Part shown: positions 1 through 64,000 of the stretch, in pieces | Layout of the letters: each line of letters opens with the position of its first letter | Position numbering within the stretch: position 1 is the first letter of the stretch | Assembly: GCA_046563655.1 (NCBI GenBank) | Contig: CM102283.1 | Span: forward strand, 62,001-126,000 | DNA from: Yuukianura sp. NJ FZ-2021 | Taxonomy: Eukaryota | Length of the DNA: 64,000 nucleotides | Direction of reading: 5' to 3' | Notes under the pieces: generated by a model | The model's input: only the letters and a program-made list of their open reading frames with translations | What the model was told of the DNA's origin: nothing | The model's database searches: none | Made by a program: the position numbers and the translations under genes

Positions 1-3000
1 AAACTCCCCAAAAAGTCATTCTGAGCTATCTGAGAACTAAAAATTGCACTCCGATATTTTGCCTCGGAAAGCACATCTGAAGTGAACCAAGCTCAATTTT
101 TGTCAAAAAATTCATTTTTTTCATTCAAAACTCCCCAAAAAGTCATTCTGAGCTATCTGAGAACTAAAAATTGCACTCCGATATTTTGCCTCGGAAAGCA
201 CATCTGAAGTGAACCAAGCTCAATTTTTGTCAAAAAATTCATTTTTTTCATTCAAAACTCCCCAAAAAGTCATTCTGAGCTATCTGAGAACTAAAAATTG
301 CACTCCGATATTTTGCCTCGGAAAGCACATCTGAAGTGAACCAAGCTCAATTTTTGTCAAAAAATTCATTTTTTTCATTCAAAACTCCCCAAAAAGTCAT
401 TCTGAGCTATCTGAGAACTAAAAATTGCACTCCGATATTTTGCCTCGGAAAGCCCATCTGAAGTAAACCTAGCTCAATTTTTGTCAAAAAATTCATTTTT
501 TTTTATTCAAAACTCCCCAAAAAGTCATTCTGAGCTATCTGAGAACTAAAAATTGCACTCCGATATTTTGCCTCGGAAAGCACATCTGAAGTGAACCAAG
601 CTCAATTTTTGTCAAAAAATTCATTTTTTTCATTCAAAACTCCCCAAAAAGTCATTCTGAGCTATCTGAGAACTAAAAATTGCACTCCGATATTTTGCCT
701 CGGAAAGCACATCTGAAGTGAACCAAGCTCAATTTTTGTCAAAAAATTCATTTTTTTCATTCAAAACTCCCCAAAAAGTCATTCTGAGCTATCTGAGAAC
801 TGAAAATTGCACTCCGATATTTTGCCTCGGAAAGCACATCTGAAGTGAACCAAGCTCAATTTTTGTCAAAAAATTCATTTTTTTCATTCAAAACTCCCCA
901 AAAAGTCATTCTGAGCTATCTGAGAACTAAAAATTGCACTCCGATATTTTGCCTCGGAAAGCACATCTGAAGTGAACCAAGCTCAATTTTTGTCAAAAAA
1001 TTCATTTTTTTCATTCAAAACTCCCCAAAAAGTCATTCTGAGCTATCTGAGAACTGAAAATTGCACTCCGATATTTTGCCTCGGAAAGCCCATCTGAAGT
1101 GAACCAAGCTCAATTTTTGTCAAAAAATTCATTTTTTTCATTCAAAACTCCCCAAAAAGTCATTCTGAGCTATCTGAGAACTAAAAATTGCACTCCGATA
1201 TTTTGCCTCGGAAAGCACATCTGAAGTGAACCAAGCTCAATTTTTGTCAAAAAATTCATTTTTTTCATTCAAAACTCCCCAAAAAGTCATTCTGAGCTAT
1301 CTGAGAACTAAAAATTGCACTCCGATATTTTGCCTCGGAAAGCACATCTGAAGTGAACCAAGCTCAATTTTTGTCAAAAAATTCATTTTTTTCATTCAAA
1401 ACTCCCCAAAAAGTCATTCTGAGCTATCTGAGAACTAAAAATTGCACTCCGATATTTTGCTTCTGAAAGCCCATCTGAAGTGAACCAAGCTCAATTTTTG
1501 TCAAAAAATTCATTTTTTTCATTCAAAACTCCCCAAAAAGTCATTCTGAGCTATCTGAGAACTAAAAATTGCACTCCGATATTTTGCCTCGGAAAGCACA
1601 TCTGAAGTGAACCAAGCTCAATTTTTGTCAAAAAATTCATTTTTTTCATTCAAAACTCCCCAAAAAGTCATTCTGAGCTATCTGAGAACTAAAAATTGCA
1701 CTCCGATATTTTGCCTCGGAAAGCACATCTGAAGTGAACCAAGCTCAATTTTTGTCAAAAAATTCATTTTTTTCATTCAAAACTCCCCAAAAAGTCATTC
1801 TGAGCTATCTGAGAACTAAAAATTGCACTCCGATATTTTGCCTCGGAAAGCCCATTTGAAGTCAACCAAGCTCAATTTTTGTCCAAATAATCAATTTTGT
1901 TCATTGAAAACTCCCCAAAAAGTCATTCTGAGCTATCTGAGAACTAAAAATTGCACTCCGATATTTTGCCTCGGAAAGCACATCTGAAGTGAACCAAGCT
2001 CAATTTTGTCAAAAAATCCATTTTTTTCATTCAAAACTCCCCAAAAAGTCATTCTGAGCTATCTGAGAACTAAAAATTGCACTCCGATATTTTGCCTCGG
2101 AAAGCACATCTGAAGTGAACCAAGCTCAATTTTTGTCAAAAAATTCATTTTTTTCATTCAAAACTCCCCAAAAAGTCATTCTGAGCTATCTGAGAACTAA
2201 AAATTGCACTCCGATATTTTGCCTCGGAAAGCACATCTGAAGTGAACCAAGCTCAATTTTTGTCAAAAAATTCATTTTTTTCATTCAAAACTCCCCAAAA
2301 AGTCATTCTGAGCTATCTGAGAACTAAAAATTGCACTCCGATATTTTGCCTCGGAAAGCACATCTGAAGTGAACCAAGCTCAATTTTTGTCAAAAAATTC
2401 ATTTTTTTCATTCAAAACTCCCCAAAAAGTCATTCTGAGCTATCTGAGAACTAAAAATTGCACTCCGATATTTTGCATCGGAAAGCCCATCTGAAGTGAA
2501 CCAATCTCACTTTTTGTCAAAAAATTCATTTTTTTCATTCAAAACTCCCCAAAAAGTCATTCTGAGCTATCTGAGAACTAAAAATTGCACTCCGATATTT
2601 TGCCTCGGAAAGCACATCTGAAGTGAACCAAGCTCAATTTTTGTCAAAAAATTCATTTTTTTCATTCAAAACTCCCCAAAAAGTCATTCTGAGCTATCTG
2701 AGAACTAAAAATTGCACTCCGATATTTTGCTTCGGAAAGCACATCTGAAGTGAACCAAGCTCAATTTTTGTCAAAAAATTCATTTTTTTCATTCAAAACT
2801 CCCCAAAAAGTCATTCTGAGCTATCTGAGAACTAAAAATTGCACTCCGATATTTTGCCTCGGAAAGCACATCTGAAGTGAACCAAGCTCAATTTTTGTCA
2901 AAAAATTCATTTTTTTCATTCAAAACTCCCCAAAAAGTCATTCTGAGCTATCTGAGAACTAAAAATTGCACTCCGATATTTTGCCTCGGAAAGCACATCT

Positions 3001-6000
3001 GAAGTGAACCAAGCTCAATTTTTGTCAAAAAATTCATTTTTTTCATTCAAAACTCCCCAAAAAGTCATTCTGAGCTATCTGAGAACTGAAAATTGCACTC
3101 CGATATTTTGCCTCGGAAAGCACATCTGAAGTGAACCAAGCTCAATTTTTGTCAAAAAATTCATTTTTTTCATTCAAAACTCCCCAAAAAGTCATTCTGA
3201 GCTATCTGAGAACTAAAAATTGCACTCCGATATTTTGCCTCGGAAAGCACATCTGAAGTGAACCAAGCTCAATTTTTGTCAAAAAATTCATTTTTTTCAT
3301 TCAAAACTCCCCAAAAAGTCATTCTGAGCTATCTGAGAACTAAAAATTGCACTCCGATATTTTGCCTCGGAAAGCACATCTGAAGTGAACCAAGCTCAAT
3401 TTTTGTCAAAAAATTCATTTTTTTCATTCAAAACTCCCCAAAAAGTCATTCTGAGCTATCTGAGAACTAAAAATTGCACTCCGATATTTTGCCTCGGAAA
3501 GCACATCTGAAGTGAACCAAGCTCAATTTTTGTCAAAAAATTCATTTTTTTCATTCAAAACTCCCCAAAAAGTCATTCTGAGCTATCTGAGAACTAAAAA
3601 TTGCACTCCGATATTTTGCCTCGGAAAGCACATCTGAAGTGAACCAAGCTCAATTTTTGTCAAAAAATTCATTTTTTTCATTCAAAACTCCCCAAAAAGT
3701 CATTCTGAGCTATCTGAGAACTAAAAATTGCACTCCGATATTTTGCCTCGGAAAGCACATCTGAAGTGAACCAAGCTCAATTTTTGTCAAAAAATTCATT
3801 TTTTTCATTCAAAACTCCCCAAAAAGTCATTCTGAGCTATCTGAGAACTAAAAATTGCACTCCGATATTTTGCCTCGGAAAGCACATCTGAAGTGAACCA
3901 AGCTCAATTTTTGTCAAAAAATTCATTTTTTTCATTCAAAACTCCCCAAAAAGTCATTCTGAGCTATCTGAGAACTAAAAATTGCACTCCGATATTTTGC
4001 CTCGGAAAGCACATCTGAAGTGAACCAAGCTCAATTTTTGTCAAAAAATTCATTTTTTTCATTCAAAACTCCCCAAAAAGTCATTCTGAGCTATCTGAGA
4101 ACTAAAAATTGCACTCCGATATTTTGCCTCGGAAAGCACATCTGAAGTGAACCAAGCTCAATTTTTGTCAAAAAATTCATTTTTTTCATTCAAAACTCCC
4201 CAAAAAGTCATTCTGAGCTATCTGAGAACTGAAAATTGCACTCCGATATTTTGCCTCGGAAAGCCCATCTGAAGTGAACCAAGCTCAATTTTTGTCAAAA
4301 AATTCATTTTTTTCATTCAAAACTCCCCAAAAAGTCATTCTGAGCTATCTGAGAACTGAAAATTGCACTCCGATATTTTGCTTCTGAAAGCCCATCTGAA
4401 GTCAACCAATCTCAATTTTTGTCAAAAAAATCAATTTTGTTCATTGAAAACTCCCCAAAAAGTCATTCTGAGCTATCTGAGAACTAAAAATTGCACTCCG
4501 ATATTTTGCCTCGGAAAGCACATCTGAAGTGAACCAAGCTCAATTTTTGTCAAAAAATTCATTTTTTTCATTCAAAACTCCCCAAAAAGTCATTCTGAGC
4601 TATCTGAGAACTAAAAATTGCACTCCGATATTTTGCCTCGGAAAGCACATCTGAAGTGAACCAAGCTCAATTTTTGTCAAAAAATTCATTTTTTTCATTC
4701 AAAACTCCCCAAAAAGTCATTCTGAGCTATCTGAGAACTGAAAATTGCACTCCGATATTTTGCCTCGGAAAGCACATCTGAAGTGAACCAAGCTCAATTT
4801 TTGTCAAAAAATTCATTTTTTTCATTCAAAACTCCCCAAAAAGTCATTCTGAGCTATCTGAGAACTGAAAATTGCACTCCGATATTTTGCCTCGGAAAGC
4901 CCATCTGAAGTGAACCAAGCTCAATTTTTGTCAAAAAATTCATTTTTTTCATTCAAAACTCCCCAAAAAGTCATTCTGAGCTATCTGAGAACTAAAAATT
5001 GCACTCCGATATTTTGCCTCGGAAAGCCCATCTGAAGTCGGCGAATCTCAATTTTTGTCAAAAAATTCATTTTTTTCATTCAAAACTCCCCAAAAAGTCA
5101 TTCTGAGCTATCTGAGAACTAAAAATTGCACTCCGATATTTTGCCTCGGAAAGCACATCTGAAGTGAACCAAGCTCAATTTTTGTCAAAAAATTCATTTT
5201 TTTCATTCAAAACTCCCCAAAAAGTCATTCTGAGCTATCTGAGAACTAAAAATTGCACTCCGATATTTTGCCTCGGAAAGCCCATCTGAAGTAAACCTAG
5301 CTCAATTTTTGTCAAAAAATTCATTTTTTTTATTCAAAACTCCCCAAAAAGTCATTCTGAGCTATCTGAGAACTGAAAATTGCACTCCGATATTTTGCTT
5401 CGGAAAGCCCATCTGAAGTGAACCAAGCTCAATTTTTGTCAAAAAATTCATTTTTTTCATTCAAAACTCCCCAAAAAGTCATTCTGAGCTATCTGAGAAC
5501 TAAAAATTGCACTCCGATATTTTGCCTCGGAAAGCACATCTGAAGTGAACCAAGCTCAATTTTTGTCAAAAAATTCATTTTTTTCATTCAAAACTCCCCA
5601 AAAAGTCATTCTGAGCTATCTGAGAACTAAAAATTGCACTCCGATATTTTGCCTCGGAAAGCACATCTGAAGTGAACCAAGCTCAATTTTTGTCAAAAAA
5701 TTCATTTTTTTCATTCAAAACTCCCCAAAAAGTCATTCTGAGCTATCTGAGAACTGAAAATTGCACTCCGATATTTTGCCTCGGAAAGCACATCTGAAGT
5801 GAACCAAGCTCAATTTTTGTCAAAAAATTCATTTTTTTCATTCAAAACTCCCCAAAAAGTCATTCTGAGCTATCTGAGAACTAAAAATTGCACTCCGATA
5901 TTTTGCCTCGGAAAGCCCATCTGAAGTCGGCGAATCTCAATTTTTGTCAAAAAATTCATTTTTTTCATTCAAAACTCCCCAAAAAGTCATTCTGAGCTAT

Positions 6001-9000
6001 CTGAGAACTGAAAATTGCACTCCGATATTTTGCCTCGGAAAGCCCATCTGAAGTGAACCAAGCTCAATTTTTGTCAAAAAATTCATTTTTTTCATTCAAA
6101 ACTCCCCAAAAAGTCATTCTGAGCTATCTGAGAACTAAAAATTGCACTCCGATATTTTGCCTCGGAAAGCCCATCTGAAGTCGGCGAATCTCAATTTTTG
6201 TCAAAAAATTCATTTTTTTCATTCAAAACTCCCCAAAAAGTCATTCTGAGCTATCTGAGAACTAAAAATTGCACTCCGATATTTTGCCTCGGAAAGCACA
6301 TCTGAAGTGAACCAAGCTCAATTTTTGTCAAAAAATTCATTTTTTTCATTCAAAACTCCCCAAAAAGTCATTCTGAGCTATCTGAGAACTGAAAATTGCA
6401 CTCCGATATTTTGCCTTCGGAAAGCCCATCTGAAGTGAACCAAGCTCAATTTTTGTCAAAAAATTCATTTTTTTCATTCAAAACTCCCCAAAAAGTCATT
6501 CTGAGCTATCTGAGAACTGAAAATTGCACTCCGATATTTTGCCTCGGAAAGCCCATCTGAAGTGAACCAAGCTCAATTTTTGTCAAAAAATTCATTTTTT
6601 TCATTCAAAACTCCCCAAAAAGTCATTCTGAGCTATCTGAGAACTGAAAATTGCACTCCGATATTTTGCCTCGGAAAGCACATCTGAAGTGAACCAAGCT
6701 CAATTTTTGTCAAAAAATTCATTTTTTTCATTCAAAACTCCCCAAAAAGTCATTCTGAGCTATCTGAGAACTGAAAATTGCACTCCGATATTTTGCCTCG
6801 GAAAGCCCATCTGAAGTGAACCAAGCTCAATTTTTGTCAAAAAATTCATTTTTTTCATTCAAAACTCCCCAAAAAGTCATTCTGAGCTATCTGAGAACTA
6901 AAAATTGCACTCCGATATTTTGCCTCGGAAAGCCCATCTGAAGTCGGCGAATCTCAATTTTTGTCAAAAAATTCATTTTTTTCATTCAAAACTCCCCAAA
7001 AAGTCATTCTGAGCTATCTGAGAACTGAAAATTGCACTCCGATATTTTGCCTCGGAAAGCCCATCTGAAGTGAACCAAGCTCAATTTTTGTCAAAAAATT
7101 CATTTTTTTCATTCAAAACTCCCCAAAAAGTCATTCTGAGCTATCTGAGAACTAAAAATTGCACTCCGATATTTTGCATCGGAAAGCCCATCTGAAGTGA
7201 ACCAATCTCAATTTTTGTCCAAAAAATCAATTTTGTTCATTGAAAACTCCCCAAAAAGTCATTCTGAGCTATCTGAGAACTGAAAATTGCACTCCGATAT
7301 TTTGCATCGGAAAGCCCATCTGAAGTGAACCAAGCTCAATTTTTGTCAAAAAATTCATTTTTTTCATTCAAAACTCCCCAAAAAGTCATTCTGAGCTATC
7401 TGAGAACTAAAAATTGCACTCCGATATTTTGCCTCGGAAAGCACATCTGAAGTGAACCAAGCTCAATTTTTGTCAAAAAATTCATTTTTTTCATTCAAAA
7501 CTCCCCAAAAAGTCATTCTGAGCTATCTGAGAACTAAAAATTGCACTCCGATATTTTGCCTCGGAAAGCCCATCTGAAGTGAACCAATCTCACTTTTTGT
7601 CAAAAAATTCATTTTTTTCATTCAAAACTCCCCAAAAAGTCATTCTGAGCTATCTGAGAACTAAAAATTGCACTCCGATATTTTGCCTCGGAAAGCACAT
7701 CTGAAGTGAACCAAGCTCAATTTTTGTCAAAAAATTCATTTTTTTCATTCAAAACTCCCCAGAAAGTCATTCTGAGCTATCTGAGAACTGAAAATTGCAC
7801 TCCGATATTTTGCTTCTGAAAGCCCATCTGAAGTGAACCAATCTCACTTTTTGTCAAAAAATTCATTTTTTTCATTCAAAACTCCCCAAAAAGTCATTCT
7901 GAGCTATCTGAGAACTAAAAATTGCAATGCGATATTTTGCCTCGGAAAGCACACCTGAAGTGAACCAAGCTCAATTTTTGTCAAAAAATTCATTTTTTTC
8001 ATTCAAAACTCCCCAAAAAGTCATTCTGAGCTATCTGAGAACTAAAAATTGCACTCCGATATTTTGCCTCGGAAAGCACATCTGAAGTGAACCAAGCTCA
8101 ATTTTTGTCAAAAAATTCATTTTTTTCATTCAAAACTCCCCAAAAAGTCATTCTGAGCTATCTGAGAACTGAAAATTGCACTCCGATATTTTGCTTCGGA
8201 AAGCCCATCTGAAGTGAACCAAGCTCAATTTTTGTCAAAAAATTCATTTTTTTCATTCAAAACTCCCCAAAAAGTCATTCTGAGCTATCTGAGAACTGAA
8301 AATTGCACTCCGATATTTTGCTTCGGAAAGCCCATCTGAAGTGAACCAAGCTCAATTTTTGTCAAAAAATTCATTTTGTTCATTCAAAACTCCCCAAAAA
8401 GTCATTCTGAGCTATCTGAGAACTGAAAATTGCACTCCGATATTTTGCTTCTGAAAGCCCATCTGAAGTGAACCAAGCTCAATTTTGTCAAAAAATCCAT
8501 TTTTTTTCATTCAAAACTCCCCAAAAAGTCATTCTGAGCTATCTGAGAACTAAAAATTGCACTCCGGTATTTTGCCTCGGAAAGCCCATCTGAAGTCGGC
8601 GAATCTCAATTTTTGTCAAAAAATTCATTTTTTTCATTCAAAACTCCCCAAAAAGTCATTCTGAGCTATCTGAGAACTGAAAATTGCACTCCGATATTTT
8701 GCCTCGGAAAGCCCATCTGAAGTGAACCAAGCTCAATTTTTGTCCAAAAAATCAATTTTGTTCATTGAAAACTCCCCAAAAAGTCATTCTGAGCTATCTG
8801 AGAACTGAAAATTGCACTCCGATATTTTGCCTCGGAAAGCCCATCTGAAGTGAACCAAGCTCAATTTTTGTCAAAAAAATCAATTTTGTTCATTGAAAAC
8901 TCCCCAAAAAGTCATTCTGAGCTATCTGAGAACTAAAAATTGCACTCCGATATTTTGCCTCGGAAAGCCCATCTGAAGTAAACCTAGCTCAATTTTGTCA

Positions 9001-12000
9001 AAAAATTCATTTTTTTTATTCAAAACTCCCCAAAAAGTCATTCTGAGCTATCTGAGAACTGAAAATTGCACTCCGATATTTTGCCTCGGAAAGCACATCT
9101 GAAGTGAACCAAGCTCAATTTTTGTCAAAAAATTCATTTTTTTCATTCAAAACTCCCCAAAAAGTCATTCTGAGCTATCTGAGAACTGAAAATTGCACTC
9201 CGATATTTTGCTTCGGAAAGCCCATCTGAAGTGAACCAAGCTCAATTTTTGTCAAAAAATTCATTTTTTTCATTCAAAACTCCCCAAAAAGTCATTCTGA
9301 GCTATCTGAGAACTGAAAATTGCACTCCGATATTTTGCTTCGGAAAGCCCATCTGAAGTGAACCAAGCTCAATTTTTGTCAAAAAATTCATTTTTTTCAT
9401 TCAAAACTCCCCAAAAAGTCATTCTGAGCTATCTGAGAACTGAAAATTGCACTCCGATATTTTGCCTCGGAAAGCACATCTGAAGTGAACCAAGCTCAAT
9501 TTTTGTCAAAAAATTCATTTTTTTCATTCAAAACTCCCCAAAAAGTCATTCTGAGCTATCTGAGAACTGAAAATTGCACTCCGATATTTTGCCTCGGAAA
9601 GCCCATCTGAAGTGAACCAAGCTCAATTTTTGTCAAAAAATTCATTTTTTTCATTCAAAACTCCCCAAAAAGTCATTCTGAGCTATCTGAGAACTGAAAA
9701 TTGCACTCCGATATTTTGCCTCGGAAAGCCCATCTGAAGTGAACCAAGCTCAATTTTTGTCAAAAAATTCATTTTTTTCATTCAAAACTCCCCAAAAAGT
9801 CATTCTGAGCTATCTGAGAACTAAAAATTGCACTCCGATATTTTGCTTCGGAAAGCACATCTGAAGTGAACCAAGCTCAATTTTTGTCAAAAAATTCATT
9901 TTTTTCATTCAAAACTCCCCAAAAAGTCATTCTGAGCTATCTGAGAACTAAAAATTGCACTCCGATATTTTGCATCGGAAAGCACATCTGAAGTGAACCA
10001 AGCTCAATTTTTGTCAAAAAATTCATTTTTTTTTCATTCAAAACTCCCCAAAAAGTCATTCTGAGCTATCTGAGAACTAAAAATTGCACTCCGATATTTT
10101 GCTTCTGAAAGCCCATCTGAAGTGAACCAAGCTCACTTTTTGTCAAAAAATTCATTTTTTTCATTCAAAACTCCCCAAAAAGTCATTCTGAGCTATCTGA
10201 GAACTGAAAATTGCACTCCGATATTTTGCTTCGGAAAGCCCATCTGAAGTGAACCAAGCTCAATTTTTGTCAAAAAATTCATTTTTTTCATTCAAAACTC
10301 CCCAGAAAGTCATTCTGAGCTATCTGAGAACTGAAAATTGCACTCCGATATTTTGCTTCTGAAAGCCCATCTGAAGTGAACCAATCTCACTTTTTGTCAA
10401 AAAATCAATTTTGTTCATTAATAACTCCCCAAAAAGTCATTCTGAGCTATCTGAGAACTGAAAATTGCACTCCGATATTTTGCCTCGGAAAGCCCATCTG
10501 AAGTGAACCAAGCTCAATTTTTGTCAAAAAATTCATTTTTTTCATTGAAATCTCCCCAAAAAGTCATTCTGAGCTATCTGAGAACTGAAAATTCCACTCC
10601 GATATTATGCCTCGGAAAGCCCATCTGAAGTGAACCAAGCTCAATTTTTGTCAAAAAATCTATTTTTTCATTGAAAACTCCCCAAAAAGTCATTCTGAGC
10701 TATCTGAGAACTGAAAATTCCACTCCCATATTTTGCTTCTGAAAGCCCATCTGAAGTGAACCAAGCTCAATTTTTGTCAAAAAATTCATTTTTTTCATTC
10801 AAAACTCCCCAAAAAGTCATTCTGAGCTATCTGAGAACTGAAAATTGCACTCCGATATTTTGCCTCGGAAAGCCCATCTGAAGTGAACCTATCTCAATTT
10901 TTGTCAAAAAATTCATTTTTTTCATTCAAAACTACCCAAAAAGTCATTCTGAGCTATCTGAGAACTGAAAATTGCACTCCGATATTTTGCCTCGGAATGC
11001 CCATCTGAAGTGAACCAAGCTCAATTTTTGTCAAAAAATTCAATTTTTTCATTCAAAACTCCCCAAAAAGTCATTCTGAGCTATCTGAGAACTAAAAATT
11101 GCACTCCGATATTTTGCCTCGGAAAGCCCATCTGAAGTAAACCTAGCTCAATTTTGTCAAAAAATTCATTTTTTTTATTCAAAACTCCCCAAAAAGTCAT
11201 TCTGAGCTATCTGAGAACTGAAAATTGCACTCCGATATTTTGCCTCGGAAAGCACATCTGAAGTGAACCAAGCTCAATTTTTGTCAAAAAAATCCATTTT
11301 TTTCATTGAAAACTCCCCAAAAAGTCATTCTGAGCTATCTGAGAACTGAAAATTGCACTCCGATATTTTGCGTCGGAAAGCACATCTGAAGTGAACCAAG
11401 CTCAATTTTTGTCAAAAAATTCATTTTTTTCATTCAAAACTCCCCAAAAAGTCATTCTGAGCTATCTGAGAACTGAAAATTGCACTCCGATATTTTGCCT
11501 CGGAAAGCCCATCTGAAGTGAACCAAGCTCAATTTTTGTCAAAAAATTCATTTTTTTCATTCAAAACTCCCCAAAAAGTCATTCTGAGCTATCTGAGAAC
11601 TGAAAATTGCACTCCGATATTTTGCTTCGGAAAGCCCATCTGAAGTGAACCAAGCTCAATTTTTGTCAAAAAATTCATTTTGTTCATTCAAAACTCCCCA
11701 AAAAGTCATTCTGAGCTATCTGAGAACTGAAAATTGCACTCCGATATTTTGCCTCGGAAAGCCCATCTGAAGTGAACCAAGCTCAATTTTTGTCAAAAAA
11801 TTCATTTTTTTCATTCAAAACTCCCCAAAAAGTCATTCTGAGCTATCTGAGAACTGAAAATTGCACTCCGATATTTTGCTTCGGAAAGCCCATCTGAAGT
11901 GAACCAAGCTCAATTTTTGTCAAAAAATTCAATTTTTTCATTGAAAACTCCCCAAAAAGTCATTCTGAGCTATCTGAGAACTGAAAATTGCACTCCGATA

Positions 12001-15000
12001 TTTTGCCTCGGAAAGCCCATCTGAAGTCAACCAATCTCAATTTTTGTCCAAAAAATCAATTTTGTTCATTGAAAACTCCCCAAAAAGTCATTCTGAGCTA
12101 TCTGAGAACTGAAAATTGCACTCCGATATTTTGCTTCTGAAAGCCCATCTGAAGTGAACCTAGCTCAATTTTGTCAAAAAATTCATTTTTTTCATTCAAA
12201 ACTCCCCAAAAAGTCATTCTGAGCTATCTGAGAACTGAAAATTGCACTCCGATATTTTGCTTCGGAAAGCCCATCTGAAGTGAACCAAGCTCAATTTTTG
12301 TCAAAAAATTCATTTTTTTCATTCAAAACTCCCCAAAAAGTCATTCTGAGCTATCTGAGAACTGAAAATTGCACTCCGATATTTTGCCTCGGAAAGCCCA
12401 TCTGAAGTGAACCAAGCTCAATTTTTGTCAAAAAAATCATTTGTTTCATTAAATACTCCCCAAAAAGTCATTCTGAGCTATCTGAGAACTGAAAATTGCA
12501 CTCCAATATTTTGCTTCGGAGAGCCCATAAGTGAACTAAGTTCAATTTTTGTCCAAAAAATCAATTTTGTTCATTGAAAACTCCCCAAAAAGTCATTCTG
12601 AGCATTCTGAGAACTGAAAATTGCACTCCGATATTTTGCCTCGGAAAGCCCATCTGAAGTGAACCAAGCTCAATTTTTGTCAAAAAATTCATTTTTTTTC
12701 ATTCAAAACTCCCCAAAAAGTCATTCTGAGCTATCTGAGAACTGAAAATTGCACTCCGATATTTTGCTTCGGAAAGCCCATCTGAAGTGAACCAAGCTCA
12801 ATTTTTGTCAAAAAATTCATTTTTTTCATTCAAAACTCCCCAAAAAGTCATTCTGAGCTATCTGAGAACTGAAAATTGCACTCCGATATTTTGCCTCGGA
12901 AAGCTCATTTGAAGTGAACTAAGCTCAATTTTTGTCCAAAAAATCAATTTTGTTCATTGAAAACTCCCCAAAAAGTCATTCTGAGCTATCTGAGAACTGA
13001 AAATTGCAATCCGATATTTTGCCTCGGAAAGCCCATCTGAAGTGAACCAAGCTCAATTTTTGTCAAAAAATTCATTTTTTTCATTCAAAACTCCCCAAAA
13101 AGTCATTCTGAGCTATCTGAGAACTGAAAATTGCACTCCGATATTTTGCTTCGGAAAGCCCATCTGAAGTGAACCAAGCTCAATTTTTGTCAAAAAATTC
13201 AATTTTTTTTCATTCAAAACTCCCCAAAAAGTCATTCTGAGCTTTCTGAGAACTGAAAATTGCACTCCAATATTTTGCCTCGGAAAGCCCATCTGAAGTG
13301 AACTAAGCTCAATTTTTGTCCAAAAAATCAATTTTGTTCATTGAAAACTCCCCAAAAAGTCATTCTGAGCTATCTGAGAACTGAAAATTGCACTCCGATA
13401 TTTTGCCTCGGAAAGCCCATCTGAAGTGAACCAAGCTCAATTTTTGTCAAAAAATTCATTTTTTTCATTCAAAACTCCCCAAAAAGTCATTCTGAGCTAT
13501 CTGAGAACTGAAAATTGCACTCCGATATTTTGCTTCTGAAAGCCCATCTGAAGTGAACCAAGCTCAATTTTTGTCAAAAAATTCAATTTTGTTCATTGAA
13601 AACTCCCCAAAAAGTCATTCTGAGCTATCTGAGAACTGAAAATTGCACTCCGATATTTTGCTTCGGAAAGCCCATCTGAAGTGAACCAAGCTCAATTTTT
13701 GTCAAAAAAATTAATTTTGTTCATTCAAAACTCCCCAAAAAGTCATTCTGAGCTATCTGAGAACTGAAAATTGCACTCCGATATTTTGCATCGGAAAGCC
13801 CATCTGAAGTGAACCAATCTCAATTTTTGTCAAAAAATTCCATTTTTTCATTAATAACTCCCCAAAAAGTCATTCTGAGCTATCTGAGAACTGAAAATTG
13901 CACTCCGATATTTTGCTTCTGAAAGCCCATCTGAAGTGAACCAAGCTCAATTTTTGTCAAAAAATTAATTTTTTTTCATTCAAAACTCCCCAAAAAGTCA
14001 TTCTGAGCTATCTGAGAACTGAAAATTGCACTCCGATATTTTGCGTCGGAAAGCACATCTGAAGTGAACCAAGCTCAATTTTTGTCAAAAAAATCAATTT
14101 TGTTCATTGAAAACTCCCCAAAAAGTCATTCTGAGCTATCTGAGAACTGAAAATTGCACTCCGATATTTTGCGTCGGAAAGCACATCTGAAGTGAACCAA
14201 GCTCAATTTTTGTCAAAAAATTCATTTTTTTCATTCAAAACTCCCCAAAAAGTCATTCTGAGCTATCTGAGAACTGAAAATTGCACTCCGATATTTTGCT
14301 TCTGAAAGCCCATCTGAAGTGAACCAATCTCAATTTTTGTCCAAAAAATCAATTTTGTTCATTGAAAACTCCCCAAAAAGTCATTCTGAGCTATCTGAGA
14401 ACTGAAAATTGCACTCCGATATTTTGCTTCTGAAAGCCCATCTGAAGTGAACCAATCTCACTTTTTGTCAAAAAATTCATTTTGTTCATTGAAAACTCCC
14501 CAAAAAGTCATTCTGAGCTATCTGAGAACTGAAAATTGCACTCCGATATTTTGCTTCTGAAAGCCCATCTGAAGTGAACCGATCTCAATTTTTGTCAAAA
14601 AATTCAATTTTTTTTCATTCAAAACTCCCCAAAATGTCATTCTGAGCTATCTGAGAACTGAAAATTGCACTCCGATATTTTGCTTCGGAAAGCCCATCTG
14701 AAGTGAACCAAGCTCAATTTTTGTCAAAAAATTCATTTTTTTCATTCAAAACTCCCCAAAAAGTCATTCTGAGCTATCTGAGAACTGAAAATTGCACTCC
14801 GTATTTTTGCCTCGGAAAGCCATTTGAAGTCAACCAAGCTCAATTTTTGTCCAAAAAATCAATTTTGTTCGTTGAAATCTCCCCAAAAAGTCATTCTGAG
14901 CTATCTGAGAACTGAAAATTCCACTCCCATATTTTGCTTCTGAAAGCCCATCTGAAGTGAACCAAGCTCAATTTTTGTCAAAAAATCAATTTTGTTCATT

Positions 15001-18000
15001 GAAAACTCCCCAAAAAGTCATTCTGAGCTATCTGAGAACTGAAAATTGCACTCCGATATTTTGCGTCGGAAAGCACATCTGAAGTGAACCAATCTCAATT
15101 TTTGTCCAAAAAATCAATTTTGTTCATTGAAAACTCCCCAAAAAGTCATTCTGAGCTATCTGAGAACTGAAAATTGCACTCCGATATTTTGCATCGGAAA
15201 GCCCATCTGAAGTGAACCAAGCTCAATTTTTGTCAAAAAATTCATTTTTTTCATTCAAAACTCCCCAAAAAGTCATTCTGAGCTATCTGAGAACTGAAAA
15301 TTGCACTCCGATATTTTGCTTCTGAAAGCCCATCTGAAGTCAACCAATCTCAATTTTTGTCCAAAAAATCAATTTTGTTCATTAATAACTCCCCAAAAAG
15401 TCATTCTGAGCTATCTGAGAACTGAAAATTGCACTCCGTAATTTTGCTTCTGAAAGCCCATCTGAAGTGAACCAAGCTCAATTTTTGTCAAAAAATCCAT
15501 TTTTTTTCATTGAAAACTCCCCAAAAAGTCATTCTGAGCTATCTGAGAACTGAAAATTGCACTCCGATATTTTGCTTCTGAAAGCCCATCTGAAGTCAAC
15601 CAATCTCAATTTTTGTCCAAAAAATCAATTTTGTTCATTGAAAACTCCCCAAAAAGTCATTCTGAGCTATCTGAGAACTGAAAATTGCACTCCGATATTT
15701 TGCGTCGGAAAGCACATCTGAAGTGAACCAATCTCAATTTTTGTCCAAAAAATCAATTTTGTTCATTAATAACTCCCCAAAAAGTCATTCTGAGCTATCT
15801 GAGAACTGAAAATTGCACTCCGATATTTTGCTTCGGAAAGCCCATATGAAGTGAACCAAGCTCAATTTTTGTCAAAAAATTCATTTTTTTTTCATTCAAA
15901 ACTCCCCAAAAAGTCATTCTGAGCTATCTGAGAACTGAAAATTGCACTCCGATATTTTGCTTCGGAAAGCCCATCTGAAGTGAACCAATCTCAATTTTTG
16001 TCAAAAAATCTATTTTTTTCATTGAAAACTCCCCAAAAAGTCATTCTGAGCTATCTGAGAACTGAAAATTGCACTCCGATATTTTGCTTCTGAAAGCCCA
16101 TCTGAAGTGAACCAAGCTCAATTTTTGTCAAAAAATTCATTTTTTTCATTCAAAACTCCCCAGAAAGTCATTCTGAGCTATCTGAGAACTGAAAATTGCA
16201 CTCCGATATTTTGCTTCTGAAAGCCCATCTGAAGTGAACCAATCTCACTTTTTGTCAAAAAATTCAATTTTTTTTCATTGAAAACTCCCCAAAAAGTCAT
16301 TCTGAGCTATCTGAGAACTGAAAATTGCACTCCGATATTTTGCATCGGAAAGCCCATCTGAAGTGAACCAAGCTCAATTTTTGTCAAAAAATTCATTTTT
16401 TTTCATTCAAAACTCCCCAAAAAGTCATTCTGAGCTATCTGAGAACTGAAAATTGCACTCCGATATTTTGCTTCTGAAAGCCCATCTGAAGTCAACCAAT
16501 CTCAATTTTTGTCCAAAAAATCAATTTTGTTCATTGAAAACTCCCCAAAAAGTCATTCTGAGCTATCTGAGAACTGAAAATTGCACTCCGATATTTTGCT
16601 TCTGAAAGCCCATCTGAAGTTAACGAATCTCAATTTTTGTCAAAAAAATCAATTTTGTTCATTGAAAACTCCCCAAAAAGTCATTCTGAGCTATCTGAGA
16701 ACTGAAAATTGCACTCCGATATTTTGCGTCGGAAAGCACATCTGAAGTGAACCAAGCTCAATTTTTGTCAAAAAAATCAATTTTGTTCATTGAAAACTCC
16801 CCAAAAAGTCATTCTGAGCTATCTGAGAACTGAAAATTGCACTCCGATATTTTGCTTCTGAAAGCCCATCTGAAGTGAACCAAGCTCAATTTTTGTCAAA
16901 AAATTCATTTTTTTCATTCAAAACTCCCCAAAAAGTCATTCTGAGCTATCTGAGAACTGAAAATTGCAATCCGATATTTTGCTTCTGAAAGCCCATCTGA
17001 AGTGTACAAAGCTCAAGTTTTCTAAAAAAAAAATCCATTTTCTTCATTAAAAACTCCCCAAAAAGTCATTCTGGGCTATCTGAAGAGTCAAAATTGCAAT
17101 CCGATATTTTGCTTCTGAAAGCCCATCTGAAGTGAACCAAGCTCAATTTTTGTCAAAAAATCCATTTTTTTCATTGAAAACTCCCCAAAAAGTCATTCTG
17201 AGCTATCTGAGAACTGAAAATTGCACTCCGATATTTTGCCTCGGAATGCCCATCTGAAGTGAACCAAGCTCAATTTTTGTCAAAAAATTCAATTTTTTTT
17301 CATTCAAAACTCCCCAAAATGTCATTCTGAGCTATCTGAGAACTGAAAATTGCACTCCGATATTTTGCTTCTGAAAGCCCATCTGAAGTGAACCAATCTC
17401 AATTTTTGTCCAAAAAATCAATTTTGTTCATTCAAAACTCCCCAAAAAGTCATTCTGAGCTATCTGAGAACTGAAAATTGCACTCCGATATTTTGCATCG
17501 GAAAGCCAATCTGAAGTGAACCAATCTCAATTTTTGTCAAAAAATTCACTTGTTTTCATTCAAAACTCCCCAAAAAGTCATTCTGAGCTATCTGAGAACT
17601 GAAAATTGCACTCCGATATTTTGCCTCGGAAAGCCCATCTGAAGTGAACTAAGTTCAATTTTTGTCCAAAAAATCAATTTTTTTCATTCAAAACTCCCCA
17701 AAAAGTCATTCTGAGCTATCTGAGATCTGAAAATTGCACTCCGATATTTTGCATCAGAAAGCCCATCTGAAGTGAACCAAGCTCAATTTTTGTCAAAAAA
17801 TTAATTTTTTTCATTCAAAACTCCTCAAAAAGTCATTCTGAGCTATCTGAGAACTGAAAATTGCACTCCGATATTTTGCTTCTGAAAGCCCATCTGAAGT
17901 GAACCAATCTCAATTTTTGTCAAAAAATCAATTTTGTTCATTGAAAACTCCCCAAAAAGTCATTCTGAGCTATCTGAGAACTGAAAATTGCACTCCGATA

Positions 18001-20688
18001 TTTTGCCTCGGAAAGCCCATCTGAAGTGAACTAAGCTCAATTTTTGTCCAAAAAATCAATTTTGTTCATTGAAAACTCCCCAAAAAGTCATTCTGAGCTA
18101 TCTGAGAACTGAAAATTGCACTCCGATATTTTGCCTCGGAAAGCACATCTGAAGTGAACCAAGCTCAATTTTTGTCAAAAAAATCAATTTTGTTCATTGA
18201 AAACTCCCCAAAAAGTCATTCTGAGCTATCTGAGAACTGAAAATTGCACTCCGATATTTTGCCTCGGAATGCCCATCTGAAGTGAACCAAGCTCAATTTT
18301 TGTCAAAAAATTCAATTTTTTTTCATTCAAAACTCCCCAAAATGTCATTCTGAGCTATCTGAGAACTGAAAATTGCACTCCGATATTTTGCTTCGGAAAG
18401 CCCATCTGAAGTGAACCAATCTCAATTTTTGTCCAAAAAATAAATTTTTTTCATTCAAAACTCCCCAAAAAGTCATTCTGAGCTATCTGAGAACTGAAAA
18501 TTGCACTCCGATATTTTGCTTCTGAAAGCCCATCTGAAGTCAACCAATCTCAATTTTTGTCCAAAAAATCAATTTTGTTCATTGAAAACTCCCCAAAAAG
18601 TCATTCTGAGCTATCTGAGAACTGAAAATTGCACTCCGATATTTTGCTTCGGAAAGCCCATCTGAAGTGAACCAATCTCAATTTTTGTCAAAAAATTCAT
18701 TTTTTTCATTCAAAACTCCCCAAAAAGTCATTCTGAGCTATCTGAGAACTGAAAATTGCACTCCGATATTTTGCGTCGGAAAGCCCATCTGAAGTGAACC
18801 AAGCTCAATTTTTGTCAAAAAATTCATTTTTTTCATTCAAAACTCCCCAAAAAGTCATTCTGAGCTATCTGAGAACTGAAAATTGCAATCCGATATTTTG
18901 CTTCTGAAAGCCCATCTGAAGTGAACCAAGCTCAATTTTTGTCAAAAAAATCAATTTTGTTCATTGAAAACTCCCCAAAAAGTCATTCTGAGCTATCTGA
19001 GAACTGAAAATTGCACTCCGATATTTTGCTTCTGAAAGCCCATCTGAAGTCAACCAATCTCAATTTTTGTCAAAAAATCCATTTTTTTCATTGAAAACTC
19101 CCCAAAAAGTCATTCTGAGCTATCTGAGAACTGAAAATTGCACTCCGATATTTTGCTTCTGAAAGCCCATCTGAAGTCAACCAATCTCAATTTTTGTCCA
19201 AAAAATCAATTTTGTTCATTGAAAACTCCCCAAAAAGTCATTCTGAGCTATCTGAGAACTGAAAATTGCACTCCGATATTTTGCATCGGAAAGCCCATCT
19301 GAAGTGAACCAAGCTCAATTTTTGTCAAAAAATTCATTTTTTTCATTCAAAACTCCCCAAAAAGTCATTCTGAGCTATCTGAGAACTGAAAATTGCACTC
19401 CGATATTTTGCCTCGGAAAGCCCATCTGAAGTGAACCAAGCTCAATTTTTGTCAAAAAAAATCAATTTTGTTCATTCAAAACTCCCCAAAAAGTCATTCT
19501 GAGCTATCTGAGAACTGAAAATTGCACTCCGATATTTTGCTTCTGAAAGCCCATCTGAAGTCAACCAATCTCAATTTTTGTCCAAAAAATCAATTTTGTT
19601 CATTGAAAACTCCCCAAAAAGTCATTCTGAGCTATCTGAGAACTGAAAATTGCACTCCGATATTTTGCATCGGAAAGCCCATCTGAAGTGAACCAAGCTC
19701 AATTTTTGTCAAAAAATTCATTTTTTTCATTCAAAACTCCCCAGAAAGTCATTCTGAGCTATCTGAGAACTGAAAATTGCACTCCGATATTTTGCTTCTG
19801 AAAGCCCATCTGAAGTGAACCAATCTCACTTTTTGTCAAAAAATTCATTTTTTTCATTCAAAACTCCCCAAAAAGTCATTCTGAGCTATCTGAGAACTGA
19901 AAATTGCACTCCGATATTTTGCGTCGGAAAGCACATCTGAAGTGAACCAATCTCAATTTTTGTCCAAAAAATCAATTTTGTTCATTGAAAACTCCCCAAA
20001 AAGTCATTCTGAGCTATCTGAGAACTGAAAATTGCACTCCGATATTTTGCTTCTGAAAGCCCATCTGAAGTCAACGAATCTCAATTTTTGTCCAAAAAAT
20101 CAATTTTGTTCATTGAAAACTCCCCAAAAAGTCATTCTGAGCTATCTGAGAACTGAAAATTGCACTCCGTAATTTTGCCTCTGAAAGCCCATCTGAAGTG
20201 AACCAAGCTCAATTTTTGTCAAAAAATTCATTTTTTTCATTCAAAACTCCCCAAAAAGTCATTCTGAGCTATCTGAGAACTGAAAATTGCACTCCGATAT
20301 TTTGCTTCTGAAAGCCCATCTGAAGTCAACGAATCTCAATTTTTGTCCAAAAAATCAATTTTGTTCATTGAAAACTCCCCAAAAAGTCATTCTGAGCTAT
20401 CTGAGAACTGAAAATTGCACTCCGATATTTTGCTTCTGAAAGCCCATCTGAAGTTAACGAATCTCAATTTTTGTCAAAAAAATCAATTTTGTTCATTGAA
20501 AACTCCCCAAAAAGTCATTCTGAGCTATCTGAGAACTGAAAATTGCACTCCGATATTTTGACTCGGAATGCCCATTTGAAGTCAACCAATCTCAATTTTT
20601 GTCCAAAAAATCAATTTTGTTTATTGAAAACTCCCCAAAAAGTCATTCTGAGCTATCCGAGAACTGAAAATTGCACTCCGATATTTTG
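1..20688. repeat. Satellite DNA array, 127-bp monomer (block 1; continues beyond window start)
   Basis: ctcccc anchor recurs at 4, 131, 258 (period 127). Left-end consensus: aaactccccaaaaagtcattctgagctatctgagaactaaaaattgcactccgatattttgcctcggaaagcacatctgaagtgaaccaagctcaatttttgtcaaaaaattcatttttttcattca. Confidence 0.99.
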
Positions 20689-22826
20689 CGTTTATTTATC
20701 CCATACCAGATAGGTTTTTCAAAACAAACGTTGTGAAGAATTAACTTAGAATACAATTAAGTTCTTAGCCTTAAGTGGATTGAAATTGAAATATTTGCAA
20801 TTGTGTAGGGAATTTTTGTATAGAATAGTTAAGAATGAAGTTGTTACTAAAAAATTGAAATGATTAAAATACTTAAAGTAAAGGTTGAAATGAAATTGAC
20901 ACTAAATGAATTTTTTCTTCGGAATTGCATCTTTCTCTTTGGCTTGGACTTCCTTTTCTTGGGTTGATAGAAGGTGTTCACGGAGTGCTTTTTTGAATTT
21001 GTTTCTGAGTGTGACATCTGCAATCTCCTCAGGTAAACGAAACCATAGTTTTGACGCCCTGGATTTGAATGAACGAGGGTGCAGGATTTTGGAATATGCT
21101 CCGGACCGAGTTGTGACTGTACCTCCTGCATTTTGACGAAAATATTCGATGAAGTATGGGGGGCACTGAGATCGTTGAATGTCATATGCCAGCATGAGTG
21201 CTTTGAATTCGTGTAGTTGATTTGGGAAAAGCCATTTCAGTTCTTTAGTCGTTTGAGAGTGAAAATTGACTTGTTCCGATATTTCTTCTTTTTGAGTGTG
21301 AAGCGGCTGAAGCGCTTCGGATTACTTTTTGTCGAAATTCTTCAATGATTTTTTATTCAAGTTCCCCAAAGTCATTCAGACATGTAAGAAATTTTCGAAA
21401 GTACGTAAGACATCATTAGTACTCTACGATTTTGCATCGAAAGTATATCCTGCATTGGGTATAAAGAGACAATCACATGGAAGCATTTTCTGTAAGTAGC
21501 ACTTATGTGATTATCCCAACTGAGTCCGTCATCTATGATGAGTCCCATGCTGGTGATGGAATCTTTAGTTTTCAAAATTACATTTTCGATTGAGAATTCC
21601 AAGCCATCCGCAAATTTTTTGATGTTTGGTTTTGCGACGATCATGATGCTGGTTTTTTCTGGGTGTAATGTAAATTTGTTTTTTGACATCCATTCCGCGA
21701 TGAATGATGAGCAGGTCTCCACTTTTCGTTTAAAAAATCATTGATGTTGTGGGGATCCCATTAACAACTAATGTCATTGTCATCTGCGAAAAAGGGCAAG
21801 AAATTCTTCCGAACTTTTCATAAAATTCTACCAGAAGATCGTTGATCATTAGTGCGAACAATATGGGGGACAGAATTCCTCCTTGCGGTGTACCTCTTGT
21901 AGTGAAACGTATTCTGGATGCGTTACCGTTGGATGATACAAACTGTCCACGTTCACTAAGGTAAGATTTAAACCACTCTGACGGAATCTCATACCATTTC
22001 AGCTTTTCCAATAGAATTTCTCGATCTACGGTGTCAAATGCTTTTCGCAGATCTAAAGCTATCACAGCGCTGATTTTATTTGATTGGAAGTTGGAATAGA
22101 GGTGATCGGTTAGGGCTATTTGGGCATGCGTAGTTGAGTGACCTTCACGGAATCCAAATTGATTGCAGTGAATAATGTTGTTTCTTTTGACGTGTTTTGT
22201 TAGTTTTTGAAAGATAATTCGTTCCATTATCTTCGAAAATACTGGCAAGATCGAGATGGGTCTGAGATCGTTAGGTGAGGTGGGGGTGTTGCACTTTGGA
22301 ATTGGGATCACTTTTGCTAACTTGAGACAGATCGGGATTTGTGACTCGCTAAAACTAGAGTTGATGACATCTGAAATACTTTCACTGAAATTTGGAGCGT
22401 AAATGCACAAGTCAATCATTTTTGGGGCGATTCCGGTTGCGTCTTCGGTTTTTGATTCTTTTTTCTTCATAATTTTCCAGGCTTCTCTAACTTCGTGTGC
22501 ATCAGTGCTTAATTCCAGTTTTTGGTATTTTGGAAGATTGCTTGGTTTTTGAACAATAACTTCACCTTCGTGTATCTTGGAACTAATTTCAATGAGAAAA
22601 TCGTTTATTTTGTTTGCTTCTAAGTCGAGTTTGAGGGAGGTCTTTTTCTTGAATGTGCAGAAATTTTGTACTGTCTGGTGTATTCCTGCCTTTGCTATCG
22701 TTGCATTGAATGTGTTCAATTTGTGTCACAATTGATTGCATATCGTAATTGCTTCTTCATTTCTTTTAGTTGAAGGATTACCTGATTCTGTCTTTATTTT
22801 TGCACTGAGAAGTTTCTTTCGATGGT
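20689..22826 (-). mobile_element. Non-LTR retrotransposon (CR1-group LINE, L2/Crack/Daphne/Kiri-like), 5'-truncated, copy 1
   Basis: Broken ORF2 (ORFs 21730-22719, 21372-21722, 20902-21195) with RT motifs LRPISILPVFSKIMERII, QFGFREGHST, DLRKAFDTVD, GTPQGGILSPILF. No endonuclease domain; the (TAA)n tail is absent in this copy. Clade assignment is from motif style only. Confidence 0.93.
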
Positions 22827-23960
22827 ATTGCACTCCGATATTTTGCTTCTGAAAGCCCATCTGAAGTCAACCGATCTCAATTTTTGTCCAAAAAATCAAT
22901 TTTGTTCATTGAAAACTCCCCAAAAAGTCATTCTGAGCTATCTGAGAACTGAAAATTGCACTCCGATATTTTGACTCGGAAAGCCCATCTGAAGTCAACC
23001 AATCTCAATTTTTGTCCAAAAAATCAATTTTGTTCATTGAAAACTCCCCAAAAAGTCATTCTGAGCTATCTGAGAACTGAAAATTGCACTCCGATATTTT
23101 GCGTCGGAAAGCACATCTGAAGTGAACCAAGCTCAATTTTTGTCAAAAAATTCATTTTTTTCATTCAAAACTCCCCACAAAGTCATTCTGAGCTATCTGA
23201 GAACTGAAAATTGCACTCCGATATTTTGCTTCTGAAAGCCCATCTGAAGTGAACCAAGCTCAATTTTTGTCAAAAAATTCATTTTTTTTCATTCAAAACT
23301 CCCCAAAAAGTCATTCTGAGCTATCTGAGAACTGAAAATTGCACTCCGATATTTTGCCTCGGAAAGCCCATCTGAAGTGAACCAAGCTCAATTTTTGTCA
23401 AAAAATTCAATTTTTTCATTCAAAACTCCCCAAAAAGTCATTCTGAGCTATCTGAGAACTGAAAATTGCACTCCGATATTTTGCTTCGGAAAGCCCATCT
23501 GAAGTGAACCAAGCTCAATTTTTGTCAAAAAATCCATTTTTTTCATTCAAAACTCCCCAAAAAGTCATTCTGAGCTATCTGAGAACTGAAAATTGCACTC
23601 CGATATTTTGCCTCGGAAAGCCCATCTGAAGTGAACCAAGCTCAATTTTTGTCAAAAAATTCATTTTTTTCATTCAAAACTCCCCAAAAAGTCATTCTGA
23701 GCTATCTGAGAACTGAAAATTGCACTCCGATATTTTGCGTCGGAAAGCACATCTGAAGTGAACCAAGCTCAATTTTTGTCAAAAAATCCATTTTTTTCAT
23801 TCAAAACTCCCCAAAAAGACATTCTGAGCTATCTGAGAACTGAAAATTGCACTCCGATATTTTGCCTCGGAAAGCCCATCTGAAGTCAACCAATCTCAAT
23901 TTTTGTCCAAAAAATCAATTTTGTTCATTGAAAACTCCCCAAAAAGTCATTCTGAGCTAT
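22827..23960. repeat. 127-bp satellite (block 2, about 9 monomers)
   Basis: Same monomer resumes at attgcactccg (22827) and runs to ...tctgagctat (23960). Confidence 0.98.
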
Positions 23961-26098
23961 TATTATTATTATTATTATTATTTCGTTTATTTATCCCATT
24001 CCAGATAGGTTTTTCAAAACAAACGTTGTGAAGAATTAACTTAGAATACAATTAAGTTCTTAGCCTTAAGTGGATTGAAATTGAAATATTTGCAATTGTG
24101 TAGGGAATTTTTGTATAGAATAGTTAAGAATGAAGTTGTTACTAAAAAATTGAAATGATTAAAATACTTAAAGTAAAAGGTTGAAATGAAATTGACACTA
24201 AATGAATTTTTTCTTCGGAATTGCATCTTTCTCTTTGGCTTGGACTTCCTTTTCTTGGGTTGATAGAAGGTGTTCACGGAGTGCTTTTTTGAATTTGTTT
24301 CTGAGTGTGACATCTGCAATCTCCTCAGGTAAACGAAACCATAGTTTTGACGCCCTGGATTTGAATGAACGAGGGTGCAGGATTTTGGAATATGCTCCGG
24401 ACCGAGTTGTGACTGTACCTCCTGCATTTGACGAAAATATTCGATGAAGTATGGGGGGCACTGAGATCGTTGAATGTCATATGCCAGCATGAGTGCTTTG
24501 AATTCGTGTAGTTGATTTGGGAAAAGCCATTTCAGTTCTTTAGTCGTTTGGAGTTTGACTTGTTCGAATTTCTTCTTTTTGAGTGTGAAGCGGCTAGCGC
24601 TTCGGATTACTTTTTCGAAATTCTTCAATGATTTTTTTTTAGAAGTTCCCCAAATTTCAGACATGTAAGAAATTTTCGAAAGTACGTAAGACATCATTAG
24701 TACTCTACGATTTTGCATCGAAAGTATATCCTGCATTGGGTATAAAGAGACAATCACATGGAAGCATTTTCTGTAAGTAGCACTTATGTGATTATCCCAA
24801 CTGAGTCCGTCATCTATGATGAGTCCCATGCTGGTGATGGAATCTTTAGTTTTCAAAATTACATTTTCGATTGAGAATTCCAAGCCATCCGCAAATTTTT
24901 TGATGTTTGGTTTTGCGACGATCATGATGCTGGTTTTTTCTGGGTGTAATGTAAATTTGTTTTTTGACATCCATTCCGCGATGAATGATGAGCAGGTCTC
25001 CACTTTTCGTTTAAAATCATTGATGTTGTGGGGATCCCCTTTAACAACTAATGTATTGTCATCTGCGAAAAGGGCAAGAAATTCTTCGAACTTTTCATAA
25101 AATTCTACCAGAAGATCGTTGATCATTAGTGCGAACAATATGGGGGACAGAATTCCTCCTTGCGGTGTACCTCTTGTAGTGAAACGTATTCTGGATGCGT
25201 TACCGTTGGATGATACAAACTGTCCACGTTCACTAAGGTAAGATTTAAACCACTCTGACGGAATTCATACCATTTCAGCTTTTCCAATAGAATTTCTCGA
25301 TCTACGGTGTCAAATGCTTTTCGCAGATCTAAAGCTATCACAGCGCTGATTTTATTTGATTGGAAGTTGGAATAGAGGTGATCAGTTAGGGCTATTTGGG
25401 CATGCGTAGTTGAGTGACCTTCACGGAATCCAAATTGATTGCAGTGGATAATGTTGTTTCTTTTGACGTGTTTTGTTAGTTTTGAAAGACAATTCGTTCC
25501 ATTATCTTCGAAAATACTGGCAAGATCGAGATGGGTCTGAGATCGTTAGGTGAGGTGGGGGTGTTGCACTTTGGAATTGGGATCACTTTTGCTAACTTGA
25601 GACAGATCGGGATTTGTGACTCGCTAAAACTAGAGTTGATGACATCTGAAATACTTTCACTCGAAATTTGGAGCGTAAATGCACAAGTCAATCATTTTTG
25701 GGGGCGATTCCGGTTGCGTCTTCGGTTTTTGATTCAAAAAATTCTTCATAATTTTCCAGGCTTCTCTAACTTCGTGTGCATCAGTGCTTAATTCCAGTTT
25801 TTGGTATTTTGGAAGATTGCTTGGTTTTTGAACAATAACTTCACCTTCGTGTATCTTGGAACTAATTTCAATGAGAAAATCGTTTATTTTGTTTGCTTCT
25901 AAGTCGAGTTTGAGGGAGGTCTTTTTCTTGAATGTGCAGAAATTTTGTACTGTCTGGTGTATTCCTGCCTTTGCTATCGTTGCATTAAATGTGTTCTTTG
26001 TGTCACAATTGATTGCATATCGTAATTGCTTCTTCATTTCTTTTAGTTGAAGGATTACCTGATCTGTCTTTATTTTTGCACTGAGAAGTTTCTTTCGA
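23961..26098 (-). mobile_element. CR1-group LINE, 5'-truncated, copy 2, with (TAA)n tail
   Basis: Near-identical to copy 1. RT catalytic motif LFADD in ORF 24041-25138; ORF2 ends KKKFI* at 24198; 3' UTR about 215 bp; (TAT)8 run at 23958-23982 reads as a (TAA)n tail on the minus strand. Confidence 0.95.
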
Positions 26099-27976
26099 AA
26101 ATTGCACTCCGATATTTTGCTTCTGAAAGCCCATCTGAAGCCAACCGATCTCAATTTTTGTCCAAAAAATCAATTTTGTTCATTAATAACTCCCCAAAAA
26201 GTCATTCTGAGCTACCTGAGAACTGAAAATTGCACTCCGATATTTTGCTTCTGAAAACCCATCTGAAGTCAACCAATCTCAATGTTTGTCCAAAAAATCA
26301 ATTTTGTTCATTGAAAACTCCCCAAAAAGTCATTCTGAGCTATCTGAGAACTGAAAATTGCACTCCGATATTTTGCCTCGGAAAGCCCATCTGAAGTGAA
26401 CCAAGCTCAATTTTTGTCAAAAAATTCATTTTTTTCATTCAAAACTCCCCAAAAAGTCATTCTGAGCTATCTGAGAACTGAAAATTGCACTCCGATATTT
26501 TGCTTCTGAAAGCCCATCTGAAGTGAACCAAGCTCAATTTTTGTCAAAAAATCCATTTTTTTTCATTCAAAACTCCCCAAAAAGTCATTCTGAGCTATCT
26601 GAGAACTGAAAATTGCACTCCGATATTTTGCTTCTGAAAGCCCATCTGAAGTAAACCAAGCTCAATTTTTGTCAAAAAATTCATTTTTTTCATTCAAAAC
26701 TCCCCAAAAAGTCATTCTGAGCTATCTGAGAACTGAAAATTGCACTCCGATATTTTGCTTCTGAAAGCCCATCTGAAGTCAACCAATCTCAATTTTTGTC
26801 CAAAAAATCAATTTTGTTCATTGAAAACTCCCCAAAAAGTCATTCTGAGCTATCTGAGAACTGAAAATTGCACTCCGATATTTTGCCTCGGAAAGCCCAT
26901 CTGAAGTAAACCTAGCTCAATTTTTGTCAAAAAATTCATTTTTTTCATTCAAAACTCCCCAAAAAGTCATTCTGAGCTATCTGAGAACTGAAAATTGCAC
27001 TCCGATATTTTGCTTCTGAAAGCCCATCTGAAGTCAACGAATCTCAATTTTTGTCCAAAAAATCAATTTTGTTCATTGAAAACTCCCCAAAAAGTCATTC
27101 TGAGCTATCTGAGAACTGAAAATTGCACTCCGATATTTTGCTTCTGAAAGCCCATCTGAAGTCAACGAATCTCAATTTTTGTCCAAAAAATCAATTTTGT
27201 TCATTGAAAACTCCCCAAAAAGTCATTCTGAGCTATCTGAGAACTGAAAATTGCACTCCGATATTTTGCTTCTGAAAGCCCATCTGAAGTCAACCAATCT
27301 CAATTTTTGTCCAAAAAATCAATTTTGTTCATTGAAAACTCCCCAAAAAGTCATTCTGAGCTATCTGAGAACTGAAAATTGCACTCCGATATTTTGCTTC
27401 TGAAAGCCCATCTGAAGTCAACCAATCTCAATTTTTGTCCAAAAAATCAATTTTGTTCATTGAAAACTCCCCAAAAAGTCATTCTGAGCTATCTGAGAAC
27501 TGAAAATTGCACTCCGATATTTTGCTTCTGAAAGCCCATCTGAAGTCAACCAATCTCAATTTTTGTCCAAAAAATCAATTTTGTTCATTGAAAACTCCCC
27601 AAAAAGTCATTCTGAGCTATCTGAGAACTGAAAATTGCACTCCGATATTTTGCTTCTGAAAGCCCATCTGAAGTCAACCAATCTCAATTTTTGTCCAAAA
27701 AATCAATTTTGTTCATTGAAAACTCCCCAAAAAGTCATTCTGAGCTATCTGAGAACTGAAAATTGCACTCCGATATTTTGCTTCTGAAAGCCCATCTGAA
27801 GTTAACGAATCTCAATTTTTGTCAAAAAAATCAATTTTGTTCATTGAAAACTCCCCAAAAAGTCATTCTGAGCTATCTGAGAACTGAAAATTGCACTCCG
27901 ATATTTTGCTTCTGAAAGCCCATCTGAAGTCAACCGATCTCAATTTTTGTCCAAAAAATCAATTTTGTTCATTAAT
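26099..27976. repeat. 127-bp satellite (block 3)
   Basis: Monomer repeats between LINE copy 2 and the SINE. Confidence 0.98.
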
Positions 27977-28429
27977 TTTTTTGGAGAGTTAATTGACATT
28001 AGCATTCAGCTTTATCAACAGGGGTAGGGAATTTCTGGGTTGGGTTGAGGTCCTATGAGGTGGGGCGGTGGTACAGTCAGATAGTTGGCGAGAAGTTCTG
28101 AGGGAAGGACGAAAGGCTTTCTGCTAGAGCTGAACGGGCTAGGGCACTACGATATATCACAGCTCCAGGCAAGTGACAGGAACAGCATCGTAAGTCATAC
28201 CGGCCTCACGACCCCTCCAAAACAGCAACTACTGACCTCTTCACACGCACCCATAACCCCCCAAACTGACCTATCATCCGAACACCCCATCTGGGCTAGG
28301 AAAGTGGAAAAACCATTTCTGGAAAACGACTTTCGTGTCGGCGACGCCGGGACTCGAACCCGCGCCCGTCCAAGGTGTTAGTAGGATAGAGCCGGAGCTC
28401 TAGTCCCCCCGGCCTACGGGCCTTGGACT
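27977..28429 (-). mobile_element. tRNA-derived SINE (about 453 bp) with 15-bp target-site duplication
   Basis: TSD attttgttcattaat at 27962-27976 and 28430-28444. Minus-strand head has a Pol III B box GGTTCGAGTCC (28360-28350) and an A-box-like TAGGCCGGGGGG; short oligo(A) at the 3' end; GC-rich against the flanks. Confidence 0.9.
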
Positions 28430-30128
28430 ATTTTGTTCATTAATAACTCCCCAAAAAGTCATTCTGAGCTATCTGAGAACTGAAAATTGCACTCCGATAT
28501 TTTGCTTCTGAAAGCCCATCTGAAGTCAACCAATCTCAATTTTTGTCCAAAAAATTAATTTTGTTCATTGAAAACTCCCCAAAAAGTCATTCTGAGCTAT
28601 CTGAGAACTGAAAATTGCACTCCGATATTTTGCCTCGGAAAGCCCATCTGAAGTGAACTAAGCTCAATTTTTGTCAAAAAATTCATTTTTTTCATTCAAA
28701 ACTCCCCAAAAAGACGTTCTGAGCTATCTGAGAACTGAAAATTGCACTCCGATATTTTGCCTCGGAAAGCCCATCTGAAGTGAACCAAGCTCAATTTTTG
28801 TCAAAAAATTCATTTTTTTCATTCAAAACTCCCCAAAAAGTCATTCTGAGCTATCTGAGAACTGAAAATTGCACTCCGATATTTTGCTTCTGAAAGCCCA
28901 TCTGAAGTGAACTAAGCTCAATTTTTGTCCAAAAAATCAATTTTGTTCATTGAAAACTCCCCAAAAAGTCATTCTGAGCTATCTGAGAACTGAAAATTGC
29001 ACTCCGATATTTTGCATCGGAAAGCCCATCTGAAGTGAACCAAGCTCAATTTTTGTCAAAAAATTCATTTTTTCATTCAAAACTACCCAAAAAGTCATTC
29101 TGAGCTATCTGAGAACTGAAAATTGCACTCCGATATTTTGCTTCTGAAAGCCCATCTGAAGTGAACCAATCTCACTTTTTGTCAAAAAATTCATTTTTTT
29201 CATTCAAAACTCCCCATAAAGTCATTCTGAGCTATCTGAGAACTGAAAATTGCACTCCGATATTTTGCTTCTGAAAGCCCATCTGAAGTCAACCGATCTC
29301 AATTTTTGTCCAAAAAATCAATTTTGTTCATTAATAACTCCCCAAAAAGTCATTCTGAGCTATCTGAGAACTGAAAATTGCACTCCGATATTTTGCTTCT
29401 GAAAGCCCATCTGAAGTCAACGAATCTCAATTTTTGTCCAAAAAATCAATTTTGTTCATTGAAAACTCCCCAAAAAGTCATTCTGAGCTATCTGAGAACT
29501 GAAAATTGCACTCCGATATTTTGCGTCGGAAAGCACATCTGAAGTAAACCTAGCTCAATTTTGTCAAAAAATTCATTTTTTTTATTCAAAACTCCCCAAA
29601 AAGTCATTCTGAGCTATATGAGAACTGAAAATTGCACTCCGATATTTTGCTTCTGAAAGCCCATCTGAAGTCAACGAATCTCAATTTTTGTCCAAAAAAT
29701 CAATTTTGTTCATTGAAAACTCCCCAAAAAGTCATTCTGAGCTATCTGAGAACTGAAAATTGCACTCCGATATTTTGCTTCTGAAAGCCCATCTGAAGTC
29801 AACCAAGCTCAATTTTTGTCAAAAAATCAATTTTGTTCATTGAAAACTCCCCAAAAAGTCATTCTGAGCTATCTGAGAACTGAAAATTGCACTCCGATAT
29901 TTTGCTTCTGAAAGCCCATCTGAAGTTAACGAATCTCAATTTTTGTCAAAAAAATCAATTTTGTTCATTGAAAACTCCCCAAAAAGTCACTCTGAGCTAT
30001 CTGAGAACTGAAAATTGCACTCCGATATTTTGCTTCTGAAAGCCCATCTGAAGTCAACCAATCTCAATTTTTGTCCAAAAAATCAATTTTGTTCAATGAA
30101 AACTCCCCAAAACGTCATTCTGAGCTAT
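28430..30128. repeat. 127-bp satellite (block 4)
   Basis: Monomer repeats between the SINE and LINE copy 3. Confidence 0.98.
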
Positions 30129-32325
30129 TATTATTATTATTATTATTATTTCGTTTATTTATCCCATTCCAGATAGGTTTTTCAAAACAAACGTTGTGAA
30201 GAGTTAACTTAGAATACAATTAAGTTCTTAGCCTTAAGTGGATTGAAATTGAAAGTCATTTGCAATTGTGTAGGGAATTTTTTGTATAGAATAGTTAAGA
30301 ACTCCGAAGTTTGCTTACTAAAAGCCCATCTGAAATGATTAAAATACTTAAAGTAAAGGTTGAAATGAAATTGACACCTAAATGAATTTTTTTCTTCGGA
30401 ATTGCATCTTTCTCATTTGGCTTGGACTTCCTTTTCTTGGGAACTGATAGAAGGTGTTCACGGAGTGCTTTTTGAATTTGTTTCTGAGTGTGACATCTGC
30501 AATCTCCTCAGGTAAACGAAACCATAGTTTTGACGCCCTGGATTTGAATGAACGAGGGTGCAGGATTTTGGAATATGCTCCGGACCGAGTTGTGATTCTG
30601 TACCTCCTGCATTTTGACAAAAAATATTGCGACTCCGAAGTATGGGGGCACTGAGATCGTTGAATGTCATATGCCAGCATGAGTGCTTTGAATTCGTGTA
30701 GTTGATTTGGGAAAAGCCATTTCAGTTCTTTAGTCGTTTGGAGTTTGAAACTTGTCTCGAATTTCTTCTTTTTGAGTGTGAAGCGGCTAGCGCTTCGGAT
30801 TACTTTTTCGAAATTCTTCAATGATTTTTTAGAAGTTCCCAAATTTCAGACATGTAAGAAATTTTCGAAAGTACGTAAGACATCATTAGTACTCTACGAT
30901 TTTGCATCGAAAGTATATCCTGCATTGGGTATAAAGAGACAATCACATGGAAGCATTTTCTGTAAGTAGCACTTATGTGATTATCCCAACTGAGTCCGTC
31001 ATCTATGCTTCTGAAAGTCCCATGCTGAAGTCAATGGAATCTTTTAGTTTTCAAATAATTACAATTTTGTTCGATTGAGAATTCCAAGCCATCCGCAAAT
31101 TTTTTGATGTCATTGGTTTTGCGACGATCATGATGCTGGTTTTTTCTGGGTGTAATGTAAATTTGATATTTTGACATCCATTCCGCGATCTGAATGATGA
31201 GCAGGTCTCCACTTTTCGTTTAAAATCATTGATGTTGTGGGATCCCCTTTAACAACTAATGTATTGTCATCTGCGAAAAGGGCAACTGAAAATTCTTCGA
31301 TACTTTTGCATAAATTCTACCAGAAGATCGTTGATCATTAGTGCGAACAATATGGGGACAGAATTCCTCCTTGCGGTGTACCTCTTGTAGTGAAACGTAT
31401 TCTGGATGCGTTACCGTTGGATGATACTCCCAAAAACTGTCCACGTTCACTAAGGTATCTGAGAACTGAAACCATCTGACGGAATCTCATACCGATTTCA
31501 GCTTTTCCAATAGAATTTCTCGATCTACGGTGTCAAATGCTTTTCGCAGATCTAAAGCTATCACAGCGCTGATTTTATTTGATTGGAAGTTGGAATAGAG
31601 GTGATCGGTTAGGGCTATTTGGGCATGCGTAGTTGAGTGACCTTCACGGAATCCAAATTGATTGCAGTGAATAATGTTGTTTCTTTTGACGTGTTTTGTT
31701 AGTTTTTGAAAGACAATTCGTTCCATTATCTTCGAAAATACTGGCAAGATCGAGATGGGTCTGAGATCGTTAGGTGAGGTGGGGGTGTTGCACTTTGGAA
31801 TTGGGATCACTTTTGCTAACTTGAGACAGATCGGGATTTGTGACTCGCTAAAACTAGAGTTGATGACATCTGAAATACTTTCACTGAAATTTGGAGCGTA
31901 AATGCACAAGTCAATCATTTTTGGGGCGATTCCGGTTGCGTCTTCGGTTTTTGATTCTTTTTTCTTCATAATTTTCCAGGCTTCTCTACTTCTGTGCATC
32001 AGTGCTTAATTCCAGTTTTTGGTATTTTGGAAGATTGCTTGAAGTTTTTTGAACGAATAACTTCACCTTCGTGTATCTTGGAACTAATTTCAATGAGAAA
32101 ATCGTTTATTTTGTTTGCTTCTAAGTCGAGTTCTGAGGGAGATCTTTTTCTTGAATGTGCAGAAATTTTGTACTGTCTGGTGTATTCCTGCCTTTGCTAT
32201 CGTTGCATTAAATGTGTTCTTTGTGTCACAATTGATTGCATATCGTAATTGCTTCTTCATTTCTTTTAGTTGAAGGATTACCTGATCTGTCTTTATTTTT
32301 GCACTGAGAAGTTTCTTTCGATGGT
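30129..32325 (-). mobile_element. CR1-group LINE, 5'-truncated, copy 3, with (TAA)n tail; many indels
   Basis: Same sequence and 3' junction as copy 2 and same 5' junction as copy 1. (TAT)8 at 30126-30150; RT fragment ORF 31487-31999; many short insertions that match satellite motifs. Confidence 0.93.
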
Positions 32326-35300
32326 ATTGCACTCCGATATTTTGCTTCTGAAAGCCCATCTGAAGTCAACCGATCTCAATTTTTGTCCAAAAAATCAATT
32401 TTGTTCATTGAAAACTCCCCAAAAAGTCATTCTGAGCTATCTGAGAACTGAAAATTGCACTCCGATATTTTGCTTCTGAAAGCCCATCTGAAGTCAACCA
32501 ATCTCAATTTTTGTCCAAAAAATCAATTTTGTTCATTGAAAACTCCCCAAAAAGTCATTCTGAGCTATCTGAGAACTGAAAATTGCACTCCGATATTTTG
32601 CATCGGAAAGCCAATCTGAAGTGAACCAATCTCAATTTTTGTCAAAAAATTCACTTGTTTTCATTCAAAACTCCCCAAAAAGTCATTATGAGCTATCTGA
32701 GAACTGAAAATTGCACTCCGATATTTTGCTTCTGAAAGCCCATCTGAAGTGTACAAAGCTCAAGTTTTCTAAAAAAAAAAATCCATTTTTTTTCATTCAA
32801 AACTCCCCAAAAAGTCATTCTGAGCTATCTGAGAACTGAAAATTGCACTCCGATATTTTGCCTCGGAAAGCCCATCTGAAGTAAACCAAGCTCAATTTTG
32901 TCAAAAAATTCATTTTTTTCATTCAAAACTCCCCAAAAAGTCATTCTGAGCTATCTGAGAACTGAAAATTGCACTCCGATATTTTGCTTCTGAAAGCCCA
33001 TCTGAAGTCAACCGATCTCAATTTTTGTCCAAAAAATCAATTTTGTTCATTGAAAACTCCCCAAAAAGTCATTCTGAGCTATCTGAGAACTGAAAATTGC
33101 ACTCCGATATTTTGCCTCGGAAAGCCCATCTGAAGTCAACCAATCTCAATTTTTGTCAAAAAATTCAATTTTTTTCATTCAAAACTCCCCAAAAAGTCAT
33201 TCTGAGCTATCTGAGAACTGAAAATTGCACTCCGATATTTTGCTTCTGAAAGCCCATCTGAAGTCAACGAATCTCAATTTTTGTCAAAAAAGTCAATTTT
33301 GTTCATTGAAAACTCCCCAAAAAGTCATTCTGAGCTATCTGAGAACTGAAAATTGCACTCCGTAATTTTGCTTCTGAAAGCCCATCTGAAGTGAACCAAG
33401 CTCAATTTTGTCAAAAAATTCATTTTTTTCATTCAAAACTCCCCAAAAAGTCATTCTGAGCTATCTGAGAACTGAAAATTGCACTCCGATATTTTGCTTC
33501 GGAAAGCCCATCTGAAGTGAACCAATCTCAATTTTTGTCAAAAAATCAATTTTTTTCATTCAAAACTCCCCAAAAAGTCATTCTGAGCTATCTGAGAACT
33601 GAAAATTGCACTCCGATATTTTGCCTCGGAAAGCCCATCTGAAGCGAACCAAGCTCAATTTTTGTCAAAAAATTCATTTTTTTCATTCAAAACTCCCCAA
33701 AAAGTCATTCTGAGCTATCTGAGAACTGAAAATTGCACTCCGATATTTTGCTTCTGAAAGCCCATCTGAAGTCAACCGATCTCAATTTTTGTCCAAAAAA
33801 TCAATTTTGTTCATTAATAACTCCCCAAAAAGTCATTCTGAGCTATCTGAGAACTGAAGATAGCACTCCGTAATTTTGCTTCTGAAAACCCATCTGAAGT
33901 GAACCAAGCTCAATTTTGTCAAAAAATTCATTTTTTTCATTCAAAACTCCCCAAAAAGTCATTCTGAGCTATCTGAGAACTGAAAATTGCACTCCGATAT
34001 TTTGCTTCTGAAAGCCCATCTGAAGTCAACCAATCTCAATTTTTGTCCAAAAAATCAATTTTGTTCATTGAAAACTCCCCAAAAAGTCATTCTGAGCTAT
34101 CTGAGAACTGAAAATTGCACTCCGATATTTTGCTTCTGAAAGCCCATCTGAAGTCAACGAATCTCAATTTTTGTCCAAAAAATCAATTTTGTTCATTGAA
34201 AACTCCCCAAAAAGTCATTCTGAGCTATCTGAGAACTGAAAATTGCACTCCGATATTTTGCTTCTGAAAGCCCATCTGAAGTCAACGAATCTCAATTTTT
34301 GTCCAAATAATCAATTTTTTTCATTCAAAACTCCCCAAAAAGTCATTCTGAGCTATCTGAGAACTGAAAATTGCACTCCGATATTTTGCTTCTGAAAGCC
34401 CATCTGAAGTCAACGAATCTCAATTTTTGTCAAAAAATCCATTTTTTTCATTGAAAACTCCCCAAAAAGTCATTCTGAGCTATCTGAGAACTGAAAATTG
34501 CACTCCGATATTTTGCTTCTGAAAGCCCATCTGAAGTCAACCAATCTCAATTTTTGTCCAAAAAATCAATTTTGTTCATTGAAAACTCCCCAAAAAGTCA
34601 TTCTGAGCTATCTGAGAACTGAAAATTGCACTCCGATATTTTGCTTCTGAAAGCCCATCTGAAGTCAACGAATCTCAATTTTTGTCCAAATAATCAATTT
34701 TGTTCATTGAAAACTCCCCAAAAAGTCATTCTGAGCTATCTGAGAACTGAAAATTGCACTCCGATATTTTGCTTCTGAAAGCCCATCTGAAGTGAACCAA
34801 GCTCAATTTTTGTCAAAAAATTCATTTTTTTCATTCAAAACTCCCCAAAAAGTCATTCTGAGCTATCTGAGAACTGAAAATTGCACTCCGATATTTTGCT
34901 TCTGAAAGCCCATCTGAAGTCAACCAATCTCAATTTTTGTCAAAAAATCCATTTTTTTCATTGAAAACTCCCCAAAAAGTCATTCTGAGCTATCTGAGAA
35001 CTGAAAATTGCACTCCGATATTTTGCTTCTGAAAGCCCATCTGAACTCAACCGATCTCAATTTTTGTCCAAAAAATCAATTCTGTTCATTGAAAACTCCC
35101 CAAAAAGTCATTCTGAGCTATCTGAGAACTGAAAATTGCACTCCGATATTTTGCCTCGGAAAGCCCATCTGAAGTGAACCAATCTCAATTTTTGTCAAAA
35201 AATCCATTTTTTTCATTGAAAACTCCCCAAAAAGTCATTCTGAGCTATCTGAGAACTGAAAATTGCACTCCGATATTTTGCTTCTGAAAGCCCATCTGAA

Positions 35301-38300
35301 GTCAACGAATCTCAATTTTTGTCCAAAAAATCAATTTTGTTCATTGAAAACTCCCCAAAAAGTCATTCTGAGCTATCTGAGAACTGAAAATTGCACTCCG
35401 ATATTTTGCTTCTGAAAGCCCATCTGAAGTCAACGAATCTCAATTTTTGTCCAAAAAATCAATTTTGTTCATTGAAAACTCCCCAAAAAGTCATTCTGAG
35501 CTATCTGAGAACTGAAAATTGCACTCCGATATTTTGCTTCTGAAAGCCCATCTGAAGTCAACGAATCTCAATTTTTGTCCAAAAAATCAATTTTGTTCAT
35601 TGAAAACTCCCCAAAAAGTCATTCTGAGCTATCTGAGAACTGAAAATTGCACTCCGATATTTTGCTTCTGAAAGCCCATCTGAAGTCAACCGATCTCAAT
35701 TTTTGTCCAAAAAATCAATTTTGTTCATTAATAACTCCCCAAAAAGTCATTCTGAGCTATCTGAGAACTGAAGATAGCACTCCGTAATTTTGCTTCTGAA
35801 AACCCATCTGAAGTGAACCAAGCTCAATTTTGTCAAAAAATTCATTTTTTTTCATTCAAAACTCCCCAAAAAGTCATTCTGAGCTATCTGAGAACTGAAA
35901 ATTGCACTCCGATATTTTGCTTCTGAAAGCCCATCTGAAGTCAACGAATCTCAATTTTTGTCCAAATAATCAATTTTGTTCATTGAAAACTCCCCAAAAA
36001 GTCATTCTGAGCTATCTGAGAACTGAAAATTGCACTCCGATATTTTGCTTCTGAAAGCCCATCTGAAGTCAACGAATCTCAATTTTTGTCAAAAAATCCA
36101 TTTTTTTCATTGAAAACTCCCCAAAAAGTCATTCTGAGCTATCTGAGAACTGAAAATTGCACTCCGATATTTTGCTTCTGAAAGCCCATCTGAAGTCAAC
36201 CAATCTCAATTTTTGTCCAAAAAATCAATTTTGTTCATTGAAAACTCCCCAAAAAGTCATTCTGAGCTATCTGAGAACTGAAAATTGCACTCCGATATTT
36301 TGCTTCTGAAAGCCCATCTGAAGTCAACGAATCTCAATTTTTGTCCAAAAAATCAATTTTGTTCATTGAAAACTCCCCAAAAAGTCATTCTGAGCTATCT
36401 GAGAACTGAAAATTGCACTCCGATATTTTGCTTCTGAAAGCCCATCTGAAGTCAACGAATCTCAATTTTTGTCCAAATAATCAATTTTGTTCATTGAAAA
36501 CTCCCCAAAAAGTCATTCTGAGCTATCTGAGAACTGAAAATTGCACTCCGATATTTTGCTTCTGAAAGCCCATCTGAAGTGAACCAAGCTCAATTTTTGT
36601 CAAAAAATCAATTTTGTTCATTGAAAACTCCCCAAAAAGTCATTCTGAGCTATCTGAGAACTGAAAATTGCACTCCGATATTTTGCTTCTGAAAGCCCAT
36701 CTGAAGTCAACGAATCTCAATTTTTGTCCAAATAATCAATTTTGTTCATTGAAAACTCCCCAAAAAGTCATTCTGAGCTATCTGAGAACTGAAAATTGCA
36801 CTCCGATATTTTGCTTCTGAAAGCCCATCTGAAGTCAACGAATCTCAATTTTTGTCCAAAAAATCAATTTTGTTCATTGAAAACTCCCCAAAAAGTCATT
36901 CTGAGCTATCTGAGAACTGAAAATTGCACTCCGATATTTTGCTTCTGAAAGCCCATCTGAAGTGAACCAATCTCAATTTTTGTCCAAAAAATCAATTTTG
37001 TTCATTGAAAACTCCCCAAAAAGTCATTCTGAGCTATCTGAGAACTGAAAATTGCACTCCGATATTTTGCCTCGGAAAGCCCATCTGAAGTGAACCAAGC
37101 TCAATTTTTGTCCAAAAAATCAATTTTGTTCATTGAAAACTCCCCAAAAAGTCATTCTGAGCTATCTGAGAACTGAAAATTGCACTCCGATATTTTGCTT
37201 CTGAAAGCCCATCTGAAGTCAACGAATCTCAATTTTTGTCCAAATAATCAATTTTGTTCATTGAAAACTCCCCAAAAAGTCATTCTGAGCTATCTGAGAA
37301 CTGAAAATTGCACTCCGATATTTTGCCTCGGAAAGCCCATCTGAAGTGAACCAAGCTCAATTTTTGTCAAAAAATTCATTTTTTTCATTCAAAACTCCCC
37401 AAAAAGTCATTCTGAGCTATCTGAGAACTGAAAATTGCACTCCGATATTTTGCTTCTGAAAGCCCATCTGAAGTCAACCAATCTCAATTTTTGTCCAAAA
37501 AATCAATTTTGTTCATTGAAAACTCCCCAAAAAGTCATTCTGAGCTATCTGAGAACTGAAAATTGCACTCCGATATTTTGCTTCTGAAAGCCCATCTGAA
37601 GTGAACCAAGCTCAATTTTTGTCCAAAAAAATTCATTTTTTTCATTCAAAACTCCCCAAAAAGTCATTCTGAGCTATCTGAGAACTGAAAATTGCACTCC
37701 GATATTTTGCTTCTGAAAGCCCATCTGAAGTCAACCAATCTCAATTTTTGTCCAAAAAATCAATTTTGTTCATTGAAAACTCCCCAAAAAGTCATTCTGA
37801 GCTATCTGAGAACTGAAAATTGCACTCCGATATTTTGCTTCTGAAAGCCCATCTGAAGTGAACCAATCTCAATTTTTGTCCAAAAAATCAATTCTGTTCA
37901 TTAATAACTCCCCAAAAAGTCATTCTGAGCTATCTGAGAACTGAAAATTGCACTCCGATATTTTGCCTCGGAAAGCCCATCTGAAGTGAACCAAGCTCAA
38001 TTTTTGTCAAAAAATTCATTTTTTTCATTCAAAACTCCCCAAAAAGTCATTCTGAGCTATCTGAGAACTGAAAATTGCACTCCGATATTTTGCTTCGGAA
38101 AGCCCATCTGAAGTGAACCAATCTCAATTTTTGTCAAAAAATTAATTTTTTTTCATTGAAAACTCCCAATAAAGTCATTCTGAGCTATCTGAGAACTGAA
38201 AATTGCACTCCGATATTTTGCTTCTGAAAGCCCATCTGAAGTCAACCGATCTCAATTTTTGTAAAAAAATTCATTTTTTTCATTCAAAACTCCCCATAAA

Positions 38301-41300
38301 GTCATTCTGAGCTATCTGAGAACTGAAAATTGCACTCCGATATTTTGCTTCTGAAAGCCCATCTGAAGTCAACCAATCTCAATTTTTGTCCAAAAAATCA
38401 ATTTTGTTCATTGAAAACTCCCCAAAAAGTCATTCTGAGCTATCTGAGAACTGAAAATTGCACTCCGATATTTTGCTTCTGAAAGCCCATCTGAAGTTAA
38501 CGAATCTCAATTTTTGTCAAAAAAATCAATTTTGTTCATTGAAAACTCCCCAAAAAGTCATTCTGAGCTATCTGAGAACTGAAAATTGCACTCCGATATT
38601 TTGCTTCTGAAAGCCCATCTGAAGTCAACCAAGCTCAATTTTTGTCAAAAAATTCATTTTTTTTCATTGAAAACTCCCCAAAAAGTCATTCTGAGCTATC
38701 TGAGAACTGAAAATTGCACTCCGATATTTTGCTTCTGAAAGCCCATCTGAAGTCAACCAATCTCAATTTTTGTCCAAAAAATCAATTTTGTTCATTGAAA
38801 ACTCCCCAAAAAGTCATTCTGAGCTATCTGAGAACTGAAAATTGCACTCCGTAATTTTGGTTCGGAAAGCCCATCTGAAGTGAACTAAGCTCAATTTTTG
38901 TCCAAAAAATCAATTTTTTTCATTCAAAACTCCCCAAAAAGTCATTCTGAGCTATCTGAGATCTGAAAATTGCACTCCGATATTTTGCTTCTGAAAGCCC
39001 ATCTGAAGTCAACCAAGCTCAATTTTTGTCCAAAAAATTCATTTTTGTTCATTAATAACTCCCCAAAAAGTCATTCTGAGCTATCTGAGAACTGAAAATT
39101 GCACTCCGATATTTTGCTTCTGAAAGCCCATCTGAAGTCAACCAATCTCAATTTTTGTCCAAATAATCAATTTTTTTTCATTCAAAACTCCCCAAAAAGT
39201 CATTCTGAGCTATCTGAGAACTGAAAATTGCACTCCGATATTTTGCTTCTGAAAGCCCATCTGAAGTCAACGAATCTCAATTTTTGTCCAAATAATCAAT
39301 TTTGTTCATTGAAAACTCCCCAAAAAGTCATTCTGAGCTATCTGAGAACTGAAAATTGCACTCCGATATTTTGCTTCTGAAAGCCCATCTGAAGTCAACG
39401 AATCTCAATTTTTGTCCAAAAAATTAATTTTGTTCATTGAAAACTCCCCAAAAAGTCATTCTGAGCTATCTGAGAACTGAAAATTGCACTCCGATATTTT
39501 GCTTCTGAAAGCCCATCTGAAGTCAACCAATCTCAATTTTTGTCCAAAAAATCAATTTTGTTTATTGAAAACTCCCCAAAAAGTCATTCTGAGCTATCTG
39601 AGAACTGAAAATTGCACTCCGATATTTTGCCTCGGAAAGCACATCTGAAGTGAACCAATCTCACTTTTTGTCAAAAAATCCATTTTTTTCATTGAAAACT
39701 CCCCAAAAAGTCATTCTGAGCTATCTGAGAACTGAAAATTGCACTCCGATATTTTGACTCGGAATGCCCATTTGAAGTCAACCAATCTCAATTTTTGTCA
39801 AAAAATTAATTTTTTTCATTCAAAACTCCCCAAAAAGTCATTCTGAGCTATCTGAGAACTGAAAATTGCACTCCGATATTTTGCTTCTGAAAGCCCATCT
39901 GAAGTCAACCAATCTCAATTTTTGTCCAAAAAATCAATTTTGTTCATTGAAAACTCCCCAAAAAGTCATTCTGAGCTATCTGAGAACTGAAAATTGCACT
40001 CCGATATTTTGCATCGGAAAGCCCATCTGAAGTGAACCAATCTCAATTTTTGTCAAAAAATCTAATTTTTTCATTGAAAACTCCCCAAAAAGTCATTCTG
40101 AGCTATCTGAGAACTGAAAATTGCACTCCGATATTTTGCTTCTGAAAGCCCATCTGAAGTCAACCGATCTCAATTTTTGTCAAAAAAATCAATTTTGTTC
40201 ATTGAAAACTCCCCAAAAAGTCATTCTGAGCTATCTGAGAACTGAAAATTGCACTCCGATATTTTGCTTCTGAAAGCCCATCTGAAGTCAACGAATCTCA
40301 ATTTTTGTCCAAATAATCAATTTTGTTCATTGAAAACTCCCCAAAAAGTCATTCTGAGCTATCTGAGAACTGAAAATTGCACTCCGATATTTTGCTTCTG
40401 AAAGCCCATCTGAAGTGAACCAATCTCAATTTTTGTCCAAAAAATCATTTTTGTTCATTGAAAACTCCCCAAAAAGTCATTCTGAGCTATCTGAGAACTG
40501 AAAATTGCACTCCGATATTTTGCTTCTGAAAGCCCATCTGAAGTCAACGAATCTCAATTTTTGTCCAAAAAATCAATTTTTTTCATTGAAAACTCCCCAA
40601 AAAGTCATTCTGAGCTATCTGAGAACTGAAAATTGCACTCCGATATTTTGCTTCTGAAAGCCCATCTGAAGTCAACGAATCTCAATTTTTGTCCAAAAAA
40701 TCAATTTTGTTCATTGAAAACTCCCCAAAAAGTCATTCTGAGCTATCTGAGAACTGAAAATTGCACTCCGATATTTTGCTTCTGAAAGCCCATCTGAAGT
40801 CAACGAATCTCAATTTTTGTCCAAATAATCAATTTTGTTCATTGAAAACTCCCCAAAAAGTCATTCTGAGCTATCTGAGAACTGAAAATTGCACTCCGAT
40901 ATTTTGCTTCTGAAAGCCCATCTGAAGTCTACGAATCTCAATTTTTGTCCAAAAAATCAATTTTGTTCATTGAAAACTCCCCAAAAAGTCATTCTGAGCT
41001 ATCTGAGAACTGAAAATTGCACTCCGATATTTTGCTTCTGAAAGCCCATCTGAAGTGAACCAATCTCAATTTTTGTCAAAAAATTCATTTTTTTCATTCA
41101 AAACTCCCCAAAAAGTCATTCTGAGCTATCTGAGAACTGAAAATTGCACTCCGATATTTTGCTTCTGAAAGCCCATCTGAAGTCAACCAAGCTCAATTTT
41201 TGTCAAAAAATTCATTTTTTTTTATTCAAAACTCCCCAAAAAGTCATTCTGAGCTATCTGAGAACTGAAAATTGCACTCCGATATTTTGCTTCTGAAAGC

Positions 41301-44300
41301 CCATCTGAAGTGAACCAAGCTCAATTTTTGTCAAAAAATTCATTTTTTTTTCATTCAAAACTCCCCAAAAAGTCATTCTGAGCTATCTGAGAACTGAAAA
41401 TTGCACTCCGATATTTTGCTTCTGAAAGCCCATCTGAAGTCAACGAATCTCAATTTTTGTCCAAAAAATCAATTTTGTTCATTGAAAACTCCCCAAAAAG
41501 TCATTCTGAGCTATCTGAGAACTGAAAATTGCACTCCGATATTTTGCTTCTGAAAGCCCATCTGAAGTCAACCAATCTCAATTTTTGTCCAAAAAATCAA
41601 TTTTGTTCATTGAAAACTCCCCAAAAAGTCATTCTGAGCTATCTGAGAACTGAAAATTGCACTCCGATATTTTGCGTCGGAAAGCACATCTGAAGTGAAC
41701 CAAGCTCAATTTTGTCAAAAAATCCATTTTTTTTCATTCAAAACTCCCCAAAAAGTCATTCTGAGCTATCTGAGAACTGAAAATTGCACTCCGATATTTT
41801 GCTTCTGAAAGCCCATCTGAAGTCAACGAATCTCAATTTTTGTCCAAAAAATCAATTTTGTTCATTGAAAACTCCCCAAAAAGTCATTCTGAGCTATCTG
41901 AGAACTGAAAATTGCACTCCGATATTTTGCTTCTGAAAGCCCATCTGAAGTGAACCAACCTCAATTTTGTCAAAAAATCAATTTTGTTCATTGAAAACTC
42001 CCCAAAAAGTCATTCTGAGCTATCTGAGAACTGAAAATTGCACTCCGATATTTTGCTTCTGAAAGCCCATCTGAAGTCAACGAATCTCAATTTTTGTCCA
42101 AATAATCAATTTTGTTCATTGAAAACTCCCCAAAAAGTCATTCTGAGCTATCTGAGAACTGAAAATTGCACTCCGATATTTTGCGTCGGAAAGCACATCT
42201 GAAGTGAACCAATCTCCGTTTTTGTCAAAAAATTAATTTTGTTCATTGAAAACTCCCCAAAAAGTCATTCTGAGCTATCTGAGAACTGAAAATTGCACTC
42301 CGATATTTTGCTTCTGAAAGCCCATCTGAAGTCAACGAATCTCAATTTTTGTCCAAAAAATCAATTTTGTTCATTGAAAACTCCCCAAAAAGTCATTCTG
42401 AGCTATCTGAGAACTAAAAATTGCACTCCGATATTTTGCCTCGGAAAGCCCATCTGAAGTGAACCAAGCTCAATTTTTGTCAAAAAATTCATTTTTTCAT
42501 TCAAAACTCCCCAAAAAGTCATTCTGAGCTATCTGAGAACTGAAAATTGCACTCCGATATTTTGCTTCTGAAAGCCCATCTGAAGTCAACCGATCTCAAT
42601 TTTTGTCCAAAAAAATCAATTTTGTTCATTGAAAACTCCCCAAAAAGTCATTCTGAGCTATCTGAGAACTGAAAATTGCACTCCGATATTTTGCTTCTGA
42701 AAGCCCATCTGAAGTCAACGAATCTCAATTTTTGTCCAAATAATCAATTTTGTTCATTGAAAACTCCCCAAAAAGTCATTCTGAGCTATCTGAGAACTGA
42801 AAATTGCACTCCGATATTTTGCTTCTGAAAGCCCATCTGAAGTCAACCGATCTCAATTTTTCTCAAAAAATTCATTTTTTTCATTCAAAACTCCCCAAAA
42901 AGTCATTCTGAGCTATCTGAGAACTGAAAATTGCACTCCGATATTTTGCTTCTGAAAGCCCATCTGAAGTCAACGAATCTCAATTTTTGTCCAAATAATC
43001 AATTTTGTTCATTGAAAACTCCCCAAAAAGTCATTCTGAGCTATCTGAGAACTGAAAATTGCACTCCGATATTTTGCTTCTGAAAGCCCATCTGAAGTGA
43101 ACCACGCTCAATTTTTGTCAAAAAATGAATTTTTTTCATTCAAAACTCCCCAAAAAGTCATTCTGAGCTATCTGAGAACTGAAAATTGCACTCCGATATT
43201 TTGCTTCTGAAAGCCCATCTGAAGCCAACCGAATCTCAATTTTTGTCCAAAAAATCAATTTTGTTCATTGAAAACTCCCCAAAAAGTCATTCTGAGCTAT
43301 CTGAGAACTGAAAATTGCACTCCGATATTTTGCTTCTGAAAGCCCATCTGAAGTGAACCAAGCTCAATTTTTGTCAAAAAATCTATTTTTTTCATTGAAA
43401 ACTCCCCAAAAAGTCATTCTGAGCTATCTGAGAACTGAAAATTGCACTCCGATATTTTGCTTCTGAAAGCCCATCTGAAGTCAACGAATCTCAATTTTTG
43501 TCCAAAAAATCAATTTTGTTCATTGAAAACTCCCCAAAAAGTCATTCTGAGCTATCTGAGAACTGAAAATTGCACTCCGATATTTTGCTTCTGAAAGCCC
43601 ATCTGAAGTCAACCAATCTCAATTTTTGTCCAAAAAATCAATTTTGTTCATTGAAAACTCCCCAAAAAGTCATTCTGAGCTATCTGAGAACTGAAAATTG
43701 CACTCCGATATTTTGCTTCTGAAAGCCCATCTGAAGTCAACCAATCTCAATTTTTGTCCAAAAAATCAATTTTGTTCATTGAAAACTCCCCAAAAAGTCA
43801 TTCTGAGCTATCTGAGAACTGAAAATTGCACTCCGATATTTTGCTTCTGAAAGCCCATCTGAAGTGAACCAAGCTCATTTTTTGTCAAAAAATTAATTTT
43901 TTTCATTCAAAACTCCCCACAAAGTCATTCTGAGCTATCTGAGAACTGAAAATTGCACTCCGATATTTTGCTTCTGAAAGCCCATCTGAAGTCAACGAAT
44001 CTCAATTTTTGTCCAAATAATCAATTTTGTTCATTGAAAACTCCCCAAAAAGTCATTCTGAGCTATCTGAGAACTAAAAATTGCACTCCGATATTTTGCC
44101 TCGGAAAGCCCATCTGAAGTAAACCTAGCTCAATTTTGTCAAAAAATTCATTTTTTTATTCAAAACTCCCCAAAAAGTCATTCTGAGCTATCTGAGAACT
44201 GAAAATTGCACTCCGATATTTTGCTTCTGAAAGCCCATCTGAAGTCAACGAATCTCAATTTTTGTCCAAATAATCAATTTTGTTCATTGAAAACTCCCCA

Positions 44301-47300
44301 AAAAGTCATTCTGAGCTATCTGAGAACTGAAAATTGCACTCCGATATTTTGCTTCTGAAAGCCCATCTGAAGTCAACCGATCTCAATTTTTGTCCAAAAA
44401 ATCAATTTTTTTCATTCAAAACTCCCCAAAAAGTCATTCTGAGCTATCTGAGAACTGAAAATTGCACTCCGATATTTTGCTTCTGAAAGCCCATCTGAAG
44501 TCAACCAATCTCAATTTTTGTCAAAAAAATCAATTTTGTTCATTGAAAACTCCCCAAAAAGTCATTCTGAGCTATCTGAGAACTGAAAATTGCACTCCGA
44601 TATTTTGCTTCTGAAAGCCCATCTGAAGTCAACGAATCTCAATTTTTGTCCAAATAATCAATTTTGTTCATTGAAAACTCCCCAAAAAGTCATTCTGAGC
44701 TATCTGAGAACTGAAAATTGCACTCCGATATTTTGCTTCTGAAAGCCCATCTGAAGTGAACCAATCTCAATTTTTGTCAAAAAATCCATTTTTTTCATTG
44801 AAAACTCCCCAAAAAGTCATTCTGAGCTATCTGAGAACTGAAAATTGCACTCCGATATTTTGCTTCTGAAAGCCCATCTGAAGTCAACGAATCTCAATTT
44901 TTGTCCAAAAAATCAATTTTGTTCATTGAAAACTCCCCAAAAAGTCATTCTGAGCTATCTGAGAACTGAAAATTGCACTCCGATATTTTGCTTCTGAAAG
45001 CCCATCTGAAGTCAACGAATCTCAATTTTTGTCCAAATAATCAATTTTGTTCATTGAAAACTCCCCAAAAAGTCATTCTGAGCTATCTGAGAACTGAAAA
45101 TTGCACTCCGATATTTTGCATCGGAAAGCCCATCTGAAGTGAACCAAAGCTCAATTTTTGTCCAAAAAATCAATTTTGTTCATTGAAAACTCCCCAAAAA
45201 GTCATTCTGAGCTATCTGAGAACTGAAAATTGCACTCCGTATTTTTGCCTCGGAAAGCCCATCTGAAGTCAACCAATCTCAATTTTTGTCAAAAAATCCA
45301 TTTTTTTTATTGAAAACTCCCCAAAAAGTCATTCTGAGCTATCTGAGAACTGAAAATTGCACTCCGATATTTTGCTTCTGAAAGCCCATCTGAAGTCAAC
45401 GAATCTCAATTTTTGTCCAAAAAATCAATTTTGTTCATTGAAAACTCCCCAAAAAGTCATTCTGAGCTATCTGAGAACTGAAAATTGCACTCCGATATTT
45501 TGCGTCGGAAAGCACATCTGAAGTGAACCAATCTCAATTTTTGTCCAAAAAATCAATTTTGTTCATTGAAAACTCCCCAAAAAGTCATTCTGAGCTATCT
45601 GAGAACTGAAAATTGCACTCCGATATTTTGCTTCTGAAAGCCCATCTGAAGTGAACCAATCTCAATTTTTGTCCAAAAAATCAATTTTGTTCATTGAAAA
45701 CTCCCCAAAAAGTCATTCTGAGCTATCTGAGAACTGAAAATTGCACTCCGATATTTTGCTTCTGAAAGCCCATCTGAAGTCAACCAAGCTCAATTTTTGT
45801 CAAAAAATCAATTCTGTTCATTAATAACTCCCCAAAAAGTCATTCTGAGCTATCTGAGAACTGAAAATTGCACTCCGATATTTTGCTTCTGAAAGCCCAT
45901 CTGAAGTGAACCAATCTCACTTTTTGTCAAAAAATTCATTTTTTTCATTCAAAACTCCCCAAAAAGTCATTCTGAGCTATCTGAGAACTGAAAATTGCAC
46001 TCCGATATTTTGCCTCGGAAAGCCCATCTGAAGTGAACCAATCTCAATTTTTGTCAAAAAATTCAATTTTTTCATTCAAAACTCCCCAAAAAGTCATTCT
46101 GAGCTATCTGAGAACTGAAAATTGCACTCCGATATTTTGCTTCTGAAAGCCCATCTGAAGTCAACGAATCTCAATTTTTGTCCAAAAAATCAATTTTGTT
46201 CATTGAAAACTCCCCAAAAGTCATTCTGAGCTATCTGAGAACTGAAAATTGCACTCCGATATTTTGCTTCTGAAAGCCCATCTGAAGTCAACGAATCTCA
46301 ATTTTTGTCCAAATAATCAATTTTGTTCATTGAAAACTCCCCAAAAAGTCATTCTGAGCTATCTGAGAACTGAAAATTGCACTCCGATATTTTGCTTCTG
46401 AAAGCCCATCTGAAGTCAACCAATCTCAATTTTTGTCCAAAAAATCAATTTTTTCATTGAAAACTCCCCAAAAAGTCATTCTGAGCTATCTGAGAACTGA
46501 AAATTGCACTCCGATATTTTGCTTCTGAAAGCCCATCTGAAGTCAACGAATCTCAATTTTTGTCCAAAAAATCAATTTTGTTCATTGAAAACTCCCCAAA
46601 AAGTCATTCTGAGCTATCTGAGAACTGAAAATTGCACTCCGATATTTTGCGTCGGAAAGCACATCTGAAGTGAACCAAGCTCAATTTTTGTCAAAAAATC
46701 AATTTTGTTCATTGAAAACTCCCCAAAAAGTCATTCTGAGCTATCTGAGAACTGAAAATTGCACTCCGATATTTTGCTTCTGAAAGCCCATCTGAAGTGA
46801 ACCGAATCTCAATTTTTGTCCAAAAAATCAATTTTGTTCATTGAAAACTCCCCAAAAAGTCATTCTGAGCTATCTGAGAACTGAAAATTGCACTCCGATA
46901 TTTTGCTTCTGAAAGCCCATCTGAAGTCAACCAATCTCAATTTTTGTCCAAAAAATCAATTTTGTTCATTGAAAACTCCCCAAAAAGTCATTCTGAGCTA
47001 TCTGAGAACTGAAAATTGCACTCCGATATTTTGCTTCTGAAAGCCCATCTGAAGTGAACCAAGCTCAATTTTTGTCAAAAAATCTTTTTTTTTCCTTGAA
47101 AACTCCCCAAGAAGTCATTCTGAGCTTTCTGAGAACTGAAAATTGCACTCCGATATTTTGCCTCGGAAAGCCCATCTGAAGTAAACCTAGCTCAATTTTG
47201 TCAAAAAATTCATTTTTTTTATTCAAAACTCCCCAAAAAGTCATTCTGAGCTATATGAGAACTGAAAATTGCACTCCGATATTTTGCTTCTGAAAGCCCA

Positions 47301-50300
47301 TCTGAAGTCAACGAATCTCAATTTTTGTCCAAAAAATTCAATTTTGTTCATTGAAAACTCCCCAAAAAGTCATTCTGAGCTATCTGAGAACTGAAAATTG
47401 CACTCCGATATTTTGCTTCTGAAAGCCCATCTGAAGTCAACCAATCTCAATTTTTGTCCAAAAAATCAATTTTGTTCATTGAAAACTCCCCAAAAAGTCA
47501 TTCTGAGCTATCTGAGAACTGAAAATTGCACTCCGATATTTTGCCTCGGAAAGCCCATCTGAAGTCAACCAATCTCAATTTTTGTCAAAAAATCCATTTT
47601 TTTTCACTCAAAACTCCCCAAAAAGTCATTCTGAGCTATCTGAGAACTGAAAATTGCACTCCGATATTTTGCTTCTGAAAGCCCATCTGAAGTCAACGAA
47701 TCTCAATTTTTGTCCAAAAAATCAATTTTGTTCATTGAAAACTCCCCAAAAAGTCATTCTGAGCTATCTGAGAACTGAAAATTGCACTCCGATATTTTGC
47801 TTCTGAAAGCCCATCTGAAGTGAACCAATCTCAATTTTTGTCAAAAAATCAATTTTGTTCATTCAAAACTCCCCAAAAAGTCATTCTGAGCTATCTGAGA
47901 ACTGAAAATTGCACTCCGATATTTTGCTTCTGAAAGCCCATCTGAAGTCAACGAATCTCAATTTTTGTCCAAATAATCAATTTTGTTCATTCAAAACTCC
48001 CCAAAAAGTCATTCTGAGCTATCTGAGAACTGAAGATAGCACTCCGTAATTTTGCTTCTGAAAACCCATCTGAAGTGAACCAAGCTCAATTTTGTCAAAA
48101 AATTCATTTTTTTTCATTCAAAACTCCCCAAAAAGTCATTCTGAGCTATCTGAGAACTGAAGATAGCACTCCGTAATTTTGCTTCTGAAAACCCATCTGA
48201 AGTGAACCAAGCTCAATTTTTGTCAAAAAATCAATTTTGTTCATTGAAAACTCCCCAAAAAGTCATTCTGAGCTATCTGAGAACTGAAAATTGCACTCCG
48301 ATATTTTGCTTCTGAAAGCCCATCTGAAGTGAACCAATCTCACTTTTGTCAAAAAATCCATTTTTTTCATTGAAAACTCCCCAAAAAGTCATTCTGAGCT
48401 ATCTGAGAACTGAAAATTGCACTCCGATATTTTGCTTCTGAAAGCCCATCTGAAGTCAACCAATCTCAATTTTTGTCCAAAAAATCAATTTTGTTCATTG
48501 AAAACTCCCCAAAAAGTCATTCTGAGCTATCTGAGAACTGAAAATTGCACTCCGATATTTTGCTTCTGAAAGCCCATCTGAAGTCAACCAATCTCAATTT
48601 TTGTCCAAAAAATCAATTTTGTTCATTGAAAACTCCCCAAAAAGTCATTCTGAGCTATCTGAGAACTGAAAATTGCACTCCGATATTTTGCTTCTGAAAG
48701 CCCATCTGAAGTGAACCACGCTCAATTTTTGTCAAAAAATCTATTTTTTCATTGAAAACTCCCCAAAAAGTCATTCTGAGCTATCTGAGAACTGAAAATT
48801 CCACTCCCATATTTTGCTTCTGAAAGCCCATCTGAAGTCAACCAATCTCAATTTTTGTCAAAAAATCCATTTTTTTCATTGAAAACTCCCCAAAAAGTCA
48901 TTCTGAGCTATCTGAGAACTGAAAATTGCACTCCGATATTTTGCTTCTGAAAGCCCATCTGAAGTCAACGAATCTCAATTTTTGTCCAAAAAATCAATTT
49001 TGTTCATTGAAAACTCCCCAAAAAGTCATTCTGAGCTATCTGAGAACTGAAAATTGCACTCCGATATTTTGCTTCTGAAAGCCCATCTGAAGTCAACGAA
49101 TCTCAATTTTTGTCCAAATAATCAATTTTGTTCATTGAAAACTCCCCAAAAAGTCATTCTGAGCTATCTGAGAACTGAAAATTGCACTCCGATATTTTGC
49201 TTCTGAAAGCCCATCTGAAGTCAACGAATCTCAATTTTTGTCCAAAAAATCAATTTTGTTCATTGAAAACTCCCCAAAAAGTCATTCTGAGCTATCTGAG
49301 AACTGAAAATTGCACTCCGATATTTTGCTTCTGAAAGCCCATCTGAAGTCAACCAATCTCAATTTTTGTCCAAAAAATCAATTTTGTTCATTGAAAACTC
49401 CCCAAAAAGTCATTCTGAGCTATCTGAGAACTGAAAATTGCACTCCGATATTTTGCTTCTGAAAGCCCATCTGAAGTCAACGAATCTCAATTTTTGTCCA
49501 AAAAATCAATTTTGTTCATTGAAAACTCCCCAAAAAGTCATTCTGAGCTATCTGAGAACTAAAAATTGCACTCCGATATTTTGCCTCGGAAAGCCCATCT
49601 GAAGTGAACCAATCTCACTTTTTGTCAAAAAATTCATTTTTTTCATTGAAAACTCCCCAAAAAGTCATTCTGAGCTATCTGAGAACTGAAAATTGCACTC
49701 CGATATTTTGCTTCTGAAAGCCCATCTGAACTCAACCAATCTCAATTTTTGTCCAAAAAATCAATTCTGTTCATTAATAACTCCCCAATAAGTCATTCTG
49801 AGCTATCTGAGAACTGAAAATTGCACTCCGATATTTTGCTTCTGAAAGCCCATCTGAAGTGAACCAATCTCAATTTTTGTCAAAAAATCAATTTTTTTCA
49901 TTGAAAACTCCCCAAAAAGTCATTCTGAGCTATCTGAGAACTGAAAATTGCACTCCGATATTTTGCCTCGGAAAGCTCATTTGAAGCGAACTAAGCTCAA
50001 TTTTTGTCCAAAAAATCAATTTTTTTCATTGAAAACTCCCCAAAAAGCATTCTGAGCTATCCGAGAGCTGAAAATTGCAATCCGATATTTTGCTTCTGAA
50101 AGCCCATCTGAAGTCAACCAATCTCAATTTTTGTCCAAAAAATCAATTCTGTTCATTAATAACTCCCCAATAAGTCATTCTGAGCTATCTGAGAACTGAA
50201 AATTGCACTCCGATATTTTGTCTCGGAAAGCCCATCTGAAGTGAACCAAGTTCAATTTTTGTCCAAAAAATCAATTTTTTTCATTGAAAACTCCCCAAAA

Positions 50301-53067
50301 AGTCATTCTGAGCTATCTGAGAACTGAAAATTGCACTCCGATATTTTGCTTCTGAAAGCCCATCTGAAGTCGGCGAATCTCAATTTTTGTCAAAAAATTC
50401 ATTTTTTTCATTCAAAACTCCCCAAAAAGTCATTCTGAGCTATCTGAGAACTGAAAATTGCACTCCGATATTTTGCTTCTGAAAGCCCATCTGAAGTCAA
50501 CGAATCTCAATTTTTGTCAAAAAATCAATTTTGTTCATTGAAAACTCCCCAAAAAGTCATTCTGAGCTATCTGAGAACTGAAAATTGCACTCCGATATTT
50601 TGCTTCTGAAAGCCCATCTGAAGTGAACCAAGCTCAATTTTTGTCAAAAAATCTATTTTTTTTCATTGAAAACTCCCCAAAAAGTCATTCTGAGCTATCT
50701 GAGAACTGAAAATTGCACTCCGATATTTTGCTTCTGAAAGCCCATCTGAAGTCAACGAATCTCAATTTTTGTCCAAATAATCAATTTTGTTCATTGAAAA
50801 CTCCCCAAAAAGTCATTCTGAGCTATCTGAGAACTAAAAATTGCACTCCGATATTTTGCCTCGGAAAGCCCATCTGAAGTGAACCAATCTCAATTTTTGT
50901 CAAAAAATCTATTTTTTTCATTGAAAACTCCCCAAAAAGTCATTCTGAGCTATCTGAGAACTGAAAATTGCACTCCGATATTTTGCTTCTGAAAGCCCAT
51001 CTGAAGTGAACCAAGCTCAATTTTTGTCAAAAAATCTATTTTTTTCATTGAAAACTCCCCAAAAAGTCATTCTGAGCTATCTGAGAACTGAAAATTGCAC
51101 TCCGATATTTTGCTTCTGAAAGCCCATCTGAAGTCAACCAAGCTCAATTTTTGTCAAAAAATCTATTTTTTCATTGAAAACTCCCCAAAAAGTCATTCTG
51201 AGCTATCTGAGAACTGAAAATTCCACTCCCATATTTTGCTTCTGAAAGCCCATCTGAAGTCAACCAATCTCAATTTTTGTCCAAAAAATCAATTTTGTTC
51301 ATTGAAAACTCCCCAAAAAGTCATTCTGAGCTATCTGAGAACTGAAAATTGCACTCCGATATTTTGCTTCTGAAAGCCCATCTGAAGTCAACCAATCTCA
51401 ATTTTTGTCAAAAAAATCAATTTTGTTCATTGAAAACTCCCCAAAAAGTCATTCTGAGCTATCTGAGAACTGAAAATTGCACTCCGATATTTTGCTTCTG
51501 AAAGCCCATCTGAAGTCAACGAATCTCAATTTTTGTCCAAATAATCAATTTTTTTCATTGAAAACTCCCCAAAAAGTCATTCTGAGCTATCTGAGAACTG
51601 AAAATTGCACTCCGATATTTTGCTTCTGAAAGCCCATCTGAACTCAACCAATCTCAATTTTTGTCCAAAAAATCAATTCTGTTCATTAATAACTCCCCAA
51701 TAAGTCATTCTGAGCTATCTGAGAACTGAAAATTGCACTCCGATATTTTGCTTCTGAAAGCCCATCTGAACTCAACCAATCTCAATTTTTGTCCAAAAAA
51801 TCAATTCTGTTCATTAATAACTCCCCAATAAGTCATTCTGAGCTATCTGAGAACTGAAAATTGCACTCCGATATTTTGCTTCTGAAAGCCCATCTGAAGT
51901 GAACCAATCTCAATTTTTGTCCAAAAAATCAATTTTGTTCATTGAAAACTCCCCAAAAAGTCATTCTGAGCTATCTGAGAACTGAAAATTGCACTCCGAT
52001 ATTTTGCTTCTGAAAGCCCATCTGAAGTGAACCAATCTCAATTTTTGTAAAAAAAAATCAATTTTGTTCATTGAAAACTCCCCAAAAAGTCATTCTGAGC
52101 TATCTGAGAACTGAAAATTGCACTCCGATATTTTGCTTCTGAAAGCCCATCTGAAGTCAACGAATCTCAATTTTTGTCCAAAAAATCAATTTTGTTCATT
52201 GAAAACTCCCCAAAAAGTCATTCTGAGCTATCTGAGAACTGAAAATTGCACTCCGATATTTTGCCTAGGAAAGCCCATCTGAAGTGAACCAATGTCAAGT
52301 TTTGTCAAAAAAGATACATTTTTTTCATTGAAAACTCCCCAAAAAGTCATTCTGAGCTATCTGAGAACTGAAAATTGCACTCCGATATTTTGCTTCTGAA
52401 AGCCCATCTGAAGTCAACCAAGCTCAATTTTTGTCAAAAAATTCATTTTTTTTCATTCAAAACTCCCCAAAAAGTCATTCTGAGCTATCTGAGAACTGAA
52501 AATTGCACTCCGATATTTTGCTTCTGAAAGCCCATCTGAAGTCAACCAATCTCAATTTTTGTCAAAAAAATCAATTTTGTTCATTGAAAACTCCCCAAAA
52601 AGTCATTCTGAGCTATCTGAGAACTGAAAATTGCACTCCGATATTTTGCTTCTGAAAGCCCATCTGAAGTCAACGAATCTCAATTTTTGTCCAAATAATC
52701 AATTTTGTTCATTGAAAACTCCCAAAAAAGTCATTCTGAGCTATCTGAGAACTGAAAATTGCACTCCGATATTTTGCTTCTGAAAGCCCATCTGAAGTCA
52801 ACCAATCTCAATTTTTGTCCAAAAAAATCAATTTTGTTCATTAATAACTCCCCAAGAAGTCATTCTGAGCTATCTGAGAACTGAAATTGCACTCCGATAT
52901 TTTGCTTCTGAAAGCCCATCTGAAGTGAACTAAGCACAATTTTTGTCCAAAAAATCAATTTTGTTCATTGAAAACTCCCCAAAAAGTCATTCTGAGCTAT
53001 CTGAGAACTGAAAATTGCACTCCGATATTTTGCTTCTGAAAGCCCATCTGAAGTGAGCCAAGCTCAA
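32326..53067. repeat. 127-bp satellite (block 5; ends at assembly gap)
   Basis: Uninterrupted monomers, dominated by the gcttctgaaagccc / gtcaacgaatctc or gtcaaccaatctc / gtccaaaaaatcaattttgttcattg variant. Confidence 0.99.
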
Positions 53068-53167
53068 NNNNNNNNNNNNNNNNNNNNNNNNNNNNNNNNN
53101 NNNNNNNNNNNNNNNNNNNNNNNNNNNNNNNNNNNNNNNNNNNNNNNNNNNNNNNNNNNNNNNNNNN
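53068..53167. other. Assembly gap (100 N)
   Basis: Exactly 100 N, typical of a scaffolding gap of unknown size, so adjacency of the two sides is not shown by sequence. Confidence 0.99.
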
Positions 53168-53215
53168 GAGGCAAGACGCCTTCCGATCAGAAGAGGAGCC
53201 AAGCCAACTACTGAA

Positions 53216-53773
53216 CAGAGCATTTTTGATTACTCCAAAATTGTAATTGATTACAGATTACAAGATTAGTTCATGAAAACTGTAATCAATTACAATTACA
53301 GATTATGATTACATGTAATCGTAATCATAATCAAATTTTGTAATCTGTAATCGGTAATCAAATTCTTAAGCTAAGACTACAGATTACTTTTGACTTTAAA
53401 AACACATGCAAATTTAGAAAAAGTGTATAAAGAATTGCCAGAAACGGTGTTATAATTGCATTATTTACAAACATGTTAACTCATGCAAGGCAAGTGACAC
53501 TGTATTTACTGTATTTTCCATAATAAAATTTGATTTGCATGTACAAAAATGACATTTGCGTCGTATTTATGAAAAATTCGGTAATCAATGTAATCTAAAT
53601 TTGAAAAACCGAATTTGATTACCAATTAGGATTACTGGTCAGTAAAATTTGTAATCAATTACAGCATGATTACAGATTACTCTAAGGGGTTTGATTACAG
53701 ATTACAGATTATTAATCTGTAATCATAATCCAGATTTGATTATGATTAAGTAATCATATTCAAAAATGCTCTG
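53216..53773. mobile_element. Non-autonomous hAT-type DNA transposon (MITE), 558 bp
   Basis: Perfect 14-bp TIRs CAGAGCATTTTTGA (53216-53229) and TCAAAAATGCTCTG (53760-53773); 8-bp TSD ctactgaa (53208-53215, 53774-53781); dense subterminal GATTAC/GTAATC motifs; no ORF. Confidence 0.92.
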
Positions 53774-55257
53774 CTACTGAATTTGAAATTGAACACAAAA
53801 AAATGAGTCCAACAATTAGCTTTTACCCTGCACCCTTCACGTCTTCACATAAGGGCATTTTTAAAAAATTCAAACAAAAGACATTTAAGTGAACTGCAAA
53901 GAATCCGCTCAAACCTAATTGGTTTTAATTAAACTAATTAAGATTAAAAAAAGTTTTGATTATTTGATGTTGATTTCCATTAATTTCATTAATTTGTTGT
54001 TTCTACTGATTTTATTTAGGGTTAAATCCAACATGTAGTGTTCCCAAAATTGGCGCAGGTAAGAAGATGTTTGTGGCCGCCAGAGTTACCCATGCGCTAC
54101 TCAAAATTCTTCTATGACTCTGAATTCAAATCTAATTCAATCGATTAATTAACTAAAAGCAAAGTTAATTGGATATGACAATTAAAAACAACTGAAGAAG
54201 AGACAGATGCTGTTTGTTTACATAAGGAAACTGTGTCTCCTCTGCTTTCATTTCTCGTATGAGATCACAAAAGTGAATGAAAAGAATTTGCTGAGCTTCC
54301 CTTTTATATGAGAGACGAAAGGAGTAGAACGAAGGAAGATTTTACTCTTTTGGAGTTGGATGGTGGGGGAGGGAATGGGTGGCAATGGAAAAAATGCTTG
54401 TGGGGACCATCCCAACTCCAAACCCCCCAACTAACAAACATTTTGAGTGAAAAAACGGAGAAAGTTCCACAGATCAGGCAGAATCTATTGGAGTTCACTC
54501 CACTTCAATTTTATTTTGGTTTTTGAACACCAAACTCACATCTTCTGCATGTGGTTTCGATTCTTAAATCTAAAGTAAAAGTTCTATAAACTTTTTTCAA
54601 TTTCACTTTTTTTGCTTCTTTTCCCCAAACTTTCTTTGTACTTTTTTTTATGAAAGTTAAAAATGAATTTTTCATGTTATTTATCCGAAAACAGAACTAA
54701 AAAGGCCAATTAATGCCAAAATTGCTATTTTTTTCTTGTGAAGAAACAGAAAAGACAGTCGTATCAATTTTCTTGTGCAAAATGTCATTTGTGATGATTT
54801 TCCATCATCATTTCGTCAGAATAACTTGAATTTTTTGAGTGTGAAAATCACAGAAAGTTGCTGAGAACAGGGAGAGCCCGTATGAGTTGACTCCACTTTA
54901 TTTTCAGATTGTGTTTCGTCCACTCTCAAAACACAAATTCTCCGCACATTTTCTCTTCTCCAAACAAAATCGAAACAAAATCAAAGGTTAAAAGCTTTCC
55001 AATTTCACTTTCTTTGCATTATTTTCACCAACTTTCTTTGTAATTTTAGTTTCCATTCGAAAATTCACTTTAATTGAAATCTAAGCGTGGAAAATGAAAG
55101 TTATGTTGAAAAAACTGTTTCTTGTTGTGAACAAATATGGACTACAATAGTGAAAGTTGTTTCACTCTGATCAGCCGCCATTTTGAGTGCCAGATTAATC
55201 GTTAAAGACCTCACAATTTGCACAACTTTCCAATTGGCGAAACAACTTTCTCCTTGA

Positions 55258-56490
55258 AAGTGTTTTCGATGTATTTCCGATTCCTCCCGTATTTCCCTTA
55301 GCGAAGTTAAAGTCGTTCCCAGATCCTCCAGCACTAGCGATCTGTCTGTCGTTTGTTGTCCCTTTGGTTTTTCCGTCGCTCTTGTTCCCTCCAGTCCCGA
55401 AGCTGATGATTTCAGCAGTTCTGAGTTTGCCCCGATTGTCCCTGGCCATATTGTAGGTGGACTTGTCCTTGAGCAAGAGTGTTCCCCCGTCCCTGTAGCA
55501 CCTTCAAGTGTTGTTCCGGCCGAGATTCCGCCAGTGACCATTCCAGATCCCCCAACGGTTCCCTCCAGTTGCGATTCTGCAGTTCCCAAGACCCAAAAGA
55601 AGAAGAAAAAGCCCCAGAAGCCCCGTTCCCAACGTTCAAGAGCATGCCCCTCAGACAAGTTCCCTCCTGGTTCCCAAGTCATATGTAACCTTTCCAGCAA
55701 TGGAAAGAGTTGCATCGGCTCTTCCCCTTGGCACGGTCCCTACCTTGTTGATAGCGCTCTCGCCAGCGACAGTGTTGCCATTGTCAACCTGCCTGGTTAC
55801 CCTTCATTTTATGAATGGGTGAACGTTTCCCACCTTGAACTTGTCGCTTCCACTCCCAAAACTTCAGTCGCAGCTTCCGTCCCTAATCCAAACGAGCTCC
55901 CTGCCCCAGTTGACGTCTCCACATTCCCCGAATGGTCCCTTGGCGATGACCCTGACCCCTTCATCCAACGTGCCCGCTTGATGGCTGAAGCGGATCACCC
56001 CAATCTCACGGAAGCAGAATACGCAGCAAACATTGTATCCTGGCTCGACATACCGCTAATTCCCTACTTTACGAGAGACGCAGAAACGGAAGATTCGATT
56101 CGACGACGTCTCCTCACACTTAACCAATATCCGGACTCTCCACCTTCGTACGACACTTGGAAATCCCTCATGTCAATGGAATGTCTCCCCTGTCCCCCTC
56201 GAGAGCAGTTTGGCGACTACAACTTATCGTGGGATTCTGATGAAGACATTTGCTCTGACGACTCTGACCAGTACTTCAGTTCGGTTGAAGATTCCTCATC
56301 CCTAGCGAGTGACAATGTCTCTCGTTCCCCAAGTCCCCCACAGCACACTGGAAGTATCCCTCTCCCTAGCCATCATGGTTCTGCCCCCGTCCCCACCCGT
56401 GATACTGGATATCCCCGAAAACGCAAGAAGCAGACTGGCTATTTCCGTGCACTCACATTGTTAGAAATTAAGGTTAATTTTAATTATTGA
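55258..56490 (+). CDS. Orphan open frame (stop-to-stop 55258-56490), probably retroelement-derived, with an integrase C-terminal GPY/F (SH3-fold)-like module
   Basis: Frame stays open upstream of the called GTG (55534) back to TGA 55255-55257; first in-frame ATG is only at 55981. FPPGSQV...PWHGPYLV...LPG...VNVSHLEL fits the GPY/F module pattern; the rest is Pro/Ser/acidic-rich. Confidence 0.5.
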   Translation, partial: KCFRCISDSSRISLSEVKVVPRSSSTSDLSVVCCPFGFSVALVPSSPEADDFSSSEFAPIVPGHIVGGLVLEQECSPVPVAPSSVVPAEIPPVTIPDPPTVPSSCDSAVPKTQKKKKKPQKPRSQRSRACPSDKFPPGSQVICNLSSNGKSCIGSSPWHGPYLVDSALASDSVAIVNLPGYPSFYEWVNVSHLELVASTPKTSVAASVPNPNELPAPVDVSTFPEWSLGDDPDPFIQRARLMAEADHPNLTEAEYAANIVSWLDIPLIPYFTRDAETEDSIRRRLLTLNQYPDSPPSYDTWKSLMSMECLPCPPREQFGDYNLSWDSDEDICSDDSDQYFSSVEDSSSLASDNVSRSPSPPQHTGSIPLPSHHGSAPVPTRDTGYPRKRKKQTGYFRALTLLEIKVNFNY

Positions 56491-57244
56491 TTTTAAGTTA
56501 AAAACCAGCGCCAGATTTGTTTTGTTATTTTTGAGAAAGAGGCGCTAAATTTGAGAAGGCGTTTTTCCTGGCGTGTCTTTGAATTGGAATTTGTGTGTTA
56601 AGATTTTTAGTAGGATTGTGGATATTAAGAAAGGAGAAGAATTCGGTCAAATTGGTTAATTTTCAGAATAAGTAAAATAAATGTTTCAAAATCAATTCTC
56701 GTGACTGCTTCGGTCCAACGAACGAAAATCACTTCTTCTCGGGGAGAGATTAAGGATTTAACACACATCTTCGTTTAATCGCCGCCGGAAATCTACAAAG
56801 AACGCCACACGAATCCGATATCCGATGACATTACGCAGCTCCCCTCCAGTATAACCTTAGCGGAGTTGTTGTAGCTCCGTTCCCTCCCCAATCCCAGTTT
56901 CCAGGCTCCACCCGTCGGTGTTGAAAGGTCAATCTTGACCTCACTTCGAAGAGCAACTTTTAGCTTGTACTTTGAGCGTGAGTCACAATGACTCACACGC
57001 TCATGAACTTTTATGAAAAAGTCTATTGTTTCGTCTTCTAAAAACTCAGAAACCAACTTCTAAAACTAAACTGAACTTTGGCTCTTCTTCACTATTTTTA
57101 CTTAGCATTTTTGGTTTTTCTCTGTAAGAAAATACATTTTGTAATATCAGTTCCGTTTTGCATTTCAATAAAATAGCATCTCAATAACCTCTGACCAACA
57201 AGCGATCGAAAGGAATTATTTCAGCAATTCCACTTCACAACAGT

Positions 57245-57659
57245 TGTAGCACCTCGTGCTACGTAAAACTGCCAAAGATGGCCTCAGACAAACGATCCGA
57301 GCACTGCCGGACTCATGCAACAAACTGAGGAACCAAAGAACACCAATGAAACAACACGAAGACAACACAAAGACACGAAGACAAATAAATATAAAATATA
57401 TTTATTTGTACAAAAGATACAAAGTCTTCAGCTCATGCTGAGACACACACCAAACACCGACTGACTAGCACAACTAGTCTCAATACTCTCCTGACTCTCC
57501 TCTACCACGCTAACTCTACTCAAAACTCGCGCTAAGCGCTAAACCAAATCTCACTAACGCTAAAACTAAACCATAACCTAACTACACTAACCTAAGGCCA
57601 CTCCCTAACCTCAAGGGGCAATTGACCCTAACCTAAAGGGGGAAAACCGGGGAACTACA
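57245..57659 (-). repeat. 3' LTR (415 bp)
   Basis: Minus strand starts TGTAG (57659) directly after the PPT and ends CTACA (57245), a 5-bp terminal inverted repeat; AATAAA at 57406-57401 followed by a GT-rich tract. The partner LTR is not in the window, so the distal boundary is inferred. Confidence 0.82.
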
Positions 57660-57672
57660 CCTTCCTCCTTCT
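57660..57672 (-). promoter_or_regulatory. Polypurine tract (plus-strand primer)
   Basis: Minus strand AGAAGGAGGAAGG immediately precedes the LTR's TG and overlaps the ORF3 TAG stop. Confidence 0.88.
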
Positions 57673-59683
57673 AAGGAGCGGGTTCCGGGGAATTCCTCGG
57701 GACACGATCTTCCGCCTCCTCCGCTTCTCTGGCTGCACGGTCTGCTTCTCGTTGCAAACGCTCTTCCTCGGCACGAATACGCTGATTCCGACGACGATTC
57801 ATGTTGAGCCGTCGCCTCCGATGACGTTTCCTAGCCTCTGCTTCCGGCAAATGACGAAATCGGCAAAACATCACATCAGTATGCCGCTCGCTTCCACAAT
57901 GGGGACAGTTTCTCCGATCTCGCCGATCTCTTCGGTCGGCTGCAGCTACTTCCTGAGGCTCCTCCTCCATCGCATCCATCGCTTCCTGGGGATCTTCCTC
58001 TGGTACTTGTGGTTCGTGAACCACATTCGGATCATCTTCTTGTGGTAATCCTACCACTTCACGTAGGTCATCTTCAGAAACGGTGACGATCAGCATCTCA
58101 CCGTCATCGCTGTCACTAAATTCCTGGACGTTGCACTCCACTTCCACTTCCGAATCAGCAACTTGGTCCGCTAATGGTTCGTCAGAAACGTCTGACAGAT
58201 CGGAAACATCCGATAAACCATCAATGTCAACAGGCACTGGAGCACTAATATTTACATTTTGGGAAGTCGTTTGTGCGACTTCCGCCTCCATCCTGGCAAT
58301 ATCTTCTCTTGTGACTGGCGTATCCCAGTCGAAAGCCGACAAATCTAAAGTCACCTTTTGCACTGTAGCAGGAACATTAGCACTTTTGGAAGTTGATTGA
58401 GCAACTTCCTGTTCCATTCTTTGTACATCTTCTTTAGTGATTGGTGTATCCCAATCAAACACCGATAAGTCCAGAGTCACTTTTTGCACTGTAGAAGTTG
58501 TAGCACCAACTTCTGTGACTCCGCCCACCACTTTTTTAGACACAAAATCTTCAAGTAGCATCTCCAACTGACCAAATGACAAAACATTTTTGCCAATCAC
58601 TCTTTCAATGTCCAACCTATTTTTAGGCCCTTCCTTGACCAATTGAGCACAAGTAACATCAGCAATGACTTCTTTTGGTTGAACGTCCAATTCCCTGGCA
58701 ACCAAGTCTCTCCAGCCGACAACTTGCTCCATCACACTTACACTTAAAGTGGGCATGTCCACTTTAGCCAGAATCTCACGGGCACTTAGATGAGGCTTAA
58801 ACTTGTAGACTTTTAAGCACAAATCGTTACATAGTTTGACAACCTCATTCCACTTAACACTTTCACTTTTGAAGTCATAACGTTGCTTCATGACTTCAAA
58901 CACACGTAAAAAATGTGTGTCACTCCTGGCGTATTGTAGCATGTCTGGATGCTTGTTTTCAATTGGACGGATCCTAAAGTCAGCAAGTTGACAATCCTTG
59001 CTCACTTTCACACCAGGCAAGTAGTCACTAATCACTTTGTCCAATCCACGTCCTTGAGTCCCTCCAAAGACAGAATCCACGATTTGAGTGTCAATTACAC
59101 CCACGAAGAAGATATGGTAATGAAGCTGGAACATGAGTAGGTCATTAACACTTCCATGTAGAATCTTGATGTAGTTGCCATTGGAGAAGATTTCCCTCAG
59201 CATTTGCATCTGGATTGGCACTACGAATGGATCAATGATGTAATCCGATTCTTGGGTCGAAATCTGCAGTACACAAACATAACGATCACGATATCCCTTG
59301 TCATGACTAAACTCCATGTCCACACTGATAACTCGTTCTGCTCTTAAGCAACCCAACATTACCATGAACTTTGCTTCTGTGTCGATAATGCGAATAGGAA
59401 CATATGATCTCTGGTCAGCAATTTTTTCCTTAGACGGCTCCATGACTGCATCCCACAACCGAAACACTTTCACTAGCGACGTGTGAGGATGATACTTGTA
59501 CGGAAATTCATCCCATGAATTCCGTTGAGCAGATTCAAATAAAAACATGTCCTTACGTTCCTGTGGACTCTTATCAGCCGTACCATACTTTAGTTCGCAT
59601 TCACGCCTCTTCTTCCAGTAATCTTGAGTTTTCTTTTTCTTTCCACTGACTGGAACCACATCACTAACAACGGATGATGGCAT
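57671..59683 (-). CDS. ORF3: RRP6/EXOSC10-like DEDDy 3'-5' exonuclease + HRDC, with low-complexity C-terminus (670 aa from first ATG)
   Basis: ExoI ISVDMEF, CVLQIST..DYIID, ExoII KILHGSVND, QLADFRIRP, ExoIII YARSDTH, HRDC-like GWRDLVARELD. First ATG at 59683; frame open from 59743. Confidence 0.92.
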   Translation of the reverse strand: MPSSVVSDVVPVSGKKKKTQDYWKKRRECELKYGTADKSPQERKDMFLFESAQRNSWDEFPYKYHPHTSLVKVFRLWDAVMEPSKEKIADQRSYVPIRIIDTEAKFMVMLGCLRAERVISVDMEFSHDKGYRDRYVCVLQISTQESDYIIDPFVVPIQMQMLREIFSNGNYIKILHGSVNDLLMFQLHYHIFFVGVIDTQIVDSVFGGTQGRGLDKVISDYLPGVKVSKDCQLADFRIRPIENKHPDMLQYARSDTHFLRVFEVMKQRYDFKSESVKWNEVVKLCNDLCLKVYKFKPHLSAREILAKVDMPTLSVSVMEQVVGWRDLVARELDVQPKEVIADVTCAQLVKEGPKNRLDIERVIGKNVLSFGQLEMLLEDFVSKKVVGGVTEVGATTSTVQKVTLDLSVFDWDTPITKEDVQRMEQEVAQSTSKSANVPATVQKVTLDLSAFDWDTPVTREDIARMEAEVAQTTSQNVNISAPVPVDIDGLSDVSDLSDVSDEPLADQVADSEVEVECNVQEFSDSDDGEMLIVTVSEDDLREVVGLPQEDDPNVVHEPQVPEEDPQEAMDAMEEEPQEVAAADRRDRRDRRNCPHCGSERHTDVMFCRFRHLPEAEARKRHRRRRLNMNRRRNQRIRAEEERLQREADRAAREAEEAEDRVPRNSPEPAP

Positions 59684-59713
59684 GATGGAAGTCAGGAAAT
59701 GACTTCCAAAACA

Positions 59714-59730
59714 CTGAAAAAGAATAACTG
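59714..59730 (-). promoter_or_regulatory. Candidate splice acceptor for a subgenomic ORF3 mRNA
   Basis: Minus strand cagttattctttttcag|tg lies between the pol stop (59744) and the ORF3 ATG (59683). Confidence 0.45.
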
Positions 59731-59743
59731 AACAGAGCACGTT

Positions 59744-62700
59744 TTAGTTTCTGTATCCAGCGAGTGTGCGATAGTTGAGCCGAACTTTTTTCCTCAAAGT
59801 TCTTCCTCCAGAGTTCGCTTCCTCCTCCGAGTCCGACCAATCCTCTGACTTAGTGGGAATTTTCGGAACCGCAAACTGCGACGTGCGAACAGTATAAGGC
59901 TTCAACTCCGACACATGACGCTTTCCAAAATTAGTTTTTTCAGGCAATGTCACAAGTTTGAAGGTCACTGGGGTTAACACTTCACTAATTTGGTATGGAC
60001 CAATGTAACGAGGGTCTAATTTTTTAGCAATTCCTTTCTTCTTGTCTGACAACGAATGATTTTTAATAAGCACTAAATCACCAACTTGAAAGTTTCCTTC
60101 TTGATGTTTAGAGTCATAATGCTTGATATTATGCTCATGTGCTTCTTCCATGTTCTTCCTCACGAACTGAATAATTTCTTCTAATTGAGCAGGCAGAAGT
60201 CCTAACTTCCGGACTTCCCTGTCACCATCACTTTGTAAGTTCCTATCAAGGGGCAGCGGAATCTCACGACCTAAATTTAGTAACGCAGGAGTCACTTTAG
60301 TAGTCGAATGGACAGAAGTTCTAAGAGCCAATGCGAACTTCTGGAGATGCTGGTCCCATGATCTATGATTCTTGTCGACATAAGCCTGCAGCATAGGCTT
60401 AAGGTTCCGATTGACCCTTTCAACTGTGTTAGCTTGCGCATGGTACGGACTTACAGGAACATGGTTGATCTTCCAGTCCTTAGCCATTTTAATCATCACT
60501 TTAGATAAAAATTGGCTTCCATTGTCCGACACAACTGTTTTCGGAGTACCATAACGACAAAAAATTTCATTCACTAACACTTCCACAACTTTTTTCGATT
60601 TTGCCTTCCGCATCGGGAATAACTCCACCCACTTGGATAAATCGTCTTCCACGACGAACAAATACTCATTTTGATTTGAAGATCTTGGCAGTGGTCCCAG
60701 AAAATCAATGTAGATTTTCTCAAACACTTTAGTTGGAGGTGACACTGCTTGTAATAATCCAAAGGGCTTGTAGTTGCAAGACTTGACTGCTTGGCAAACT
60801 GGACACGATTTCACATAATCACTGATGTCCTTATTCATGTTTTTCCAGAAAAATCTTCTCTTGATTTTCACTTTTGTGGCTTTGATGCCAAGATGCGCTG
60901 CTTCTGGCACATCATGAAGTAACTTCATTATTTCGGGTATCATGACCCTTGGTACCACTGGCACCTGAATGAGCTCACTTTTACGAGCTGAGGAACTGCT
61001 GAACTCTTTTTTGTCAACGTCCTCTCGAGTGATGTCGGAAGATTGAGGCCTCGTTTCCGCACACCGCCCCTCGATAATGTCTCCGCAGAACCCATTATCG
61101 GAATAGAAGTCAAAGCCTTTGACTTCTCTGCCTAGTACGCCATTCTCTAGGACGTAACTTCTAACACTTTTACCACTTTCGATGTCACTGATCACTTTCA
61201 CTAAATCAGGATCCTTTCGTTGTTCGTCTTTCATCTTCTGGATCGTAGGAGTATCAAACGACAGTAACGCCATGGCCATTGGCGAGTACATGTACGCCGG
61301 GGAATCATCTTCAAAATCGAGATCCGCTTCATCGACAGGAACTGGAGCCCGTGAAAGCGCGTCCGCCTCCACATTATCCTTCCCGGAGCGATGCTTGATC
61401 TCGACACCCCATGACTTGATCTCCGTATCTCACAAAGCCAATTTTGCTTTCCGCTCCTTCATCTTGTTGAGGAATGATAAGGCTTTGTTGTCAGTTATAA
61501 TTGTGAACTTCTGACCTTCAATGTATTCTCTGAGCTTCCGGTAGGCCCAAATAATCGCGAACAACTCTTTTTCGTAAATGTGGTACCGAATTTCTGATTT
61601 TCGGAGTGTTTTACTGATAAACATCACTGGTCTCTCCACACCATTAATCACTTGAGTTAAGGCCGCACCCAACCCATAATTCGACGCATCACACTTTAAC
61701 AAAATCGGATGGTCGTAGTCAACTGCATGTAACATCACATCGTTGCACATTGACTCTTTTAATGACTGGAACGACGTCTCCTGTTCTTCTCCCCAAACCC
61801 ACGGTTGATTTTTTCTTAGAAGTCGGTACAGTGGCTCTGCCTTTGCAGCAAAATGTTCAATAAATGGAGCATACCACTGAGTCATTCCATGGAAACTTTG
61901 CACTTCTTTGACGTTCTTCGGAGTAGGGAAATCCACTATGGCACTCACTTTTTTAGGACACTTTTGTAGACCATGTTCTGTCAAACGATGGCCCAACACA
62001 TCAACCTCTCTCCTACAACACTGTAACTTTTGAGGACTAATGGTGAGTCCCGCCATCTTCAACCTACTTAGCACTTTTTCTAAATGCAATAAATGTTCAT
62101 CCAGAGTCTTACTGAACAAAATGATATCGTCCATGTAGCACTTTGCAAAATTGGAGAATCCTTGGATGACTTTCCGCATCAACTGCTGACACGTCTTTGG
62201 ACTATTTTTTAATCCGAATGGCATCACCAGGAACTCATAATGGCCATCTTGAGTCACGAACGCTGACTTTTCAACACTGTCCGGATGCAACTTGACTTGC
62301 GAATAACCTTTCGCAAGATCAATCACTGTGTACCAATAACCAGCAGGAATTGTGTGTAAAATAGAATGAGCACTCTCCATTGGCGCAGCATTCGTCTTCG
62401 TTTGCTGGTTGAGCAACGTATAGTCCACACAGAGTCTCTTACTGCCGTCTTTCTTTGGTACCACCACAACTGGAGCTGCATATGGTGACCTTGAAGGTCT
62501 GATTAGACCTTCCTTCAACATTTCTTGAATTTGATCATTGATGATCTTCTGCATTTCTGGTGACCTTCTGTAGGGGTTCCTTGCCGGTGGACACCCTTCA
62601 TCTTCTATCACATGATGAGTCAGGTCCGTCCTTCCCAACTTTCCATCACTCCGGACGACCGTTGGAAATTTCTCTAGGACACGCTGAACTCTCACTTGCA

Positions 62701-63204
62701 CTTCACTATCTTGATTGTGACTTTCTGGTAAAGCCACTGAGAACAACGCAGTACCGGTTGTTTCTGTAGTGGAAGTCAACTTGAATTTCTGACTTCCATT
62801 GTCACCAAACCAAAATTCTTTACTTTTCAATCTAATTACAATGTCGTGCTGAAAACAAAAATCAGAACCTAACACACACTTAACTGGCAAACCCTCCGCC
62901 ACATAGAACTTTGACTTCAAAGTTCGACCACCAATTTTTATATACACAAAACAGAAGCCAATGAGACGCAGCTTCTGACTATTCATCATCGTTGTAGACT
63001 TATTTTTTAATGGAACTACAACTGACTGCAACTTTTCACATAACTGTACATCAATGAGTGACTGCGAACATCCCGTGTCGAAAATAGCCAAAAATTTCGA
63101 ATCTTCATTCGCCACAGTCACAAAAGGAATTAAATCGTCCGAAACTTGAATTAGGTAAGGGTGAATGATGGACGACTTCTCATTCACCACTGCGCGTTTA
63201 ACTT
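59744..63204 (-). pseudogene. pol: pol (protease, RT, RNase H, integrase) interrupted by one in-frame TGA at 61430-61432
   Basis: PR IFDTGCS; RT SPYAAPVVVVPKKDGSKRLCVDY, MPFGLKNSP, YMDD; RH CDASNYGLGAAL, EKELFAI, TDNKAL; IN HHCC, IDFLGP, SDNGSQF, VERVN, GPY. ORFs 61430-63190 and 59744-61372 are the same frame (KLAL*DTEIKSWGVEIKHRSGKDNVEADALSR). Confidence 0.93.
63132..63202 (-). promoter_or_regulatory. -1 programmed ribosomal frameshift signal (G_UUA_AAC plus predicted H-type pseudoknot)
   Basis: Slippery heptamer at 63202-63196 in gag phase; 7-nt spacer; 9-bp stem GGUGAAUGA/UCAUUCACC; loop UCGUCC is complementary to downstream GGACGA (63140-63135). Confidence 0.8.
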
Positions 63205-63999
63205 CTCATTAGAAGTCGACGCTTCATTTTTTTCAGGTGGCTCCTTCTTCTTTTTTGGGACTGGAGGTCCTTGAGGGACCTCCTCTTGAAATGACCCCAA
63301 GGCCAAACCAACACCTGATGGACACTGAAACTTACGATGCCCAAAACCATTACACTTGAAGCACTGAACATCACTTACATCTTGCCTGGAGGTCTGACCT
63401 TGACCTCTGCCTTGACCACCACCACGGTCGTTGTCATTTGAAGAACCACGATTACCACGGTAACCGCCCTTCCCACGTGCAGATGATTCATGTTGAGGCT
63501 GCACTGAATTCTTGTCATAATTGGATTTTGAACTTTGACCTTGTGACTGTTCATTGGGTTGAGATGAGGAATGTCCACTGTTCGGACTTCCATTGGTCTG
63601 AGATTGATCACTGGAATAATTCTTGTAGCCATTTCCCTTGCCTTTCCAGTGTCCACGGAAGCCATTATTTTTGGCTTCCTTCCCACGAAACCAATTATTC
63701 CCATTGGAAGTTCCAGCAGAACTTCCAGCATTCGAATTAGTGGAATTATCATCTTTCTTGACTGACTCTGACTTTGAGTCGACCTTGACAATTGGAGGTA
63801 ATCCGAATTTGTTTTTTGTGATTCTGTCTTCTGCTGTCAAATTAGCATGAGCAATTCTACATGCATCAAAAAGTGATTCCACTGTGTCGAATTGTTGAGT
63901 TCCTAGGGCTGTGCGAATCCTCGGATTCAAACCTAATTTAGCACGTAACACTGCATCAGCCACTGACTCATGTGGATAAATTAATCTGGAGCACCGAAC
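63184..63999 (-). CDS. gag: gag, C-terminal part (frame open to the window edge)
   Basis: Zinc knuckle CFKCNGFGHRKFQC (CX2CX4HX4C) preceded by an N/S/G/Q-rich linker; no stop between 63963 and the window end. Confidence 0.92.
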   Translation of the reverse strand, partial: VRCSRLIYPHESVADAVLRAKLGLNPRIRTALGTQQFDTVESLFDACRIAHANLTAEDRITKNKFGLPPIVKVDSKSESVKKDDNSTNSNAGSSAGTSNGNNWFRGKEAKNNGFRGHWKGKGNGYKNYSSDQSQTNGSPNSGHSSSQPNEQSQGQSSKSNYDKNSVQPQHESSARGKGGYRGNRGSSNDNDRGGGQGRGQGQTSRQDVSDVQCFKCNGFGHRKFQCPSGVGLALGSFQEEVPQGPPVPKKKKEPPEKNEASTSNEKLNAQW

Positions 64000-64000
64000 C

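Follow-up and report, generated by a model that had tools for sequence, protein, structure and literature searches.

The nuclear RNA exosome includes a distributive 3'-5' exoribonuclease, RRP6/EXOSC10, the PMC2NT domain of which binds Rrp47/C1D. Gag and pol are usually regarded as all that an LTR retrotransposon requires, and extra enzymes in such elements are rare and informative. A DEDDy exonuclease has been named as a known accessory domain of LTR retrotransposons (PMC6338049), and Rodriguez et al. (2017, Viruses 9:78; PMC5408684) describe DEDDy exonuclease ORF3s in LTR retrotransposons of bdelloid rotifers. The exonuclease-like third open reading frame (ORF3) of the element analysed here had been put forward in the initial annotation as possibly new cargo for an LTR element, a claim which, given these accounts, was too strong. 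Outside rotifers, the literature search found no report of an exonuclease ORF3 that resembles RRP6 or bears a CCHC knuckle, and the words 'exonuclease' and 'ORF3' were absent from a 2026 eLife survey of gypsy elements that carry env.

ORF3 and the surrounding Ty3/gypsy element

The window, that is, the whole stretch of 64,000 nucleotides that was analysed, carries the element on its minus strand and stops within gag, so that the 5' LTR, at coordinates above 64000, the primer-binding site (PBS) and the target-site duplication lie outside it. Pfam searches and the ORF list identified the 3' part of gag (63184-64000), the frame of which exits the window and which includes a CCHC zinc knuckle (zf-CCHC, E = 8.8e-4, 19.7 bits, slightly under the cutoff of 20.8). 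According to the ORF coordinates, pol follows in the -1 frame relative to gag. Its first part (61433-63190) encodes an aspartic protease (Asp_protease_2, 1.3e-5), a reverse transcriptase (RVT_1, 3e-31) and RNase H (RT_RNaseH_2, 8e-32) and is broken in the RNase H tail by a lone in-frame TGA (61430-61432), past which the integrase part resumes in the same frame (59744-61429). The latter consists of an H2C2 zinc finger (Integrase_H2C2, 2e-20), the rve core (5e-14) and a Tf2-1-type SH3 domain (SH3_Tf2-1, 1.9e-9), and terminates at a TAA (59746-59744). The domain order of gag followed by PR-RT-RNase H-IN is that of Ty3/gypsy elements (Metaviridae). An assembly gap is present in the window at 53068-53166.

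ORF3 takes up all of the space from the integrase stop to the polypurine tract. Immediately behind the integrase TAA, the minus-strand frame opens at 59743; it runs to a TAG at 57673-57671 and gives 670 codons from an ATG at 59683 (57671-59683); an alternative start, a GTG at 59740, would give 689 aa. The TAG overlaps the polypurine tract, the purine run AGAAGGAGGAAGG (57660-57672), and TG comes next, opening a proposed 3' LTR of 415 bp (57245-57659) with inverted TGTAG...CTACA ends and an AATAAA at its position 254. A polypurine tract adjoining a TG...CA LTR is likewise characteristic of Ty3/gypsy elements, although the far boundary of this LTR is proposed from the inverted ends alone. The initial annotation had described an uninterrupted 670-aa frame after the integrase stop, with its TAG over the polypurine tract, and had placed it inside the element at the site of env. 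Both points were confirmed by the ORF list and the sequence itself, with the integrase TAA on one side of ORF3 and the polypurine tract and LTR on the other.

Codon usage further connected ORF3 with the element. The relative synonymous codon usage (RSCU) of ORF3 correlated with that of pol at r = 0.74 (59 codons), compared with 0.12-0.18 for a LINE ORF of the same window, and by this measure ORF3 and pol are one unit.

Domains and predicted fold of the ORF3 protein

A DEDDy 3'-5' exonuclease domain was assigned to residues 98-259 (58907-59392) from the Pfam match and the alignment with yeast Rrp6. The PF01612 match was strong (E = 9.9e-25, 87.8 bits against a cutoff of 23.6), and all five catalytic residues, D122, E124, D181, Y251 and D255, were present and aligned with the yeast Rrp6 motifs. 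An HRDC-like helical domain follows, with helices at approximately residues 301-387 (58523-58783) and a Pfam match at 317-364, which at 18.7 bits fell under the cutoff of 23.8. The domain was nevertheless accepted as HRDC on the combined basis of phmmer alignments to RRP6 chains that extend through this region to residue ~356, the helical bundle in the predicted model and its superposition, and HRDC matches over the Pfam cutoff in four relatives (P0003, P0004, P0073 and P0154). On the model, ORF3 thus has an HRDC domain after its exonuclease domain, as in RRP6, despite the sub-cutoff score.

The AlphaFold (AF2) model had pLDDT values >85 at residues ~11-385 and >90 in the active-site region, and it superposed in Foldseek on RRP6 catalytic cores across 332-349 columns. 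Only RRP6 structures stood in the top ranks against the PDB, among them that of T. brucei (5e-21, TM-score 0.70); TM-scores for RRP6 structures were 0.62-0.70, normalised to the target. The order agreed with that from phmmer, RRP6 standing above RNase D in both: yeast RRP6 matched at 5e-27, human EXOSC10 at 6e-21 and E. coli RNase D at 5e-7, and all 13 PDB matches at E <= 2.4e-20 were RRP6/EXOSC10 chains. A fold search of BFVD returned only giant-virus or phage exonucleases or DNA polymerases, at 3.6e-8 or weaker, and no reverse-transcribing virus. No Pfam envelope family matched in ORF3.

Only ~97 residues stand ahead of the exonuclease domain. PMC2NT (PF08066) was not found in ORF3 or in nine scanned family members, while the control, a canonical RRP6 (P0002), scored 1.7e-31. 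Past residue 400, BLASTP gave no match among 151 representatives that included canonical RRP6s, which in so poorly conserved a region is a weak test. The initial annotation had read the frame as an RRP6/EXOSC10-like nuclease with an exonuclease plus HRDC layout, a full set of DEDD-Y residues and an N-terminus too short for PMC2NT. These points were all borne out by the profiles, alignments and fold matches, as were its motif positions (D122/E124 at 59320-59312, Y251 to D255 at 58933-58919) and its placement of the HRDC-like WRDLVARELD, W324 of which lies at 58714.

In the C-terminal part of ORF3, an acidic linker is followed by a CCHC zinc knuckle and then by a basic helix. The linker contains two tandem 126-nt (42-aa) repeats (58234-58485) which are 73% identical, have low pLDDT and are predicted to be disordered; each includes the acidic Trp motif FDWDTP, and acidic-W motifs are present in relatives as well. 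The knuckle, C593-x2-C596-x4-H601-x5-C607 (57863-57907), was found by regular expression and was not mentioned in the initial annotation. A knuckle at the equivalent site was found in the same way in 15 of the 23 family members described below (ORF3 and 14 relatives), and two more have one with a longer spacer, as aligned by eye. The Arg/Lys-rich C-terminal segment (residues ~608-660, 57704-57862) was modelled as a helix at 614-660 with block pLDDT values of 88-96, and basic tails occur in relatives too.

Family, linkage and alternative readings

The short N-terminus was common to 22 of the 151 representatives examined, making 23 proteins with ORF3. In an unrooted IQ-TREE phylogeny of 65 rows, these 23 lay on one side of a branch supported at 100/100, with 42 canonical or long-N proteins on the other, and ORF3 did not group with cellular RRP6. 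The nearest protein among 1.84 billion representatives was 35-36% identical and was a member of this family, not a canonical RRP6. A broad homologue search with ORF3 gave, from candidate lists limited to about 8000 entries, only the canonical RRP6 P0002 and none among the longer proteins; the list was probably crowded by the low-complexity tail, and it has no bearing on fused forms. The named hosts of the family were springtails only, the other members coming from metagenomes. ORF3 is thus part of a distinct and deeply diverged family. The earlier proposal of a captured host nuclease stands as to the relationship with RRP6 and needs to be modified in that the host gene was not captured recently, given the 35-36% identity of the nearest relative and the 100/100 clade.

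A second linkage to integrase was found in Orchesella dallaii, where an automatic gene model (P0007) joins the C-terminus of an integrase directly to a family exonuclease, in the order seen in the window. Residues 3-137 of this protein matched residues 368-498 of the window integrase with 33% identity (E = 2e-22); it was the only one of the 151 representatives with integrase homology. A metagenome scan with the family member P0008 yielded two loci with flanks, L001 and L002, neither of which had a reverse transcriptase, integrase or LTR beside the exonuclease gene, so the family is not tied to gypsy elements everywhere. The exonuclease gene of L001 is adjoined by a coiled-coil ORF, and the only tandem repeats in the two loci were of 27-29 nt, 32 nt, 42 nt and ACTA. 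No match was obtained in viral contigs scanned singly with P0008, P0005 and P0042, or in genome contigs scanned singly with P0010 and P0048. Separately, a 1386-aa Orchesella protein (P0154) was rejected: it has no pol homology, and the gene model joins an exonuclease ORF to a long hydrophobic protein.

The occurrence of the family away from gypsy pol, and near a coiled-coil ORF in L001, recalls the multi-ORF Terminons and bears on a reading that is possible but doubtful, in which ORF3 is a further member of the retroelement DEDDy pool of bdelloid rotifers (the LTR elements Juno and Vesta, and Athena/Terminon). In PMC5408684, RNase D-like DEDDy ORF3s lie downstream of pol and are common to LTR and Penelope-like elements, their clusters are distinct from those of cellular Rrp6, RNase D, WRN and mut-7, and the Vesta2 and Vesta5 ORFs contain a Cys-His-Cys motif. 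The same paper, however, has these ORFs identified by sensitive HHpred searches, whereas ORF3 finds yeast Rrp6 by plain phmmer, and it gives their motif as DEED, whereas the canonical DEDD is kept in 20 of the 23 proteins here. The hosts named here are also springtails only, the two groups being compared by their descriptions.

ORF3 is in frame with integrase, a single TAA dividing them, and together with the uninterrupted Orchesella fusion this would fit an exonuclease that belongs to Pol as a C-terminal domain, the integrase stop being either read through or a defect of this copy. This is decidedly unlikely. A shared frame is expected one time in three by chance, and the fusion is an automatic gene model. 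Among the 22 relatives, 21 start with Met, and in 20 of them this lies a few residues ahead of a conserved N-terminal motif; the exceptions are P0007, which starts in an integrase tail, and P0063, which was aligned without its first residues. ORF3 itself starts at a separate ATG, which has A at -3 and lies downstream of a pyrimidine tract ending in CAG (ttattctttttcag, 59714-59727) that resembles a splice acceptor. This tract sits 30 nt upstream of the ATG with no intervening ATG, and the 20 codons from the TAA to the ATG, which it characterises, are unconserved. No contig bridging the integrase-ORF3 junction was present among the pieces listed.

The catalytic pentad was intact in 20 of the 23 proteins (ORF3 and 19 of its 22 relatives), and among those keeping it, identity to ORF3 averaged ~25%, with a range of about 21-32%. 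EXD1 and Maelstrom are inactive DEDD relatives, and a comparable role can be envisaged for ORF3 as a non-catalytic RNA-binding or decoy protein that titrates surveillance factors or binds RNA without cutting. The missing exosome-binding parts, the predicted RNA-binding knuckle and the loss of catalytic residues in three of the 23 proteins are in keeping with this. The retention of all five residues across such divergence nevertheless argues against a pure decoy, as does the high confidence of the modelled active site, and the idea is considered highly improbable.

ORF3 was covered by contigs from four runs, representing two organisms and two studies, in several variant forms. In some contigs, 119 nt of ORF3 were replaced by 15 other letters, so some copies of the element have decayed. 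Among the 16 ORF3 variant sites with the best support, seven were synonymous and nine non-synonymous (1234 more sites were recorded across the whole stretch), a 7:9 split that does not demonstrate constraint within the genome. Contig depth was higher in LTR bins than in internal bins, summed contig depth being a measure of coverage and not of copy number. That ORF3 is a functionless piece of host RRP6 recently and accidentally captured by one lineage, or an assembly chimera, is scarcely credible: RRP6 is its closest cellular protein and the window does contain an assembly gap (53068-53166), but its nearest relative is a family member only 36% identical, its clade is separate at 100/100, its codon usage is like that of pol, it recurs in four runs from two organisms and it ends exactly at the polypurine tract.

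Proposed role and comparison with known systems

The explanation preferred overall, with a probability of about 80%, is that ORF3 is a genuine Ty3/gypsy gene for a competent exonuclease derived from the RRP6 core and belonging to an old, selected family. Its product would be a Mg-dependent DEDDy 3'-5' exonuclease, predicted to be catalytically competent, that arose from the catalytic core of eukaryotic RRP6/EXOSC10 (N-terminal linker, exonuclease domain and HRDC). This product would have lost the PMC2NT domain and the C-terminal tail, through which RRP6 is attached to the exosome, and would have the acidic Trp-containing linker, the CCHC knuckle and the basic helix instead. The family is likely to be old and under selection, in springtails and in the organisms behind the metagenomes. 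Translation of ORF3 would probably be from a spliced subgenomic mRNA in the manner of env, via the acceptor-like site 30 nt before the ATG.

The knuckle and basic tail probably bind RNA, and the protein may trim or degrade RNA 3' ends without the exosome, to the benefit of the element. As a rough division, the element's own RNA or primer, through the processing of 3' ends or the clearing of template in the particle, and host silencing RNAs or their precursors are each given slightly more than a third of the weight as substrate, other candidates, including single-stranded DNA, taking the rest. A bolder and rather unlikely proposal is that exosome-free RRP6 cores with a nucleocapsid-like knuckle form an old family travelling with retroelements across distant invertebrates, possibly the same as the bdelloid pool, and serve the element in counter-defence, as a nuclease destroying the 3' ends of precursors of small RNAs or of other surveillance RNAs directed against it. 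If true, this would be the first case of a retrotransposon encoding an enzyme that suppresses silencing.

The conservation of the active site across so deeply diverged a family implies that selection maintains a nuclease step in the life cycle of these elements, either in replication or against host silencing, which is not known to have been characterised. The cargo is a recognisable part of the RNA-surveillance machinery of the cell, predicted to be released from the exosome and equipped with a knuckle for RNA binding. Its catalytic core is compact and well modelled and is suited to expression and assay.

Compared with known systems, the best match in both sequence and fold is RRP6/EXOSC10, with which ORF3 shares the N-terminal linker, the DEDDy exonuclease domain, the HRDC domain and the D-E-D-Y-D residues. 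It differs in lacking PMC2NT and, as far as the weak BLASTP test can tell, a detectable C-terminal exosome-associating region, and also in its separate clade, its encoding by a mobile element and its CCHC knuckle. For the combination of exonuclease and knuckle the nearest counterpart is kinetoplastid RNase D; the solved T. brucei enzyme presumably carries a CCHC finger. That enzyme (PDB 7c42-7c4c; fold E = 1.9e-8) would likewise combine a DEDDy exonuclease with CCHC outside the exosome, and in an Atlas cluster from Euglenozoa 100% of the members carried PF01612 and 61% zf-CCHC (score 0.80, a lead only). The kinetoplastid RNase D is, however, a cellular gene without HRDC-type RRP6 kinship and is a far weaker match than RRP6, and the shared architecture is probably convergent.

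By analogy, the env genes of errantiviruses and retroviruses resemble ORF3 in their site after integrase, their end at the polypurine tract and, probably, expression from a spliced subgenomic mRNA. ORF3 differs from them in having no match to a Pfam envelope family and in its predicted fold, which is that of a soluble RRP6-like nuclease.

The closest mobile counterparts are Juno and Vesta. As described in PMC5408684, these also have a third ORF after pol, at the env position, that encodes a DEDDy 3'-5' exonuclease of the RNase D/RRP6 superfamily without transmembrane or coiled-coil env features, and with Athena they place the exonuclease ORF in different kinds of genetic context. Judged by these descriptions, ORF3 is set apart by its recognition as RRP6-like in a simple search and its DEDD-Y residues, as opposed to HHpred identification and DEED in the bdelloid ORFs, and by its HRDC domain, CCHC knuckle, basic tail and springtail hosts. 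The rotifer observation of 2017 is thereby extended to other animals.

The gypsy element and its setting

The end of the window is occupied by a Ty3/gypsy retrotransposon on the minus strand. From open reading frames and Pfam matches, its components were assigned as gag (63184 to the window end, carrying a CCHC knuckle), protease, reverse transcriptase and RNase H (61433-63190) and integrase (59744-61429, stop codon TAA at 59746-59744); relative to gag, pol is read in the -1 frame. A single in-frame TGA at 61430-61432 breaks pol in the RNase H tail; apart from this, the visible part of gag, the protease-reverse transcriptase-RNase H segment, the integrase and ORF3 are all open, so this copy looks young but not intact. 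Right after the integrase TAA the ORF3 frame is open, and its ATG at 59683 starts a protein of 670 residues that ends at a TAG (57673-57671). This stop codon shares bases with the purine run AGAAGGAGGAAGG, next to which TGTAG starts a proposed LTR of 415 bp (57659 down to 57245, minus strand) that ends in CTACA and has AATAAA inside; the 5' LTR, PBS and target duplication fall beyond the window. The initial annotation had placed ORF3 inside the element, and the sequence reading agrees, with ORF3 lying between the integrase TAA and the purine run and proposed LTR. Every motif coordinate given there was also correct when checked against the sequence. Codon usage of ORF3 followed that of pol (r 0.74) and not that of a LINE ORF also present in the window (r 0.12-0.18).

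Four public sequencing runs, three from one sample and one from another organism and study, yielded contigs that covered all of the element, ORF3 included, and showed many variant letters. In two of the runs, X1 and X2, one contig form had 15 other letters in place of 119 nt of HRDC-coding ORF3 (window 58676-58796), and at least one deleted ORF3 variant is thus present within the organism of these runs. Together, the variant letters and the deleted form indicate that the element is repeated and that some copies have decayed. Among the 16 variant sites with the best support in ORF3, 7 were synonymous and 9 non-synonymous.

A satellite of 127/128-bp units (matching at 93-96%) takes up approximately 45 kb (1-20689 and 32326-53067, also 22827-23960, 26097-27973 and 28430-30128), its array being interrupted at 20.7-32.3 kb by non-LTR (LINE-type) reverse transcriptase fragments. 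As the gypsy element lies directly past this array, the region looks like heterochromatin or pericentromere-like. A run of N (assembly gap, 53068-53166) separates the satellite from the unique-looking or repeat region preceding the element. There, a cluster of short inverted repeats of GATTACAGATTAC-like units (53239-53761) resembles a MITE or foldback element. The segment 54283-54643 and its surroundings (53900-55300) belong to another, much commoner repeat with many joints, whose summed contig depth exceeded that of the gypsy element by a factor of about 5-15 in each of the four runs. A plus-strand Ser/Pro-rich ORF of 318 aa (55534-56490), located about 750 bp past the proposed LTR end at 57245 and lacking any Pfam match, may belong to another element.

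Sequence and predicted fold of the ORF3 protein

The Pfam scan of ORF3 returned DNA_pol_A_exo1 with an E-value of 9.9e-25 and HRDC, the helical domain after the exonuclease domain, at 18.7 bits, under its cutoff of 23.8. When all PDB sequences were searched with phmmer, the 13 matches with E ≤ 2.4e-20 were without exception RRP6/EXOSC10 chains (yeast RRP6 5e-27, T. brucei 2e-25, human 6e-21), while E. coli RNase D scored just 5e-7. The RRP6 alignments started upstream of the exonuclease domain and reached the HRDC region at residue ~356, with D122, E124, D181, Y251 and D255 of ORF3 aligned to the RRP6 catalytic residues.

The protein was modelled with AlphaFold2 from the family alignment; the model was confident for residues ~11-385 (block pLDDT mostly 85-98) and disordered for ~388-590, confidence returning at a long basic helix (614-660). 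In a Foldseek search of the PDB with this model, RRP6 catalytic cores ranked top, led by T. brucei (5.4e-21, TM 0.70 by target) and followed by yeast and human, with RNase D (6e-14) and Nibbler (3e-10) lower. Among predicted viral structures, the fold search found exonucleases of giant viruses and phages alone, none with a better E-value than 3.6e-8. The RRP6-like layout of a DEDDy exonuclease plus HRDC that had been proposed is therefore upheld by the Pfam domain, by the alignments into HRDC and by the Foldseek ranking.

The Pfam scan found no PMC2NT, the Rrp47/C1D-binding domain whose absence had been suspected. The C-terminal half contains an acidic stretch, a zinc knuckle of the form C-x2-C-x4-H-x5-C (residues 593-607) and an Arg/Lys-rich tail. 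ORF3 is a gene within the element, and the catalytic core that it encodes is of RRP6 type, with its active site complete; the product lacks the Rrp47/C1D-binding domain and has no detectable exosome-binding tail, carrying instead the knuckle and basic helix, features of a nucleic-acid-binding kind.

Most family members conserve an acidic-Trp motif, D/E-x-W-D/E (for example FDWDTP and DDWESP), in their disordered linker (family alignment columns ~640-680); in ORF3 two tandem 42-aa repeats (58234-58485, minus strand) double it. A partner protein may dock at this short motif.

Relatives of ORF3 and their carriers

ORF3 residues 1-440 were searched exhaustively with HMMER against 1.84 billion representatives, yielding 4467 proteins at E ≤ 1e-3, 12 of them at ≤ 1e-30. 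The top matches were proteins of 340-810 aa that matched from the N-terminus, not canonical RRP6; the closest among the matches listed was P0003 (1e-68, 36% identity over 392 residues). A CCHC knuckle after the exonuclease was present in ORF3 and in 14 of the 150 matches listed, with a longer-spaced version in two more.

For the tree, 65 rows were used: ORF3, the 14 knuckle proteins, 10 with a match starting near the N-terminus, and 40 of the 81 long-N proteins (alternate ones); the rows left out were 37 whose layout was intermediate or partial and 9 with an aligned span below 220 residues. In the tree from the careful IQ-TREE run, ORF3 and 22 others were split from all 40 long-N proteins and two short ones (P0017 and P0068) by a branch supported at 100/100. 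ORF3 and these 22 proteins form a separate group; the tree is unrooted and gives no direction of descent. The much greater similarity to RRP6 than to RNase D points to descent of the family from eukaryotic RRP6. Its members share 21-32% identity with ORF3, and 20 of 23 retain all five catalytic residues (the exceptions being P0005, P0010 and P0029). HRDC exceeded the Pfam cutoff in P0003, P0004, P0073 and P0154, and PMC2NT was found in none of the nine members scanned, the canonical control P0002 being positive at 1.7e-31.

Family members came mostly from metagenome or run assemblies, the named hosts being two springtails, Orchesella dallaii (P0007, P0073, P0154) and Allacma fusca (P0086). The first 137 residues of P0007 matched the C-terminal part of the window integrase (33% identity, E 2e-22), directly followed by the exonuclease. 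P0007, an automatic gene model, thus appears to show the same integrase-exonuclease order in a second organism; among 151 representatives, no other showed integrase homology. The sole flanked family loci examined, on metagenome contigs L001 and L002, carry P0008 and an 80% identical relative. No reverse transcriptase, integrase or LTR was found in their flanks, indicating that the family is not bound to gypsy elements everywhere.

The two contigs have a region of about 8 kb in common (L001 5646-13524, L002 3276-10313; 70-81% identity), in which the family exonuclease, truncated, is accompanied by ORFs for a C2H2-finger and a coiled-coil protein, a further ORF of ~360 aa and 27-29-nt palindromic tandem repeats. 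This region may be a different carrier of the nuclease family.

Proposed function and comparison with rotifer elements

The ORF3 protein would be an active 3'-5' exoribonuclease independent of the exosome. Translation from a spliced subgenomic mRNA is suggested by a pyrimidine tract that ends in CAG 30 nt upstream of the first ATG, this ATG having A at -3. Production by read-through or as a Pol fusion is a minority possibility, favoured by ORF3 being in the integrase frame with one TAA between. The knuckle and tail might guide the protein to RNA, perhaps to genomic RNA of the element inside the particle, and the selected benefit could lie in processing the 3' ends of the element's RNA or primer or clearing these molecules, or in destroying host silencing RNAs. 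That the family represents counter-silencing nucleases borne by retroelements and spread across invertebrates is improbable. The kept catalytic residues argue against a pure decoy. In yeast, rrp6 deletion is reported to lower Ty1 mobility 14-fold, making host RRP6 a Ty1 cofactor, an effect put down by its authors to 60S ribosome biogenesis (PMC4673737); a need of an LTR element for host RRP6, perhaps an indirect one, thus exists, with only loose relevance to ORF3. The ORF3 protein is open to assay.

The element is an LTR retrotransposon with a real and conserved DEDDy exonuclease ORF3. The initial interpretation is supported in part: it holds as to an RRP6-type exonuclease gene in an LTR element; the suggestion that such cargo might be new does not, as exonuclease ORF3s are already described from rotifers (PMC5408684). 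In the published literature searched, no RRP6-like or knuckle-bearing exonuclease ORF3 was found described outside rotifers. By the published description, the closest precedent is that of Rodriguez et al. 2017 (PMC5408684), in which most bdelloid Juno and Vesta LTR retrotransposons have an ORF3 for a GDSL lipase or an RNase D-like DEDDy exonuclease, and the same ORFs are present in Athena/Terminon elements; the finding is restated as established by Arkhipova 2017 (PMC5718144) and in PMC6338049. The bdelloid DEDDy ORFs were found by HHpred, have DEED and group away from cellular Rrp6, RNase D, WRN and mut-7 (PMC5408684), whereas ORF3, compared with them as described, is overtly RRP6-like, with DEDD-Y kept, an HRDC and a C-terminal CCHC knuckle. 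The named hosts also differ, being springtails for the ORF3 family and bdelloid rotifers for Juno and Vesta. The family genes of L001 and L002, away from gypsy pol, recall the bdelloid ORFs reported as common to several retroelement types. That the ORF3 family and the bdelloid DEDDy ORFs are one is possible but rather unlikely.
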